Shown: positions 1-64,000, counted from the first letter of the stretch. The stretch: DNA of 64,000 nucleotides from an uncultured cyanobacterium (GCA_963706595.1 OY970166.1:4128001-4192000); one strand, 5' to 3'. A program made the numbers and translations. Notes: generated by a model not told the origin, from the letters alone.

Positions 1-216
1 ATTTGTAGTCGTGTGTTGGCTTGGTTGCCAGAGCGAGTTACGGATGTAATTATCACTGGCGGCGGTGGTGAATTCTTCTGGGAAGACGTTCAACGCTTAC
101 TCAAAGAAGCCCAAATTAATGCCCATTTATCTGCACCTTCCCGCCAAGCTAACGCCTTGGGGCAGTATATTTATGGAGAGGCGCAATTGTCCGCCGTTCG
201 AGCTGCTAGGGCTTAA
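1..216 (+). CDS. parM: ParM/StbA-family actin-like ATPase, C-terminal part (truncated by window start)
   Basis: Frame open from base 1; actin-fold adenosine motif VIITGGGG and C-terminal QANALG motif; directly upstream of a ParR-like gene. Confidence 0.8.
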   Translation: MCSRVLAWLPERVTDVIITGGGGEFFWEDVQRLLKEAQINAHLSAPSRQANALGQYIYGEAQLSAVRAARA

Positions 217-221
217 AACTG

Positions 222-701
222 ATGTTCCAATGGTCAAAAAAGGTAGTTAAATCGGTCACGTTCAACCCAGAAGTTGCTGATGAGAGCTTGTTAGGAGTTG
301 TGGAAAATTATTTGGAGCAACTACCTGACAAAACTTTTAGCGACATCTGTAAAGAAGCCCTATGGCAATCTTTATGTGTACCAAAAACTGTAAAACCTAG
401 TCCAACAACAGCAGCAACAGACTCGGTTGAAAAAAAAATCGATGCGTTGCAACGTCAAGTGGCTGACCTAGAGGAACGTTTTTTTGCTCAGGAATCTCAT
501 CGTTTGGAGTCGATAGAACGCCATATTTTGCAACTTACCCAACAAATGGCGAATTTGGCAATTATGGTCACTGAGCGTCCAGTTATTCAGTCTTCAACTC
601 CATCAGTACCAGAAGTAGCTAATACTACTTATGCTGATAACCCTCCTGAAGAGGTTGATCCCGTCATCAGCCGCTTAAGTCAGTTTCTTGATGATTTCTA
701 A
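222..701 (+). CDS. parR: ParR-like partner protein (ribbon-helix-helix-like N-terminus, coiled coil, acidic C-terminal tail)
   Basis: 5 bp downstream of parM; VKSVTFNP...FSDICKEAL RHH-like pattern; central coiled coil; ends RLSQFLDDF. Confidence 0.7.
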   Translation: MFQWSKKVVKSVTFNPEVADESLLGVVENYLEQLPDKTFSDICKEALWQSLCVPKTVKPSPTTAATDSVEKKIDALQRQVADLEERFFAQESHRLESIERHILQLTQQMANLAIMVTERPVIQSSTPSVPEVANTTYADNPPEEVDPVISRLSQFLDDF

Positions 702-741
702 GAATGAATTAGGTTTGTGAGCATTTTTTGCTCCTGTAAGC

Positions 742-771
742 AATCCTTAATAGTTTTTACTATTAAGGATT
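742..771 (+). terminator. AT-rich hairpin after parR, possible terminator
   Basis: Inverted repeat AATCCTTAATAG-N6-CTATTAAGGATT. Confidence 0.4.
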
Positions 772-963
772 ATTAATATTTTATAAATTTTAGCTTAAGT
801 AAATTTGCTGTAGTAACATTACACCAAAGTTACAATAATTTGCAACTTATAAGCAAGTTTTTCCTATTGCAACTATCAGCTAAGTTGATATTCAGCAGAT
901 TTCATCTGAGTGAAGTACACAAGGGCGGGCATCTTTGACCTCCCCACAAGATTTTATGAATGC

Positions 964-1242
964 TGGGGAGTGGGGAGTGGGGAGTGGGGACTAGGGAGTA
1001 GAAGAAAAGGGGCAGGGGCAGGGGAGAAGAGGAACGGGAGCAGGATGCAGGGGGCAGAGGAGAAGAGGAATGGTTGTGAAGTAAGCGAACGTACAGTAAT
1101 TTCTTACTCCCCCTTGCTCCCTGCTCCCTGCTCCCCTGCCTCTTCACTCCCCCCTTGCTCCCTGCTCCCTGCTCCCCTGCCTACCTCAGCAATGGGATAT
1201 TTTTTAATTGGAAGTCCCTTAACCTCCTTGGCGGTTGCTATA
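964..1242. repeat. Composite STRR heptamer repeats plus MITE-like ends
   Basis: GGGGAGT, GGGCAGG and CCCTGCT runs; ends shared with elements at 28538..28670 and 19876..19950/44480..44591. Confidence 0.8.
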
Positions 1243-1618
1243 TGTACTTTAGATTAAGAAATGTTAAGAAATTCTTATTAAAGAATATTGCAATACCTTG
1301 ATTTAATTGTTAGGGTGTGTATTGGTAACGATGCTGGTGAACGCTCTGAATTTAGGAGAGACAAAACCTATGAGCTATGTCCATTCAGCCAATTGTGTCA
1401 AGTGTTGATTTTTTATTTGAAAAATCAGGCAGAAATGTTTTGAATAAACAATGCAGATTAGTTCAAGAATATTTCGTTGCCAAAGGCTTATTTACTTTTT
1501 GAGTTCAATAACGACTGATTAATGGTCTTACCTTGTGCAAGCAAGCGAGTAGCTTTGATTGTGTCTGTCGGCAATCACTAAGAGTAGGGTAAGACACCAA
1601 TTTTGGAGGTTAAAACCG

Positions 1619-2470
1619 ATGAATATTCAAGGCAAAGTTGCTCTGATTACTGGGGCTTCCCGTGGTATTGGTAAGGCGATCGCACTTGCACTAGCACAAC
1701 GAGGGATCAAGCGGTTGATTTTAGTAGCACGCGATCGCCAAAAATTAACCGCAGTAGCTCACCAAATCGAGGCTATGGGCGTAGAAACCACCATCTTGTC
1801 TATTGATTTAACTAAAACAATTGAAGTCAACATTGCCGTAGCCCAATTGTGGCGCAACTATGGACCCATTCATCTCCTGGTTAATTGTGCAGGTGTCGCC
1901 TATCAAACCTCCTTCTTGCAAACCAAACTACCCCAAGTGCAAGAAGAACTTTCAGTCAATTTATTGGGAATGTACAACCTCACCAGCCTCATAGCCCGGC
2001 GCATGGTGAGCCAAAAAGAAGGGACAATCGTCAATGTGTCCAGTTTGATGGGGAAAGTAGCTGCACCGACAATGGCGACTTACTCAGCTACCAAATTTGC
2101 CATCATCGGCTTTACCCAAGCCTTGCGGCGCGAACTCGCGGAACACAACATCCGGGTAATTGCCTTATTACCCACTCTCACAGACACAGATATGGCGCGG
2201 GACTTAAAATTATTTCGCTGGGTGATCCCCATGAACCCCGAACAAGTAGCGCAGGTACTCGTCTCTGGGTTGCAAAAAGATGCACCAGAAATTCTAGTTG
2301 GTTGGCAAAGTCATTTAGCGGTTTGGTGTCAACGGTTAGCCCCTTGGCTGTTAGAAATAATTTTACAAATCGCCACTCCGCCCACCTTGGCAAAACCACA
2401 GCGTCCTGCAAAACGCAGTTTTATGAGAAAAATTTATCGTTTTAGCGATCTCTTATGGTCAAGAACATGA
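1619..2470 (+). CDS. Short-chain dehydrogenase/reductase (SDR)
   Basis: TGASRGIG, NCAG and YSATK motifs; ATG at 1619 preceded by GGAGG preferred over 1559. Confidence 0.92.
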   Translation: MNIQGKVALITGASRGIGKAIALALAQRGIKRLILVARDRQKLTAVAHQIEAMGVETTILSIDLTKTIEVNIAVAQLWRNYGPIHLLVNCAGVAYQTSFLQTKLPQVQEELSVNLLGMYNLTSLIARRMVSQKEGTIVNVSSLMGKVAAPTMATYSATKFAIIGFTQALRRELAEHNIRVIALLPTLTDTDMARDLKLFRWVIPMNPEQVAQVLVSGLQKDAPEILVGWQSHLAVWCQRLAPWLLEIILQIATPPTLAKPQRPAKRSFMRKIYRFSDLLWSRT

Positions 2471-2519
2471 ATTCTCTCTCTTTCTAAAATGTGATAATTT
2501 TATCCGGCGGTCAATCACT

Positions 2520-3089
2520 TTAACTTTTCAGATAAAAACGGCAATACCCCACCAGGTAGAACACATTGACCGCAATTAGCATTCCCTTACCCCAGTTTGT
2601 TAACGTAGAGCTAAATAGGTAAATCGTAGCTAAGAATACTAGTAGAATTTCCACCAAAGCGGCAATAGTACCATAATGATTGCGATCCCAATAAGAAACG
2701 GGACTGATAAAACGGTAATTACTCAAAGGAAAAAAGTGCCGATGCGCGTCGTTGTTGTGGACTGGGAAATCTAACAAAGAATGTAGCACCATACTAATTA
2801 AGCCAATCTCTATCAGTTGCCAATTCCAGAAATGGGCAATCAACACGCCCAGCACAGCCAGGGGAACTGAATGAAACGTACTCACAAGACCTTGCCAAAA
2901 AGGCTGATAATAAACCTCTGACCAAATCTGCTTTTCTGGTAGACGGTAAACAAACTTCATCAGCAAGTAGAACACAAAGATGGGAACATCTGGTAAGACC
3001 GCACCGATGAGAATCGCCGGACTTGCCTGATCTCGTAGTTGTTGATTAAAAATGACCAAATTGAGAATTGCATGGCTGGGAGTATTCAT
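2520..3089 (-). CDS. Membrane protein, putative metal-binding hydrolase-like
   Basis: MNTPSH start, GAVLPD, FHS and HSLLDFPVHNNDAHRHFFP motifs; several hydrophobic helices. Confidence 0.7.
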   Translation of the reverse strand: MNTPSHAILNLVIFNQQLRDQASPAILIGAVLPDVPIFVFYLLMKFVYRLPEKQIWSEVYYQPFWQGLVSTFHSVPLAVLGVLIAHFWNWQLIEIGLISMVLHSLLDFPVHNNDAHRHFFPLSNYRFISPVSYWDRNHYGTIAALVEILLVFLATIYLFSSTLTNWGKGMLIAVNVFYLVGYCRFYLKS

Positions 3090-3138
3090 GTAATCGGTGC
3101 AAAATGAATAAATTTAACTTATTTCGGAGCAATCATAA

Positions 3139-4635
3139 ATGCTGACATTGCCTACCACGCTGCCTGTTCTGCCCGAAATCATCGATAATTTACCAAATAT
3201 TTCCGGTTGGGAAACAGAGGTGCTTTCTGTAGTTAACCATGATGCACCTGTCTTTTTACCCTCCACAAATATCCGCCTAGAGGATGTAAAAGCTGTATTT
3301 GCGATCGCCTTACACATGCACCAGCCCACAATCCCGGCTGGACATGATGGCGGCTTAATCAGCAATCTGCAATATATGTTTGAGCATACCCACGAAGGGG
3401 ATAACCATAACGCCGCACCTTTCGCCCATTGTTACAGCCGCATGGGAGATTTGATCCCCGAACTCGTTAATCAAGGTTGCAACCCCCGTGTGATGTTGGA
3501 TTACTCAGGTAATCTTCTGTGGGGACTCAGACAAATGGGACGCAATGATATTTTAGATAATCTCAAACGCATCACCTGCGATCGCACCTATCAACCTTAT
3601 GTAGAATGGTTGGGAACAATGTGGGGTCATGCGGTGATTCCTTCCACACCCATATCTGATCTTAAATTGCATATAGTGGCATGGCAACATCATTTTGCCG
3701 CCATTTTTGGTTGGGACGCACTAGCGAGAGTTAAAGGATTTTCTCCCCCAGAAATGCACCTCCCAAATCATCCTGATACTTTATTTGCATTTATTAAAGC
3801 CCTGAAAGAATGCGGCTATCGCTGGTTACTTGTACAAGAACATTCCGTAGAAACAATTAGCGGACAATCTCTGACTCACAAACACTTACCACATCGTTTA
3901 ATTGCCCGTAATTCCCACGGCGAAACAATTAGTATTACCGCCTTAATTAAAACCCAAGGTTCAGATACTAAATTAGTTGCTCAGATGCAGCCTTATTATG
4001 AAGCTAAAACTTTAGACAAACAACAAGTAGGAAAGGTCTTAATTCCACCCATTGTTAGTCAAATTGGGGATGGTGAAAACGGTGGGGTAATGATGAATGA
4101 ATTTCCCAGTGCTTTCAAACAAGCTTGGGGAGATATGGTCAATAATGGAGGAGGTAAATCTGGCGTTGTTGGGGTGTGTGGTACAGAATATTTAGAATTA
4201 ATCACAGCCGCAGGTTGTCAACCCGAAGACTATCCCACCTGTCAGCCAGTAGGACAACATCAAATTTGGCAAAGAGTTTCACCTGAAAACTGCCAACCTG
4301 AGACTGTAGAAACTGCCATTCAAGAATTAAAGCAAATCAACCCTAACTTTCATCTCGATGGCGCTTCATGGACAAATCATATTAGTTGGGTAAAAGGATA
4401 TGAAAATGTCATCTCTCCCATGTATGAATTAAGCAGTTTATTTCACCAACAGGTAGATAACATATTGTCCACTAATTCATCCGCATACCGTAATCTGCTT
4501 TTACATAACCTGTTGCTGCAAACTAGCTGTTTTCGTTATTGGGGACAAGGTTCCTGGACTGACCATGCGCGCAATATTCACCAAAGGGGCGAAAACTTGC
4601 TACAAACCATATCTAAATCTCAACAAAAAGTGTGA
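3139..4635 (+). CDS. Glycoside hydrolase family 57-like protein
   Basis: LHMHQP, GFSPPE and DGENGG motifs. Confidence 0.8.
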   Translation: MLTLPTTLPVLPEIIDNLPNISGWETEVLSVVNHDAPVFLPSTNIRLEDVKAVFAIALHMHQPTIPAGHDGGLISNLQYMFEHTHEGDNHNAAPFAHCYSRMGDLIPELVNQGCNPRVMLDYSGNLLWGLRQMGRNDILDNLKRITCDRTYQPYVEWLGTMWGHAVIPSTPISDLKLHIVAWQHHFAAIFGWDALARVKGFSPPEMHLPNHPDTLFAFIKALKECGYRWLLVQEHSVETISGQSLTHKHLPHRLIARNSHGETISITALIKTQGSDTKLVAQMQPYYEAKTLDKQQVGKVLIPPIVSQIGDGENGGVMMNEFPSAFKQAWGDMVNNGGGKSGVVGVCGTEYLELITAAGCQPEDYPTCQPVGQHQIWQRVSPENCQPETVETAIQELKQINPNFHLDGASWTNHISWVKGYENVISPMYELSSLFHQQVDNILSTNSSAYRNLLLHNLLLQTSCFRYWGQGSWTDHARNIHQRGENLLQTISKSQQKV

Positions 4636-4848
4636 ATTAGCGGATTTATCGCACTTTTTAAACTTGAACTAGTTTGTGTTTATAGCTACAAATAAACATT
4701 ACAATTAACTCAACTACAGACAGACTGTATAGTTTAATATGTCTGCCTTCAGAACGGTTAAGCCTTAATCTATAATCGCTAAATTGGCCTTAGATGAAAG
4801 CACGCACCAAGATTGACTTAATCGTTCTTATCTAAGGAGAATATTAAT

Positions 4849-5649
4849 ATGGTTGAAAGTAAACAGGCTACAAATAATCAGACTGAAAATGTTAACCGCA
4901 CCACTACAGACCAATCTTGCGTCGGGACAACAAGAACGGATATGGGAGGGGTATCGAGTACAGAAGAGGTTAACCGCACAACGACAGGCGAATCCCGTTC
5001 TGGTGACGTAAAAAGCGGATATCGATCCGAAACTCGCTCAGAAAACGGCAGAATGAATTCGGCATTAAGTAGAGCTTTGATAGGTGGACTTATTGGTGGA
5101 ACTTTGGGATCATTAGCTGGCGCTTTAGCTGGGAGAAGAATTGGTGAAGGATTTAACCACACGATGAAAGGTGTGGGAGAAGCAGCAAAAACTATCGGCG
5201 AAGGTCTTGGTCATACTGCAAAAGGTGTAGGAGACGTAGCCAAGAGTTTTGCTGAAGGTGCTAGCCATGCGGTTGTTGGTGGTGCGGTAGAAACAGCCCA
5301 AGGTGCTGCGGAGGGAGTTAAGCAAACCGCAGTCAGCACATTAGACGCAGTACAGAAGACGGCGCAGAACGTTAACCAAGCGGTACAAGACACGACTGAA
5401 TGGACAAAGCAAGCCGCAGAAAATTCTCAAATTTCTAAAAATGGGGGTCAGCAAGATAGCCAGGACACTCAAAATCAAGATGTTGGTATGGGTCAGCGAG
5501 AAACTAGTACCCAATCGATCTACATTTCCACTCCAGAATATGCAGAAGGATATGTCGGTGAAACAACAACTTTTATAAATGAGAACAATTCTGTAGAGCC
5601 TTTTGAAGATAGCTCACTTGCAGAAGAGATTCATCGGATTGATAGTTAA
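4849..5649 (+). CDS. Hypothetical glycine-zipper protein with 11-mer amphipathic repeats (LEA/YtxH-like)
   Basis: AAGGAG RBS; GGLIGGTLGSLAGALAG; repeated TxKGVGE/DxAK units. Confidence 0.7.
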   Translation: MVESKQATNNQTENVNRTTTDQSCVGTTRTDMGGVSSTEEVNRTTTGESRSGDVKSGYRSETRSENGRMNSALSRALIGGLIGGTLGSLAGALAGRRIGEGFNHTMKGVGEAAKTIGEGLGHTAKGVGDVAKSFAEGASHAVVGGAVETAQGAAEGVKQTAVSTLDAVQKTAQNVNQAVQDTTEWTKQAAENSQISKNGGQQDSQDTQNQDVGMGQRETSTQSIYISTPEYAEGYVGETTTFINENNSVEPFEDSSLAEEIHRIDS

Positions 5650-6050
5650 ACTCAAGCAAATTTTGCAGTTAATAAGCTTTCAATCTGGGTCAGATGAGAA
5701 TAATTAACCGCCGATAAATTCAGATGTTTAATTGTTTTATTTGGTGTTTTTGACATCAGCTATCCTTAATTCAAGAATATGGAAATATGTCCTAATTCTT
5801 CTGTTTTTTCTCTCACGAATAAATCAGGTATCTTAAACTAAATATCCTGTTTATTTTGTCTTTTGGTTGGATAAATAGTTGGTCTGGAATTACTGATATC
5901 TTGCACTAAGTCACGGTCTGCGCTTTCCAGTCGCTTGGTGCAAGCTATCAGCGCCCCAGCAAGGCGATTACAAGCCCGCAAAAAATGATAGAAAAATATT
6001 GAGATTGAAAACCTCAAATCCTTACCCTGAAAATAAATCAAGAGGTATTG

Positions 6051-6650
6051 ATGATGAATGGAAATCAGCAGTTTTCGGATAGGCTTGAAGACAATCAAGA
6101 TTTGCGTACAAATCAAGCTGATGTTAATAGAGTAACTCCAGAATCAAGTAACGAGTTCTCTAAAATAGTATTTGGAACCGTTATGGGTGCTACTTTAGGC
6201 GCATTAGCTGGGGCTTTAGCGATGAGAGGTGCAGACCAAAAAGTTAACGAAACTATTAAAAATTTCGGGAACTTAGTTAAGGGTACGACTAATAATTTTA
6301 ATCAAACTGTAAAAGCTGTAGGGAATGCAATCAAGACTGTAGCGGAGGGTGTTAACGATACTGTCAAAGATGTGAGTGAAGCTGTTAAGGGGACAGCCGT
6401 GGATGTTAATGATACTGTCAAAGATACGATGGTAAATATGAAAGGTACGGCAGTAGATGTTACAGACACGGTACAAAATACGGCGGAGATTGTTAAGGGA
6501 GCAAATCAAGGTATTAGCGATACTATTCAAGGAACTGTAAACATAGCTAAAAATGTTGTTTCAGATGTAAAACCATCTAGTAGTCAAAACGTTAATCCAC
6601 CTAGTAATCAGACTGCGTATATTTTGGTTCCTGTGGACAAGCAAAAGTAA
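6051..6650 (+). CDS. Hypothetical glycine-zipper protein with 11-mer repeats (LEA-like)
   Basis: GAGG RBS; GTVMGATLGALAGALA; repeats of the type TVKDVSEAVKG/TAVDVNDTVKD; exact start uncertain. Confidence 0.7.
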   Translation: MMNGNQQFSDRLEDNQDLRTNQADVNRVTPESSNEFSKIVFGTVMGATLGALAGALAMRGADQKVNETIKNFGNLVKGTTNNFNQTVKAVGNAIKTVAEGVNDTVKDVSEAVKGTAVDVNDTVKDTMVNMKGTAVDVTDTVQNTAEIVKGANQGISDTIQGTVNIAKNVVSDVKPSSSQNVNPPSNQTAYILVPVDKQK

Positions 6651-6770
6651 ATTTAGGAAACACCAGAAAATAAATTATCCCATCTTGTGGGATGGGCATT
6701 ATTTGACTGAGCGATGATTAGCAGGCATCTTTGCCCGTTCCATAAGCAGAAATTTAGGAATATTTTTTTA

Positions 6771-8129
6771 TTATAGTAAAGGTAATAATATTTGAAATTC
6801 ATTGCCTATACCCAGTTGTGAACGAAAGTTTAATTTACCACCATGCCTTCCTGCTATAATTCGATAACTCATTCCTAAACTAGTTTCTTGATCAGCCCAT
6901 TTTTCCAAAGAAAAAGATTCGATCATTTGTTGTTGCGATTCTGGAGACATACCTGGTCCATTATCAGCAATGCAGACTGAAACCCAACGGGAATCAGGCG
7001 AATCTGCCTGGGTAGCTTCTAGGGAAATGATTTCTGTAGTAATTTCAATTCGTGGTTTAGCAGCAGAATTTGGATATTCTTGATGAAAACTTTGCCGCAC
7101 TGATTGATTAAGTAAAGCCTCTACAGATTGGCTTAAAATATTCATCAATGCTTGGTTAAACTGCCCCCGAAAGCAATAAATTGGTGGTAGTTTACCGTAA
7201 TTTTTAATTATTTCAATTTTTCCTTTTAATTTACTTTTAAGAAGCAGGATAATATTATCTATACAGGCGTGTAAGTCCACTGGTTTGGGATGAACTTCAT
7301 CGATATAGCAAAAATTTTGTAAGCCAATGACAAGTTTTTTTAATCTTTCTGCTCCGGTGCGAATACTCGTCAGAGCTTTTGATAAATCTTTTTCTAAAAA
7401 ATCAAATTCAATTTCTTCTTTAAAATTGTTAATTCTCTCAGAAATTTGAGGTAACTCTTGGTCATACTCAGCTATAAGCTTGAGTAAATCTTGACTGTAG
7501 TTAAATATGTAAGTTAAATTACCCCAGATAAAACTAAGGGGGTCGAGAATCTCGTGTACTACTCCATCTACCAAACGCCCTAGACGAACCATTTTGTCAT
7601 TTTGAATCATTTGGATTTGGCTGCGTTCATAGCGCACTTGAGTCTCGATTCCTTGGATTTGCCAAGCTGCGATATTTAAGTCATGTATATCTAATAATTT
7701 GTAGCTATTAGCGGCTGTTTGCACTACTATTGGTTCTGCTAAAAATTCAGGCGATCGCCTGAGAGTATGTTCTAGGGCTGTTAAAATCGATGTTGTTCCC
7801 GGTAGCAGCAAAATAGCTGTGCGTGCATAACTGTAAAGTACACCCAATGTTTCTTGGGTAAATAACTCTTGTCCACGAGGGCGTAGCGGAAATTCCAGAA
7901 GTCTTCGCCGCGAAATCATTCCCAGAAATTTTCCCTGTTCTAACAAGATTACTCCTGGTAGCAGTGGATATTTGTCTAAAAAATGAGCAACTTCAGCCCC
8001 ACTACAACTAATTTCTACCTGAAAATTGTATATTGGTAGTTCTTGGATTACTGACTCTAAATCGAGATCGCGATCGCTACCACGAGAAAAAACTGGCGGC
8101 GAAATCAAGGAATGAAAATCTTGTGGCAC
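6771..8129 (-). CDS. Sensor histidine kinase-like protein with N-terminal CBS-like domain
   Basis: H-box GVVHEILDPL, G1 IADNGPGM, C-terminal HGGKL...G..FQILLP. Confidence 0.85.
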   Translation of the reverse strand: MPQDFHSLISPPVFSRGSDRDLDLESVIQELPIYNFQVEISCSGAEVAHFLDKYPLLPGVILLEQGKFLGMISRRRLLEFPLRPRGQELFTQETLGVLYSYARTAILLLPGTTSILTALEHTLRRSPEFLAEPIVVQTAANSYKLLDIHDLNIAAWQIQGIETQVRYERSQIQMIQNDKMVRLGRLVDGVVHEILDPLSFIWGNLTYIFNYSQDLLKLIAEYDQELPQISERINNFKEEIEFDFLEKDLSKALTSIRTGAERLKKLVIGLQNFCYIDEVHPKPVDLHACIDNIILLLKSKLKGKIEIIKNYGKLPPIYCFRGQFNQALMNILSQSVEALLNQSVRQSFHQEYPNSAAKPRIEITTEIISLEATQADSPDSRWVSVCIADNGPGMSPESQQQMIESFSLEKWADQETSLGMSYRIIAGRHGGKLNFRSQLGIGNEFQILLPLL

Positions 8130-8780
8130 TGGTGACTCTAATTTGGATAAAATCAGGTAATCTGCTTATATTTTACTCCTTAGCAGTCTTTAGCGATCTG
8201 AGAAATTTTTAATTTATTAGATCACGAAAGCTAAACTGCAATTTCACGCTGGATCTCAGTCCTGGAGAAATCTTTACGTGAAAATACTCTTTTTTCTTTA
8301 CCTATTTGTTGCATCTTGGGCTTGCCATTTTGAAGTTTTTATAGTAAAAAATCAACCATTGCTGATGTAGAATTTTGCCAAAAAGCTGCAAAATTAAAAA
8401 CCTTAGCGATCCCCGAATGTTTAAACACTGTGAACAGTTTATGAAATTTCAGGGAAGATCACATCCTGACGTACTAGTTTACAGTAAGTATAAACATTAA
8501 GTAATCACAAGTCATGCAGGTAGATGCTTATTTCCCAAAACTCGGAACAATTTCGGAAGTGAGACCATCTTCAAATCAGCCAGCGTCAGTAAATGCACAG
8601 AATTAAACAAAACTATCAACAACTCCCTCGCAGTGATCAGCGCTTAAGCGTAACTAGAAACAGTACCCTAACTTCGGGTTCAAATCAGCTTCAGTTACCC
8701 ATAGATGCTTTTGATCCCCATTCGGATAGAATGGCTAGACATAACCTAAAAACTTTCAACCGCTTTTGACTGCGATACCC

Positions 8781-9836
8781 ATGAATCAACTGAACAATGG
8801 TTTCACTATATTTCTGAGTTTGCTAGTCGAGGCGATGCCGTTTTTGCTATTTGGAGTTTTATTCTCCAGTGTGCTGCTGATTTTTATCGATGAGCGAAAA
8901 TTAGTCGCCAGAATGCCCAGAAATCCAGTCTTGGGTGCTTTAGCAGGCAGTCTCATCGGCTTTATGTTCCCCGTGTGTGAGTGCGGTAATGTCCCGGTAG
9001 CGCGGCGGTTGCTGATGCAGGGAGTACCCACACCCGTGGCCATTGGATTTTTGCTCGCAGCACCCACAATTAACCCCATTGTCATTTGGGCAACTTGGAT
9101 AGCCTTTCGAGACCAGCCAGAAATAGTAGTATTACGAGTGGTATTTTCGCTGGTAATTGCCGTAACTATTGGCATTGTTTTCAGTTTTCAGAAAGATGTA
9201 ACTCCTCTTGTGCAACCTGCGATCGCGCGTTATCTCAAATTCAACCCCCCAGCCGGGACAGAAACTCAACATGGTGGCAGAGGATACGCCGCACCACCAA
9301 CCGCAAAAGTACCCAGTGTATTGAAATCGGGGACTTATATTTTAGGCGGAAAACCAGGACTAACTCAGCGCTTAGATCCGAATTTATTACAGACGACCAC
9401 CGCCACCGCCAGCCCCAATAAAACAGTGATGGATAAACTCCGCCTGGTTTTGGATAATGTCATGCAGGAATTGCGAGAACTAGGCGGCGTGATGGTTTTA
9501 GGTAGTGCGATCGCCGCTTCTGTACAAGTATTTGCTCCCCGTGACTTAATCCTCACCTTGGGTGCGGGACACATCAGTTCAATTGTGGTCATGCTGATCT
9601 TAGCCGCAGTTGTATCAGTCTGTTCCACAGTCGATTCCTTCTTTGCCCTGTCATTTGCCTCAGCTTTTAGTAGTGGTTCCTTGTTAGCATTTTTAGTATT
9701 TGGCCCTATGGTTGACATCAAAAGTATCGGATTAATGTTAACCGTTTTCAACCCCAAAACCATATTTTACTTATTTGCTTTAGCAGCACAATTGACCTTT
9801 GTATTAACGCTGTTCATGAACTTGTATGTGATGTAA
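8781..9836 (+). CDS. DUF318/ArsP-like predicted permease
   Basis: FPVCECGNVP and SVCSTVD motifs, multiple TM helices. Confidence 0.88.
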   Translation: MNQLNNGFTIFLSLLVEAMPFLLFGVLFSSVLLIFIDERKLVARMPRNPVLGALAGSLIGFMFPVCECGNVPVARRLLMQGVPTPVAIGFLLAAPTINPIVIWATWIAFRDQPEIVVLRVVFSLVIAVTIGIVFSFQKDVTPLVQPAIARYLKFNPPAGTETQHGGRGYAAPPTAKVPSVLKSGTYILGGKPGLTQRLDPNLLQTTTATASPNKTVMDKLRLVLDNVMQELRELGGVMVLGSAIAASVQVFAPRDLILTLGAGHISSIVVMLILAAVVSVCSTVDSFFALSFASAFSSGSLLAFLVFGPMVDIKSIGLMLTVFNPKTIFYLFALAAQLTFVLTLFMNLYVM

Positions 9837-10015
9837 ACCAGTTAACAGTTATCAGTTATCAGTGATTCAGGTGGATGCTAGAGAATTTAAACCCGCAATC
9901 AACCCTTACCATTCATCGGAATTGAGTTATTAGTTTTCAATTTATTCAGTCAACGCCGAACTAGCGGAATTCTTCAACTCAAATATTTCTTTTGACTGAT
10001 AACTGCTACATTCTT

Positions 10016-10113
10016 CTCCCCTGCCCCCTGCTCCCCTGCCCCTTGCCCCCTGCCCCCTGCCCCCTGCTCCCCTGCCCCCTGCTCCCCTGCCCCCTGCCCC
10101 CTGCTCCCCTGCC
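10016..10113. repeat. STRR tandem repeat (CCCCTG/CTCCCCTG units)
   Basis: Directly visible tandem units. Confidence 0.9.
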
Positions 10114-10126
10114 TCTTTTTTAACCA

Positions 10127-10894
10127 ATGGCTAAAAAAACCAAAATTCCCCTGCAAAATATTTTATTACCCTGGATTGATGTCTTAGCCGTGACAACTTG
10201 GGGCATTTTAATGCTGCAATACTGGCTATCAGGCAAATTATATTTGTTGATTCACCCCAATTTCTTTGGGTTAGTCATCGGATGTGGCATCGTCTTACTG
10301 ATAATTGGTTTGTTGAAGATGCGAGAACTTTGGCAGCAACGTCGCCGGGCGAATACATCTAACCTTCAGCATATTAATTTATTTCCCCCTGGCTGGGGTA
10401 GCGCCTTGTTATTAACTGCGGCGATTTTGGGGTTAATGATTACACCCCGCGTTTTTGCTAGTGACACTGCCATGCAGTTGGGTGTAACCGATTTACTATC
10501 CACCGGACGGGTTCAACCCCAATCCTTTCGTCCTTCTATTCGCCCAGAAGATCGCTCACTGGTGGATTGGGCGCGCACAATTAACGTCTACCCAGAACCA
10601 GACTCTTATACAGGACAAGATGCCAAAGTTCAGGGGTTTGTGATTCACCCACCAGATATAGGAGAAGAATATATTTTCTTAGCGCGATTTGTGCTGACTT
10701 GTTGTGCCGCAGATGCTTATCCGGTAGGATTACCAGTCAAACTCCCAGAAAATCAAAAACGCTATTCTCCTGATACTTGGCTGGAAGTGGAAGGAAAAAT
10801 GATCACAGAAACTTTAGCAGGTAAACGCAACTTGACTATTGCTGCTACCTCCATCAAAGAAATTCCCCAACCCCGCAATCCTTATAGTTATTAA
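10127..10894 (+). CDS. TIGR03943/DUF1980-family putative permease subunit
   Basis: LLIHP and RFVLTCCAADA motifs; follows DUF318 gene. Confidence 0.88.
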   Translation: MAKKTKIPLQNILLPWIDVLAVTTWGILMLQYWLSGKLYLLIHPNFFGLVIGCGIVLLIIGLLKMRELWQQRRRANTSNLQHINLFPPGWGSALLLTAAILGLMITPRVFASDTAMQLGVTDLLSTGRVQPQSFRPSIRPEDRSLVDWARTINVYPEPDSYTGQDAKVQGFVIHPPDIGEEYIFLARFVLTCCAADAYPVGLPVKLPENQKRYSPDTWLEVEGKMITETLAGKRNLTIAATSIKEIPQPRNPYSY

Positions 10895-10939
10895 TAACTA
10901 ATCACTGACAACGAAAAACTAATCACTGATAATTGAAAA

Positions 10940-12430
10940 ATGGCTACACCCAAGACATTTATCCAACCACTAGATCGCGTGGCGATCGCATTGATGCTGC
11001 TACTAACTCTGCTGATTGGATTCATGATATTAAAAGGTGATGTGGTGGCAGTTCGTGTCCGAGAATTTACTTGGCAAAATCAACAAATTGGCGCAGAGGA
11101 TATTTCCTTCACTCTCAATTTTAGTCGCCCAATGGACATCAAAAGTGTAGAGGAAAACTTGAGAATTGAGCCGCCTCTAGCAGGTAAAATCAGTTGGGCG
11201 GGGCGACGGATGGTTTATACACTGCTTACACCAGCACCCTATGGTACGAATTATGAAGTGCGGTTGCAAGAAGCGAGAGATAGGTTTGCCGAAAAAGAAG
11301 GGGAAAATCGAGTCATACAGCCCTTTACAGGCAACTTTAGATCCCGCGATCGCGTGATCATGTACATAGGAGCCGATCCAGAAAATCAAGGTCAGTTAGT
11401 TATTTACAATTTAACCGAAGAGATCAAAAAGATAATTACCCCCAAAGACCTGATCGTGATGGACTTTAAGCCATTTCCAGATGGGGAAAAGATTTTATTT
11501 TCAGCTCGTACTTCTAATAACCAAGACTTACTCTCAGCCCAGTTATATACAGTCACAACAGGCATTTCCACACAGCCGGAAACATCAGCAGCACCAGCAG
11601 GTAAAGTTGACCTAGTTTTAGACAACAAACAATATCAAAACCTGAAATTTGACTTATCGCCAGATGGCGAAACAATTGTTGTGCAGCGAGGGAACAGAAA
11701 CAATCCCAGCGATTTTGGGCTATGGTTCATGCCCACCACTAGCAATACCAGAGAAAGACCCACTCCCCAACGCCTCAAAAGCGAGCCAGGGGGAGACTTT
11801 ATGATTACACCCGATAGTAAAGCCGTAGCAGTTGCCCAAGGTCAAGGAGCAGCCATTCTACCATTACAAACTGATGCCAGCAAACCCCTTGATTTTCTCC
11901 CACAATTTGGGTTAGTCCAGTCTTTTTCTAAAGACGGCTCCCAAGCAGCAATGGTAAAATTTAATACAGATTATACAAGGGATTTGTTTTTAGTCACCAA
12001 CCAAGGCATCCAGAAACCTCTGTTAAAAACTACAGGTTCCATTATCAACTGCCAATTTGACCCCGCTTCACCGACCCTCTACTGTTTGCTGACACAGCTA
12101 ATATCCGATGAAGAATATGTAGAACAGCCTTATTTAGTCGCCATTGACCTAAATACTGGAGAACAAAAACCACTGTTGTTACTACCAATCGAACAGAGGA
12201 ATGTGCAAATGAGTTTAGCACCGGATGGTTTGGGTTTGCTCTTTGATCAAGTCATGCCACAAGTAGATCCCGTAGCCTTAAATACAAACGTACTCAAAAC
12301 CGAAGATGGAGAGGCGATCGCCACTAGTAGCTTGTGGTTAATGCCTTTATTACCCATTGATGATGCCAACACCACAATCAGACCAGAAAAACTACCCTTA
12401 GTGGGATTTCATCCCCGTTGGTTGCCATAA
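10940..12430 (+). CDS. Membrane-anchored protein with Ig-like domain and TolB-like beta-propeller
   Basis: N-terminal TM helix, FSRPMD Ig-like motif, repeated SPDG/TPDS propeller motifs. Confidence 0.75.
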   Translation: MATPKTFIQPLDRVAIALMLLLTLLIGFMILKGDVVAVRVREFTWQNQQIGAEDISFTLNFSRPMDIKSVEENLRIEPPLAGKISWAGRRMVYTLLTPAPYGTNYEVRLQEARDRFAEKEGENRVIQPFTGNFRSRDRVIMYIGADPENQGQLVIYNLTEEIKKIITPKDLIVMDFKPFPDGEKILFSARTSNNQDLLSAQLYTVTTGISTQPETSAAPAGKVDLVLDNKQYQNLKFDLSPDGETIVVQRGNRNNPSDFGLWFMPTTSNTRERPTPQRLKSEPGGDFMITPDSKAVAVAQGQGAAILPLQTDASKPLDFLPQFGLVQSFSKDGSQAAMVKFNTDYTRDLFLVTNQGIQKPLLKTTGSIINCQFDPASPTLYCLLTQLISDEEYVEQPYLVAIDLNTGEQKPLLLLPIEQRNVQMSLAPDGLGLLFDQVMPQVDPVALNTNVLKTEDGEAIATSSLWLMPLLPIDDANTTIRPEKLPLVGFHPRWLP

Positions 12431-12794
12431 GCATACCCAGTGGGTACAAGCAAGTGCTGAGTATCAACCCAGTCCTTCATAGCTCTGATAAATATCATGC
12501 ATAAATATTAACAACAGTCAAGCAGGTTGCAACCCTTTCTCAGCATCTGCAAGCCAACCTGTATATTAGTAGTATTTGCACCATAGTTCCCATAGTTCCC
12601 CTCAATTCCCAAGGTTGACGGGGGATAAGCCCTTAATGTTATAACGGCATCAGGTCTAAATAAAAAAAACGGCAATATTGATTTATGACTAATCACTGAT
12701 AATTGGCAGCAGTCTAACTTAGCTTCTAGAGTAAATCCTGATCTGACGTAATTGATCAGCAATGTTAAACATAGCAATACTAAACATTTTTTAA

Positions 12795-14366
12795 GTGAGT
12801 GGGTCAAGAGTGATAGATAAACCTGACACCTCAAACAACAGGGCGAGAATGGAATCCCTAAATTCTGATAATTCACGACAACCGGATCAGCCTAGCTGTC
12901 CATTTTACTCAATTGTGCCTCCCGACAACATGGCCAATCAACAACTGCCGCTTCTCAAACCTGCTGTGGAACCACACTCAGAAGTACAAACTCCTGACTC
13001 TCCGCAGGACGCAACTCAATCAGACTGGGTTGTGGAACCTAATAGCGAACAACAAATACTGGTTGATACTGAATTTAAAAAGCTACTGCTATTGAATGAA
13101 GAATTGCGTGCAGCAAACAACCAGTTGTATGAGGAAGTGGAGCATCTCAAAGATGACCTCGCCGAATCAGAAAAGGCTTTGCAGTGGCAGAAAAGGCGTT
13201 CTAGTGTCGCCGAATCAATGATGAACCAACAAACCAAAGAACTGGCCGCAGCCCAAGAACAAATTAAATCTCTATTCCAAGAGTTAGAATCAGCCGGACA
13301 AACTGTTCAACGCCAAGCAAACTTTATTGAAACTCATAAAGCACAACTACAACTTAGTCAACAGCGTCTGGCTCAACTAGAGCGAGAATGTGCGCTGCTG
13401 CAAACTAACTATAACGAACAGTCTCAACAAGCATTACAATCAGAAAATACCTGTCGAGAGCTACGTAGTAGGCTAATGCGTCAACAACGCCAAACCCTAC
13501 AATTTAAAGCAGCTCTAGAGAAATGTCTGGAGCCACCCGGACTTAATGATTCCTCTGAAGATACAGCCAATTACCAAACAAGATTTTCGAGAAAGGCTCG
13601 GTCTTTGTTTCCGAATGTGCAGCCCATTAGACCTTGGTCAGCAGAATCAGAATCCAATGGTGAGCAATTCGATTCTCCTTGGAATCAATCTATGGCTCCG
13701 CCACACAAACTATCAACATCACCCATAAACAGCACTCATAATTCTGAGCCGATTCCATCATCGCCTGATCACTTGCCAATTCAGGAAGACACACCCATTC
13801 CCTCACAACCAGCAGTCTCAGAAATTGACGATTCTCCCACTAAATCAGCAAATATTTCATCTCTGGAGTCATCAAAGCTAGATGATCAATTGGATAGTCT
13901 GATCCAAATGTTTTTTACTACTGAACCTGCATCTACATCGCCACCCCCGGCCGAAACTCATGCAGACAGCAGTCAAACTCCAGCGCCTATTTGGGAGACT
14001 TGGGGTACAACCAAGGAAAATGATCAGCAATTAGAAACTTTACCAGAACAGCAATTAGAAATCTTGACAAAAGAGGCAGATGCCCCACCTTCATCTGTAA
14101 ATAATTCACCAGAATCTTTCACTATCCCTTTGAGCGAGACAACTGTTGAGAGGTCATCTAGGGAAGCATTGGAAAATTATTGGTTAGAAAACTCAAAATC
14201 ACATCAGGCTGATTTTGTTTTAGATGATTCTGGAGACTACCCCGAAGATACTCAATCGCCCTCACCAGTGGTTTATCCCCAGCGTCCCCCTAAAGGGCGT
14301 AAGTCTTTATCATCAGTAGAATTACCAAATTTCCGCACAAGTAATCAATTTAATCATCCTCAATGA
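12795..14366 (+). CDS. Hypothetical coiled-coil protein with disordered Pro/Ser-rich C-terminus
   Basis: 523-aa ORF; Q/E/L-rich heptads, RQTLQFKAALEKCL; start uncertain. Confidence 0.75.
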   Translation: MSGSRVIDKPDTSNNRARMESLNSDNSRQPDQPSCPFYSIVPPDNMANQQLPLLKPAVEPHSEVQTPDSPQDATQSDWVVEPNSEQQILVDTEFKKLLLLNEELRAANNQLYEEVEHLKDDLAESEKALQWQKRRSSVAESMMNQQTKELAAAQEQIKSLFQELESAGQTVQRQANFIETHKAQLQLSQQRLAQLERECALLQTNYNEQSQQALQSENTCRELRSRLMRQQRQTLQFKAALEKCLEPPGLNDSSEDTANYQTRFSRKARSLFPNVQPIRPWSAESESNGEQFDSPWNQSMAPPHKLSTSPINSTHNSEPIPSSPDHLPIQEDTPIPSQPAVSEIDDSPTKSANISSLESSKLDDQLDSLIQMFFTTEPASTSPPPAETHADSSQTPAPIWETWGTTKENDQQLETLPEQQLEILTKEADAPPSSVNNSPESFTIPLSETTVERSSREALENYWLENSKSHQADFVLDDSGDYPEDTQSPSPVVYPQRPPKGRKSLSSVELPNFRTSNQFNHPQ

Positions 14367-14605
14367 TTCGTGATTCCATTTTGGATTTTGGATTTACGTT
14401 AGCGAAGCGTACGCAGCGCAGCGAGTATTTTGCATTAATCTCTCCTGATAAAGAAGAGGCTTAAAGATGGAAAACTTTTTGTTTTTCTTCTGCGTGAACC
14501 CAGAGGCTTGAAACCAAATATTTGAGATTTCAGATTTTCATTTAATCCAAAATTTAAAATCTAAAATCTAAAATCTAAAATCGCTTCGGTCAGGACTAAT
14601 GACTA

Positions 14606-15238
14606 ATGGCTAACCATTACAGATATATTATTTTTTACAAACCCTACGGAGTCCTCAGCCAGTTTACGCAAGAAACACCGAAACATAGTACCTTGAAGGA
14701 CTATATCCAGGTTGCCGATGTTTATCCTGTGGGGCGTTTGGATTGGGACAGCGAAGGTTTATTACTATTGACCAATGATGGACAATTACAACATCGCCTC
14801 GCCCATCCTCGCTTCGGACATCAACGCACTTACTGGGTGCAGGTAGAGCGCATTCCAGATGTGGATGCTATCAACAATTTACAAACAGGTGTGGAAATTC
14901 AAGATTACCGCACTCAACCAGCGCAAGTCAGACTGTTATTAGAAGCGCCGCTTCTACCTGAACGCAACCCGCCCATTAGATTTCGCAAAAATATCCCCAC
15001 ATCTTGGTTAGAAATGACATTGACAGAGGGAAAAAATCGTCAAGTGCGGCGAATGACTGCGGCTGTAGGGTTTCCCACTTTGCGACTCGTCAGGGTGAGT
15101 ATAGCCCATCTCAATCTGGATGGTTTACAACTGGGTGAGTGGCGCGACCTCATGCCATCAGAACTGGAATTTTTGCATAATTCGCCTAAAAACTACAAAA
15201 GTGTGGCTAGAAGTCTGACTGCTAGGCGAAAGCTATAA
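14606..15238 (+). CDS. rluE: rRNA large subunit pseudouridine synthase (RluE/RsuA family)
   Basis: [32 protein letters not shown]. Confidence 0.9.
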
Positions 15239-15661
15239 TGTCCCTACTGTGAATTGGGTTGGGAATTTTGTCATCTCCTCAGCGCCCTGTCCGTTGCTAT
15301 AGAAGAGGATAGTTGAGTTTTTACCAATAAATTTGATACAATTGAATTGGTTGCTTCACCTCTAGACAGCCCTTCGGGGAAACCTACGTGAAAACGTTGG
15401 ACAACGAGAAAAGAAGTAGGCACATCTTGATCAATATAAGTTACCAATGTGTTTGTCCGATAGCGCGAATAAGCCAGCATCATCCAGGGCAGTAAAACTT
15501 GTAGGGGTTAATTAACAGCATTCCGTGGACTTAAAACAAAGCTCAACGCCTCCGAAGCAATAGCTGGATTGGTTGAGAAGCCTACACACTATGCTTGCAT
15601 CAGTGTAGGATTATGTCACTGAATAGAAGCAGCTTGGAGCCAGAATGAAGGAACTTCTACT

Positions 15662-17653
15662 ATGCTGATTTGCCCTCAGTGTACATTTGAAAACCCCAAC
15701 ACGAACAAATTTTGTCAAAGCTGTGGTGCATCGCTGACCCACAATATTTGTGCTGAGTGCAGTGCCGAAGTACCTGTGAATGCACAAGTTTGTCATAACT
15801 GTGGTGCAGAATGCGGAATAGTTTGGCAGGCAATTATTGCCAAGGAAGGTAGTGAGGACTGGGTGCTGGGTATTGGGGAAGAAGGAGAAAACACAGCTTT
15901 AGAAGCAAATGAGCCGGAAAATTTCCCCACTCCCGCCATTTCTCTGTTACAACTCACAGCAGGTTCTTATTTAGACCAAGAACAGCGCTATCAATTGTTA
16001 GAACCGCTATCAGCCGCAGAGGGAAATTTGTCCAAGGCTGAAATATGCGTGAAAGTTTTGGACTGTTTGCCATATCAAATTTCGCCGATTGAGGCCATGC
16101 TAGCCAATCAGCAAGAGGGACTGGTGGTATCACCAGGGGAAATGAGTCAAATCTCTCGCCTGGCTAAAGCTTATATTGTCTTGCAATCCCAAACTCACCC
16201 AGGCATACCAGCAATTCATGATGCTTGGCAACAATCTGGTCTTCAGGTGTTGTTAATCGAAGATCGTTCAGATTGGCAGTCTTTATTAGATTTATGGCAA
16301 TCTGAAGAAACGTCCATGTTGCAAATTTTACACTGTCTTTATCAGATGACCCAACTCTGGTCTGTGTTAGAAACAGTGAATTGTCGTCAAAGTTTGCTGG
16401 ATGTGTCGAATCTCTGCTTAGACGAAGACCAAACACTGGCGCTACAAAGGTTGTATGTAGAATCACTAGATGAACAGCCAATTATGGCATCACCTGATTT
16501 GGGAGAAGTAGAAAAATTTACAATCCCAGGGCAACCTTTAACTATCCAAGCTTTGGGGCAAGTTTGGCAGGCACTATTTAGAGAGTCTCAACGCACTCAG
16601 TTTGGCTCTGTAGTGCAGATTTTAGAAGATTTGGAACTCGGTAAAATTCCAACTGTTGAGCAGTTGCGATCGCGTTTAGAAGAGATCGCCACTGAATTAG
16701 AAACACCAATCACGGCAAATATTGATCCAATGGAAGAAAAAGAGACTGCCTCACCCACTATTTTACAAGTAGATGATTTAGAAAATTTCTCTGCCAAAGC
16801 TGATGATTTGCCAACTGTTCTGCTATCAATGCAATTGAATAGTTTGGAAGATGCCGGACGTACTGATGTCGGTCGTCAACGTCATCACAATGAGGACTGC
16901 TTTGGCATTGAAACCAAAATCAACAAGCTGGAACTGCCCCGAAACCGAATTTTACAAGCCCGTGGTTTGTATATCCTCTGTGATGGGATGGGTGGACACG
17001 CCGGGGGTGAGATAGCCAGTGAGTTAGCAGTTAACACTCTCAGGCAATATTTTGATGCACATTGGATGGCTAACCAAATGCCCACGGAAAATATGCTCCG
17101 TGAGGCGGTATATTTAGCTAATCAAGCAATTTATGAGGTAAATCAAGAAGAAGTCCGTTCTGGCACCAAGCGTATGGGTACTACCTTGGTGATGCTCTTA
17201 ATTGAAGGTACTCAAGCCGCAGTCGCCCACGTAGGAGATAGTCGCCTTTATCGCCTGACACGGAAGCAGGGATTGCAACAAATCACAGTAGACCACGAAG
17301 TAGGTCAACGAGAAATTTCTAGAGGTGTGGAAGCCAGTATAGCTTATGCCCGTGCGGATGCTTACCAGCTAACTCAGGCCTTGGGACCTCGTGATCAAAA
17401 CTCAATTAATCCCGATGTCGAATTTTTTGAGATTACTGAAGATAGCCTCTTCATTCTGGTATCAGATGGCTTATCAGATAATGATGTCCTGGAAATTCAT
17501 GGGCAGAATCAGCTAATTCCCCTGCTGAGTACTGGCGCTAACTTGGAACAGGGAGTCACAGAATTAATTGATTTGGCAAACCAATACAATGGTCATGACA
17601 ACATTACTGCTATACTTATCCGGGCTAAATTGCGCCCAAATATGGAGAGTTAA
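15662..17653 (+). CDS. PP2C-type Ser/Thr phosphatase with N-terminal double zinc ribbon
   Basis: Four CxxC pairs; TDVGRQRHHNED, CDGMGGH, HVGDSR, SDGL, GHDNIT. Confidence 0.92.
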   Translation: MLICPQCTFENPNTNKFCQSCGASLTHNICAECSAEVPVNAQVCHNCGAECGIVWQAIIAKEGSEDWVLGIGEEGENTALEANEPENFPTPAISLLQLTAGSYLDQEQRYQLLEPLSAAEGNLSKAEICVKVLDCLPYQISPIEAMLANQQEGLVVSPGEMSQISRLAKAYIVLQSQTHPGIPAIHDAWQQSGLQVLLIEDRSDWQSLLDLWQSEETSMLQILHCLYQMTQLWSVLETVNCRQSLLDVSNLCLDEDQTLALQRLYVESLDEQPIMASPDLGEVEKFTIPGQPLTIQALGQVWQALFRESQRTQFGSVVQILEDLELGKIPTVEQLRSRLEEIATELETPITANIDPMEEKETASPTILQVDDLENFSAKADDLPTVLLSMQLNSLEDAGRTDVGRQRHHNEDCFGIETKINKLELPRNRILQARGLYILCDGMGGHAGGEIASELAVNTLRQYFDAHWMANQMPTENMLREAVYLANQAIYEVNQEEVRSGTKRMGTTLVMLLIEGTQAAVAHVGDSRLYRLTRKQGLQQITVDHEVGQREISRGVEASIAYARADAYQLTQALGPRDQNSINPDVEFFEITEDSLFILVSDGLSDNDVLEIHGQNQLIPLLSTGANLEQGVTELIDLANQYNGHDNITAILIRAKLRPNMES

Positions 17654-17740
17654 AAATACCAAAGGAAGTGCGAAGTAGTAAATTATTTTCTCATCCCTAA
17701 TGCCTAATCCCTAATTGTTTAAGCTTATGCAGGTCGTATT

Positions 17741-18997
17741 GTGGTTATTCTGACCCTGTTAGAACCGCAACAAAAAACGTCACTCAAGCAGTGGTGCTTT
17801 GAAAATTCCTCCGTCATTCGCATTGGTCGAGCGGGGGATAATGATGTGGTTTTATCTGATAGTTTGGTTTCGCGACACCATTTGGAATTGAGGCAAGTTA
17901 ATTCTGCCAAAAATAAAAATGTTGCTTCTTGGCAGGTGTTTAGTAAAGGCACTAATGGCACTTTTTTGGATGGTACGCTTGTGCTTCAGTGTGCTGTGCC
18001 GGATAATTCCCTGCTGCAACTAGCACAGGGAGGTCCAATATTACAATTCCAATTGCAGAAAATACCAGATACTGTGCTGCGATCGCCTACAGGTGACGAA
18101 GCTGAAGCCGAAAGTGCAGGGGATTTAGCCTCCACTTGCCAGCACGAAGGGAATTCTCCTCATAATTTATTTTGCGTTCATTGCGGTCAACCTATCTCGG
18201 TGCAACAGAAAATTCGTCAATATCAGGTGTTGCGAGTTATCGGACAGGGAGGTATGGGTACTACTTATCTCGCTTGGGATGGAGCAGGTCTGAGCAAAGG
18301 AAAACCACAATTGCTGGTTTTAAAGCAAATGAATGCTGACATGGCTAAAATTGCCAAAGCCCAAGAGTTATTTGAACGAGAGGCACATACCCTCAAATCC
18401 CTTGACAATGAGGGGATTCCCAAATACTACGATTTTTTTGTGGTTGCTGGCAAAAAATACTTGGCGATGGAATTAGTTCATGGACAGGATTTAGAAAAAA
18501 GAGTCTATGCGACTGGGCCAGTTACGCCTAGCCAAGCGATCGCTTGGATGATTCAAACCTGCGAGATATTAACGTATCTCCACAGCCAACATCCACCACT
18601 AATCCACCGTGATATCAAACCCGCTAACCTGATGGTGCGAAATTCCAATAATCAAATAGTAGTGTTGGATTTTGGGGCTGTGAAGGAGATTGGTACAACA
18701 CCTGGCACTCGTATTGGTGCAGAAGGTTACTGCGCTCCTGAACAGGAACGAGGACAACCCTTAACTCAATCCGATTTGTATGCCATTGGCCCGACGTTAA
18801 TTTTTCTGCTCACAGGTGAAAATCCTTTCAAGTTTTATCGTCACCGAGGACAAACTTCCCGGTTTGATGTGGTCAATGTTCCCACTATTAGTCCTCAATT
18901 GAGAGAAATTATTGAACGCGTTACGCAGCAGTTGCCACGCGATCGCTACCAAAGTGCTAAAGAACTGGCCTTAGCATTAGCTGCTTGCCCAGTATAG
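17741..18997 (+). CDS. FHA-domain Ser/Thr protein kinase
   Basis: FHA IGR...VSRHH...TNGT; kinase GQGGMG, HRDIKPAN, DFG, APE. Confidence 0.93.
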   Translation: MVILTLLEPQQKTSLKQWCFENSSVIRIGRAGDNDVVLSDSLVSRHHLELRQVNSAKNKNVASWQVFSKGTNGTFLDGTLVLQCAVPDNSLLQLAQGGPILQFQLQKIPDTVLRSPTGDEAEAESAGDLASTCQHEGNSPHNLFCVHCGQPISVQQKIRQYQVLRVIGQGGMGTTYLAWDGAGLSKGKPQLLVLKQMNADMAKIAKAQELFEREAHTLKSLDNEGIPKYYDFFVVAGKKYLAMELVHGQDLEKRVYATGPVTPSQAIAWMIQTCEILTYLHSQHPPLIHRDIKPANLMVRNSNNQIVVLDFGAVKEIGTTPGTRIGAEGYCAPEQERGQPLTQSDLYAIGPTLIFLLTGENPFKFYRHRGQTSRFDVVNVPTISPQLREIIERVTQQLPRDRYQSAKELALALAACPV

Positions 18998-19041
18998 TCG
19001 GTGGGGAGGATGAGAAATACTTACTCCCAATGCACTTTGTC

Positions 19042-19260
19042 TTACTCTTCGTCCCAAGCTTCTACTGATAGCAAGTCGCCAATTGGATCTTGCATACTAA
19101 AGCCAAAGTCTTGCAGTTCCTGTTTCCAGTGCTGCCAGTCGTTGCCATAGAGCAATGCAATTTTCCAAATGCTATCAGTTGGTTTGATAATATTGGATTC
19201 GATGAGTGATTGCACGTTACGCTGCAATTTCACCATTGGGTGAATCACTTGCTGAGTCAT
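19042..19260 (-). CDS. DUF4327-family small protein
   Basis: HPMVKLQRNV...W..WKQEL..F pattern typical of this cyanobacterial family. Confidence 0.75.
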   Translation of the reverse strand: MTQQVIHPMVKLQRNVQSLIESNIIKPTDSIWKIALLYGNDWQHWKQELQDFGFSMQDPIGDLLSVEAWDEE

Positions 19261-19735
19261 AGCCTCGATTCAATTCAGATTATGTTTGGTAAATGCTTAA
19301 TTAAAACTGCTTTCCGTTTTGCAATTGTCGTCGATGCGTGGAGTATTGTAGTTGGCAAAGCTAGTCTTAACTATCTAACTATACCATAACAAACTCTAGC
19401 AGTTGGCTGGAAAATTCGGTTTTGTACGGTAATCACCACTACATAACTGAAATACCGCCAAGCGATCATCGTGGATGCTATACGGGTAAGCTGGCCTTCC
19501 AAAAATTACATAGAGAGATGAGTGGGGAAGGCGGGTAAATTTTGGAGTTTTATGGTCAACAGAATCTGTGTGATTGTTAAAAGACCATAGAACCTGGAAT
19601 TTTCGATGATTTTTGCGTAATGGTGCCAAAAACATTGATTACGCATATTTAACCTTTATATAGACTATCGCAAACATCGAGAATTAAACAAACTTCTGCG
19701 AAATCTTTATATTAATTTAATAATTATCGGCATGA

Positions 19736-19950
19736 GTGGGGAGTGGGGAGAAGAGGAAAAGGGGCAGGGGGCAGGGGGCAGGGGAGAAGAAGAATGCTTA
19801 TTAAGTAACCGGAAGTTTAAAATAATTTCTTACTCCCCCTTACTCCGGTGCGCCCTGCTCCCCTGCTTCTTCTGGGGAGTGGGTTAAAACCCCAATGGTG
19901 TATAAGTTTGATTATCCGTTTATGTCTTAACCTCCTTGGCAGTTGCTATA
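19736..19950. repeat. STRR run plus MITE-like end (inverse of 44480..44591)
   Basis: Near-identical reverse complement of TATAGCAACCGCCAAGGAGGTTAAGACATAAACGGATAATCAAACTTA. Confidence 0.8.
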
Positions 19951-19986
19951 ACTGGAGACGATTTCACTGGCTGGATCAGTCTAAAA

Positions 19987-20073
19987 GTAGGTTGGGTTAA
20001 GCGCAGCGCAACCCAACGAAGCAAACCAAATATTGGGTTAAGTTGGGTTTCCCAAAACCTCAACCCAACCTAC
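19987..20073. repeat. GTAG-type REP-like doublet
   Basis: GTAGGTTGGGTT...AACCCAAC hairpins in inverted arrangement; related copies at 34576, 45911, 57942. Confidence 0.8.
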
Positions 20074-20106
20074 ATTTACGTCTAATTTTGGGTTTAAAAA
20101 CAGTCC

Positions 20107-20217
20107 CTAGTACAAGTCGGCGTAAATAAACAGACCATTCAAAATCCATGAAAAGCCCATTTTATAAGCTTTTTGACTTTTGACTTTTGACTTTTGACTT
20201 CCGCCTTGCGGTACTAG
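20107..20217. mobile_element. MITE-like element with TTTTGAC repeats
   Basis: CTAGTAC...GTACTAG inverted ends; partial second copy near 29960..30002. Confidence 0.55.
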
Positions 20218-20252
20218 CCCCTTCACTGGATCAGAGCAGGTATGCAAAAAAC

Positions 20253-22088
20253 CTACTCAATCCGAAAATTGAAGGGTAAACGAGTGTAAATTCCTTGAGG
20301 ATCGTTCATTTTTTGGAGAATGAGCATTTCCTGTTGGAGTTTGTAAAATTGGGCGGTCAAAGGATTCGCTGGTTTAACTGACACTCCCGCCATCTCTAAA
20401 ATAGTGGTGATTTCTTGAACCGCGCGTCCAAATAAGCGTTCTTCCAAGGTAGTCACTCTGGGATACTCTTGCAATTGCCAATCGTTGTCCAGTTTAGCTT
20501 GCTGGGCAGCATAATTAATAGCAGCATTCAGACCACCGATTTCATCTACCAAACCGATTTCTTTAGCCGTCATCCCTGACCAAACTCGTCCTTGGGCAAT
20601 TTCTGCCACTTTTTGGGGTGGTAATTTGCGACCTTGAACAACTTTATCGAGGAATAGCTCATAAATGCGGTTGACACTGCGCTGATAAATTTCTAACTCT
20701 GGGGGTGATTTCGGGCGGGCGACGGTTTGCAGGTCGGCATAACTGCCAGTTTTTACCGTATCCCAGGTAATCCCATTATCATTGGCTAGTTGTTGCCCAT
20801 TAAACAGCACTCCAAATACGCCTATGGAACCTGTAATTGTGGTTGGTTCGGCAAAAATACGGTTGGAATCGCTGGCAATCCAGTAACCACCAGAAGCGGC
20901 GATATCACCCATGGATACCACCACAGGTTTTACCTTGCGAGTTAATTCTACTTCTCGCTGCATGACCTCGGATGCGGTAGCGCTACCTCCGGGGCTATTA
21001 ATTCGCAAGACAACCGCCTTGACATCATCATCTTGACGGATTTGATTGAAGATTGAGGCAAAGCGATCGCCGCCAATTTGACCATCTTCCCCTCTACCAT
21101 CGACAATTTCGCCCTCAGCATAAACCACAGCAATTTTATTTAGGGAGTTGCGTTCTATACCCAGAGATTTACCAGAAACTTGAGCGTAATTTCTGAGATT
21201 AATTTGTCGGAAGGAGCGATCTGTTTCGTCGCTGGCTGTCAATTTTTTGAGGTCGGTAACTACCTCATCCATGTATCCCACTTGATCGACCAAACCACGG
21301 GCTTTGGCTTCGCTGGCTGTCAGTATTGCCTGAGTATCGGCGATCGCTTGCAACTGTTGCGGGGTAATTTGACGATTAGAACCGACTGTACTCCGCCAAT
21401 CTGCCCAAACATCATCCAATAATTTTTGGATTTGTTCGCGGTTTTCTGGACTCAATTCGTTGAGGATAAAAGGTTCGATTCCGCCTTTAAATTTGCCCAC
21501 CCGCACAACCTGAACACCAAGTCCAAACTTTTCTAAAGCCCCCGCCAGAAACATTGGTTGGCTACTCAAACCCTTAACTTCCATCAAGCCTATGGGATTC
21601 AGGACGATTGTATCAGCCACCGAACTCAGGTAATAGTTCCTTTCACTTAAACCGACTCCATAGGCGACAACCTTTTTTCCTGATTCGCGGAACTTTTCCA
21701 AGGCCTGGCGAATTTCTGTCAGGGAAGCAAAGCCCATGCTACCAGATGTTCTTGTACCTGTTGCGTCTAAATAAATACCGACAATGCGCGGATCAAGCCT
21801 GGCTTTTTCCAAGGTATCAAGAACGCTGCGGAGTGTCATTCTGGGGGCTTCGGCTCCGGATAAAGCTCGTTGCAGCAATTCGCCAGAAGCGGGGGCGCTA
21901 TCGGTAATATTCATTGACAAGTCAAAAACCACGACTGACTGATCTTTCACTTCGGGAGTAGTATCTCTAGAAGCGGTAACGGCAAATAACAGTAATAATA
22001 TTCCTGTTGTGCTGATACCGAAGAAAATCATCAGTCCTAGTACAGTACCTAGTACACTGGCAAAAGTTTGTTTGAAAAAATTACGCAT
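20253..22088 (-). CDS. sppA: Signal peptide peptidase SppA (67K type)
   Basis: VGKFKG, LRINSPGGS, AASGGY, TGSIGV. Confidence 0.95.
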   Translation of the reverse strand: MRNFFKQTFASVLGTVLGLMIFFGISTTGILLLLFAVTASRDTTPEVKDQSVVVFDLSMNITDSAPASGELLQRALSGAEAPRMTLRSVLDTLEKARLDPRIVGIYLDATGTRTSGSMGFASLTEIRQALEKFRESGKKVVAYGVGLSERNYYLSSVADTIVLNPIGLMEVKGLSSQPMFLAGALEKFGLGVQVVRVGKFKGGIEPFILNELSPENREQIQKLLDDVWADWRSTVGSNRQITPQQLQAIADTQAILTASEAKARGLVDQVGYMDEVVTDLKKLTASDETDRSFRQINLRNYAQVSGKSLGIERNSLNKIAVVYAEGEIVDGRGEDGQIGGDRFASIFNQIRQDDDVKAVVLRINSPGGSATASEVMQREVELTRKVKPVVVSMGDIAASGGYWIASDSNRIFAEPTTITGSIGVFGVLFNGQQLANDNGITWDTVKTGSYADLQTVARPKSPPELEIYQRSVNRIYELFLDKVVQGRKLPPQKVAEIAQGRVWSGMTAKEIGLVDEIGGLNAAINYAAQQAKLDNDWQLQEYPRVTTLEERLFGRAVQEITTILEMAGVSVKPANPLTAQFYKLQQEMLILQKMNDPQGIYTRLPFNFRIE

Positions 22089-22147
22089 TTTAGTTTTTTA
22101 GCATAATCGGCGAAAAACCCTAAGTTTGGGATAAATCGCCGGAAGAT

Positions 22148-23197
22148 TTATTGTATTCGTTGTAAACTTTGTGAGTTTTGCAAGTTATTTAATGTGGTGT
22201 TGCCAGTACAAAATAATACTGTGCTAATTTCCGCAAATAACACCTTCACTAAATCATACAGTGCGGCTTCTGATTCCACTGCGGCTTGTAGGAAAGGCAT
22301 AGCTAAACCAGCAATATCTGCTCCCAGAGCGATCGCTTTAGCCACATCTAGCCCATTACGTAATCCCCCCGAAGCAATTAAGGGGACATCAGGAGCGATC
22401 GCGCGAATACTGGTGATACAGTCCGCCGTTGGCAAACCCCAATCAGCAAATGTCCTACCCAAGCGCCTTTGCAAGGCATTTTCCGCCCGTTCACTTTCCA
22501 CCTTTGCCCAAGAAGTCCCACCCGCACCAGCCACATCAATGGCTGTAACTCCAGCCGCTAACAATTTTTCTGTCATTGTGGCAGAAATGCCATTACCCAC
22601 TTCCTTCGCAATCACTGGCACTGTTAACTTACTGCACAAAACATGAATTTTGTCAAGTAATCCTCTAAAGTTAGTATCCCCACTAGGCTGAATACACTCT
22701 TGTAATGGGTTAATGTGCAGAATCAGAGCATCAGCTTCTAAGATATCAATAATCTTGAGACATTCATCCAAACCATAGTGATAATTCAGTTGTACAGCGC
22801 CCAAATTAGCAAATAACAAAACATCCGGCGCGTACTTGCGGATAGCAAAGGTATCAGCCACTTGGGGTTTTTCCAGCGCCACACGCTGAGAACCAACACC
22901 CATGGCAATTTTATAGGATTGAGCCACTTTTGCCAGACGCTGGTTAATCATTGCGGCTTGTTGTGTTCCTCCAGTCATAGAAGAAATTAACATCGGGGCT
23001 GCTAGGTGTTTACCCAAGAAAGTTGTACTGGTATCAATATCCTCGTAGTTTAGTTCTGGTAAGCAGCAGTGCTGAAAGCGATAGCGTTCCAGTCCATTGC
23101 TGAGTTGATGAAATTGCACATCTTCTTCCAAACAGATGCGGATATGATCTGCTTTGCGTGACTGGGTTTGTTCTGAATTCTTGCTAGGGGCGTTCAC
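22148..23197 (-). CDS. fni: Type 2 isopentenyl-diphosphate delta-isomerase
   Basis: RKADHI, SSMTGG, GVGSQR, KEVGNG, GAGGTSW; GTG at 23197 preferred over 23308. Confidence 0.93.
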
Positions 23198-23366
23198 TGG
23201 TAAATCTAATTCAAAGCAGTGGTTTTCACTATTGTGACAGTTATTGCAATTTTCTGGTATTGTCCCATTTGTTTTTTCCTGTCTTCCTGCTGTAAAAGTT
23301 CTTTCCATACAACACAGACGCGATGAATCGCGTCTCTACAAAACAAATGGCAAGGATGCGTGGTTG

Positions 23367-24404
23367 CTAATTTCCCCCTTGCATTTCTTCAACTTTAAAC
23401 ATACTAATTAATACTCCCGCCAGAGGAATTGATAGAAAAATTCCTACTAAACCCGCTACTTTTGCCCCGACTAACAAAGCAAAGAACATGAAGACTGGAT
23501 TCATATTAATTGAGCCTTGCATAATGCGCGGCATCAGTAAATTTTCTTCGATTTGCTGAAGGACAACACAACCGATTAATACTTGCACACTCAGCCAAAT
23601 TCCTTGAGGTAAAACAATCAGGGCAACTAGGGTAATTCCAATTGTAGCGCCAATGCCAGGAATTAAATCAAATACTCCGGCGATCGCGGCTAAAAATAAG
23701 GCATAAGGTAGTTGCAGAAAAATAAACACAATAAATGCTGAAATGGCAAAAAATAAAGACAATAATAAACGCCCCCAAAAAAAACCTAAAAAGTTTTGCT
23801 GGACAGATATAGTGAACTTATGACGAATACTTGGCGGGAGAATTTTGATCATAAAATTCCAAACTCTTTTGCCATCTAGCAACATAAAAAAAGCTACAAC
23901 AGCAATCAAAATCAAATCAACTAAATTAATTAACAAGCCTTGAAACGTTGCCCAGCCTGTACCAATTCCTGCTAAAATTTGATTGCGTAGTTCTTCTTCG
24001 ACTACTTGAAAATCAACCTTAAAATTAAATCTGATTAGGATATTTTGTAATGATTCTAATAGAGAAATTACATAGTCAATAAATTGAGGTGCTTGTTCAA
24101 TTATTTGTTGAAATTGAGATAAAATGGCAAAACCGAGGGTTGCGATCAATCCACCCAAAATTACCAGACTCAATAAAAAAATGATAATAACTGCAATTCC
24201 ATGTGGTAAAAAACGTTCAGCCCATTTTACTGGATAACTCAGCAAGAATGCCAGAATACCAGCCAATATAAAAATGATAATTACTGTAGAAAAATAAGCC
24301 AAAACTTGAACAATTGCCCAACCAAGAACTAACAGTAATACATAACGAATTAGCCGTGTATTATTCAATTGCTCCCAAAACCTTTTGATGCTTGGCTCAT
24401 TCAT
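23367..24404 (-). CDS. AI-2E family transporter
   Basis: AFLLSYPV, DLIPGIG, QQIEENLLMPRI, GIFLSIP. Confidence 0.9.
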   Translation of the reverse strand: MNEPSIKRFWEQLNNTRLIRYVLLLVLGWAIVQVLAYFSTVIIIFILAGILAFLLSYPVKWAERFLPHGIAVIIIFLLSLVILGGLIATLGFAILSQFQQIIEQAPQFIDYVISLLESLQNILIRFNFKVDFQVVEEELRNQILAGIGTGWATFQGLLINLVDLILIAVVAFFMLLDGKRVWNFMIKILPPSIRHKFTISVQQNFLGFFWGRLLLSLFFAISAFIVFIFLQLPYALFLAAIAGVFDLIPGIGATIGITLVALIVLPQGIWLSVQVLIGCVVLQQIEENLLMPRIMQGSINMNPVFMFFALLVGAKVAGLVGIFLSIPLAGVLISMFKVEEMQGGN

Positions 24405-24494
24405 AATTTAGATAGATTATATATGACACTATTGGCTGATAATTACCGATATTTTCCGAATAAAATTGTGTTAAGTAATTAGAGGAAAATTCAT

Positions 24495-25427
24495 CTACCT
24501 CCGGGGACATTTTTTCGGTTTAAATGACTGGTTCTGCTGTTGTTCTTCAAAGACGTGTACAGCATATTCAGAGGGAACAATTGCAGCCCCGCGCTGTTTA
24601 GCGTAAACCTTGGTAAATTCAGCCCCTAAAAACAGAATATGAGCAGCGTAAAAAATCCAAGTGATCACGATGACAAACGAGCCAGCCACGCCATAAGTAG
24701 AACCAAAATCAGTGCGACTGAGAAACTGTCCAAAGAAATATTGTCCTACTAAAAACAGAAGTGAGGTAATGAACGCACCAACGATAGTATCACGCCAAGC
24801 AACCTGGGCATCTGGTAGTATACTATACATCATAATAAATATTAATGTTGTCCCGCCAAAAGTAATCAATAAACTAATGAATTGCCACAGATAACCTGAA
24901 CCGGGAACTAATTCATTCAGATAAATAACTAATCTTGCCAAAATTGTGTTGACTACAAAAAACAAAATTAACACACAGGCAATTACCAGTACCATCAAAA
25001 AACACAATAAGCGTTTACGCAATAAATTTAAAACCCGGTGTTTTGGCGCTGGCTTTACCTCCCAAATTCTGTCTAGTGCTGTTTGAATTTGGGTAAATAC
25101 TCCAGTAGCACCAAATAGTAAAAAAGCAATATTAAACACAATTTGAAACGTTTGTTCTTCAGAATCAACTCTCAGATTGACAATAGCTGTAGAAATTAAT
25201 TCCGCCCCCTCCTTTCCAAACAGTTGACTTAACTGATAAATCAGCTCGTCTTGAACCATAGCTTCTTCAAATATTGTCCCCACAATCATAATTACCAGTA
25301 CCATTAGTGGCGCTAAGGAAAACACTGTGTAATAAGCTAGTGATGAAGCTAGCAGAGAGACTTCATTAACTTGCCATTCATCCAAAATTTCTGTTAATAA
25401 CCGCCGAATTTTCCTCAAAGTTACCAT
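24495..25427 (-). CDS. YihY/virulence factor BrkB family membrane protein
   Basis: ASSLAYYTVFSLAPL, YGVAGS, LFLGAEF; start uncertain. Confidence 0.9.
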   Translation of the reverse strand: MVTLRKIRRLLTEILDEWQVNEVSLLASSLAYYTVFSLAPLMVLVIMIVGTIFEEAMVQDELIYQLSQLFGKEGAELISTAIVNLRVDSEEQTFQIVFNIAFLLFGATGVFTQIQTALDRIWEVKPAPKHRVLNLLRKRLLCFLMVLVIACVLILFFVVNTILARLVIYLNELVPGSGYLWQFISLLITFGGTTLIFIMMYSILPDAQVAWRDTIVGAFITSLLFLVGQYFFGQFLSRTDFGSTYGVAGSFVIVITWIFYAAHILFLGAEFTKVYAKQRGAAIVPSEYAVHVFEEQQQNQSFKPKKCPRR

Positions 25428-25835
25428 AGTAACTAAATCAGGCAATATTGCCGTTAAAAGAGCTTTTACTTGTCTATGAAATACACCTGAGCTATCGCTT
25501 GAATTTTTCTTCCCTCAGTAGGCAGAAAAAGCAAGTAGTTTCTGCTGCTCATCTTTTTAGTTTATTAATTGAAAATATCACAATAGCCAGTGCGATCGCT
25601 TGACCATAAATATTGATTTTTGATAATTACTAAATATCTCTCTTAAGGCTGAAATGAACTTACTACTATAGATATAGCAATCCTAAATAAGTTACGAACA
25701 GAAAGATCCCCGACTTCTTGAAGAAGTCGGGGATCTGAGCCTCTTTTCATATTTCCAGAACACAAACCCACTTAAGCAGAATTTCCTATATACTGATAGA
25801 TATTTAATAATAAATGTATCTATCGCGACCCACCC

Positions 25836-26069
25836 ATGAACCAGATATGTTGTCTCAACGCAGAGTGTGATAACCCGCAAGTTCCCGAACATACCAAATT
25901 TTGCCCCAGTTGCGGAGTTCCCCTAATCACGTTGAGGAACCGCTATCAACCAATCAAATCATTAGGTGGTGGAGGATTTGCTAAAACTTATTTAGCATCA
26001 GATATTGACAAATTAAACGAAAAGTGCGTAATTAAGCTCGTGCAAATGCAGGAATTTTTCTGTAAATAA
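25836..26069 (+). pseudogene. Truncated Ser/Thr kinase (4-Cys prefix plus subdomains I-II only)
   Basis: CLNAEC...FCPSCG, LGGGGFAKTYLA, CVIK, then similarity stops. Confidence 0.85.
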
Positions 26070-26135
26070 CGAACTAACTGTTAACTCATCAGCCAGATAG
26101 TAAATAAAAATATTCGTATCATAAAGATATCTCAT
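26013..26135 (-). pseudogene. vapC: Truncated VapC/PIN toxin (40 codons; not in ORF track)
   Basis: Translates MRYLYDTNIFIYYLADELTVSSLFTEKFLHLHE..., the PIN N-terminal DTN motif; ATGA overlap with upstream gene. Confidence 0.8.
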
Positions 26136-26437
26136 TCGTCCCATTCCTGACGTAGAGTATCTAAATGAGCCAGCATTGCTGCTTTCTTATGCTTTAAAAT
26201 TCCTTGGGCTTGAGTAACTTTTTCATAGTCCTGGTCAACTGCTTCCCCAAGTTGAGAAACTGGTGTGTTTTTAAGCGAAGTTTCCAAATAGCTTAAACCA
26301 GAATCATTTTCCTCAATTTCATCATCTATGAACAAAACAATTACTTTGACACGGCTATGTTTGTGAGCCATTAAGGGGGTATCTAAACAAAGTTGACCGT
26401 TTTGATCAACACTTCCCATTATTTCTTGGGCTATCAT
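26132..26437 (-). CDS. Putative antitoxin (VapB-like)
   Basis: Small acidic protein, G.VD..GQL.LD.PL start and LRQEWD end; translationally coupled to vapC remnant. Confidence 0.65.
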   Translation of the reverse strand: MIAQEIMGSVDQNGQLCLDTPLMAHKHSRVKVIVLFIDDEIEENDSGLSYLETSLKNTPVSQLGEAVDQDYEKVTQAQGILKHKKAAMLAHLDTLRQEWDE

Positions 26438-26707
26438 TTTTGTTTCCCTTATTAATCACAGAATAAAAAGAATTATCTTAACAGTATATCATTTATTAAT
26501 TGGACATTGTTTAATGTATCACTCTTAAGGATGAAATCAACTTACTACTCTAGATAGTGGTAGAAGAAATTCAAAATAGATAACCTAAATAAAGGGAAAC
26601 CAGAATTCACCACATTAATTCTTGGCAGCGCGTACTGAGGATTGCTGAACTCAATCTGGATTTTCTCAAAATTACTTAGCAAATTAACAGATCCTCGCAC
26701 GATAAAT

Positions 26708-27199
26708 ATGAAAGTACATGAATTCCTGAAAACCTATAATGCAGGCGTTAGAGATTTTACTGGCGTTAATCTCAGTGAGGCGGATTTAAGAGAATCTGAT
26801 CTCAGTGGCGCAATTTTAGATAGAGCTATTTTAGGTGGCGCTAAACTGAATTATGCTAATTTAGTTCAAACCAGTTTGATTGAAGCTGACCTGAATGGAG
26901 CCGATTTGAGTAATGCTAATCTGACTGAATGCAACTTAGTTGGTGCTATATTGGATGGTGCTATTTTAGATGGCGCAATTTTAGATGGTGCTGATTTGAG
27001 TCAGGCTAATTTGGAAGTGGCTAATCTGATTGAAGCGGATTTAAGTGAGGCAGATTTACAGGAAGCAAATTTGCAAGCTGCAAATCTCGATGGAGCTAAC
27101 CTGACTCAAGCGAATCTTTCTGAAGCAGATTTGAAAGATACAAATTTGAATGGTGCTAATTTGGAGGATGCTGATTTAGGCGGCGCAATTCTTGATTAG
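26708..27199 (+). CDS. Pentapeptide repeat protein
   Basis: Continuous A(D/N)Lxx repeats after Y.AG.RDF. Confidence 0.93.
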   Translation: MKVHEFLKTYNAGVRDFTGVNLSEADLRESDLSGAILDRAILGGAKLNYANLVQTSLIEADLNGADLSNANLTECNLVGAILDGAILDGAILDGADLSQANLEVANLIEADLSEADLQEANLQAANLDGANLTQANLSEADLKDTNLNGANLEDADLGGAILD

Positions 27200-27365
27200 G
27201 AATAGGGATTTAATAAAATACAAAACCTCACCCCCAGCCCCTCTCCTTGGTAAGGAGAGGGGAGAATTTAATGCGACTCCAGGGCGGGGTGTCGTAGGAT
27301 GATGGTGGGTTACGCTGTCGCTTTAGCGTAGTCATATACCCCGACTACATTTTTATAGTTTTTGC

Positions 27366-28538
27366 ATGACTTCCAATCCAGAATTGTGTAACGCGATCGC
27401 CTATCATATTTCTACCAGTCCTCAAGGGCGAATTACTTTCGCTGAATTTATGGATCTGGCTCTATATCACCCTGAACACGGTTACTATTCTAGTCATGCT
27501 GTGAAAATTGGTTTTCAGGGTAGTGATTTTTTTACTTCGCCTCATCTCGGTGCTGATTTTGGCGAGTTACTGGCGGAACAATTTTGGCAGATGTGGGAGA
27601 TTTTAGCGCGTCCTATACCTTTTTCTTTGGTGGAAATGGGAGCCGGTCAAGGACTGCTGGCTATGCATATCCTCAAGCACTCTAGGCTACATCATCCAGA
27701 TTTTTTTGCAGCGCTGGATTATGTAATTGTGGAAAAGTCGCCAGGATTTCAGCAAGAACAGCAACAACGTTTGCAAGATTTTTCTGTGCGTTGGTGCAGT
27801 TTAGCAGATATCCCTTCAGACTCGATAACTGGCTGCTTTTTTTCTAATGAATTGGTGGATGCTTTGCCTGTGCATCAGTTTATTTTAGCAGATGGGGAAA
27901 TGCACGAAGTTTATGTTACCACTGGGAAAGATGAATCTGAGCCGTTGTTTGTGGAAGTTACGGGAGAACTTTCTACACCGGAACTGCAAAAATATCTGGA
28001 TTTAGTGGAGATTGATTTAACTTCCCGTGGTTATGAAGATGGCTATCGCAGTGAAATTAATTTGGCTGCTGGTGACTGGTTGAGTATTGTAGCCGACCGC
28101 TTGCATCGAGGGTATGTGTTAACTATTGATTATGGCTACCCGGCTGATCGTTATTATCATCCCAGGCGATCGCAAGGAAGTTTACAATGTTATTACAATC
28201 ATCGCCACCACGATAACGCTTATATCAACGTCGGGATGCAAGATATTACCGCCCATGTTGATTTTACAGCTTTGGAACGCTGGGGCGATCGCTTCAAGTT
28301 AGAGAAAATCGGGTTTATCCAACAAGGTTTATTTTTAATGGCTTTGGGTTTAGGCGAGCGTCTTTCAGCCATTTCTCACCAAGACCTTCCTCTCTCACAA
28401 CTTCTAAAACGACGAGAAGCACTACACCAGCTAATAGACCCTACAGAACTAGGTAACTTTGGAGTGTTAATTCAAAGCAAAGGACTCCAGCAGACAGAAA
28501 TTGCTCAACCACTCAAAGGACTAACGATACCAAGCTAA
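27366..28538 (+). CDS. SAM-dependent methyltransferase, MidA/NDUFAF7 family
   Basis: DFFTSP, EMGAGQG, SNELVDALP, IDYG, DITAHVDF. Confidence 0.92.
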   Translation: MTSNPELCNAIAYHISTSPQGRITFAEFMDLALYHPEHGYYSSHAVKIGFQGSDFFTSPHLGADFGELLAEQFWQMWEILARPIPFSLVEMGAGQGLLAMHILKHSRLHHPDFFAALDYVIVEKSPGFQQEQQQRLQDFSVRWCSLADIPSDSITGCFFSNELVDALPVHQFILADGEMHEVYVTTGKDESEPLFVEVTGELSTPELQKYLDLVEIDLTSRGYEDGYRSEINLAAGDWLSIVADRLHRGYVLTIDYGYPADRYYHPRRSQGSLQCYYNHRHHDNAYINVGMQDITAHVDFTALERWGDRFKLEKIGFIQQGLFLMALGLGERLSAISHQDLPLSQLLKRREALHQLIDPTELGNFGVLIQSKGLQQTEIAQPLKGLTIPS

Positions 28539-28670
28539 GGGAGTTCTAATTAAAAAAATGTTCCATTGCTGAGGTAGGCAGGGGAGCAGGGAGCAGGGAG
28601 CAGGGAGCAGGGGGGATAAAGAACAAAGATGGTCTGATGAAATGGGGCAATTTATTTTCTGGAAATCCCT
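28538..28670. mobile_element. MITE-like element with internal GAGCAGG repeats
   Basis: Imperfect inverted ends AGGGAGTTC/GAAATCCCT; related inverse end at about 1170..1219. Confidence 0.55.
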
Positions 28671-28765
28671 AAAATACGGACAAGCTAAGAATGCTATCCG
28701 ATGCCAATATAGATTAGCATAACATTGACTACTGTGCAGATTCAGACAACAGGAAAGTATTAATT

Positions 28766-28861
28766 ATGACGGCTCATGAACTTTTTTTATTGATAACATT
28801 ACTTAGCCCCGGCATCTTGCTATCGGTGATCATTATGCTGACATTTGCCGCAGGTGGCTGA
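28766..28861 (+). CDS. Putative 31-aa single-TM microprotein MTAHELFLLITLLSPGILLSVIIMLTFAAGG
   Basis: AGGAAAG RBS 8 nt upstream of ATG; uninterrupted hydrophobic stretch. Confidence 0.55.
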   Translation: MTAHELFLLITLLSPGILLSVIIMLTFAAGG

Positions 28862-28976
28862 TTTTTAGTCAGTCATCAGTCATCAGTGAACAGTTATCAC
28901 TGGACAAAGATAATTGTTCACTAAGCGTACAATCAAACATACGACTAGCTACACCTGTACTAAAGGAACGTAAAAA

Positions 28977-29855
28977 ATGAAGGTGGCATTTCTGGGAACT
29001 GGACTCATGGGATTACCGATGGCGCAACGGTTGTTAGCAGCCAACATCGAGCTAGTAGCCTACAATCGCACCCCAGAAAAATTAGCCCCACTACAGGCTG
29101 CTGGGGCGGAAATTGCCACACATCCCCGTCAAGCAATTCGTGCGGCTGATTCCATTATTCTCATGCTAACTAACGCCGCCGCAATTTATCATGTTTTGCT
29201 TTCCGATACTTCTTGGCGAACTTTAGAAGGGCGGACTGTAATTCAGATGGGAACTATTACTCCTACAGACAGCCAAGAAATTAGAGATGCCGTAATTGGT
29301 GGTGGTGGCGAGTATATAGAAGCTCCAGTATTAGGTAGTATTCCCGAAGCAAAAACTGGCAAGTTGATTGTCATGGTAGGCGCTGAACCAAAACAATATC
29401 AACGCCATTTAAAGTTATTGCAAAATTTCGGTTCAGAACCAGTACTTGTCGGTCCAGTCGGTGCTGCGGCTGGGGTGAAGTTGGCACTAAACCAACTAAT
29501 TGCTTCCCTAACCACTAGCTTTGCTCTCAGTCTAGCTTTTGTTGAGCGTCAAGGTATCGACATCGATTTGTTTATGCAAATCCTGCGCGAAAGTTCACTT
29601 TATGCGCCTACCTTTGACAAAAAATTGCGGCGGATGTTGGATGGTAACTATACCAATCCTAATTTCCCCACAAAACACTTGCTCAAAGATACAGATTTGT
29701 TTATATCAGAAGCCAAATCACTAGGTTTGGATCTCGTCAGTATTGAAGCTGTGCGCCAACTTGTCCACACAGCCGTAAAAATGTCGTTTGCTAATGATGA
29801 CTACTCATCCATATTTTCTGCCATTAGTCAATGGGGAGAAGCAAGTGGAGAATAG
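28977..29855 (+). CDS. NAD(P)-dependent beta-hydroxyacid dehydrogenase (3-hydroxyisobutyrate DH/glyoxylate reductase family)
   Basis: FLGTGLMG, YNRT, EAPVLGS, KLALN. Confidence 0.92.
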   Translation: MKVAFLGTGLMGLPMAQRLLAANIELVAYNRTPEKLAPLQAAGAEIATHPRQAIRAADSIILMLTNAAAIYHVLLSDTSWRTLEGRTVIQMGTITPTDSQEIRDAVIGGGGEYIEAPVLGSIPEAKTGKLIVMVGAEPKQYQRHLKLLQNFGSEPVLVGPVGAAAGVKLALNQLIASLTTSFALSLAFVERQGIDIDLFMQILRESSLYAPTFDKKLRRMLDGNYTNPNFPTKHLLKDTDLFISEAKSLGLDLVSIEAVRQLVHTAVKMSFANDDYSSIFSAISQWGEASGE

Positions 29856-30004
29856 AAGAGGCAGGGGAGCAGGGAGCAGGGAGCAGGGGAGCAGGGAGCA
29901 GGGGGAAAGTTTTTTCCCAATACCTAGTCCCCAGTCACTAATACAGCCTACAGAATAAAGTTTTTGACTTTTGATTTTTGACTTTTGACTTCCGCCTTGC
30001 GGCC

Positions 30005-33000
30005 CTACACTACAGTCACACCGAGCGCTCCTCCTAATGCGGAAAATACAGCAGAGACAAAAGCTGTAGCAAACAACCACCAAGAAGCTGTGGCTGCGGC
30101 TTTGCGGGTTTCTTCCGCTTGCCTTTGGGCTTGATGCTTGACCTCTTCTAGGCGGCGTTGCGTTTCCTGTTGTAGGCGTTCGGCACGTTGCAATACTTTG
30201 TTGCGTGCGCTTTCAATTTGGTCAATAACTCGGTTGGCATCTGCTTCAGAAATGTCCTCACGGGAACTGATAATCGCCACTAGGGTGTCGCGGTCGAAAG
30301 AAGAGAGGCGATCGCGTAACGCTTCAAATCCCGCCTGTGGATCGTCAAAGAACGTGCGAACATCCCGCTTGATGCCATCATAGTTGAGTTCGGGGCGATC
30401 TAAGGAGTTGAGATAGTTACGAATCCGGGCAAAAATCCCTTCTACCACATCTTGAATCCGCCGTTGCATCCCCCGGATTTGTTCCACAAATTGATCACGT
30501 ACCGAGACGATATTATCAGCAATTCTGGCGGCTTCTTCATCGGTCATATCTTCGCGAATTTTCAGCAAAGCAATCACTGTGTCACGGTCGAAATGTGCCA
30601 GGCGATCGCTCAAACTTTCCATTCCCACTCGCGGATCATGCAATAATAATTGTAAGTCCCGTTTAATCGCTTCTGGGTTAAGTTCTTCTTTCCCAGTTTG
30701 TCGCAAATACTCCGACAAATAAGCTTGGAATGTTTCCATCTCTTTGCTGTGTGCGAGTAGCTAAACGACGAGGCGCGCGGACAATATTCCGAATCGAAGT
30801 TTGCACAGAATCAATAACTTCATTGACTTGTTCTTCACTCAAATCTCGCCGTTGACTCAATAACTTCACTAAAGTATCTCTGTCTACCTGAGACAAGCGA
30901 CGGCGCAGCGCTACGGCTCCCTCTCGCGGTTGTTCAAATAATCTGGTAATATCCCGTTGAATGCCTTCAGGATTCAACTCTTGTTTGCCAGTATTTCGTA
31001 AATAATCGGCAATGGTCGCGGTTACAGAGTCGTACTGTTCCCTAGCTTTATGTGCCAAAGCTTGCGGTGTATGGCGGATATTATGCCAAGCATCTTCCAC
31101 CGCATCAATAATTTGATTAACTTGCTGTTCGCTCAAATCTTGACGTTGACTCAATAACTGAATCAAAGTATCGCGGTCAAAACGAGCTAATCGGGCGCGC
31201 ATAGCCGTCATTCCCGATTGGGGGTCTTCGATCAGCTTCTGAATATCAGCACGAATCGCATCAGGATTTAACTCGGCTTTACCAGTATTTCGCAGATATG
31301 ATTCTACATTCAACCATAAAGTTTCTGCTTGATATTTAGCTTGTTCTGCCAATCCTTGAGATTCTACCAACACGCGATCGCGTTGGTCTTCTAAGTCATT
31401 GAGAATTGGGTCTACTTCGTATGGTTGAAGATCATTGCGTTCTAGCAAGATTTCCTGCATTCCCTGGCGGTCAAATTGCGACAATCGCAGCGACAGAGTT
31501 TCGTAATCTGCTTCGGAATCTGCTAATAATGGTTTAAAGTTTTGCTCAATTCCTTCTGTAGTCAAATCTGCCTTATCAGTCACCAGGAGATAACTTTCTA
31601 CTCGCCTTTGCAAATCCTGTGCTATTTCTCTTTGTTCCGCAGCGCTGACTATGATTAATACCTCTTGGCGCACAGTTTCTAGCTGGTCGCTAATACCCTG
31701 GATTTGTTCTTGAGTTAATAGTCCCCGTTGTTGCAGGATATTAGCAAAATATTGGCGATCAAGTCGCTCTAATTCCCTTTTAACTATACCAGGGTCGGCG
31801 GCTGGGTCATAGATGACATCACGAAATTCTGCCGCGATTCTTCCTGGACTCAATTGCCAAGAGTATGTATTGAGTAGATAGTTTTCCACATCAGCCCGAA
31901 TCGGGCTATAGGGTTCTGATGGTGTCGGTAAACCTAGTTTATCAGCTTGTTCCATGGCTTGATCTTTTGCCGTAGTGAGCGATCGCCAGATTTTCTCCAC
32001 ATCCAGATCAGATAAATCTGATCGTCCCAACACAATCCCAGTCAGCGCCGTGATTCCCTGTTGTAAAGTCTGTTGCATCAAACCGGGTTTTTCTGCTGTT
32101 GTCTCGGAAGTACGAGTTTCTGCAATTAACCGATCCAGCTTGGCGTTGAGTTCATCTGTCTTCGTTTGTCCTGGGGGAAGTGACTTCAAATAGTTGACTA
32201 ACTCACCTAAATTGTCTTGGATGGGTTTTTGCTGACCTACTACCTGCTGCCAAACATTGTATAGTGTATCGGCAATCCGGTTAACATCTCGTTTAGAAAG
32301 GTCGGTGCGACTGCTAACTAAATCGATAAACCTTTGGCGGTCAATATTGCGGAGGTCTGGACTCCCCGCGATCGCTTGAAATTGTGGGTCTTTGAGTAAA
32401 CCTTCAAAATCCCGGCGAATGTGGGATAAATCTAATTCTGGGGGACGTAGCTGTTCGAGGTAATCTTCGATATTTTCCCGAATACTACCAGGATCAACAA
32501 CATGGCCTAATTCCCGACGCACAGCAGAGGCCGCAGCTTCCGCCGTTGCAACTACCTGCTGATTCACCGCTTTAGCACCTAATGCCGCCGTAGCAGTCCC
32601 CATAATCGCCTGAAAACCGGAAGTGGCGGAATTGACCACCGAACCAACCAAGGAACCCACAGTAGTCGAACTCACCCACACCAGGAGCAAAAAGTATGCA
32701 CCCCAAATGACTAATCCCAGAATTGCGCCCAGTCTGGGATCTAAAACCAGTAAACTTAATTTAACCGCGAGAAAGCAAGCAATTAATAAAGCGATCGTCA
32801 CAGTCACTAATGTCCACAAACCCAGTGCTGTGCCAATTTTGCGAATCGTACCCCCGAAACTTCCCACTTCCCCCACAACTCCATCCGAGTCAGATGGCCG
32901 CCCCAAGTAGGAAATACCAGCTGCGACGGAGAGGTTAGTTAATACTAATTGGAAAGCAAAAGCGAGGATTACACCGGAGATTAAAGCCACAAAAAAGCGC

Positions 33001-33119
33001 GGACCAGAATTGAGAACTGATGCTTGCGCCGGTGTAATCCCTGTGGGAACTACTGGAATCTGCGCCAACCATAATAGTGGCTTGTAGACTCCCACTATGT
33101 TTTCCGTACATTGAAACAT
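30005..33119 (-). pseudogene. Large membrane-anchored helical-repeat protein, split by a 1-bp frameshift near 30740 (about 1037 aa if joined)
   Basis: Both ORFs share YLRxTGKxELNP..I.RD / FDRDTL..L.S.R.D repeats; junction reads CAA AGA G ATG GAA. Confidence 0.75.
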
Positions 33120-33639
33120 TATATTTCCTTATTCTAAGTTTAAATTTGGGGAGGATGAGAAATTTCATGAGCAGCCAGTAAACATCTATTTATCTGGTGT
33201 ATCTATGGCAATACCCAACTATTGCCAACTTTCAGAATCGTGGAATTTAGCTGTTGAAAGCATCCCCCTAAAGTTTGAAAAGTATATCTAGCGCGAGACA
33301 GAAGTTATTGAGCTAACAAGGTAAATTTTGAGCTAAATAGTAGCTATGAAGAACTAAAAATCTAATTTATTCGCGACTGCAAGGTAATATTTGAAAATTG
33401 CTGCTCACAACAAGTTTATTTGCTTAAATGCTAAAAACATTCTCCTTGCTCAAGTGTTAATTTACATTTATTTATAATTAGAATTTTCATCACCTCCTCA
33501 AGGTGGATTTACCCATACTTATAAATTTCTGATAATCGTCCCCAAGAGGTGTGTGTAGTTTGTACCTACAGATGGAAAGCAACTTACTGATTAAAAGGTA
33601 AATTTAAGTTAAGCAAATAAATGATTCAGGATAAAAAAC

Positions 33640-33852
33640 ATGGAAACTCGAGAAACTCGCCCTGCCACTGATTTACCACCAGTGGCTCTGGAATACAATG
33701 GTAGAGACCGCAATGCATTTATATTTGGCTTTAATCCTCAAGCCGAACTGTGGAATGGCCGCTTCGCAATGATTGGCTTTTTGGCTTACTTACTGTGGGA
33801 TTTAGCTGGATATAGCGTTCTGCGGGACGTGCTACATCTCATTGGTTATTAA
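33640..33852 (+). CDS. hli: High-light-inducible protein (CAB/ELIP/HLIP)
   Basis: AELWNGRFAMIGF motif. Confidence 0.93.
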   Translation: METRETRPATDLPPVALEYNGRDRNAFIFGFNPQAELWNGRFAMIGFLAYLLWDLAGYSVLRDVLHLIGY

Positions 33853-33893
33853 CGATTAAACATTCAATAATTAGTTTGATTTTGGAGTAAAAA

Positions 33894-34106
33894 ATGGAAA
33901 CTAGAGAAACTCGTCCTTCCAGTGATTTACCACCAGTTGCTAAAGCTTATAACGGTGTAGACCGTAACTCATTTCTGTTTGGTTTTAATCCTCAAGCCGA
34001 ACTGTGGAATGGTCGGCTAGCAATGATTGGCTTTTTGGCTTACTTACTGTGGGATTTAGCTGGATATAGTGTCTTACGGGACATACTCCACTTCATTAAA
34101 TATTAG
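33894..34106 (+). CDS. hli: High-light-inducible protein, tandem paralog
   Basis: AELWNGRLAMIGF motif; GGAG RBS. Confidence 0.93.
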   Translation: METRETRPSSDLPPVAKAYNGVDRNSFLFGFNPQAELWNGRLAMIGFLAYLLWDLAGYSVLRDILHFIKY

Positions 34107-34171
34107 TCATCAACATGGCATGAGGAGTTAAAATCTGACACTAATTAACTCCTCAATAATACAGATGTGAC

Positions 34172-34202
34172 AAGGCGGAACCGAAACTGGCGACCGCCTT
34201 TT
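34172..34202 (+). terminator. Probable intrinsic terminator after hli pair
   Basis: AAGGCGG...CCGCCTTTT hairpin. Confidence 0.5.
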
Positions 34203-34220
34203 GAATAGCTCTCTTTTTTT

Positions 34221-34331
34221 GGCGTTGCTGATTTGAAGTATGAACACCATTTTTGATGATCTCAAAACCCCTGTAGAGACGTTCCATGGAACGTCTCTAC
34301 ATTTAAATTAATACTTGGTTTCAGCAACGCC
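34221..34331. mobile_element. MITE-like element, copy 1
   Basis: TIR GGCGTTGCTGA/TCAGCAACGCC; internal GTAGAGACG...CGTCTCTAC hairpin; second copy at 38306. Confidence 0.75.
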
Positions 34332-34345
34332 ATTTTTTGAGATGA

Positions 34346-34560
34346 TCAAAGAAGAAAACGCACCATTACATACAATGCTAAAGCCACCAGTTGCACAAGC
34401 ATGACTGGAATTCCATAACGGAGAAAAGTTTTAAAGGAAATGCGTCGTCCGTGTTGTTCAGCAATACCTGCGGCTACGATGTTAGAAGATGCTCCCACTA
34501 AAGTGCCATTTCCTCCCAAAGTCGCACCAAACATCATGGCATAAAACAGTGGTAGCACTA
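34346..34560 (-). pseudogene. C-terminal remnant of ArsB/NhaD (IT superfamily) transporter
   Basis: [18 protein letters not shown]...ISF..FLRYG motif; only the last ~70 aa remain. Confidence 0.85.
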
Positions 34561-34562
34561 AA

Positions 34563-34684
34563 TAGTGCATTAAACGTAGGTTGGGTTAAGCGCAGCGCAA
34601 CCCAACGCTGCCAATGATGTTGGGTTTCCTTACGTCAACCCAACCTACAATTTTTTGCAACATTTTAAGCTTGCCACGCCACTA
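34563..34684. repeat. REP-doublet-containing MITE-like element at the transporter deletion point
   Basis: GTAGGTTGGGTT doublet 34576..34648 plus TTGCAACATTTTAAGCTTGCCACGCCACTA end shared with 45876 and 58069 copies. Confidence 0.75.
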
Positions 34685-34746
34685 CATTGAGGTGACTTTT
34701 TGGCAATTTTAATGGGATGAAAAATTACTAGCATCCAGCCCAGTCT

Positions 34747-35397
34747 TTATTCATCAATACAATTGGGTATACCCAAAACGGCACAGGGAAAATTAGAACC
34801 TAGTATTTGGATTAGGGGATGATTAACAGATTTACATCCCAAAAATAAGATATTAGCAGTTTCCAATTCCACAACTTTTTTAAGTTCTGTAGCAACGCAA
34901 CCAAACCGCAGATGAGATTTAAAATCACCCTGCCATTCTTCAGCTAGGCTTCGTGCTTGCCAAAGAATTCTGTCCGCTTCTTGGACAGGAGTAATGGTTT
35001 TTTCTGCTAAAAATTGGGTGATTCCTCTTAATTTGGATTGAGTTAAGACCGGGATATCTGACTTTGATACTGCACTTACTGAACACTCTAAAGTCGGCAG
35101 AGTTTTTGTACAACTCAACACATCTGTAACCTGATTATAATCATGATTTTCTACCACATAAACGGCTTGCACGTTCACTGGTGCATTTGTAGCTAAACGC
35201 GTTTGGTGGGCAATGCAGAAGGCTAAATCGAGTGCAGTATGACTATTAGGCGAAGCATCATAAGCAACGATTAAGTTAACAGCTTGAACTTCTGGAGAAA
35301 AAGGTTTTTTTGGCTCTGGTAATAATACCATTTGCTCAATTAAGTCATCTCGACCGATGGCGCTTTGCAAACGCACTAACATGGGCTTTATTTTCAC
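34747..35397 (-). CDS. Universal stress protein (USP) domain protein
   Basis: LIVAYDASPNS..ALDLA, VQAVYV, LRFG, ILFLG, CAVLGI. Confidence 0.75.
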   Translation of the reverse strand: MKIKPMLVRLQSAIGRDDLIEQMVLLPEPKKPFSPEVQAVNLIVAYDASPNSHTALDLAFCIAHQTRLATNAPVNVQAVYVVENHDYNQVTDVLSCTKTLPTLECSVSAVSKSDIPVLTQSKLRGITQFLAEKTITPVQEADRILWQARSLAEEWQGDFKSHLRFGCVATELKKVVELETANILFLGCKSVNHPLIQILGSNFPCAVLGIPNCIDE

Positions 35398-35539
35398 AAT
35401 TTGAACTTCTCCCCAAAGAAACGCATGGTGAATGAGAAGTAGGTTAAAAACGGATAACCCCTATCCCAGAGGATAAACAAGTCATATCCGCAAAGAAACC
35501 CCAATAACAACTGGTGTTAAAGCCAAAGTTTTGGGAGTT

Positions 35540-35619
35540 CCTTCCATTGCCGACGGAGTTAGCTGACGGGCTAAGACTGGAAGGTGTCTCTCGTTAAGAT
35601 TAGCCCCAAACATTGGTTC
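35540..35619 (-). ncRNA. c-di-AMP (ydaO/yuaA-type) riboswitch, 3' part
   Basis: Minus strand GAACCAATGTTTGGGGCTAATC...CCTTCCAGTCTTAGCCCGTCAGCTAACTCCGTCGGCAATGGAAGG fits the family hallmarks (GGAACC, TGGGG, CCCGTCAGCTAAC); upstream of USP/transporter genes. Confidence 0.88.
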
Positions 35620-35621
35620 CT

Positions 35622-36887
35622 GCTATATAACACCTAGACAAGTCTAGACATTATTTAACGTTTCACAGGGTAGCGTCGGCGCAATTAACCCTCCACGTTC
35701 AGACACGGGTAAGCCCTCCGTGTTTCTTGCGTAATTATTTAAGTTGATCGCCGCATTTAAATCACGATCTAAGCTATGTCCACAATTCGCACAGTTAAAT
35801 GTCCTTTCTTTTAAAGGCATTTCTTGTTTGTGTCCACAATTAGAGCAAGTTTTGCTGGATGGATACCAACGGTCAACAACTACTAACTTAGATCCAAACT
35901 TAGTGCATTTATATTCTAACTGTCTTCTAAACTCATAAAAACTAGCATCGGAAATAGCACCAGCTAATTTGTGATTAGACAACATACCCTGAACATTTAA
36001 ATTTTCAATAGCTACAACTGCGTGGTTTTTGCAAATATGTGTTGTAGCTTTGTGGGTATTATCTAACCTAATGTCAGATACACGTTTGTGAGTTTTTGCA
36101 ATTAAGTTTTTCTGCTTTCTATACCTGTGAGATGCTTTCTCTTTGCGTTGTAGTTTTCTTTGCCGTCTTGCTAGTAACTTTTTAGCTTTTCTGTAAGCCT
36201 TTGGGTTTTCAATTACAACGCCAGTAGACAGCGTAGCTAAGGCTTTGATTCCCAAGTCAACACCTACAGATGGGTAGGATTTGACATTTGACTCTGTAAC
36301 TACATCATAAGTGAAAGCTATGTACCAATCACCAGCACCCTTACTAATAGTTATTGATTTGCAAGTAGTATGTGGCAGAAATTCATAAGTTTTTACCCAG
36401 CCAATCGTAGGTAATTTTATTGATTTACCGCCTACATGAATAGGTTTGCCACTGGCATCTATAGTAAAACTATCGTTGACATCTTTTTTCTTGAATCTTG
36501 GGTAATCACCTCTTTTCTCAAAAAAGTTTTTAAATGCTTTGCCAAGATTGTCAAAAGCATATTGAGTAATTTTTTGACAAATACCTTTTTCTTTAATCCA
36601 GGATAGTGCTGTCTTTACCTGGTTATTAAAGAACTTTTTCAAAATGAAGTGATTGGGTTTAAACCCATCTTGATACAATGCTGTCCAGGTAGCTAAACCC
36701 CAATTGTAGGTAAACCTGGATATACCCGCGTGTTTACTCATTGATTGCTTTTGGGCATCCGTAAGATTGAGTTTAGTTTTCCTGGATAGCAGCATTGTTC
36801 GACCTCAATTACTGATATATTCGGATTTTACACTTTTGTACATAGATGTAGATTAATGTCTAGTTTATTGAGGTCTAGTAGTAAGCT
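35622..36887 (-). mobile_element. Non-autonomous IS607-like element carrying only tnpB
   Basis: Boundaries defined by riboswitch reconstruction; AG dinucleotide at both junctions; CTAGAC motifs near both ends; no TIRs and no tnpA. Confidence 0.8.
35644..36795 (-). CDS. tnpB: RNA-guided endonuclease TnpB
   Basis: RuvC-I VGVDLG, RuvC-II AIENL, RuvC-III DRDLNAAIN, zinc finger CSNCG/CANCG; GAGG RBS. Confidence 0.95.
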   Translation of the reverse strand: MLLSRKTKLNLTDAQKQSMSKHAGISRFTYNWGLATWTALYQDGFKPNHFILKKFFNNQVKTALSWIKEKGICQKITQYAFDNLGKAFKNFFEKRGDYPRFKKKDVNDSFTIDASGKPIHVGGKSIKLPTIGWVKTYEFLPHTTCKSITISKGAGDWYIAFTYDVVTESNVKSYPSVGVDLGIKALATLSTGVVIENPKAYRKAKKLLARRQRKLQRKEKASHRYRKQKNLIAKTHKRVSDIRLDNTHKATTHICKNHAVVAIENLNVQGMLSNHKLAGAISDASFYEFRRQLEYKCTKFGSKLVVVDRWYPSSKTCSNCGHKQEMPLKERTFNCANCGHSLDRDLNAAINLNNYARNTEGLPVSERGGLIAPTLPCETLNNV

Positions 36888-36925
36888 CCGTTCCAAATCC
36901 AGTTTTGATGAATTTGAATTAGGCT
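36886..36925 (-). ncRNA. c-di-AMP riboswitch, displaced 5' part
   Basis: Minus strand ...AATTCATCAAAACTGGATTTGGAACGGAG; ACGGAG is complementary to CTCCGT at 35553..35558. Confidence 0.75.
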
Positions 36926-37040
36926 ACCCACTAAATAAATAATAGTCTAATTTAACACTAATTTCGTTGATTTGTACTAGACTCGCTAAAATCATTGTAT
37001 ATGTAAGTTTACTCATCTACTCCAGACGCACTTTAAAATA

Positions 37041-38228
37041 ATGGATTTTAGTCTTTTCCTGGCTGAAAATACTGAGATTATTCTCAAAAAATGGGTTGCC
37101 GCAGTTCTTAAAGATAGAAAAATTGAAAGTGCTGAAGACTTACCTTATACAGCAATCCAAAATGACCTTCCAGATGTGTTAGAAGCAATGGTAACAGTGC
37201 TTTCTAAGTCTCAGGGTAGTGATATTCAGTCTATAGTTACGGCTAGTTGGCATCATGGAATACTTCGGGCTAAACAAGGTTTTGATCCAGCCGAAATTAC
37301 TCATGAATACCATTTACTAAGAATGGTAATCTTTGATACTCTTGAAGCTGAGTTATTGAAGGGAAGTCCTTCAGAAATTATCCGTTCTATGCGTTTAATT
37401 GATGCTGTGATCGACGAAGCGATCGCTCAGTGTGTTAATAGTTATATTGAAGAACGCTTACAGGAATTTAAGCAGTTGTATTCGTCATTAGTGCTGCATA
37501 ATCAGCAACTCAATCGCTTAGTGATCGCCAATCAAGATCATATTTCTCAACTCGCCCATGATCTCAAACATCCTTTAAGTTCAATTATTGGGTACTCAGA
37601 TTTATTTTTACGCCAACAACGAAAAAAGCCAGAACTAAAAGACAACTACGCCAATATTGAACATATTGAGCGCGTGCTACGCAATGGGAGACAATTACTC
37701 CGTTTAATTAACGATGTCCTCGAAATTTCGCGGTTTGATGCCGGACAAACAAAACTTCATCCAGCATTGATTAATGTCCGTGAGTTAATCGACAATGTGT
37801 GTGAGATGTTGCAGCCTTTAGCTGACGAAAAAAAATTACCAATGGTGGTCGATTACGATAGTATCCCTCAACAAGTAGTCACAGATGAATTTCAATTACA
37901 ACAGATTATAATCAATCTGGTGAGTAATGCGATTCGATATACAGAGTCTGGGACTATTAGCATCCAATGCCACTTACTGGATAATAATCAGTGGTCGATT
38001 GCAGTTTCCGATACAGGAATTGGCATTACGCCAGAAAACCAAATTCAAATCTTTCAACCCTACTTTCGCGCTAATTCGGGTAATCGGTCTTATCTTCCTG
38101 ATAGTACTGGGTTAGGATTAGCAATAGTATCGCGTTTGGTAAAATTATTACAAGGTAAAATTGATGTAGTTTCCGAAGTAGAAGTAGGTTCTACTTTTAC
38201 AGTAACTATGCCTTTAGAATTGGAATAG
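37041..38228 (+). CDS. Histidine kinase with RsbRD-N-like N-terminal domain
   Basis: HG..R..QGFD..EI..EY; LAHDLKHPL, NLVSNAIRY, DTGIG, GLGLAIV. Confidence 0.92.
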   Translation: MDFSLFLAENTEIILKKWVAAVLKDRKIESAEDLPYTAIQNDLPDVLEAMVTVLSKSQGSDIQSIVTASWHHGILRAKQGFDPAEITHEYHLLRMVIFDTLEAELLKGSPSEIIRSMRLIDAVIDEAIAQCVNSYIEERLQEFKQLYSSLVLHNQQLNRLVIANQDHISQLAHDLKHPLSSIIGYSDLFLRQQRKKPELKDNYANIEHIERVLRNGRQLLRLINDVLEISRFDAGQTKLHPALINVRELIDNVCEMLQPLADEKKLPMVVDYDSIPQQVVTDEFQLQQIIINLVSNAIRYTESGTISIQCHLLDNNQWSIAVSDTGIGITPENQIQIFQPYFRANSGNRSYLPDSTGLGLAIVSRLVKLLQGKIDVVSEVEVGSTFTVTMPLELE

Positions 38229-38305
38229 TTGAACTTTTGAAAATATTCTTTATTTTTGGTGGCTAGTCTTTTTATGAAAAATCTAGAAAGACTAGACAAA
38301 ATTCA

Positions 38306-38424
38306 GACGTTGCTGATTTGAAGTATCAACATATCAACACGATTTGTGATCATGTCAAAACCCCTGTAGAGACATTCCATGTAACGTCTCTAAATTTAAA
38401 TTCATACTTGGTTTCAGCAACACC
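38306..38424. mobile_element. MITE-like element, copy 2 of the 34221 family
   Basis: GACGTTGCTGA...TCAGCAACACC ends; flanked by AAAATTC(A/G) possible target duplication. Confidence 0.75.
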
Positions 38425-38479
38425 AAAATTCGGATTGTTATATATTTGTGGGGAATATTTATAATTTTATAACTGCGTA

Positions 38480-40114
38480 ATGCTAGAAAGTTTGATCTTA
38501 ATCTTGCTGATCGGCTTTTTTGTGGGACAAATTGCCCGACGGCTGAAAGCCCCTGCACTAGTAGGCATGGTTTTGGTGGGAATTATACTGGGACCTCAAG
38601 TTGCTGACCTAATCAGCCCTGATGTACTGGCAGCGTCTGCTCCTTTGCGAACGATCGCTGTCATGGTAATTTTGATGAAGGCAGGCTTAGGTTTAGACCG
38701 GGAAAAACTGGTACAACAAGGAACAGTAGCACTGCGATTAGGGTTTCTGCCTGCGGCGTGTGAAGCCCTATGTATTGCCTTCGCTGCCATCTGGATTTTT
38801 AAATTCGACTTTGCCACCGGGCTATTGCTAGGTTGTATCATTGGCGCAGAGTCACCGGCGGTGATTGTACCGGGAATGCTGCGACTAAAAAGTTTGGGTT
38901 GGGGAGTTCAAAAGGGGATACCTGATGCCATCCTCACTGGTAGTGCGTTGTCAGATGTATTACTACTGCTATTATTTAGTTTGTTATTGAACTTTTTAGC
39001 ACAAGGACCAACTGCCACAATCACCTTGCCTTTAGGTTTCACCCTGAGTGCAGTTCAAATTCTGCCTCTTCAAATTATTTGCCAAATTGTTTTGGGAATC
39101 GGACTGGGTTTAGTGACCGCAAGGCTTTTGGTGTTGTTGCTGACGCAGCAGAACTGGACTCAAAATGCAGTTCAAGATAGCCTAGTTGCAGCCAGTTTAG
39201 CGTTGTTGCTAGTAGTAATGGCAGAAAAATTACCCTTCTTCTCTGGCTATTTGGCAGTAATGGCAACAGGATTTTTCTTGATTGAGTTGGATGCTCCTTT
39301 AGCACGACGGTTGCGTTCTGGCTTCGATAGCCTGTGGACTATAGCAGAAATCGTTTTATTTGTGTTGTTAGGGGCAAGTATTCAATTACAAGTGTTAGAA
39401 AAAACGCTGCTCCCAGGATTGGTAATTCTGGCAATGGGGACGTTGATCGGACGCGCTCTGGGATGGTATTTATCTACATTAGGGAGTAACTGGAATTGGC
39501 GGGAGCGAATGTTTTTGCTGCCAGGGAATTCGGCTAAAGCAACCGTTCAAGCCGCAATCGGGGCGATTCCCTTAGCAGAGGGAATTCCGGGTGGTGAGAC
39601 AATTCTGGCGATCGCAGCTTTATCTATCCTCGTCACAGCCCCCTTGGGAGCTTGGGCTATTCCCACTTTTGCACCAAAATTGCTAGAGCGGGGCGAGGTT
39701 GATCCCACAAAGGTGGCGATCGCTCGGCGGATTCTCATCCTAGCTGCTGTTGATACCTCCCCTCTAGCTCGTCAGGTATTAACTAAAGCGGCTGAACTTG
39801 CCCGTCGTAGTGATGCCGAAGTGATTGTATTACATATCATTTGCAGCAACGATCCTCAAGAAGTAGAGGATCTGCGACAAAAAACTCAACGACTTTTAGC
39901 AGACATCCGCCATCAGTTCATTGCTATTACAGGCTCAATTCCAGAGGAAATTATCCGTGTGGCTCAGGACTATCAAGTTGCTGATCTTGTCATGGGTAAG
40001 CGAGGACATCAATCTTGGCATCAAGTTCTTGTGGGTTCTGTCTCCCAGGCAGTATTGGCATCCAGCCCGATTCCTGTGATTTTAGTTGAGGATGATCGTA
40101 TTAGGACTGACTAA
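38480..40114 (+). CDS. Cation:proton antiporter with C-terminal USP domain
   Basis: KAGLGLD, SPAVIVP, KATVQAAIG; C-terminal AAVD...VMGKRG...LVGSVS. Confidence 0.9.
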   Translation: MLESLILILLIGFFVGQIARRLKAPALVGMVLVGIILGPQVADLISPDVLAASAPLRTIAVMVILMKAGLGLDREKLVQQGTVALRLGFLPAACEALCIAFAAIWIFKFDFATGLLLGCIIGAESPAVIVPGMLRLKSLGWGVQKGIPDAILTGSALSDVLLLLLFSLLLNFLAQGPTATITLPLGFTLSAVQILPLQIICQIVLGIGLGLVTARLLVLLLTQQNWTQNAVQDSLVAASLALLLVVMAEKLPFFSGYLAVMATGFFLIELDAPLARRLRSGFDSLWTIAEIVLFVLLGASIQLQVLEKTLLPGLVILAMGTLIGRALGWYLSTLGSNWNWRERMFLLPGNSAKATVQAAIGAIPLAEGIPGGETILAIAALSILVTAPLGAWAIPTFAPKLLERGEVDPTKVAIARRILILAAVDTSPLARQVLTKAAELARRSDAEVIVLHIICSNDPQEVEDLRQKTQRLLADIRHQFIAITGSIPEEIIRVAQDYQVADLVMGKRGHQSWHQVLVGSVSQAVLASSPIPVILVEDDRIRTD

Positions 40115-40156
40115 ATGTGCCAGAAATTGCTATGCTAAAAATCGAGACTCGTTATT

Positions 40157-42208
40157 GTGCCAACCATGCCCGCGCCTACTATCAACCCCACAATCACAGC
40201 CTTCCCTTTGACAGCTGTAGTCGGTCAAGAAGCAATTAAAATAGCCTTGCTGTTAGCAGCAGTCGATCCCGGTTTGGGAGGAGTAGCGATCGCAGGTCGT
40301 CGCGGTACGGCAAAATCAGTCATGGCTCGTGCTATCCACGCCTTACTCCCACCCATTGAAGTTGTTAAAGACTCCATTAGTAACTGCGATCTCAATCACC
40401 CAGAAGACTGGGATGATTATCTGTTCGCCGAGTATGGAGACAAAGATATTCAAGATGTCCCCACCCAAATTATTCCCGCACCCTTTATTCAGATTCCTTT
40501 AGGAGTCACAGAAGACAGACTCCTGGGTTCTGTGGATGTAGAAAAGTCTGTGCAGCAAGGTGATACTATTTTTCAACCTGGGTTACTCGCCTCAGCTAAC
40601 CGGGGTGTGCTGTATGTAGATGAACTGAATTTATTAGATGACCAAATTTCCAATCAGCTATTAACAGTATTATCTGAAGGACGCAACCAGATTGAGCGCG
40701 AAGGCATTAGTTTTCAGCATCCTTGCAAATCCTTATTTATAGCCACCTATAACCCAGAGGAAGGTGCATTACGGGAGCATTTACTCGATAGAATTGCCAT
40801 TTCTCTTTCTGCTGATGGTGTCCTGGGCTTAGATCAAAGAGTATCAGCTGTAGAGCAGGCGATCGCCTATTCTAAATCTCCCCAAGCATTCCTCCAGCAA
40901 TACGAAGAAGACTTAGACTCCCTGAAAACCCAAATTCTTCTAGCACGGGAATGGTTGAAAGAAGTCACCATCACCCAAGAACAAATTACCTATTTAGTAG
41001 CTGAAGCCATTCGGGGTGGAGTCCAAGGACATCGCGCCGAATTATTTGCCGTGCGTGTAGCGAAAGCGGCGGCGGCTTTAGAAGGACGGACAACAGTCAA
41101 CGCGGAAGATTTACGCCGGGCGGTGGAATTAGTGATTGTCCCACGTTCCACAATCGTCCAGACCCCACCACCAGACCAACCACCACCACCCCCACCACCA
41201 CCACCTCAAAATCAAGACGAAGAAGACCAGCAAGAACAAGAAGACGACGAAGAAGAAGACAAAGAAGAACAGGAACAAGACGAACAAGACGAACAACAAC
41301 CCCCCGACATTCCAGAAGAATTTGTCTTTGACCCTGAAGGGGTAATTCTCGATGAGAGCGTGCTTTATTTTGCCCAAATGGCGAAACGACAAGGCAAATC
41401 GGGGAATCGCAGCATTATCTTCTCTGATGACCGGGGACGCTACATTAAGCCGATGTTACCCAAAGGGAAAGTCAGACGCATTGCGGTAGATGCAACTCTG
41501 AGGGCGGCTGCACCCTATCAAAAAGCCAGAAGGCAAAGACAGCCCAATAAAAAGGTGATTGTGGAACAAGGCGATATCCGTTCCAAACGTTTGGTACGCA
41601 AAGCTGGAGCCTTAGTAGTATTTGTCGTGGATGCTTCTGGTTCCATGGCTCTAAATCGGATGCAATCAGCCAAAGGTGCTGTCATGCAACTTTTGACAGA
41701 AGCTTATCAAAACCGTGACCAAGTAGCCTTGATTCCCTTCCGAGGAGAACAAGCCGAAGTATTATTACCTCCAACACGTTCCATAGCCTTAGCCCGTAAC
41801 CGCTTAGAAAGGCTACCTTGTGGCGGTGGTTCGCCTCTAGCACATGGTTTAACTCAAGCAGTCCGTGTGGGTGTAAATGCCCAAATGAGTGGTGATATTG
41901 GGCAAGTTGTAATTGTGGCTATCACTGATGGACGGGGTAATATTCCCTTGGCGCGTTCCTTGGGTGAACCGTTAGAACCAGGAGAAAAACCAGATATTAA
42001 AGCCGAATTGTTAGAAATTGCCGCGAGAATTCGAGCCTTGGGGATGCAATTATTGGTAATTGATACCGAGAGTAAATTTGTGTCTACTGGTTTTGCTAAA
42101 GAGTTATCGCAAACAGCCGCAGGTAAGTATTATCATTTGCCCAAAGCCAGCGATAAAACCATTGCTGCCATGACTAAAGGTGCGATCGCTGATTTAAAAT
42201 CAAGATAA
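40157..42208 (+). CDS. chlD: Magnesium chelatase subunit D
   Basis: AAA domain GRRGTAKS, polyproline/acidic linker, vWA DASGSM. Confidence 0.96.
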
Positions 42209-42270
42209 TTAGTCATTAGTCATTAGTCATTGTTAGGATTTTCGAGTTTTGATTCGCTTGTAGAGACGCG

Positions 42271-42483
42271 ATTTATCGCGTCTTTTAGACATTTATCGCG
42301 TCTTTTAGACATTTACCGCGTCTTTTAGACATTTACCGCGTCTTTTAGACATTTATCGCGTCTTTTAGACATTTATCGCGTCTTTTAGACATTTACCGCG
42401 TCTTTTAGACATTTATCGCGTCTTTTAGACATTTATCGCGTCTTTTAGACATTTATCGCCTCTTTGAGAGATTTATTGCGTCT
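42271..42483. repeat. Tandem array of 20-bp unit ATTTA(T/C)CGCGTCTTTTAGAC (9 near-perfect plus 2 degenerate copies)
   Basis: Directly visible head-to-tail units with no spacers. Confidence 0.95.
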
Positions 42484-42498
42484 GAGTCTCAGCAATTT

Positions 42499-43284
42499 TC
42501 AAAACCCTGTTGGCACTGTTTGTGGTTGTAAATAGCAAATTAGATCCTGAATGCCTTTTTGCAAATATCGTGTGACTGTCATCGGACTGGTGCCAATATT
42601 CTTCGCCGCATCCTTGCGAGAAAGTTCCTTCAGAAACACCATTTCCACTGCCATTCGGGGCTTGTCTTCTAACATATTAATTGCTCCTTGCAGTTGTTGC
42701 CGTTCTTCATTTTGTTGCTGAAGCGCAGTAGAACGAGGACAAGGAAGCGCCTCACCCAGTGTGATTTGGCAATCCAGATAATGGGCGGCGGTAGCGTCTA
42801 AACTTAAAGGCATCCGATTTTGAGATGCTAACTTAGTTTCTTGCCATTCTTGGACAGAGACTTGTAGTTTCTCCGCAATTTCTGTATCTCTGGGAGAGCG
42901 ACCCAAAGAAATTGATAATTCTTTACGAACTTTTTGCCCCTCGTTATATAGTTCTTGCCAACGACGGGGGATTTTTAATAGACTACTGCGATCGCGTAAA
43001 AAGTGCAGCATCTCGCCTCGAATGTATGGCACAGCAAAGGAACTAAACGCATATCCTTGGCTAGGATCGAAGCGTTCAATAGCCCTAATTAAGCCAAAAT
43101 AACCTATTTGTTCTAAATCCTCATAAGGTTCATGACATTGATGGCTGAATTTATGAGCAATCTTTCTGACTAAACCAGTATGTAACTGTACGAGTTGATT
43201 ACGAAGTTTAATAGAGGGATTTTGGTGGTATGAGTGCAATAACTCCATACCATCAATTCGCATAGAGGTTTCACAGGTTGCCAT
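42499..43284 (-). CDS. sigJ: Group 3 sigma factor of SigB/F/G family, most like cyanobacterial SigJ
   Basis: EDLEQIG..GLIRAIERFDP, FAVPYIRGEMLHFLRD; SigJ versus SigF assignment from recall only. Confidence 0.75.
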   Translation of the reverse strand: MATCETSMRIDGMELLHSYHQNPSIKLRNQLVQLHTGLVRKIAHKFSHQCHEPYEDLEQIGYFGLIRAIERFDPSQGYAFSSFAVPYIRGEMLHFLRDRSSLLKIPRRWQELYNEGQKVRKELSISLGRSPRDTEIAEKLQVSVQEWQETKLASQNRMPLSLDATAAHYLDCQITLGEALPCPRSTALQQQNEERQQLQGAINMLEDKPRMAVEMVFLKELSRKDAAKNIGTSPMTVTRYLQKGIQDLICYLQPQTVPTGF

Positions 43285-43728
43285 ATAAAAATTCCTTTTT
43301 TATAACTCCTTTTTCTTAAAAAAATGGAGTTGCGTATATTGCCTTCAAATCTCTCATTATTTTCCTTAGTCAAGGCTGAATAAACCATCGTTGTTTTACT
43401 GAAATTAGGGAAAATCCTACTATACTAATCAGTAATTTTACGCAAGTTTCGCGGTTTTTTGCTGTTGCTAGTTATTTTATTTTTCCAATGAATAATTGTT
43501 CCCCCAAAAATGTTGCGTTTTTACAACAAAAGCTAGCTATTTATGATTAAAAATGCCTACCTTACCCCATAGCCGTATTTCTACTTGAGGGCAACAAAGT
43601 CTGATACTAAGTTGAGGTCAAAAATAGCATCTAGAAATTGTATTGTTGATCAGTGTGAACCTTGGCTGTTCACCGCAAAAGTTGGTAAAAATGGAATATA
43701 TAGGATATTCATCTCAAAAAATTGACAA

Positions 43729-44457
43729 ATGAGCAATACCAGCAACTTTCGTGACGCTATTCGTGAGGCTAAAACTCAAGCCCTCATTGGCCCAAATGTC
43801 ATTGCCAATGCCCTACCCTTTGTCGGTGGCGGTCTTGTGCTAACAGCCTTGGGAACCTATGGCGGTCTAGGCGTTATTCGTACCAACCCCGCTATTTTCT
43901 TTCCCACCTTCATTGGTGCAGTGATTGTGGAGTTAATTCTATTCTTTGTTGCCAGAAATATTGCGGAAAAAGGTAACAAGAGTTTAGCACTACCTCTACT
44001 AGCAACCTACAGTCTCTTATCTGGATACACCCTCAGTGGCTTAGTATTCCTTGCCTTGCAAACCCAAGGCGTTGGCATTCAAGGTATTGGTTTAGCTGCC
44101 CTTGGTTGTGGCGTTACCTTCATTGTCGCTCGTCAAATTGGTTCCAATCTTTCCGAAAAAGATGGGATGGCTTTGACAAAAACCATCAGCCTGGGTGTAA
44201 TTGCCTTGGTCGTTGTCTGTCTTGTCCAATTTGCATTCGCCATGTTTGGTGTTTACACACCTAGTTGGTTAGAAATCGGGATCTCAGGTTTAGGGGTTTT
44301 CCTGTTTGTGGGGGTCTCTGTGGTTGATTTCTACATTTTGCCTCGGACTTATCGGGACGACCAATATCTACCTGCGGCTTTGTCGATGTACCTTACCTAC
44401 GTGAATCTGTTTGTGTTTATCTTGCGGTTGTTAATTGCCCTGAATGGTCGTGATTAA
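43729..44457 (+). CDS. Bax inhibitor-1/YccA family membrane protein
   Basis: Seven hydrophobic segments, C-terminal ALSMYLTYVNLF. Confidence 0.88.
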   Translation: MSNTSNFRDAIREAKTQALIGPNVIANALPFVGGGLVLTALGTYGGLGVIRTNPAIFFPTFIGAVIVELILFFVARNIAEKGNKSLALPLLATYSLLSGYTLSGLVFLALQTQGVGIQGIGLAALGCGVTFIVARQIGSNLSEKDGMALTKTISLGVIALVVVCLVQFAFAMFGVYTPSWLEIGISGLGVFLFVGVSVVDFYILPRTYRDDQYLPAALSMYLTYVNLFVFILRLLIALNGRD

Positions 44458-44479
44458 GGGTCCTCAAAACAATCCAAAT

Positions 44480-44591
44480 TATAGCAACCGCCAAGGAGGT
44501 TAAGACATAAACGGATAATCAAACTTAGACACCATTCGGGTTTTAACCCACTCCCTACTCCCTACTCCCTACTCCCTACTCCCCAACTATA
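44480..44591. mobile_element. MITE-like element with CTCCCTA repeats
   Basis: TATAG...CTATA ends; inverse copies at 19876..19950 and 1219..1242. Confidence 0.65.
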
Positions 44592-44606
44592 ATCATTAAT
44601 TGTCCG

Positions 44607-44638
44607 CCGTGGTGACTGTAAATGAACCACGGTTTTTT
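44607..44638 (+). terminator. Intrinsic terminator
   Basis: CCGTGGT...ACCACGG followed by T6. Confidence 0.6.
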
Positions 44639-44702
44639 GTGGTCAGATAAAGAATGGCAATTTTATACTACAATAGTTAGTTGACCTTCTTTAGCAAGCA
44701 CT

Positions 44703-45825
44703 ATGGAAGTATTAGAACTCAAACGCGAAATCGAAATATTGTCCGGTCGTCTGGGTAAAGCCCAGGACTATCTTTGACATACCTGCACTGACTGCCAAAA
44801 TTCAAGATTTAGAACAAATAGCCGCACAACCAGAATTGTGGGACGACCAAACTCAAGCACAACAAACGCTGCAAGAACTTAACGACCTGAAAGCCCACCT
44901 CCAGCAATATCAGCAGTGGCGTTCTAGTCTGGAAGATACCACAGCAGTTGTTGAACTATTGGAGTTAGAAACTGACGAAGCACTATTGCAAGAGGCAGAA
45001 TCTACAGTCATCAAGCTCAATCGTGAACTTGACCAGTGGGAGTTACAACAGTTACTTTCTGGCCCCTATGATGTAGAAGGGGCAGTATTGACAATTAATG
45101 CGGGCGCTGGTGGCACAGATGCCCAAGACTGGGCGTTTATGCTCATGCGGATGTATACCCGTTGGGCAGAATCCCACGGTTACAAAGTCAGTTTAGCTGA
45201 AGAATCAGAAGGTGATGAGGCTGGGATTAAATCAGCAACCCTGGAAATTACTGGTCGCTACGCCTATGGTTATTTGCGCTCGGAAACAGGCACACACCGC
45301 CTAGTACGCATTTCACCTTTTAATGCTAACGGTAAGCGGCAAACCAGTTTTGCTGGAGTGGAAATCATGCCGCAATTAGACCACTCCGTACAACTAGACA
45401 TTCCCGAAAAGGATTTGGAAATTACTACATCCAGGGCTGGCGGTAAAGGTGGGCAGAATGTCAACAAAGTAGAAACAGCAGTCCGAATTGTTCACTTACC
45501 CACTGGACTGGCAGTGCGTTGTACAGAAGAACGTTCTCAACTGCAAAATAAAGACAAAGCCCTCGCCCGCCTGAAAGCTAAACTGCTGGTCATTGCCAGA
45601 GAGCAACGGGCTAAAGAAGTCGCCGAAATTAGAGGTGATATGGTGGAAGCTTCTTGGGGCAACCAAATTCGTAATTATGTGTTTCACCCTTACCAAATGG
45701 TCAAGGATTTGCGAACAAACGTGGAAACAACTGCCATATCTGATGTCATGGATGGCGACCTCGATTCGTTTATTCAAGCCTATCTGCGGCAAGAAAACCA
45801 GCTGGTAGAAAACACTTTGGCCTAA
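44703..45825 (+). CDS. prfB: Peptide chain release factor 2, programmed +1 frameshift at CTT-TGA-C (44772..44778)
   Basis: 24-codon first segment from ATG 44703; +1 frame continues into the SPF and GGQ-containing ORF. Confidence 0.96.
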
Positions 45826-45828
45826 CCC

Positions 45829-46072
45829 CTACCGTGTACACACAAGTGATTGAATCACCCCAAATCCTTTAAAAGTAGTGGCGTGGCAAGCCTAAAATGT
45901 TGCAAAAATTGTAGGTTGGGTTGAGGTTTTGGGAAACCCAACATCATTGGTCCGGTTGGGTTGCGCTGCGCTTAACCCAACCTACGTCTAGGGCATCATT
46001 TTAAGTGTGTCATTCCACTACGAAAAGAAAATGAGTGCAGGTTATATTTTCCGACTTGTGTGTACACCGTAG
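45829..46072. mobile_element. Nested MITE: 19-bp TIR element containing a second element (45876..46020) with a REP doublet
   Basis: CTACCGTGTACACACAAGT/ACTTGTGTGTACACCGTAG; flanks GGCCTAACCC and GTCCTAACCC. Confidence 0.8.
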
Positions 46073-46174
46073 GTCCTAACCCAGGGCGCAGGGTGAAAGA
46101 ATAGGCACAATGACGATAGAAGCATAGGTAAGCTGTTACATTTATAGATAAAAGAGATTGGGGAGTAAATTATT

Positions 46175-46327
46175 ATGAGCAATTCACCAACAGAATCCAA
46201 ACCTAGCTACGTAAAATTGGCCATGCGAAACATGGTGCGTAAGGGAGGCACTTCTATGAAACATTTTGCCCTCACTACTATAGGGCTTTTAGCTGTTTTC
46301 GTGGGTCTGGCTTACCTAACTCACTAA
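46175..46327 (+). CDS. DUF3285-family small membrane protein (50 aa; not in ORF track)
   Basis: PSYVKLAMRNMVRKG..S..HF motif; GGAG RBS; upstream of ybeY. Confidence 0.85.
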   Translation: MSNSPTESKPSYVKLAMRNMVRKGGTSMKHFALTTIGLLAVFVGLAYLTH

Positions 46328-46369
46328 CAACAAACCAAAATTGCAAGCTGTGAGGAGAGTTTAAAGCTG

Positions 46370-46897
46370 GTGCAAGTTGAACTAGATGTGCAGGATTTGT
46401 TTTATGAATCGTCCCCAATAGAAGCTAGAGATTTTGGGGATAACAATAGTCGAATTGCTACCCAAACTTGGTCAGACTGGTTTAATCGCTGGCTGGAATC
46501 TCTACATCCTCATCTGCCGCCAGCGCCAAGTTATGAAATAGGGCTGCGTTTGACAGATGACGCGGAAATTCAGGCATTAAATTCTCAATATCGTCATCAA
46601 GATCAACCCACAGATGTTTTGTCATTTGCGGCCTTAGAAGTAGATTTTCCTCAAAGTCCGGAAATGCTGGATGCGCCTTTGTATCTAGGTGATATTGTGA
46701 TTTCAGTAAATACAGCTCAACGTCAAGCTCAACAGCAGGGGCATAGTTTATCAACAGAGTTAGCTTGGTTAAGCGCTCACGGGCTATTGCATCTGTTGGG
46801 TTGGGATCATCCAGATGAAGAGCAGTTGATGCAAATGCTCAAACAGCAAGTAATCTTACTGAAAATAATCAGTATTGATCTTGACATAGAATATTAA
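46370..46897 (+). CDS. ybeY: rRNA maturation RNase YbeY
   Basis: PTDVLSF, LGDIVIS, HGLLHLLGWDH. Confidence 0.95.
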   Translation: MQVELDVQDLFYESSPIEARDFGDNNSRIATQTWSDWFNRWLESLHPHLPPAPSYEIGLRLTDDAEIQALNSQYRHQDQPTDVLSFAALEVDFPQSPEMLDAPLYLGDIVISVNTAQRQAQQQGHSLSTELAWLSAHGLLHLLGWDHPDEEQLMQMLKQQVILLKIISIDLDIEY

Positions 46898-47027
46898 GGA
46901 TTATTTATGTCTGTAAGTGTTTATAATACTTCTGTAGAAAAATCCTTCCAACTTGATTGCATCATAAAAAAAGCAAAAAATCAGTGATATTCTGCTGTAA
47001 TTACTTTGTTGTTCTATTTTTAAGCTT

Positions 47028-47483
47028 ATGTCCCAACAAGTTTCCCCTCCATCAACACCAAACTGTCTACCAACACTAGTCACTAAGGAACGGGAACTAT
47101 CCTGGCAAGTTGCTTCTAATTTATTCATCAGCTTTAAATATGCCTGGGCTGGAATCAGTTATAGTTTTCATACTCAACGCAACTTTCGCATCCACCTAAG
47201 TGTTTGTGCTTTAGCGATCGCTTTAAGCATTTTCTTGCATTTGCAAGCAGTAGAAATTGCTATCATTGGTATAACTAGCGGCTTAGTCTTGGCATTAGAA
47301 TTACTGAATACAGCAGTTGAGTCCCTTGTAGACTTAACCGTGAAGCAGACATACCATGAGTTGGCAAAAATCGCTAAAGATTGCGCTGCTGGTGCTGTGC
47401 TGGTCTCCGCTTTGGTAGCTGTACTGGTTGCGTGTATACTCTTGCTGCCGCCTTTGGTGATTTTAATTATGTCAAATTTCTAG
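47028..47483 (+). CDS. dgkA: Diacylglycerol/undecaprenol kinase family protein
   Basis: ELLNTAVE..VD, AKDCAAGAV. Confidence 0.92.
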   Translation: MSQQVSPPSTPNCLPTLVTKERELSWQVASNLFISFKYAWAGISYSFHTQRNFRIHLSVCALAIALSIFLHLQAVEIAIIGITSGLVLALELLNTAVESLVDLTVKQTYHELAKIAKDCAAGAVLVSALVAVLVACILLLPPLVILIMSNF

Positions 47484-47644
47484 GTTTGGTTGTTATTCCC
47501 AGATGATCATGCTGATAATATTTGAAAAGTGGACATACTTTGTACATGTCGGCTTCAGGCAGGGCATCAGTTGGTATGTCTGGTTATTTTTGATAATTAA
47601 TGACTATAAATAATATGGGTGATAGAAACCAGGAGTTATAAGTT

Positions 47645-48244
47645 TTGATTATAGTCATCGATAATTATGATAGTTTTACATATAATTTGGTGCAGTATTT
47701 AGGAGAACTAGCAGCAGAGTTCCCTGTAGCATCAGATATTCAAGTTTTTCGCAACGATAAAATCACAGTAGACGAAATTCGCGCCTTAAATCCGGCGCTT
47801 GTAGTCATTTCTCCTGGGCCTGGTCGTCCAGAAAACGCTGGAATCTCGCAAGATTTAATTAAACAGCTAGGTCACAATTTACCAATTTTGGGTGTCTGTT
47901 TGGGGCATCAAAGTATTGGTCAAGTATTTGGTGGTAAAATCGTTTCGGCTACAGATTTGATGCATGGTAAGACTTCTCAGGTGTCTCACACTGGGGTAGG
48001 TGTTTTCCAGGGGTTAGAAAATCCGATGGTCGCAACCAGATATCATAGTTTAGTCATTGATCGTGACACCTGCCCAGAAGTCCTAGAAATCACCGCTTGG
48101 GTTGAAGATGGCACTATTATGGGAGTGCGACACCGGAACTATCCTCACATTCAGGGTGTCCAGTTTCATCCAGAGAGTGTTTTAACATCTTCAGGAAAGC
48201 AGTTATTACGAAACTTTCTGGAACAATTACAGTTAAGAGAGTGA
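47645..48244 (+). CDS. trpG: Anthranilate/aminodeoxychorismate synthase component II (glutamine amidotransferase)
   Basis: [26 protein letters not shown]. Confidence 0.92.
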
Positions 48245-48247
48245 TTA

Positions 48248-49012
48248 ATGAAACGACGACAGTTGATAGGCTATGCTGGGGCGGGTTTATCCACAGCACT
48301 AGTTACTACTTTGGGTTTGCATCTGAAAGCTGACGCGCAATCTAGCGGTTTATCAGTTCAGTGGTTGGGTCATACTTGCTTTCTATTTACTGGTGGCGGG
48401 GTGAGAATTCTGGTTAATCCATTTCAGACGGCTGGCTGTACAGCTGGTTATCGTCTGCCGCGAGTTGAGGCAGATTTAGTCATGATTAGCAGTCAATTAC
48501 TGGATGAAGGTGCTGTAGACGGACTACCAGGAAACCCCAAGTTAGTATTTGCACCGGGTGCTTACGAATATCAAGGTATTAAGTTACAAGGAATTGCCAT
48601 AGACCATGACCGCAGAGGTGGTAGGCAATTTGGGATAAATACTGCTTGGCGTTGGCAGCAAGGGGGAATTAATATCCTGCATCTAGGAGGCGCTGCTGCA
48701 CCTATTTCCACTGAACAAAGAATTATGATGGGTCGTCCCGATGTGGCGTTAATTCCAGTGGGAGGTAGTGATAAGGCGTATAATGCCCAAGAAGCCAAGC
48801 AGGCTATTGGGGTGTTAAATCCTAAATTGGTGATTCCCACTCACTACCGTACACAAGCTGCTGATGCTGTATGTGATATTTCTCCAGTGGATGAATTCCT
48901 CACTGTGATGCAGGGTATGACTGTGCGTCGTAGTAATAGTGATACTATTGCTATTAGCGCTAGTAATCTCCCAGAGAATAGTGAGATTCAGCTTTTAAGC
49001 TACAAATTTTAA
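48248..49012 (+). CDS. MBL-fold protein with Tat-like signal peptide
   Basis: MKRRQLI leader; WLGHTCF, ILHLG, VIPTHY. Confidence 0.85.
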   Translation: MKRRQLIGYAGAGLSTALVTTLGLHLKADAQSSGLSVQWLGHTCFLFTGGGVRILVNPFQTAGCTAGYRLPRVEADLVMISSQLLDEGAVDGLPGNPKLVFAPGAYEYQGIKLQGIAIDHDRRGGRQFGINTAWRWQQGGINILHLGGAAAPISTEQRIMMGRPDVALIPVGGSDKAYNAQEAKQAIGVLNPKLVIPTHYRTQAADAVCDISPVDEFLTVMQGMTVRRSNSDTIAISASNLPENSEIQLLSYKF

Positions 49013-49129
49013 TTAATAAATTTTAGTTAATCAAAGACCCCACCCCTAACCCCTCCGGTGCAAGCGAGGAGGGGAAAAGAGTATAGGGGTTCAAGATGTA
49101 ATTAAACTGAGTTTACACTCAGCACTGAT

Positions 49130-50356
49130 CTAGGCGGTAAACCATTGTGGGGTCAGTCTATTTTCTTCAGCAACAAAAGACTCAGTTGCTGTTGTGCCAT
49201 TCATAGACCAAATTTTATCTACACCTGTTTGTTGGTCACGCCAGTAGATATCAGTTGTGCCATTACCATCGAAGTCACCCAATGATGGGGACAAACCAGG
49301 AGCAATGCTTGGTAGGAAAGCTTCTGTGCTAACTGTTGTACCATCCATCAACCAGGCGGTATTCTCACCAGTTACCTGATTATGCCAGAAGATATCTGTC
49401 TTACCATCGCCATTAAAGTCACCAATAGAAGATGTCCAGGATGAGTCTAGTGTTGCTAGCGCACCTTCAGTGACAAAAATACCGTTCATTGTCCAAATCT
49501 TGTTTTCACCTGTTTCGCTGTTGCTCCAAAGAATATCAGTTCTAAAGTCACCATTGAAATCACCAAGGGTAAAGTCCCAAGATGGGTCTTGTGATTGGAG
49601 ACCAAATTCGGTTTTGTTATTACCATCCATAAACCAGACTTTGTTCTCACCAGTTGTCTGATTGCGCCAGAAGACATCACTCTTGCCATTACCGTCGAAA
49701 TCTACAATGGTGGGAGCGTAGGTTGTGTCTGTGGTGTCTAGAACGGCTGCGTCAATAACTGTGATACCATCCATTGTCCAGATAGCATTTTGACCAGTTT
49801 GAGCATTATGCCAGAAAATATCGGTCTTGCGATCGCCATTAAAATCGGCAATTTTAGCAGTCCAATTGGGGTCAACTGTTTCCAGCGCCACTGTATTAGC
49901 AATTCGTGTGCCTTCCATTAGCACAATGCGATTTTCACCTGTGGCTTGGTTACGCAATAAGAAGTCAGTCTTGCTATCACCATTAAAATCAGCAATTTCG
50001 TAAGACATAGATGATAGGTCATATTGACCGAGGGAAGCCTCTTCAATAATCCTGGTTCCATCCATGAGGCGAACGATGATTTCACCAGTTTCAGCATTGA
50101 CCCAAAGTTTATCTGTTTTGCCATCTCCGTTGAAATCAGGCACAATCGCCGCACTGGTTAAGTACGGATTAGGGTTAGGGTTGGCTCCTCCAAATAGGTT
50201 GGGAATTGTTGGTGTAGTGTTTAAGGGTGAGGAACTGCTACTGCTTCGTGATATAGGATTGAATTCTAGGTCTGAATTAGATACTAAAGCTGTTGATATT
50301 GCCACAGATTCATCAAATGAACTCTTTATTCTTTCGTCAAATCCAGAAGTAGGCAT
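49130..50356 (-). CDS. FG-GAP/VCBS repeat beta-propeller protein (7 repeats)
   Basis: Seven DF(N/D)G(D/N)xxxDI.W repeats. Confidence 0.9.
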   Translation of the reverse strand: MPTSGFDERIKSSFDESVAISTALVSNSDLEFNPISRSSSSSSPLNTTPTIPNLFGGANPNPNPYLTSAAIVPDFNGDGKTDKLWVNAETGEIIVRLMDGTRIIEEASLGQYDLSSMSYEIADFNGDSKTDFLLRNQATGENRIVLMEGTRIANTVALETVDPNWTAKIADFNGDRKTDIFWHNAQTGQNAIWTMDGITVIDAAVLDTTDTTYAPTIVDFDGNGKSDVFWRNQTTGENKVWFMDGNNKTEFGLQSQDPSWDFTLGDFNGDFRTDILWSNSETGENKIWTMNGIFVTEGALATLDSSWTSSIGDFNGDGKTDIFWHNQVTGENTAWLMDGTTVSTEAFLPSIAPGLSPSLGDFDGNGTTDIYWRDQQTGVDKIWSMNGTTATESFVAEENRLTPQWFTA

Positions 50357-50801
50357 AATGTATTTTTATGAGTTGTTCTGATTCAAGTTTTAACTTTTTT
50401 GTGGAGTAAGATTCTGTAATTTAAAAACTTTTTTTATTATTTCCATATTTCTTTATAAACATTTATCTTTAATAATTGTCAGTCTTTCCATACATTTATT
50501 AGTCTCGTTAATGATTTTAATCTGCGAGTGAATTATCAGGCTTTATAGACAAATTAACAATATTTTTGAAGGTGAATTATCATGAAAAAACTATATTTAA
50601 ATAGCGGCTAATATTGCCAAAAATACCGTTATTTTCAATACATTAAAAATCCGGCATTTGAGTTCAACCCAGATATTAATCAGGGTGTGAGTAATTATTC
50701 AAAGAAATATTGGCTAAAATAATTGAAATTAGACACAACTTTCCCTAGTTTACAGTTGTCTAAAGTGTAAAATAATACTAAAAGTTACAAATTGATTACT
50801 T

Positions 50802-52112
50802 ATGCAAGCAGAATATCAGCAACGTCGCGATCGCTTAATGGCAAAAATTGGTCATGGTACGGCGATTTTTCGCAGTGCGCCAATGGCCGTCATGCACAAC
50901 GATGTGGAATACACTTATCGTCAGGACAGTGATTTTTTCTATCTGACTGGGTTTAATGAACCGCAAGCCGTCGCAGTGTTAGCCCCACACCATGCAGAAC
51001 ATCGGTTTGTGTTGTTTGTCCAACCGAAGGATCGGGAAAAGGAAGTTTGGACTGGTTATCTTTGTGGGGTGGATGCAGCCAAGGAAAAGTATGGTGCGGA
51101 TGCAGCTTACCCCATATCGGAACTTGATGAAAAGTTGCCCCAGTATTTGGAAAAAGCTGATCGCATTTACTATCATTTAGGACGCGATCGCACTTTTAAT
51201 GATACCATCCTCGGACATTACCAACGCTTACTGCGGACTTATCCCAAGCGGGGGACAGGGCCAACTGGCATTGAAGATACTGGAACCATCCTCAACAGTA
51301 TGAGATTGGTGAAAAGTGAAGCCGAATTAGAATTGATGCGCCAAGCGGCGGACATTGCTGTGGAAGCACACAATCGCGCTAGGGAATTTACCGCACCTGG
51401 ACGTTATGAGTACGAAATCCAGGCGGAAATAGAACATACCTTTAAGTTACGGGGTGGGATGGGGCCAGCTTATCCTTCCATTGTGGCTTCTGGTGTGAAT
51501 GCCTGTGTATTACATTACGTCGAAAATCATCGGCAAATGCAAGATCAAGAATTGCTGCTGATTGATGCTGGTTGTGCTTATGGTTATTACAACTCTGATA
51601 TTACCAGGACATTTCCGGTAGGTGGTAAGTTTACACCAGAGCAAAAAACATTGTATGAGATTGTTTTAGAGGCTCAAAAACAGGCGATCGCTCAAGTAAA
51701 GCCCGGTAATACTTTTAACGCCGTTCACGATGCAGCCGTGCGTGTAATCACAGAAGGATTAGTAGAACTTGGTATCCTCAAAGGTGAAATTGACAAGTTA
51801 ATTGAGGAAGAAAAATATAAACCCTATTATATGCACCGTACCAGCCATTGGTTAGGTTTGGATGTTCACGATGTGGGTGTTTACCAACACGGCGAAGATA
51901 AACCGCAGATTTTGCAACCTGGACAGGTGTTAACCGTGGAACCGGGAATTTATATAGTTCCAGAGACCAAACTAGCAGAAGACCAACCAGAAACAGACCC
52001 GCGCTGGGTGGGGATTGGGATTCGCATTGAAGATGATGTTTTGGTAACACCTACAGGAAATGAAGTTTTAACGGCTGGGGTTCCCAAAGAAGTAGCGGAA
52101 GTGGAACGATAA
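50802..52112 (+). CDS. pepP: Xaa-Pro aminopeptidase P
   Basis: YRQDSDFFYLTG, IDAG, SDITRT, HWLGLDVHD, EPGIY, RIEDD. Confidence 0.95.
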   Translation: MQAEYQQRRDRLMAKIGHGTAIFRSAPMAVMHNDVEYTYRQDSDFFYLTGFNEPQAVAVLAPHHAEHRFVLFVQPKDREKEVWTGYLCGVDAAKEKYGADAAYPISELDEKLPQYLEKADRIYYHLGRDRTFNDTILGHYQRLLRTYPKRGTGPTGIEDTGTILNSMRLVKSEAELELMRQAADIAVEAHNRAREFTAPGRYEYEIQAEIEHTFKLRGGMGPAYPSIVASGVNACVLHYVENHRQMQDQELLLIDAGCAYGYYNSDITRTFPVGGKFTPEQKTLYEIVLEAQKQAIAQVKPGNTFNAVHDAAVRVITEGLVELGILKGEIDKLIEEEKYKPYYMHRTSHWLGLDVHDVGVYQHGEDKPQILQPGQVLTVEPGIYIVPETKLAEDQPETDPRWVGIGIRIEDDVLVTPTGNEVLTAGVPKEVAEVER

Positions 52113-52154
52113 AAAATGGGGATGGTTAACAGTTATCAGTTAATAGGATAACTT

Positions 52155-52211
52155 GTTAACAGTTAACTGTTAACTGTTAACTGTTAACTGTTAACTGTTA
52201 ACTGTTAACTG
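52155..52211. repeat. Heptamer tandem repeat (GTTAACT)n
   Basis: Directly visible between convergent genes. Confidence 0.9.
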
Positions 52212-52213
52212 AT

Positions 52214-52768
52214 TTAAGTGCGATCGCATATCTGTTCTACGGAAATAGAAACATCTGGAAATGCCAGAGGTTGAATTGTTCCTGTCCTCAAGGTTTGTTT
52301 TGTGGCGTATTCTCCATCTAGGATGTCTCTAAACACCACTAAATGTAACTTTTTCAGATTTACAACCCAATACTCTAAAATACCTGCTGCGGCGTAAATT
52401 TTAGGCTTTAGTGCTAAATCTTTCTCTAAACTAGAGTTAGCATACTCAATTAACCAAAAAATATTTTCAGGATAGGGATGATGTTCTCGATACTCCCGTC
52501 CTAAACATTGGACAATGGCTAAATCAGGTTCGGGTTCCGAGTCGTTGGGTAGGGTAATGGGTTTAGCTTGACGTATCGTGGCACGTGTACCTAACAAATC
52601 TGTGAGATACTGACCCGCTTCATGGCTACAATAAGCATGGGGTTCTCCTTCTGGCGACATTTCGACGATTTCTCCTTCCAGTAATTCCACCTTGCGATCG
52701 CACAAAATACCAGAGTCAATCATGCTGTGATATTCGTCAATTGTCCACTTAGCCAGAATTACGTTCAT
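52214..52768 (-). CDS. Uma2/DUF820 family endonuclease
   Basis: VELLEGEI..MSP, PEPD, LIE, K..IYA.AGI.EYWVV. Confidence 0.92.
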   Translation of the reverse strand: MNVILAKWTIDEYHSMIDSGILCDRKVELLEGEIVEMSPEGEPHAYCSHEAGQYLTDLLGTRATIRQAKPITLPNDSEPEPDLAIVQCLGREYREHHPYPENIFWLIEYANSSLEKDLALKPKIYAAAGILEYWVVNLKKLHLVVFRDILDGEYATKQTLRTGTIQPLAFPDVSISVEQICDRT

Positions 52769-52955
52769 GACGATTGATTCCTCCCAATCATGCTTTCATC
52801 TACTATACAGCTGCGCTAATTCGGCCTGTGGTGTGCTGTAATTCCTCTTCTGGGTAGTAGCAGTCAATACTAAACTATCACGCCATAATAGTTTATTCAT
52901 ACTTTAAAATAATTACTCTAAATTATTACAAATAATCTATCCTGTCCTACTACCC

Positions 52956-55900
52956 ATGATTGAATTTACCAACTACATCCAAGACTTACAAACCAATATT
53001 AAACGCGGTGGAGAACGCAGTCATTACCCCAGTTTACAACGGCTGATTGAAGGCTTAATGATTGGAATTAATGCCACAATTGAAGAAAAAGGTAATCAAG
53101 AGGGTATTCCTGATTTCACTATCAGAAAAAATGATCGAGTTTTAGGATATATAGAAGCTAAAGATATTAATGTCGATTTAGCTAAAACCGAAAAAAACGA
53201 ACAACTCAAACGTTATTTAGAATCAAACATTGGTTATAACTTGATTTTAACTAATTATCTCGAATTTCGTTGGTACGTAGATGGAGAATGTGAAAAAACT
53301 GCTAAATTAGCTAATTTAGAACAAGGTGAAATTATCCTAATTGATAATTTACAGCCCATTGAAGAATTACTGCAATTATTTCTCAATCAAAAAGCCAAAG
53401 ATATTAATAACTATTATGATTTGGCTAAAGAAATGGCAGCTTATACTAAAACTATTAGAAATGCGATTTTCTCAACTTTAGATATAGAAGCAAACACCGA
53501 AGAATTAAATCAATTAAAAGAAACATTTAAACAAATATTGATTCTGGATATAGATAATCAAAGTTTTGCTGATATGTATGCTCAAACCATTGCTTATGGT
53601 TTATTTACAGCGAAAATTGGTCACGCACAAAACCCAGGACAATCTGCATTCAACCGCACAACAGCAAGTATTTATATTAGTGATAGAATCCCTTTTTTAA
53701 AAGGTTTATTCGATATAGTTATTGCTACTGATGGCGTGAGCAAAATTCACAAATCAATTGAAAATTTAGTAGAATTACTAAATTCAGTTGACATGACCAA
53801 TATTTTAGAAACATTTGGACAAGAAACCCGCACAGAAGACCCAGTTATTCACTTTTATGAAACATTTTTAGCAGCTTATCAATCTTCATTAAGAAAAAGT
53901 CGCGGAGTTTATTACACTCCTGAACCTGTAGTTAATTTTATAGTTCGTGCTGTAAATGATATTTTAGTGAATGAAGAAATATTTGATTTACAACGTGGTT
54001 TAGGAAATCGTAAAGTCACAATTCTTGACCCCGCAACAGGAACCGGAACTTTTTTATATGCAGTTATTAAACAAATTCGGGATAATGTTTCTAAATATGG
54101 AATCGATAAATGGAATACTTTTTTAAGAGATGCTAAACTTGTAAATCGCCTATTTGGCTTTGAGTTATTCATGACTCCTTATACTATAGCACATTTAAAA
54201 TTAGGGTTATTATTAGGAGATTTAGGTTATAAATTTGATTCAGAAGAAAGATTAAAAGTTTATTTAACTAATGCGTTAGAGGAAGGCATAAAACAAGGTG
54301 ATTTAATTCCTGGTATTACCCAAATTATTGCGGAAGAATCAAGTCAAGCAGGAAAAGTAAAAACCGAAGTTCCGGTAATGGTGGTATTAGGAAATCCTCC
54401 TTATTCTGTTAGTTCTCAAAATGCGAGTAAACGCAAAAGGCTTTTAAATCAAGACGAGAAATATTTAGCTGATGTTGAATATACTGGTTCAGCTTGGAAT
54501 AAGAAATATAAAACTGGGAAAGCTGGTAAAACTATTACTGAGTTAACCCATATTGGCGAACTTTTAGAATTATATAAAGGTCGAGTCAGGTTAGAAAAAG
54601 AAAAAAATATTCAACCTCTGGATGATGATTATATTAAATTTATTCGTTTTGCTCAATATCAAATTCAAAAAACACCCAAAGGTTATGGAATTATTGGTTT
54701 TATTACTAATCATTCCTATCTCAATGGTTTAATTCATCGGGGAATGAGAGAGGAGTTATTAAAGTATTTTGATAGTTTATATATCATGGATTTGCATGGT
54801 AATTCTTTATTAAAAGAAACTACACCCGATGGAAATATTGATCAAAATGTTTTTGATATTCAGCAAGGAGTAGCAATTTTAATTGCTGTGCGGGAAAAAA
54901 GCGAACCTGATTATTTTTCTACTGCTTATAAATCCAGAGATGGTGTGAAGGAAATGGCGAAGGTGTTATATTATGATCTCTGGGGAAGTCGTGAAGATAA
55001 ATATCGGTTTTTGGAATCTGCAAGTTTAAATGATGTTGATTGGATAGAGTTAAAACCAACAGCACCTAATTACTTTTTTGCACCGAAAGATTTTGATTTA
55101 GTTACAGAATATAATCAAGGTTGGATTGTTACAGATATTTTTCCTGTTAATTCTAGTGGTGTTAAAACACATCGAGATCATTTTGCAATTGATTTTGATT
55201 TAGATAAACTTTATAAAAGAATAAAAGATTTTATAGACTTACGAATCACAGATGAACAAATATCTACTATTTATGATTTAAAAGATACTCGTGATTGGAA
55301 GCTTTCTTTCAAGAGGTTATCACTAAATAAAAATTTAAAATGGGAAAATTATTTCACTACATATTTATATCGTCCCTTTGATAGCAGATTCTATTATCAT
55401 CACAAAGATATTGTAGAACTGACCAAACATGAAGTCATGAGAAATTTACAATTTGATAATTTAGCATTCATTTTATGTCGTCAGCAAAAAGAGATCGGTT
55501 TTAAACATTGTTTTGTAACGAATGAGATAGGAGATGGTAATACTATTTCAATTCATTCAAGAGAATACAACTATTATTTCCCTCTCTATACTTACCCAAA
55601 TACAGAAAATCAACAAACGAACCTATTTATAGAAAAAACTTCTAATTTATCCCCAAAATTTTTAGAAACCATCAAAATAAAATTGGGTAAAAAACCAACT
55701 CCAGAACAAATATTTTACTATGCTTATGCTATTTTTCATAGTCCCACCTATCGCAGCAGATACGCTGAATTTCTCAAAATAGATTTTCCTCGTCTTCCCT
55801 TAACCAGTAATCAAAAACTGTTTAACTTATTAGCTGAAAAAGGAGAAGAATTAGTCAATTTACATTTAATGAAATCTAGCACACTGAATAATTTAATCAC

Positions 55901-56195
55901 GACATTTGTAAATCAGGGAAATAACCAAGTTAATGAAGTAACTTATAATTCAGAGTTGCAAAGAATATATATCAATAAACAGAGTTATTTTACAGATATT
56001 CCTCAACATATCTGGGAATTTAAAATAGGTGGATATCAAGTATTAGATAAATGGTTGAAAGATAGAAAAAATGCTCATCGTCTATTGTCAGAAGAAGAAG
56101 TTAACCACTATCAAAAAATTGTTGTTGTTTTAACAGAAACCTTGCGGTTAATGCAGGAAATTGATAGTTTAATTCCTGGGTTTCCCATAGAATAA
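52956..56195 (+). CDS. Single-chain restriction-modification enzyme (N6-adenine MTase, N-terminal PD-(D/E)xK nuclease, type ISP-like C-terminal specificity region)
   Basis: PDF...GYIEAK, GVYYTP, ILDPATGTGTF, GNPPY, YRPFD, DFPRLP, IGGYQVLDKWLKDRK. Confidence 0.9.
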   Translation: MIEFTNYIQDLQTNIKRGGERSHYPSLQRLIEGLMIGINATIEEKGNQEGIPDFTIRKNDRVLGYIEAKDINVDLAKTEKNEQLKRYLESNIGYNLILTNYLEFRWYVDGECEKTAKLANLEQGEIILIDNLQPIEELLQLFLNQKAKDINNYYDLAKEMAAYTKTIRNAIFSTLDIEANTEELNQLKETFKQILILDIDNQSFADMYAQTIAYGLFTAKIGHAQNPGQSAFNRTTASIYISDRIPFLKGLFDIVIATDGVSKIHKSIENLVELLNSVDMTNILETFGQETRTEDPVIHFYETFLAAYQSSLRKSRGVYYTPEPVVNFIVRAVNDILVNEEIFDLQRGLGNRKVTILDPATGTGTFLYAVIKQIRDNVSKYGIDKWNTFLRDAKLVNRLFGFELFMTPYTIAHLKLGLLLGDLGYKFDSEERLKVYLTNALEEGIKQGDLIPGITQIIAEESSQAGKVKTEVPVMVVLGNPPYSVSSQNASKRKRLLNQDEKYLADVEYTGSAWNKKYKTGKAGKTITELTHIGELLELYKGRVRLEKEKNIQPLDDDYIKFIRFAQYQIQKTPKGYGIIGFITNHSYLNGLIHRGMREELLKYFDSLYIMDLHGNSLLKETTPDGNIDQNVFDIQQGVAILIAVREKSEPDYFSTAYKSRDGVKEMAKVLYYDLWGSREDKYRFLESASLNDVDWIELKPTAPNYFFAPKDFDLVTEYNQGWIVTDIFPVNSSGVKTHRDHFAIDFDLDKLYKRIKDFIDLRITDEQISTIYDLKDTRDWKLSFKRLSLNKNLKWENYFTTYLYRPFDSRFYYHHKDIVELTKHEVMRNLQFDNLAFILCRQQKEIGFKHCFVTNEIGDGNTISIHSREYNYYFPLYTYPNTENQQTNLFIEKTSNLSPKFLETIKIKLGKKPTPEQIFYYAYAIFHSPTYRSRYAEFLKIDFPRLPLTSNQKLFNLLAEKGEELVNLHLMKSSTLNNLITTFVNQGNNQVNEVTYNSELQRIYINKQSYFTDIPQHIWEFKIGGYQVLDKWLKDRKNAHRLLSEEEVNHYQKIVVVLTETLRLMQEIDSLIPGFPIE

Positions 56196-56280
56196 TATAA
56201 GTGTATATGGTTGACACAATGCTCATTTTTTTATATCTTTACACACCCCAACAGATAAAACAAAAAATATCTGTAATTAA

Positions 56281-57867
56281 CTAACCTCTTTCCTTAAACC
56301 AGCGCACAATTTTATCAGCTAAATTATTAAAAAAGTGTTCAGTCAGCGTATCCTCACCACCCCAAGCGGGAATTTTTGCCCCCAATCTAGTGAAAAAATC
56401 ATAGATAATAAATTGAGCGAGTTTGCTTCTTTTTCCAGTCGCTGAATAAATCATCTGACAGGGGTAAGCTAAAGTACCAACAGTAGGAAGTAAACCTACT
56501 ATCAAAGCGAACCAAGGTACTTCTCTACCTTCCCTGGCTTCTTCAATCATTCTCCAGGATGTATAGATACTCCTATATACTGGACCACCAACCGCGAACC
56601 AAATTATCAATACTATTTCATTAATAATCCCGGTAGAATATAATATTGGTAACATTAAAATTTCTAGTCCTTTAAAAAATCCTTTAATGCCCAGATGTAC
56701 ACCAAAATCTGTTAAATAAGCACTAGCATTTTCACTAGATAAGCGTGTAAATAGATCATTGGCTTCTTCAGATTTAAGTTGACCACGTTTTTGCCAAGCC
56801 AAAATTCTATTAGAGACATAATCTCTGGCAATTTTTAATCTATAACGCTGAGAAACAAAAAATTTACCCAACTGTTTCACTATTCTTTGATAATGAATAG
56901 TTTTTAGTTTGTTAAATATTTTTGATGGCAAAGAAATTATCAGGAATTTCACGCCTATGCTAATTATTTTCCCTAACTCTCGTATATACCAAATCAACGG
57001 ATATTGAGAAAACCAGTTAGCCTGTTCTTCAGTGATATAACTCTTGTGTAATTGATATTTAATACTTCTATCAAACCTCCTCATTGATTTCCATTTTTTT
57101 TGATTATATTCGAGATGTTCGACCTGTTCTAAAATTTCTAAATATTCTTCAGTTCCTAATATATCTTCTAAACCAACCTTTTCCTGAGAGATATATTGCT
57201 TCAATTTATTAATATCTACATCATCAAATAATGGATTTCTATGTTTAAATGCCTTTGGTAAATAAAATGAGAAAAGTGTGAAAAAATTAATAGGAAATAA
57301 GGCCGGAACACCAGACTCGCAGTCTATAAATACAAAAACATATTTTTCTGCTGTATTACTTTCTAATAAAAAATTGTTTAAAGCTGTGGGACTACCTTTA
57401 CCAGCTTGCCAAACCAGACCATCAAAGCCAGATTTTATTAGTAGTTTTTGCAAAGGTATCATAATAACGTGAACTAACTCCCGCAACTCTTCGCCTTGAT
57501 TTTGATTAAAAGGTTGGTGTAGTTCAACGTGTCTCCCACTAATAAATTCTGTATCTAATTGATAGGCTTGAAATTCTTCATTCCACCCCATAGCAAATGC
57601 GTCCGCAACTCTGAGTTGAGAACCAAACCAAAATTTAACCAGTTGCTTTAATATTTTGCGGCGATAGTAAGCACAGCTTAAGGCATTTTGGTTCCAAACG
57701 TAAGGATTAGGAACACCAAAGAAAAAATAATGAATTAAGTTGGCTATCTTGTCCTCAAAGAAGATTTTTCTAGCAATAGAACCTTCAGGTGTATTAACTA
57801 AATAAACTTGTCCTGATTTACCTGCACCTAACAACTTCGGGGGAGAATCCTGTGGAATGTCTACCAT
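56281..57867 (-). CDS. Hypothetical protein: kinase-like N-terminus, C-terminal membrane segments
   Basis: LGAGKSGQVY, IARKIF, NNFLL, FIDCESG; hydrophobic helices near the C-terminus. Confidence 0.7.
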   Translation of the reverse strand: MVDIPQDSPPKLLGAGKSGQVYLVNTPEGSIARKIFFEDKIANLIHYFFFGVPNPYVWNQNALSCAYYRRKILKQLVKFWFGSQLRVADAFAMGWNEEFQAYQLDTEFISGRHVELHQPFNQNQGEELRELVHVIMIPLQKLLIKSGFDGLVWQAGKGSPTALNNFLLESNTAEKYVFVFIDCESGVPALFPINFFTLFSFYLPKAFKHRNPLFDDVDINKLKQYISQEKVGLEDILGTEEYLEILEQVEHLEYNQKKWKSMRRFDRSIKYQLHKSYITEEQANWFSQYPLIWYIRELGKIISIGVKFLIISLPSKIFNKLKTIHYQRIVKQLGKFFVSQRYRLKIARDYVSNRILAWQKRGQLKSEEANDLFTRLSSENASAYLTDFGVHLGIKGFFKGLEILMLPILYSTGIINEIVLIIWFAVGGPVYRSIYTSWRMIEEAREGREVPWFALIVGLLPTVGTLAYPCQMIYSATGKRSKLAQFIIYDFFTRLGAKIPAWGGEDTLTEHFFNNLADKIVRWFKERG

Positions 57868-57941
57868 CTGAGGTTTTATATTTTAATAAAATTAAGATCC
57901 GTCCATCAATACCTTCGCCAAATTGAAAAAAGCCTAAATTC

Positions 57942-58069
57942 GTAGGTTTGGTTGTTCGCGGTAGCGTTGCGGAGCAATCAGCATGAAACCCAACAAATGC
58001 GTTGGGTTGCGCTGTCGCTTAACCTAACCTACAATTTTTTTGCAACATTTTAAGCTTGTCACGCCACTA
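57942..58069. repeat. Degenerate REP doublet with MITE-like end
   Basis: Similar to 34576..34684. Confidence 0.7.
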
Positions 58070-58158
58070 AATATACTTGGATTTTTTCAATAATCAAATC
58101 GGATTCCTATATATAGATCCATTATTAGAGACAACCGTAAATTTATTAACATTTAGTC

Positions 58159-58190
58159 AAAAAAATAGGGATGGTTGATACCATCCCCAT
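58159..58190 (-). terminator. Intrinsic terminator of ftsH
   Basis: Minus strand GGGATGG-TATCAA-CCATCCC followed by a T run. Confidence 0.7.
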
Positions 58191-58226
58191 TAATCTCAAA
58201 TTCAATCTCAAATTCAATTCAAAACC

Positions 58227-60113
58227 TTACAGTTGTGGTACAAACTGAACTTTTTCAGGTACTTCAGCGTACTCAGCGACAATTTGGCGGAATTCTTCAC
58301 CGTCAATGGTTTCTTTTTCGATGAGCAAATCTACTAGGCGATCGCAGACGGTACGATGATCACGCATAATTTGTTTAGCGTTGTCATAGCACTTTTCTAC
58401 AATTTCCCGGACTTGAGCATCGATTCGAGCCGCAATGGATTCCGAATACTCAGAGCGGGTAGTCCAATCACGACCCAAGAATACTTCTCCCTGTTGGCTT
58501 TCCAAGGATAGTGGACCTAAGTCGGACATTCCGAAGCGAGTCACCATTTGGCGAGCCATTGCTGATAGCTGTTGCAAGTCTCCACCCGCGCCAGTTGTGA
58601 CTTCCGCAGCGCCAAACACAATTTCTTCAGCAGCGCGTCCACCTAACGCACCAGTAATTCTGGCTTTGAGTTGAGAACGGGAAATTAATCCTTGTTCTTC
58701 ATCAGGAGTAAACCAAGTTAAACCCTGTGCTTGTCCGCGTGGGATCAGAGTAACTTTCTGCACGGGGTCATGTTCTTTTAACAAAGTCCCGACTAAAGCG
58801 TGTCCGACTTCATGGTAAGCAATTAAGCGTTTGCTTTTGCTGTCTACCAAAGGAGTACCTTCCATACCCGCAACCACTCTATCCACTGCATCATCAATTT
58901 CGCGGATGGTGATGGCTTCTTTACGCCTTCTAGCGGTAAGAATTGCGGCTTCGTTGAGTAAGTTGGCTAAATCTGCACCAGTGAAACCAGGAGTTCGACG
59001 AGCGATCGCATCTAAAGATACACTAGGATCAAGCTTCTTATTCCGGGAGTGAACTTGTAAAACTTCCAAACGTCCTTTAATATCAGGTGCATCAACAGTG
59101 ATTTGGCGGTCAAAACGACCGGGACGCAATAAAGCTGAATCTAATACGTCAGGACGGTTGGTAGCAGCAATAATAATAATCCCTGTATTGCCTTCAAAGC
59201 CATCCATTTCGGTGAGCAATTGGTTGAGGGTTTGCTCTCTTTCATCATTACCGCCACCAATCCCAGCGCCTCTTTGCCGTCCCACAGCGTCGATTTCATC
59301 GATAAAGATGATACAGGGAGCGTTATCTTTGGCTTTCTTGAACAAATCGCGGACGCGGGATGCACCCACACCAACGAACATTTCCACAAATTCTGAACCA
59401 GAAATACTAAAGAAAGGAACACCAGCTTCCCCAGATATAGCCTTAGCTAGTAAAGTTTTACCAGTTCCTGGAGGTCCAATTAACAACACACCTTTAGGAA
59501 TGCGTGCGCCTACAGCCGTAAACTTTTCTGGCTGTTTGAGGAAGGTAACAACTTCTTGCAGTTCTTCTTTAGCTTCTTCAATACCTGCTACGTCGTCAAA
59601 TTTGACTCCGGTTTTTGCTTCCATTTGGAAACGAGCCTTCGATTTGCCAAAGTTCATCGCTTGACCAGGACCACCGGGCATATTGCTAGAGCGACGGAAC
59701 AAAAAGAACAATCCAGTAATCAATAAGATTGGAAAAATGAGATTCCCCAACAGTCCCCAGATCGCGCCATCATTACGCATAGGGTGGGCATCAAAACTAA
59801 TGTTTTTTTCTTTGAGCTTGGTAATTAACTCCGGAGAATTAATCGGCAAGTCCACCCGCCACCGTTGGATACGATTTTCGATATCTTGATCGTTTGCTTC
59901 GACAATTGCCGTTCTGCCGCCTTCATACAAGTCAACACTGGTAACACGGTTAGCGTCCAAGTATTCCAGAAAGCGACCATAGGTCATGCGGGTGTTGGCT
60001 GTATTTCTACTCATATCAGCCGGAGCGCCAGCAAAAGCCCCTTGCCAGAAGAAAAAGCCAATTACCAAAGCAGGCAATGTCCAGAGTACTGCGACTCTCC
60101 AGGAGAATTTCAT
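58227..60113 (-). CDS. ftsH: ATP-dependent zinc metalloprotease FtsH (FtsH2-like)
   Basis: [26 protein letters not shown]. Confidence 0.97.
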
Positions 60114-60525
60114 TTTAATTTGCCTCTAGATGCCAATACAATTAACCATCTCTAAAAACTGATGATGCAATTCACCTGCGATTAGATTAGGTGTGTCATT
60201 TTGTTTAATTTGATCTTTGATCTTAGATCGCGGTAGAGCCATGAGGGCATTACGGCGATGTCAAAAAGTATCTTAATTAAAGTTAACTTAATTTTAATAC
60301 AACTTTGCACTAGAAGAGAAGGAGTTAAGGAGACGAAGAAACAGGTAAAATCGCCACAACAACTATGAATCGGTTATTGCAGCATTTTTACATCACTTAA
60401 AAATTTCCTGAATTCTGGTGAAGAATGGAGATTTGCTTTTTTATCTCCCTCATTTTTCTTGTACAGACGCGATAAATCGCGTCTCTCTTGTTTTTCTTGT
60501 CCGATTGATTGCGTCTCTGAGGTCC

Positions 60526-61020
60526 CTACTTAACTTCTGTAATTTGTAACGTATAGGGAAAATACTTGTCTTTTTGGTATGAACCCACCCAAATTTGGTA
60601 GTTTCCCGGTAGCCATTCCCCCACTATGCCGGGATGTTTGCCCTCAAAATCGTCATTACACCAAGTACCGCCAGGTCCTTTGATAATCATGGTGGTGTCT
60701 TGAGGACTTTGTACTACTAGCTTCAGGTACTCAAAGGAACTTGTTAATTTTAATGTATGTCCTGGGGTGTCATCTACAAATCCGGTACAGGGTCCAGTGG
60801 GTGTTTCAGACCGCCCTGCCACTTTTTTCCCTGGTACTGAGCCGCCACTCATACCCCGAACTGTCAAAGGATCTGGAGAAAATTTTCGCTTAATAGTGAT
60901 GTCTCCAAATATCGGTGATCCTTCCTGAGCATCAGCTATGGCCAGAATTCCTGATGTGAGTCCGAGCGTAACTATCATCAACGATAATCTGATCCCTTGG
61001 TTTAGCGCTATTTTCGGCAT
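60526..61020 (-). CDS. Hypothetical secreted protein (PPC-like domain)
   Basis: Signal-like N-terminus; DTT.II.GP...WCNDD...G.Y.IWVG pattern. Confidence 0.7.
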   Translation of the reverse strand: MPKIALNQGIRLSLMIVTLGLTSGILAIADAQEGSPIFGDITIKRKFSPDPLTVRGMSGGSVPGKKVAGRSETPTGPCTGFVDDTPGHTLKLTSSFEYLKLVVQSPQDTTMIIKGPGGTWCNDDFEGKHPGIVGEWLPGNYQIWVGSYQKDKYFPYTLQITEVK

Positions 61021-61136
61021 TGCAGTTACATAAGTTGCTCAGTTTCTTCTCAGACCAGGATTTTAGACAGCAAGTTCCCAAAATCAGAGAAATTGGAGTA
61101 GAGACGTTGTATGCAACGTCTCTACATTCTTTGTTG

Positions 61137-62582
61137 CTAATTTGCAGCCGCGATCGCTTGATTTAAACGTGGCTGGTCTAAACTAACCTGATGCAGGAGT
61201 AACCAAGATTGAATTAGATCAGGTCCATGAACATCTCCGGTTAAAGCGGCTCGAAGCGATCGCATCACTAAGCCTTTCTTGAGTTTTTGCTCTTTGACTA
61301 CCTGTTTAATAATATCTTGGGCGGCTGCTTCCGAAAATTCGGGTTGACTGGACAAAGCTGTGAGAATTGCTTGAAGAGCAACGGCTGAACCTTCTTTTTG
61401 CAGTTGTTCCCTACCTTCTTCAGTAAATTCCACTGTTTCGGTGAAGAAAGGTTGACTCATCTCTACAGCATCTACCAGACGAGTTAAACTCTGGCTGATT
61501 AAAGTCACTAACTGCTCTAACCAGGGGCGTTCTCGTCCACCTGCAAAGCTAAATCCAGCCTCTTCCCAAAAGGGGATGATTGAATCTGTCAGTTTATCTA
61601 TGGGCATACTATGCAGATACTGACTATTTAACCAATCCAGTTTTGCCCAGTCAAATTTAGCCCCGGCTTTGTTCACACGCTCAAAGCTAAAGTTTTTCGC
61701 TGCTGTTTCTAAAGTGAAGATTTCTTCAGTAGAGTCTGGAGGCGACCAACCCAGCAAGGTCATGTAATTGACCAAACCTTCAGCAGTGAAGCCCAATTTC
61801 TGAAAATCCGAAATAGAAGTGACTCCATCCCGTTTAGAAAGCTTGCGCCCTTCCATATTCAAAATCAAAGGCGTGTGGGCAAACTCTGGAATTTTTGCGC
61901 CTAAAGCTTCATATAACAGAATTTGCTTGGCGGTGTTGGCGATGTGGTCTTCTCCCCGGATGACATGGGTAATTTGCATATCTATGTCATCAATCACAAC
62001 GACAAAGTTATACAAGGGTTGACCAATACCTGTTTCTGAGGCGCGGGCGATGACCATATCACCACCCAGATCACTACCTCGCCAAGTCATGGTTCCCCTT
62101 ACTAAGTCATTCCAGACAATTTCTCGTTCGTCAGCAATTTTGAACCGAATGACACAGCTGCGTCCTTCGGCTTTGAAAGCGGCTTCTTGTTCTGGTGTGA
62201 GGTGACGGTGACGGTTATCGTAACGGGGAGCTTCGTTTCTGGCTTTTTGTCTTTCTCTGAGGGTTTCTAATTCTTCTGAGGTTGTATAGCAGCGATAAGC
62301 TAAACCTTGTTCTAAAAGTTTTTCTACCGCCTCTTTATACATATCCAGGCGTTGGGATTGAAAAAATGGTCCCTCATCCCAATTCAGCCCCAGCCAGCGA
62401 AAACCAGCCAGAATATTTTCAGTATATTCGGGACGCGATCGCTCTAGGTCTGTGTCTTCAACGCGTAAAATAAACTGACCACCGTGGTGGCGGGCAAATA
62501 ACCAGTTAAATACAGCAGTTCTGGCTGTACCAATATGTAAATTACCAGTTGGACTCGGTGCAATACGGACTCTAACAGTCAC
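61137..62582 (-). CDS. gltX: Glutamate--tRNA ligase
   Basis: [21 protein letters not shown]. Confidence 0.97.
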
Positions 62583-62731
62583 AATTAATTCTCTCTTTCA
62601 CAATCATGATAAATTTAGCTTATAACAAGCCCTGAATCCTGAGTTAAAGGAATAAGGACTTAATATAGATATCCCCAGTCAGATATATATCATCTGCTAG
62701 GGGAAGCAAGAATTATTACTCGAAGTTAGAA

Positions 62732-62805
62732 CGGGACTGACGGGGCTCGAACCCGCAACTTCCGCCGTGACAGGGCGGTGCTCTAACCAATTGAACTACA
62801 GTCCC
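62732..62805 (-). tRNA. trnD: tRNA-Asp(GTC), CCA not encoded
   Basis: GGGACTG acceptor stem, anticodon loop CTGTCAC, T-loop GTTCGAG. Confidence 0.97.
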
Positions 62806-62931
62806 TTGATTTGCAACTTTACTATTGTTGCTGTTTTCCTTGGATTTGTCAAGTCTTTTTCGGAAAAAAGTAAATTTTTTTATTTCAGCTTTTTTTCGCG
62901 CAACTCAACTCCCATATATTAGCACAATATT

Positions 62932-63999
62932 CTAGCACTTTAAAGCCTGGGGCGTTAATGCCATTTGTTTGAGCATTTGGGATTGCATCTGCTTATACTG
63001 TTGCTTCAAAAGGTTTTTGCTCAGATGCGCTTGAGATGAAGCTGGTAGGCTTTGACTCTGTTTTACCCAAGTTTTCAACATTTGCCTCTGATTAAAATCG
63101 ATATAACTGCTGAGAACGTTGGCGCAGTTATGGGGTGCTTCTAGGGTAAAGCAAATCACCGGATAGCATTCATGATCGGCTAAGGCATACACCAGGGGAT
63201 GATTTTGGGAATTTTGCATATCTAGGTAACAGGGTAGCCACTTCAAACCCAGTGCTGGAGTATAGATTACTGTCACCCATAGCATCATCGGATGAGGCGA
63301 TGTGATCGAGATAAATCGATTGCGAACCTGGCAACCGGCACGTTGATGGATCTCTTGTTGAGATAACATCAGCGATATTGCGGCGACACTTTTGGGTGCA
63401 GTATCTAGAAGTTGAGGAAAGACAATTTCTTGAATGGGTTTATTTTGCGGCCATGTCAGTTGCCGACAATGTTTTTCTATGGCTAGGGGTAAACTATAAA
63501 CTATAGGTGGCTTTAAGGTTGATTTAGAAGCTAGAGTTGCCGGACTAGTAGGAGAAATAGATTTTTCTACACTGTTTAAAATTTGTAATATTACTGCCAT
63601 ATTTTGAGGGCGATCGCTTGGTGTTTTCGCCAGACAAGCCATAATTAAATCATTGAGTTGCTGAGGTAGTTGGAGTTTGGGCTTCACATCTGCGATCGCT
63701 CGTGGTGCTTGAAAGTGATGCGCTTTATACCAAGCACCAAACAAATCTGTTTCTGGCTGCCAAGGTTTAGCACCTGTGAGCATTTCAAACATCATCACAC
63801 CTAAACTATAAATATCAGAGCGACTATCTAATTCTCCCCCTTCTAATTGTTCAGGAGAAGAGTAGGGTAAAGTGCCATGAAATCCTCTATTAGTGCTGAT
63901 TTTTCCGGCATCATTTAAAAATTTTGCGATGCCAAAATCCAAAATTTTGACTAACTGTCCCAGTATGGGATCAGGCATAACTAATATATTAGCAGGCTT
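62932..63999 (-). CDS. Ser/Thr protein kinase (N-terminus beyond window end)
   Basis: KPANILV, KILDFGIAK, GTLPYSSPEQ, SDIYSLG. Confidence 0.92.
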   Translation of the reverse strand, partial: KPANILVMPDPILGQLVKILDFGIAKFLNDAGKISTNRGFHGTLPYSSPEQLEGGELDSRSDIYSLGVMMFEMLTGAKPWQPETDLFGAWYKAHHFQAPRAIADVKPKLQLPQQLNDLIMACLAKTPSDRPQNMAVILQILNSVEKSISPTSPATLASKSTLKPPIVYSLPLAIEKHCRQLTWPQNKPIQEIVFPQLLDTAPKSVAAISLMLSQQEIHQRAGCQVRNRFISITSPHPMMLWVTVIYTPALGLKWLPCYLDMQNSQNHPLVYALADHECYPVICFTLEAPHNCANVLSSYIDFNQRQMLKTWVKQSQSLPASSQAHLSKNLLKQQYKQMQSQMLKQMALTPQALKC

Positions 64000-64000
64000 G

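Follow-up and report, generated by a model that had tools for sequence, protein, structure and literature searches.

In the 64,000-nucleotide stretch of DNA from an uncultured cyanobacterium analysed here (hereafter, the window), the aptamer of a c-di-AMP riboswitch (ydaO/yuaA leader, Rfam RF00379) is divided by a 1266-bp mobile element that encodes TnpB, with both halves of the aptamer left unchanged. Empty sites in four related genomes prove this anatomy, down to the dinucleotide at which the two halves of the aptamer abut when the element is missing. Most likely, in our view, the case represents ordinary insertional inactivation of a riboswitch within a dispensable, decaying usp-permease operon, and that no regulatory device is involved. 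The interrupted aptamer is the sole RF00379 match in its genome (G000), which also contains a gene with a diadenylate cyclase (DAC) domain; the one c-di-AMP riboswitch known from this strain is thus lost, whereas the cyclase has been kept.

This case alone does not reveal a new mechanism. Its value is that of a clean and well-resolved natural example of an IS607-type insertion: since the element has entered a conserved, structured RNA, its junction is verifiable at single-base resolution. The core (AG) and the target motif (RGAG) can both be read from it; it offers a TnpB guide RNA predicted to be set to the core sequence of a riboswitch, and it illustrates how standard annotation loses a riboswitch that has been cut in two. 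A literature search that covered titles and the beginnings of abstracts found no published case of a riboswitch aptamer interrupted by an insertion sequence. PMC8546581, considered as a possible precedent, was rejected: the available part of that report concerns point changes, with no insertion in an aptamer.

An aptamer divided at an AG dinucleotide

Direct reading of the minus strand places ACGGAG at 36891..36886, with CTTACT next, whereas the other end of the element reads ...TATAGCAG, its final AG (35621..35620) being followed by GAACC. The spacing from AG to AG is 1266 bp, and CTCCGT, which complements ACGGAG, occupies 35558..35553. An earlier note on this DNA, made from the sequence alone, had listed these motifs, the AG junctions and the spacing, and each of its statements proved correct on re-reading. 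The 5′ half of the aptamer (Table 1) contains the 5′ strand of P1, a hairpin with the arms AAAUUC/GGAUUU and, as the 5′ side of a 6-bp helix, ACGGAG. This half ends in AG (36887..36886), the core dinucleotide shared by both junctions. The 3′ half holds the CTCCGT that pairs with ACGGAG of the 5′ half. The insertion point falls after model position 35 of RF00379, in a junction strand and outside the helix strands.

Table 1. Coordinates of the aptamer, the inserted element and the surrounding operon in the window
Feature	Position	Strand	Basis
c-di-AMP aptamer, 5′ half	36886..36935	-	RF00379 model positions ~1-35; identical to L037:1501-1550, part of a 58.3-bit match
c-di-AMP aptamer, 3′ half	35536..35619	-	partial RF00379 match; 84/84 identical to L037, L038 and L039
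tnpB-only IS607-type element, 1266 bp	35620..36885	-	missing from the empty sites L037-L040; second copy with the same ends; skipped in an X2 contig
Left end	36796..36885	-	two direct ACTAGAC motifs (36879..36873, 36864..36858); direct reading
Promoter-like site in left end	36852..36825	-	consensus scan, 9/12 match
tnpB, 383 aa	35644..36795	-	Pfam PF01385 (OrfB_IS605), PF07282 (Cas12f1-like_TNB), PF12323 (HTH_OrfB_IS605)
Right end with omega-RNA-like scaffold	35620..35754	-	alignment of 15 right ends; terminus ...TATAGCAG
Right-end stem-loop	35723..35703	-	predicted scaffold
Right-end outer stem	35699..35695 with 35661..35657	-	5 bp
Right-end terminal hairpin	35647..35644 with 35637..35634	-	predicted scaffold
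Predicted omega-RNA guide	35600..35619	-	equals the start (~16-20 nt) of the 3′ aptamer half; inferred from IS607 TnpB biology
Terminator-like hairpin with U run	35446..35466	-	orthologous site in G003 called by scan; the window's version uncalled but identical to that of G001
usp-like gene, 216 aa, intact, first gene after the riboswitch	34747..35397	-	Pfam Usp 25.1 bits against a cut-off of 24; equal ORF length in G003
Multi-copy repeat, ~125 bp	34560..34685	-	>40 BLAST matches across G000; occupies the place of the 5′ part of the permease gene
ArsB/CitMHS-type permease remnant, C-terminal 74 aa	34346..34570	-	Pfam CitMHS 30.3 bits, below the cut-off of 31.9
Upstream length difference, stretch missing in the window	36957..36960	.	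220 bp (G003) to 330 bp (G006)

At Rfam gathering scores (38 bits for RF00379; Infernal), a scan of the window returned a tRNA as its sole match and RF00379 was absent. A permissive scan of 35300..37100 placed RF00379 at 35536..35650 on the minus strand with 36.2 bits (E = 2.4e-6), so that the aptamer as it stands falls short of the gathering score. The 3′ two thirds of this match are well aligned, and the initial ~35 model positions are forced onto sequence of the element, with non-standard pairs.

The intact counterparts of this aptamer present a different picture. RF00379 was found in 28 of 41 genomes, the window's own included, and exceeded the cut-off in 27. The comparison of flanks took in 40 of the 42 loci, the window's own two being left out, and located the empty site in L037 (genome G003), L038 (G006), L039 (G001) and L040 (G011). 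In L037, L039 and L040, the left flank runs up to position 1550 and the right flank takes over at 1551, the corresponding positions in L038, which lies in the other orientation, being 1585 and 1584; the empty sites hold a single AG, with no further base between the flanks. Thus, the earlier note's claim that the aptamer is split exactly at the AG junction holds, and the empty locus in relatives, which it had singled out as a check, displays the predicted junction with the flanks directly abutted. Unlike the window's aptamer, which is interrupted and below the cut-off, the orthologues reach 57–58 bits (58.3 in each of L037, L038 and L039, 57.3 in L040). In their alignment and minimum free energy folds, ACGGAG and CUCCGU form 6 standard pairs with GAACC directly after, and the core helix and conserved junction of RF00379 (gCGgGG-GAaCC ... 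CCuCGc) are in register; in the window, 1266 nt intervene between the same two helix strands. When the window's flanks (50 nt + 84 nt) are joined by script, the product is identical at 134/134 positions to the aptamers of L037, L038 and L039, a junction match far beyond chance. Given this identity with orthologues that were scored, the joined sequence has 58.3 bits, against 36.2 bits for the interrupted one.

An empty site was also recovered from metagenomic data. The best public sequencing runs contain at most 0.34 of the sampled window words. A 621-nt contig from run X2 skips exactly from 35619 to 36886 (1266 bp), with 2 bases common to both sides. This contig differs from the window at 9 positions and therefore comes from a relative, so that it is no evidence of excision in this strain. 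The joint that skips 1266 bp was found in none of the other three runs examined. A pattern that couples the right end with the aptamer core gave 0 matches in genome contigs and 0 in metagenome contigs of two large collections, from which records of the window's own genome may be excluded.

The inserted element, its family and its nuclease

Apart from an ambiguity of 2 bp created by the AG, which makes 35622..36887 an equally possible placement, the element is sharply bounded. It has one long ORF, tnpB, on the minus strand, and no gene for a serine-recombinase TnpA, in agreement with the earlier description of a tnpB-only element lying in the sense of the riboswitch leader. The left end is 90 nt long, and the right end has two GTCTAG motifs; TAGAC motifs occur twice per end both in this element and in a TnpA-bearing relative discussed below. 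There is no target duplication, and the same 2-bp AG core is present at both junctions. In two full copies, AG is found at either junction, and it precedes the left end in 4/4 left junctions. Across related genomes, these 4/4 left junctions end in RGAG, and the placeable right ends (16, with L050 left out of the junction counts) all end in GCAG, exactly after which the similarity among copies stops and unrelated flanks follow.

The second copy, at 3556963-3558409 of the window's own genome, is 96% identical and has the same ends, ...TAGAG standing before CTTACT on one side and ...TATAGCAG before unrelated DNA on the other. It carries ~180 bp of extra sequence in its left end (L002:1310-1500, at about 3557016-3557196 of the genome) that is absent from the window's copy; the X2 and X3 contigs break at the place of this stretch (36833/36835), whose reverse strand, by eye, holds a short ORF of ~37 codons. 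A regular-expression search of the genome returned 14 sites, 10 of them with the full right-end motif.

Among five resolvase-domain matches in the genome is a 216-aa ORF (1675835-1676485) that constitutes an IS607 transposase, scoring 208 bits with NF033518 (cut-off 110) over model positions 2-186 of 187. The TnpA of this family is a serine recombinase that combines a MerR-like N-terminus with a resolvase domain. The element to which it belongs spans 1675.7-1677.0 kb and continues, right behind tnpA, with a tnpB whose start is 77% identical to that of the window and which is internally deleted. Its left junction is AG before CTATCC, and its right end, GTCTAG...GTCTA...TATATAGCAG, is built in the same way as that of the window's element. 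Because the ends, junctions and motifs match those of the family and of this TnpA-bearing relative, we conclude that the window's element is a tnpA-less derivative of an AG-core IS607-type element. The IS607-type assignment implied in the earlier note is thus sustained by AG at both junctions, the lack of a target duplication, the repeated subterminal motifs and the TnpA-bearing relative. Two observations count against it, namely, that, of the NCBIfam models, IS200/IS605 gives the window's TnpB 295 bits (cut-off 425) and IS607 238 bits, each value being below the respective cut-off, and that the genome harbors six Y1 transposase genes. Elements of the IS200/IS605 family are characterized by a Y1 (HUH) TnpA, by subterminal hairpins and by insertion 3′ of a 4-5-nt site. 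By coordinates, none of these six Y1_Tnp genes is near any copy of the window's element.

Two further kinds of element were seen in the same genome. A miniature element at 5399860 (L012:1485-1734), flanked by ...AAAG and GAACGG, consists of ~16 nt from a left end of the TnpA-bearing type, fused to ~50 nt of right end. Another IS607-type element is present in two copies (4648133-4649777 and 1019743-1021387), both of which encode a 197-aa TnpA (163 bits with NF033518) followed by a long, overlapping ORF.

The available text of PMC6188088 characterizes IS607 as exchanging DNA over an identical dinucleotide, without inverted repeats or duplication of the target, and as carrying short motifs that recur within its ends. 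The window's element resembles CboIStron, as described in the accessible part of bioRxiv 10.1101/2023.11.20.567912, and the Helicobacter pylori IS607 of PMC6188088, again in its available portion, in lacking both terminal inverted repeats and a target duplication, and in having the same 2-bp core at its two junctions, repeated end motifs and a scarless donor joint, as well as a right end that differs from the target motif at −3 and a guide located just beyond the right end. By contrast, its core is AG with the motif RGAG, against GG with TGGG in the portion of those accounts available to us; the window's copy lacks tnpA and a group I intron; its host is a cyanobacterium; and its TnpB scores slightly better with the IS200/IS605 model. 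No match to a group I intron was obtained in 35300..37100 at E values up to 10, and the element is therefore no IStron.

The product of tnpB is apparently an intact RNA-guided nuclease, judging from its sequence. It matches the NCBIfam model of guided TnpB, NF040570, with 294 bits (cut-off 100), and has conserved, relative to ISDra2 TnpB, two CxxC pairs and the motifs GVDLGIK, AIENL and DRDLNAA, which we take to hold the catalytic residues. Residues 12-374 align with ISDra2 TnpB structures (E = 4e-53). The ISDra2 protein (IS200/IS605; PDB 8EXA, 8BF8, 8H1J) is the closest natural relative with a solved structure, the RuvC motifs and zinc-finger cysteines being aligned between the two; ISDra2 is mobilized as single-stranded DNA by a Y1 transposase, whereas the related full element in the window's genome carries a serine recombinase.

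Upstream of its terminal GCAG, the right end is predicted to fold into the elements listed in Table 1. The 250-nt alignment of right ends is poor in its upstream part, and a 135-nt version was used instead; in these final 135 nt of 15 right ends, 5 of the 14 predicted pairs stay paired through two-sided changes. In 14 of the 15, the outer 5-bp stem persists, with five different sequence pairs (10 rows by script and 4 rows, of the window's type, by direct reading). A structure with such compensatory changes fits an omega-RNA scaffold that would end at GCAG. According to the available text of bioRxiv 10.1101/2023.11.20.567912, the guide of IS607 elements begins just past the right end, the TAM is the target motif of the transposase, and the right end of CboIStron differs from the TAM at −3 (TGGG vs TCGG), which prevents self-cutting. 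By analogy, the target of the guide in the window would be intact aptamer DNA preceded by a TAM-like GGAG. The difference between RGAG and GCAG follows the same logic of discrimination at −3 as in CboIStron.

A decaying operon and the fate of the riboswitch

In G003, an intact leader is followed by the 216-aa usp-like gene and a 445-aa permease ORF, and the permease has the same full length in G006. In the window, ~1.15 kb of the permease region is missing and only the C-terminal remnant is left. The multi-copy repeat that occupies the place of the permease 5′ part has internal inverted arms of the GGGTTG/CAACCC type. On the other side of the aptamer, the window is without a 220-bp stretch that is present in G003 and G001 and, in a longer form, in G006, and that in G003 includes the best promoter-like site (10/12, a consensus match only). 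Either the window has lost this stretch or the three congeners have gained it; in the outgroup, G011, a different gene lies upstream. In G011, which belongs to another genus, the orthologous aptamer (L040:1250-1500) begins ~20 nt after the stop codon of this gene, so that the leader promoter there must lie inside or before the gene.

The terminator-like hairpin is probably the expression platform; the minimum free energy folds yielded no clear terminator/anti-terminator pair. We also considered decay of this terminator in the window and rejected it, the difference in the stem from G003 being common to G001 and hence ordinary variation. Searches for usp-leader DNA in five congeners found none in G002, G004, G005 and G008, and in the fifth, G007, matched just 48 nt that belong to an unrelated aptamer. 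The usp-permease locus, not found in 4 of the 5 congeners tested, is dispensable in the genus.

We therefore favor ordinary inactivation by the following route. A non-autonomous IS607-type element, made up of a left end, tnpB and a right end with its omega-RNA, would have entered the genome's only c-di-AMP aptamer at AG, through serine-recombinase exchange at that dinucleotide. The insertion separates ACGGAG from its partner CUCCGU by 1266 nt and, with the strands of the core helix that far apart, the sensor can presumably no longer fold as the leader is made. As its guide, the omega-RNA produced from the right end would carry the ~16–20 nt with which the 3′ aptamer half begins, and TnpB would cut any restored empty site (GGAG followed by the target), driving re-copying of the element and stabilizing the insertion, as published work on IS607 and IS605 suggests. 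Loss of the permease adds at least one further, irreversible lesion to the operon. Some points count against this route. The aptamer halves are identical to those of the relatives and usp is intact, so that the insertion may be recent and restoration of the aptamer is physically possible; and a TnpA that is possibly active is available in trans.

The main rival, which we regard as unlikely, is a rewiring of usp expression, in which a promoter of the element and read-through past its right end would drive usp independently of c-di-AMP, and altered or constitutive expression would be what has been retained. The orientation of tnpB and usp in the same sense, the promoter-like site in the left end, the intact state of usp and the shortening of the native upstream region all agree with such a scenario. 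However, a terminator-like hairpin remains in place ahead of usp, downstream of the aptamer, and the left-end promoter is only a consensus match, at 9 of 12 positions. The RNA contigs of X14 are uninformative here: they cover 35620..36651 and then run into unlike sequence at 35620, and thus come from copies at other loci.

The earlier note had proposed a reversible genetic switch, in which TnpA acting in trans would excise the element without a scar and restore c-di-AMP control, re-insertion or TnpB homing would turn it off again, and the locus would be phase-variable. Part of this proposal stands. Scarless excision by TnpA in trans that restores the aptamer is mechanistically possible, because the genome encodes a full-length, 216-aa IS607 TnpA in an element with closely similar ends, excision would recreate the exact aptamer, given that AG is the core at either end and nothing is duplicated, and the computed join is the aptamer of the relatives; moreover, IS607 excision is described as scarless and efficient in the available part of bioRxiv 10.1101/2023.11.20.567912. 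The regulatory switch itself is unsupported, and we judge it highly improbable. The operon that it would control has lost its permease gene (445 to 74 aa) and possibly, with the 220 bp missing upstream, its promoter region; the genus can do without the locus; no recurrence of the junction was seen in the two large collections; the only empty-site contig, with its 9 differences, belongs to a relative; and TnpB homing counteracts loss of the element, the biology of TnpB favoring, according to the same partly available source (bioRxiv 10.1101/2023.11.20.567912), its re-installation. Even less probable, in our estimate, is a working on/off switch in which TnpA of the sister element excises the insertion in a fraction of the chromosome copies, TnpB, guided by the conserved aptamer core, cuts restored copies and re-installs it, and the riboswitch state depends on how the two enzymes balance; if true, c-di-AMP sensing for usp would be restored in the excised chromosome copies.

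That the sensor still works, its halves reassembling across 1266 nt on a long transcript or the insert being spliced out as in IStrons, is hardly credible: the insert does lie in a junction strand and breaks no helix strand, and IStrons of the IS607 family do splice, as stated in the available parts of bioRxiv 10.1101/2023.11.20.567912 and PMC13521648, but no group I intron was matched in 35300..37100, the left end offers just 90 nt, tnpB would be translated inside the insert, and the 3′ half alone folds no better than shuffled sequences (z = −1.05).

At 38480..40114, the window has a gene for a 544-aa fusion of a Na+/H+ exchanger with Usp, in the place of which G003 and G006 have different DNA, with a 338-aa ORF in G003. 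At 33640..34106 there are two tandem 70-aa genes with near-identical products, conserved in G003 and G006, which presumably encode high-light-inducible (CAB/HLIP-type) proteins.
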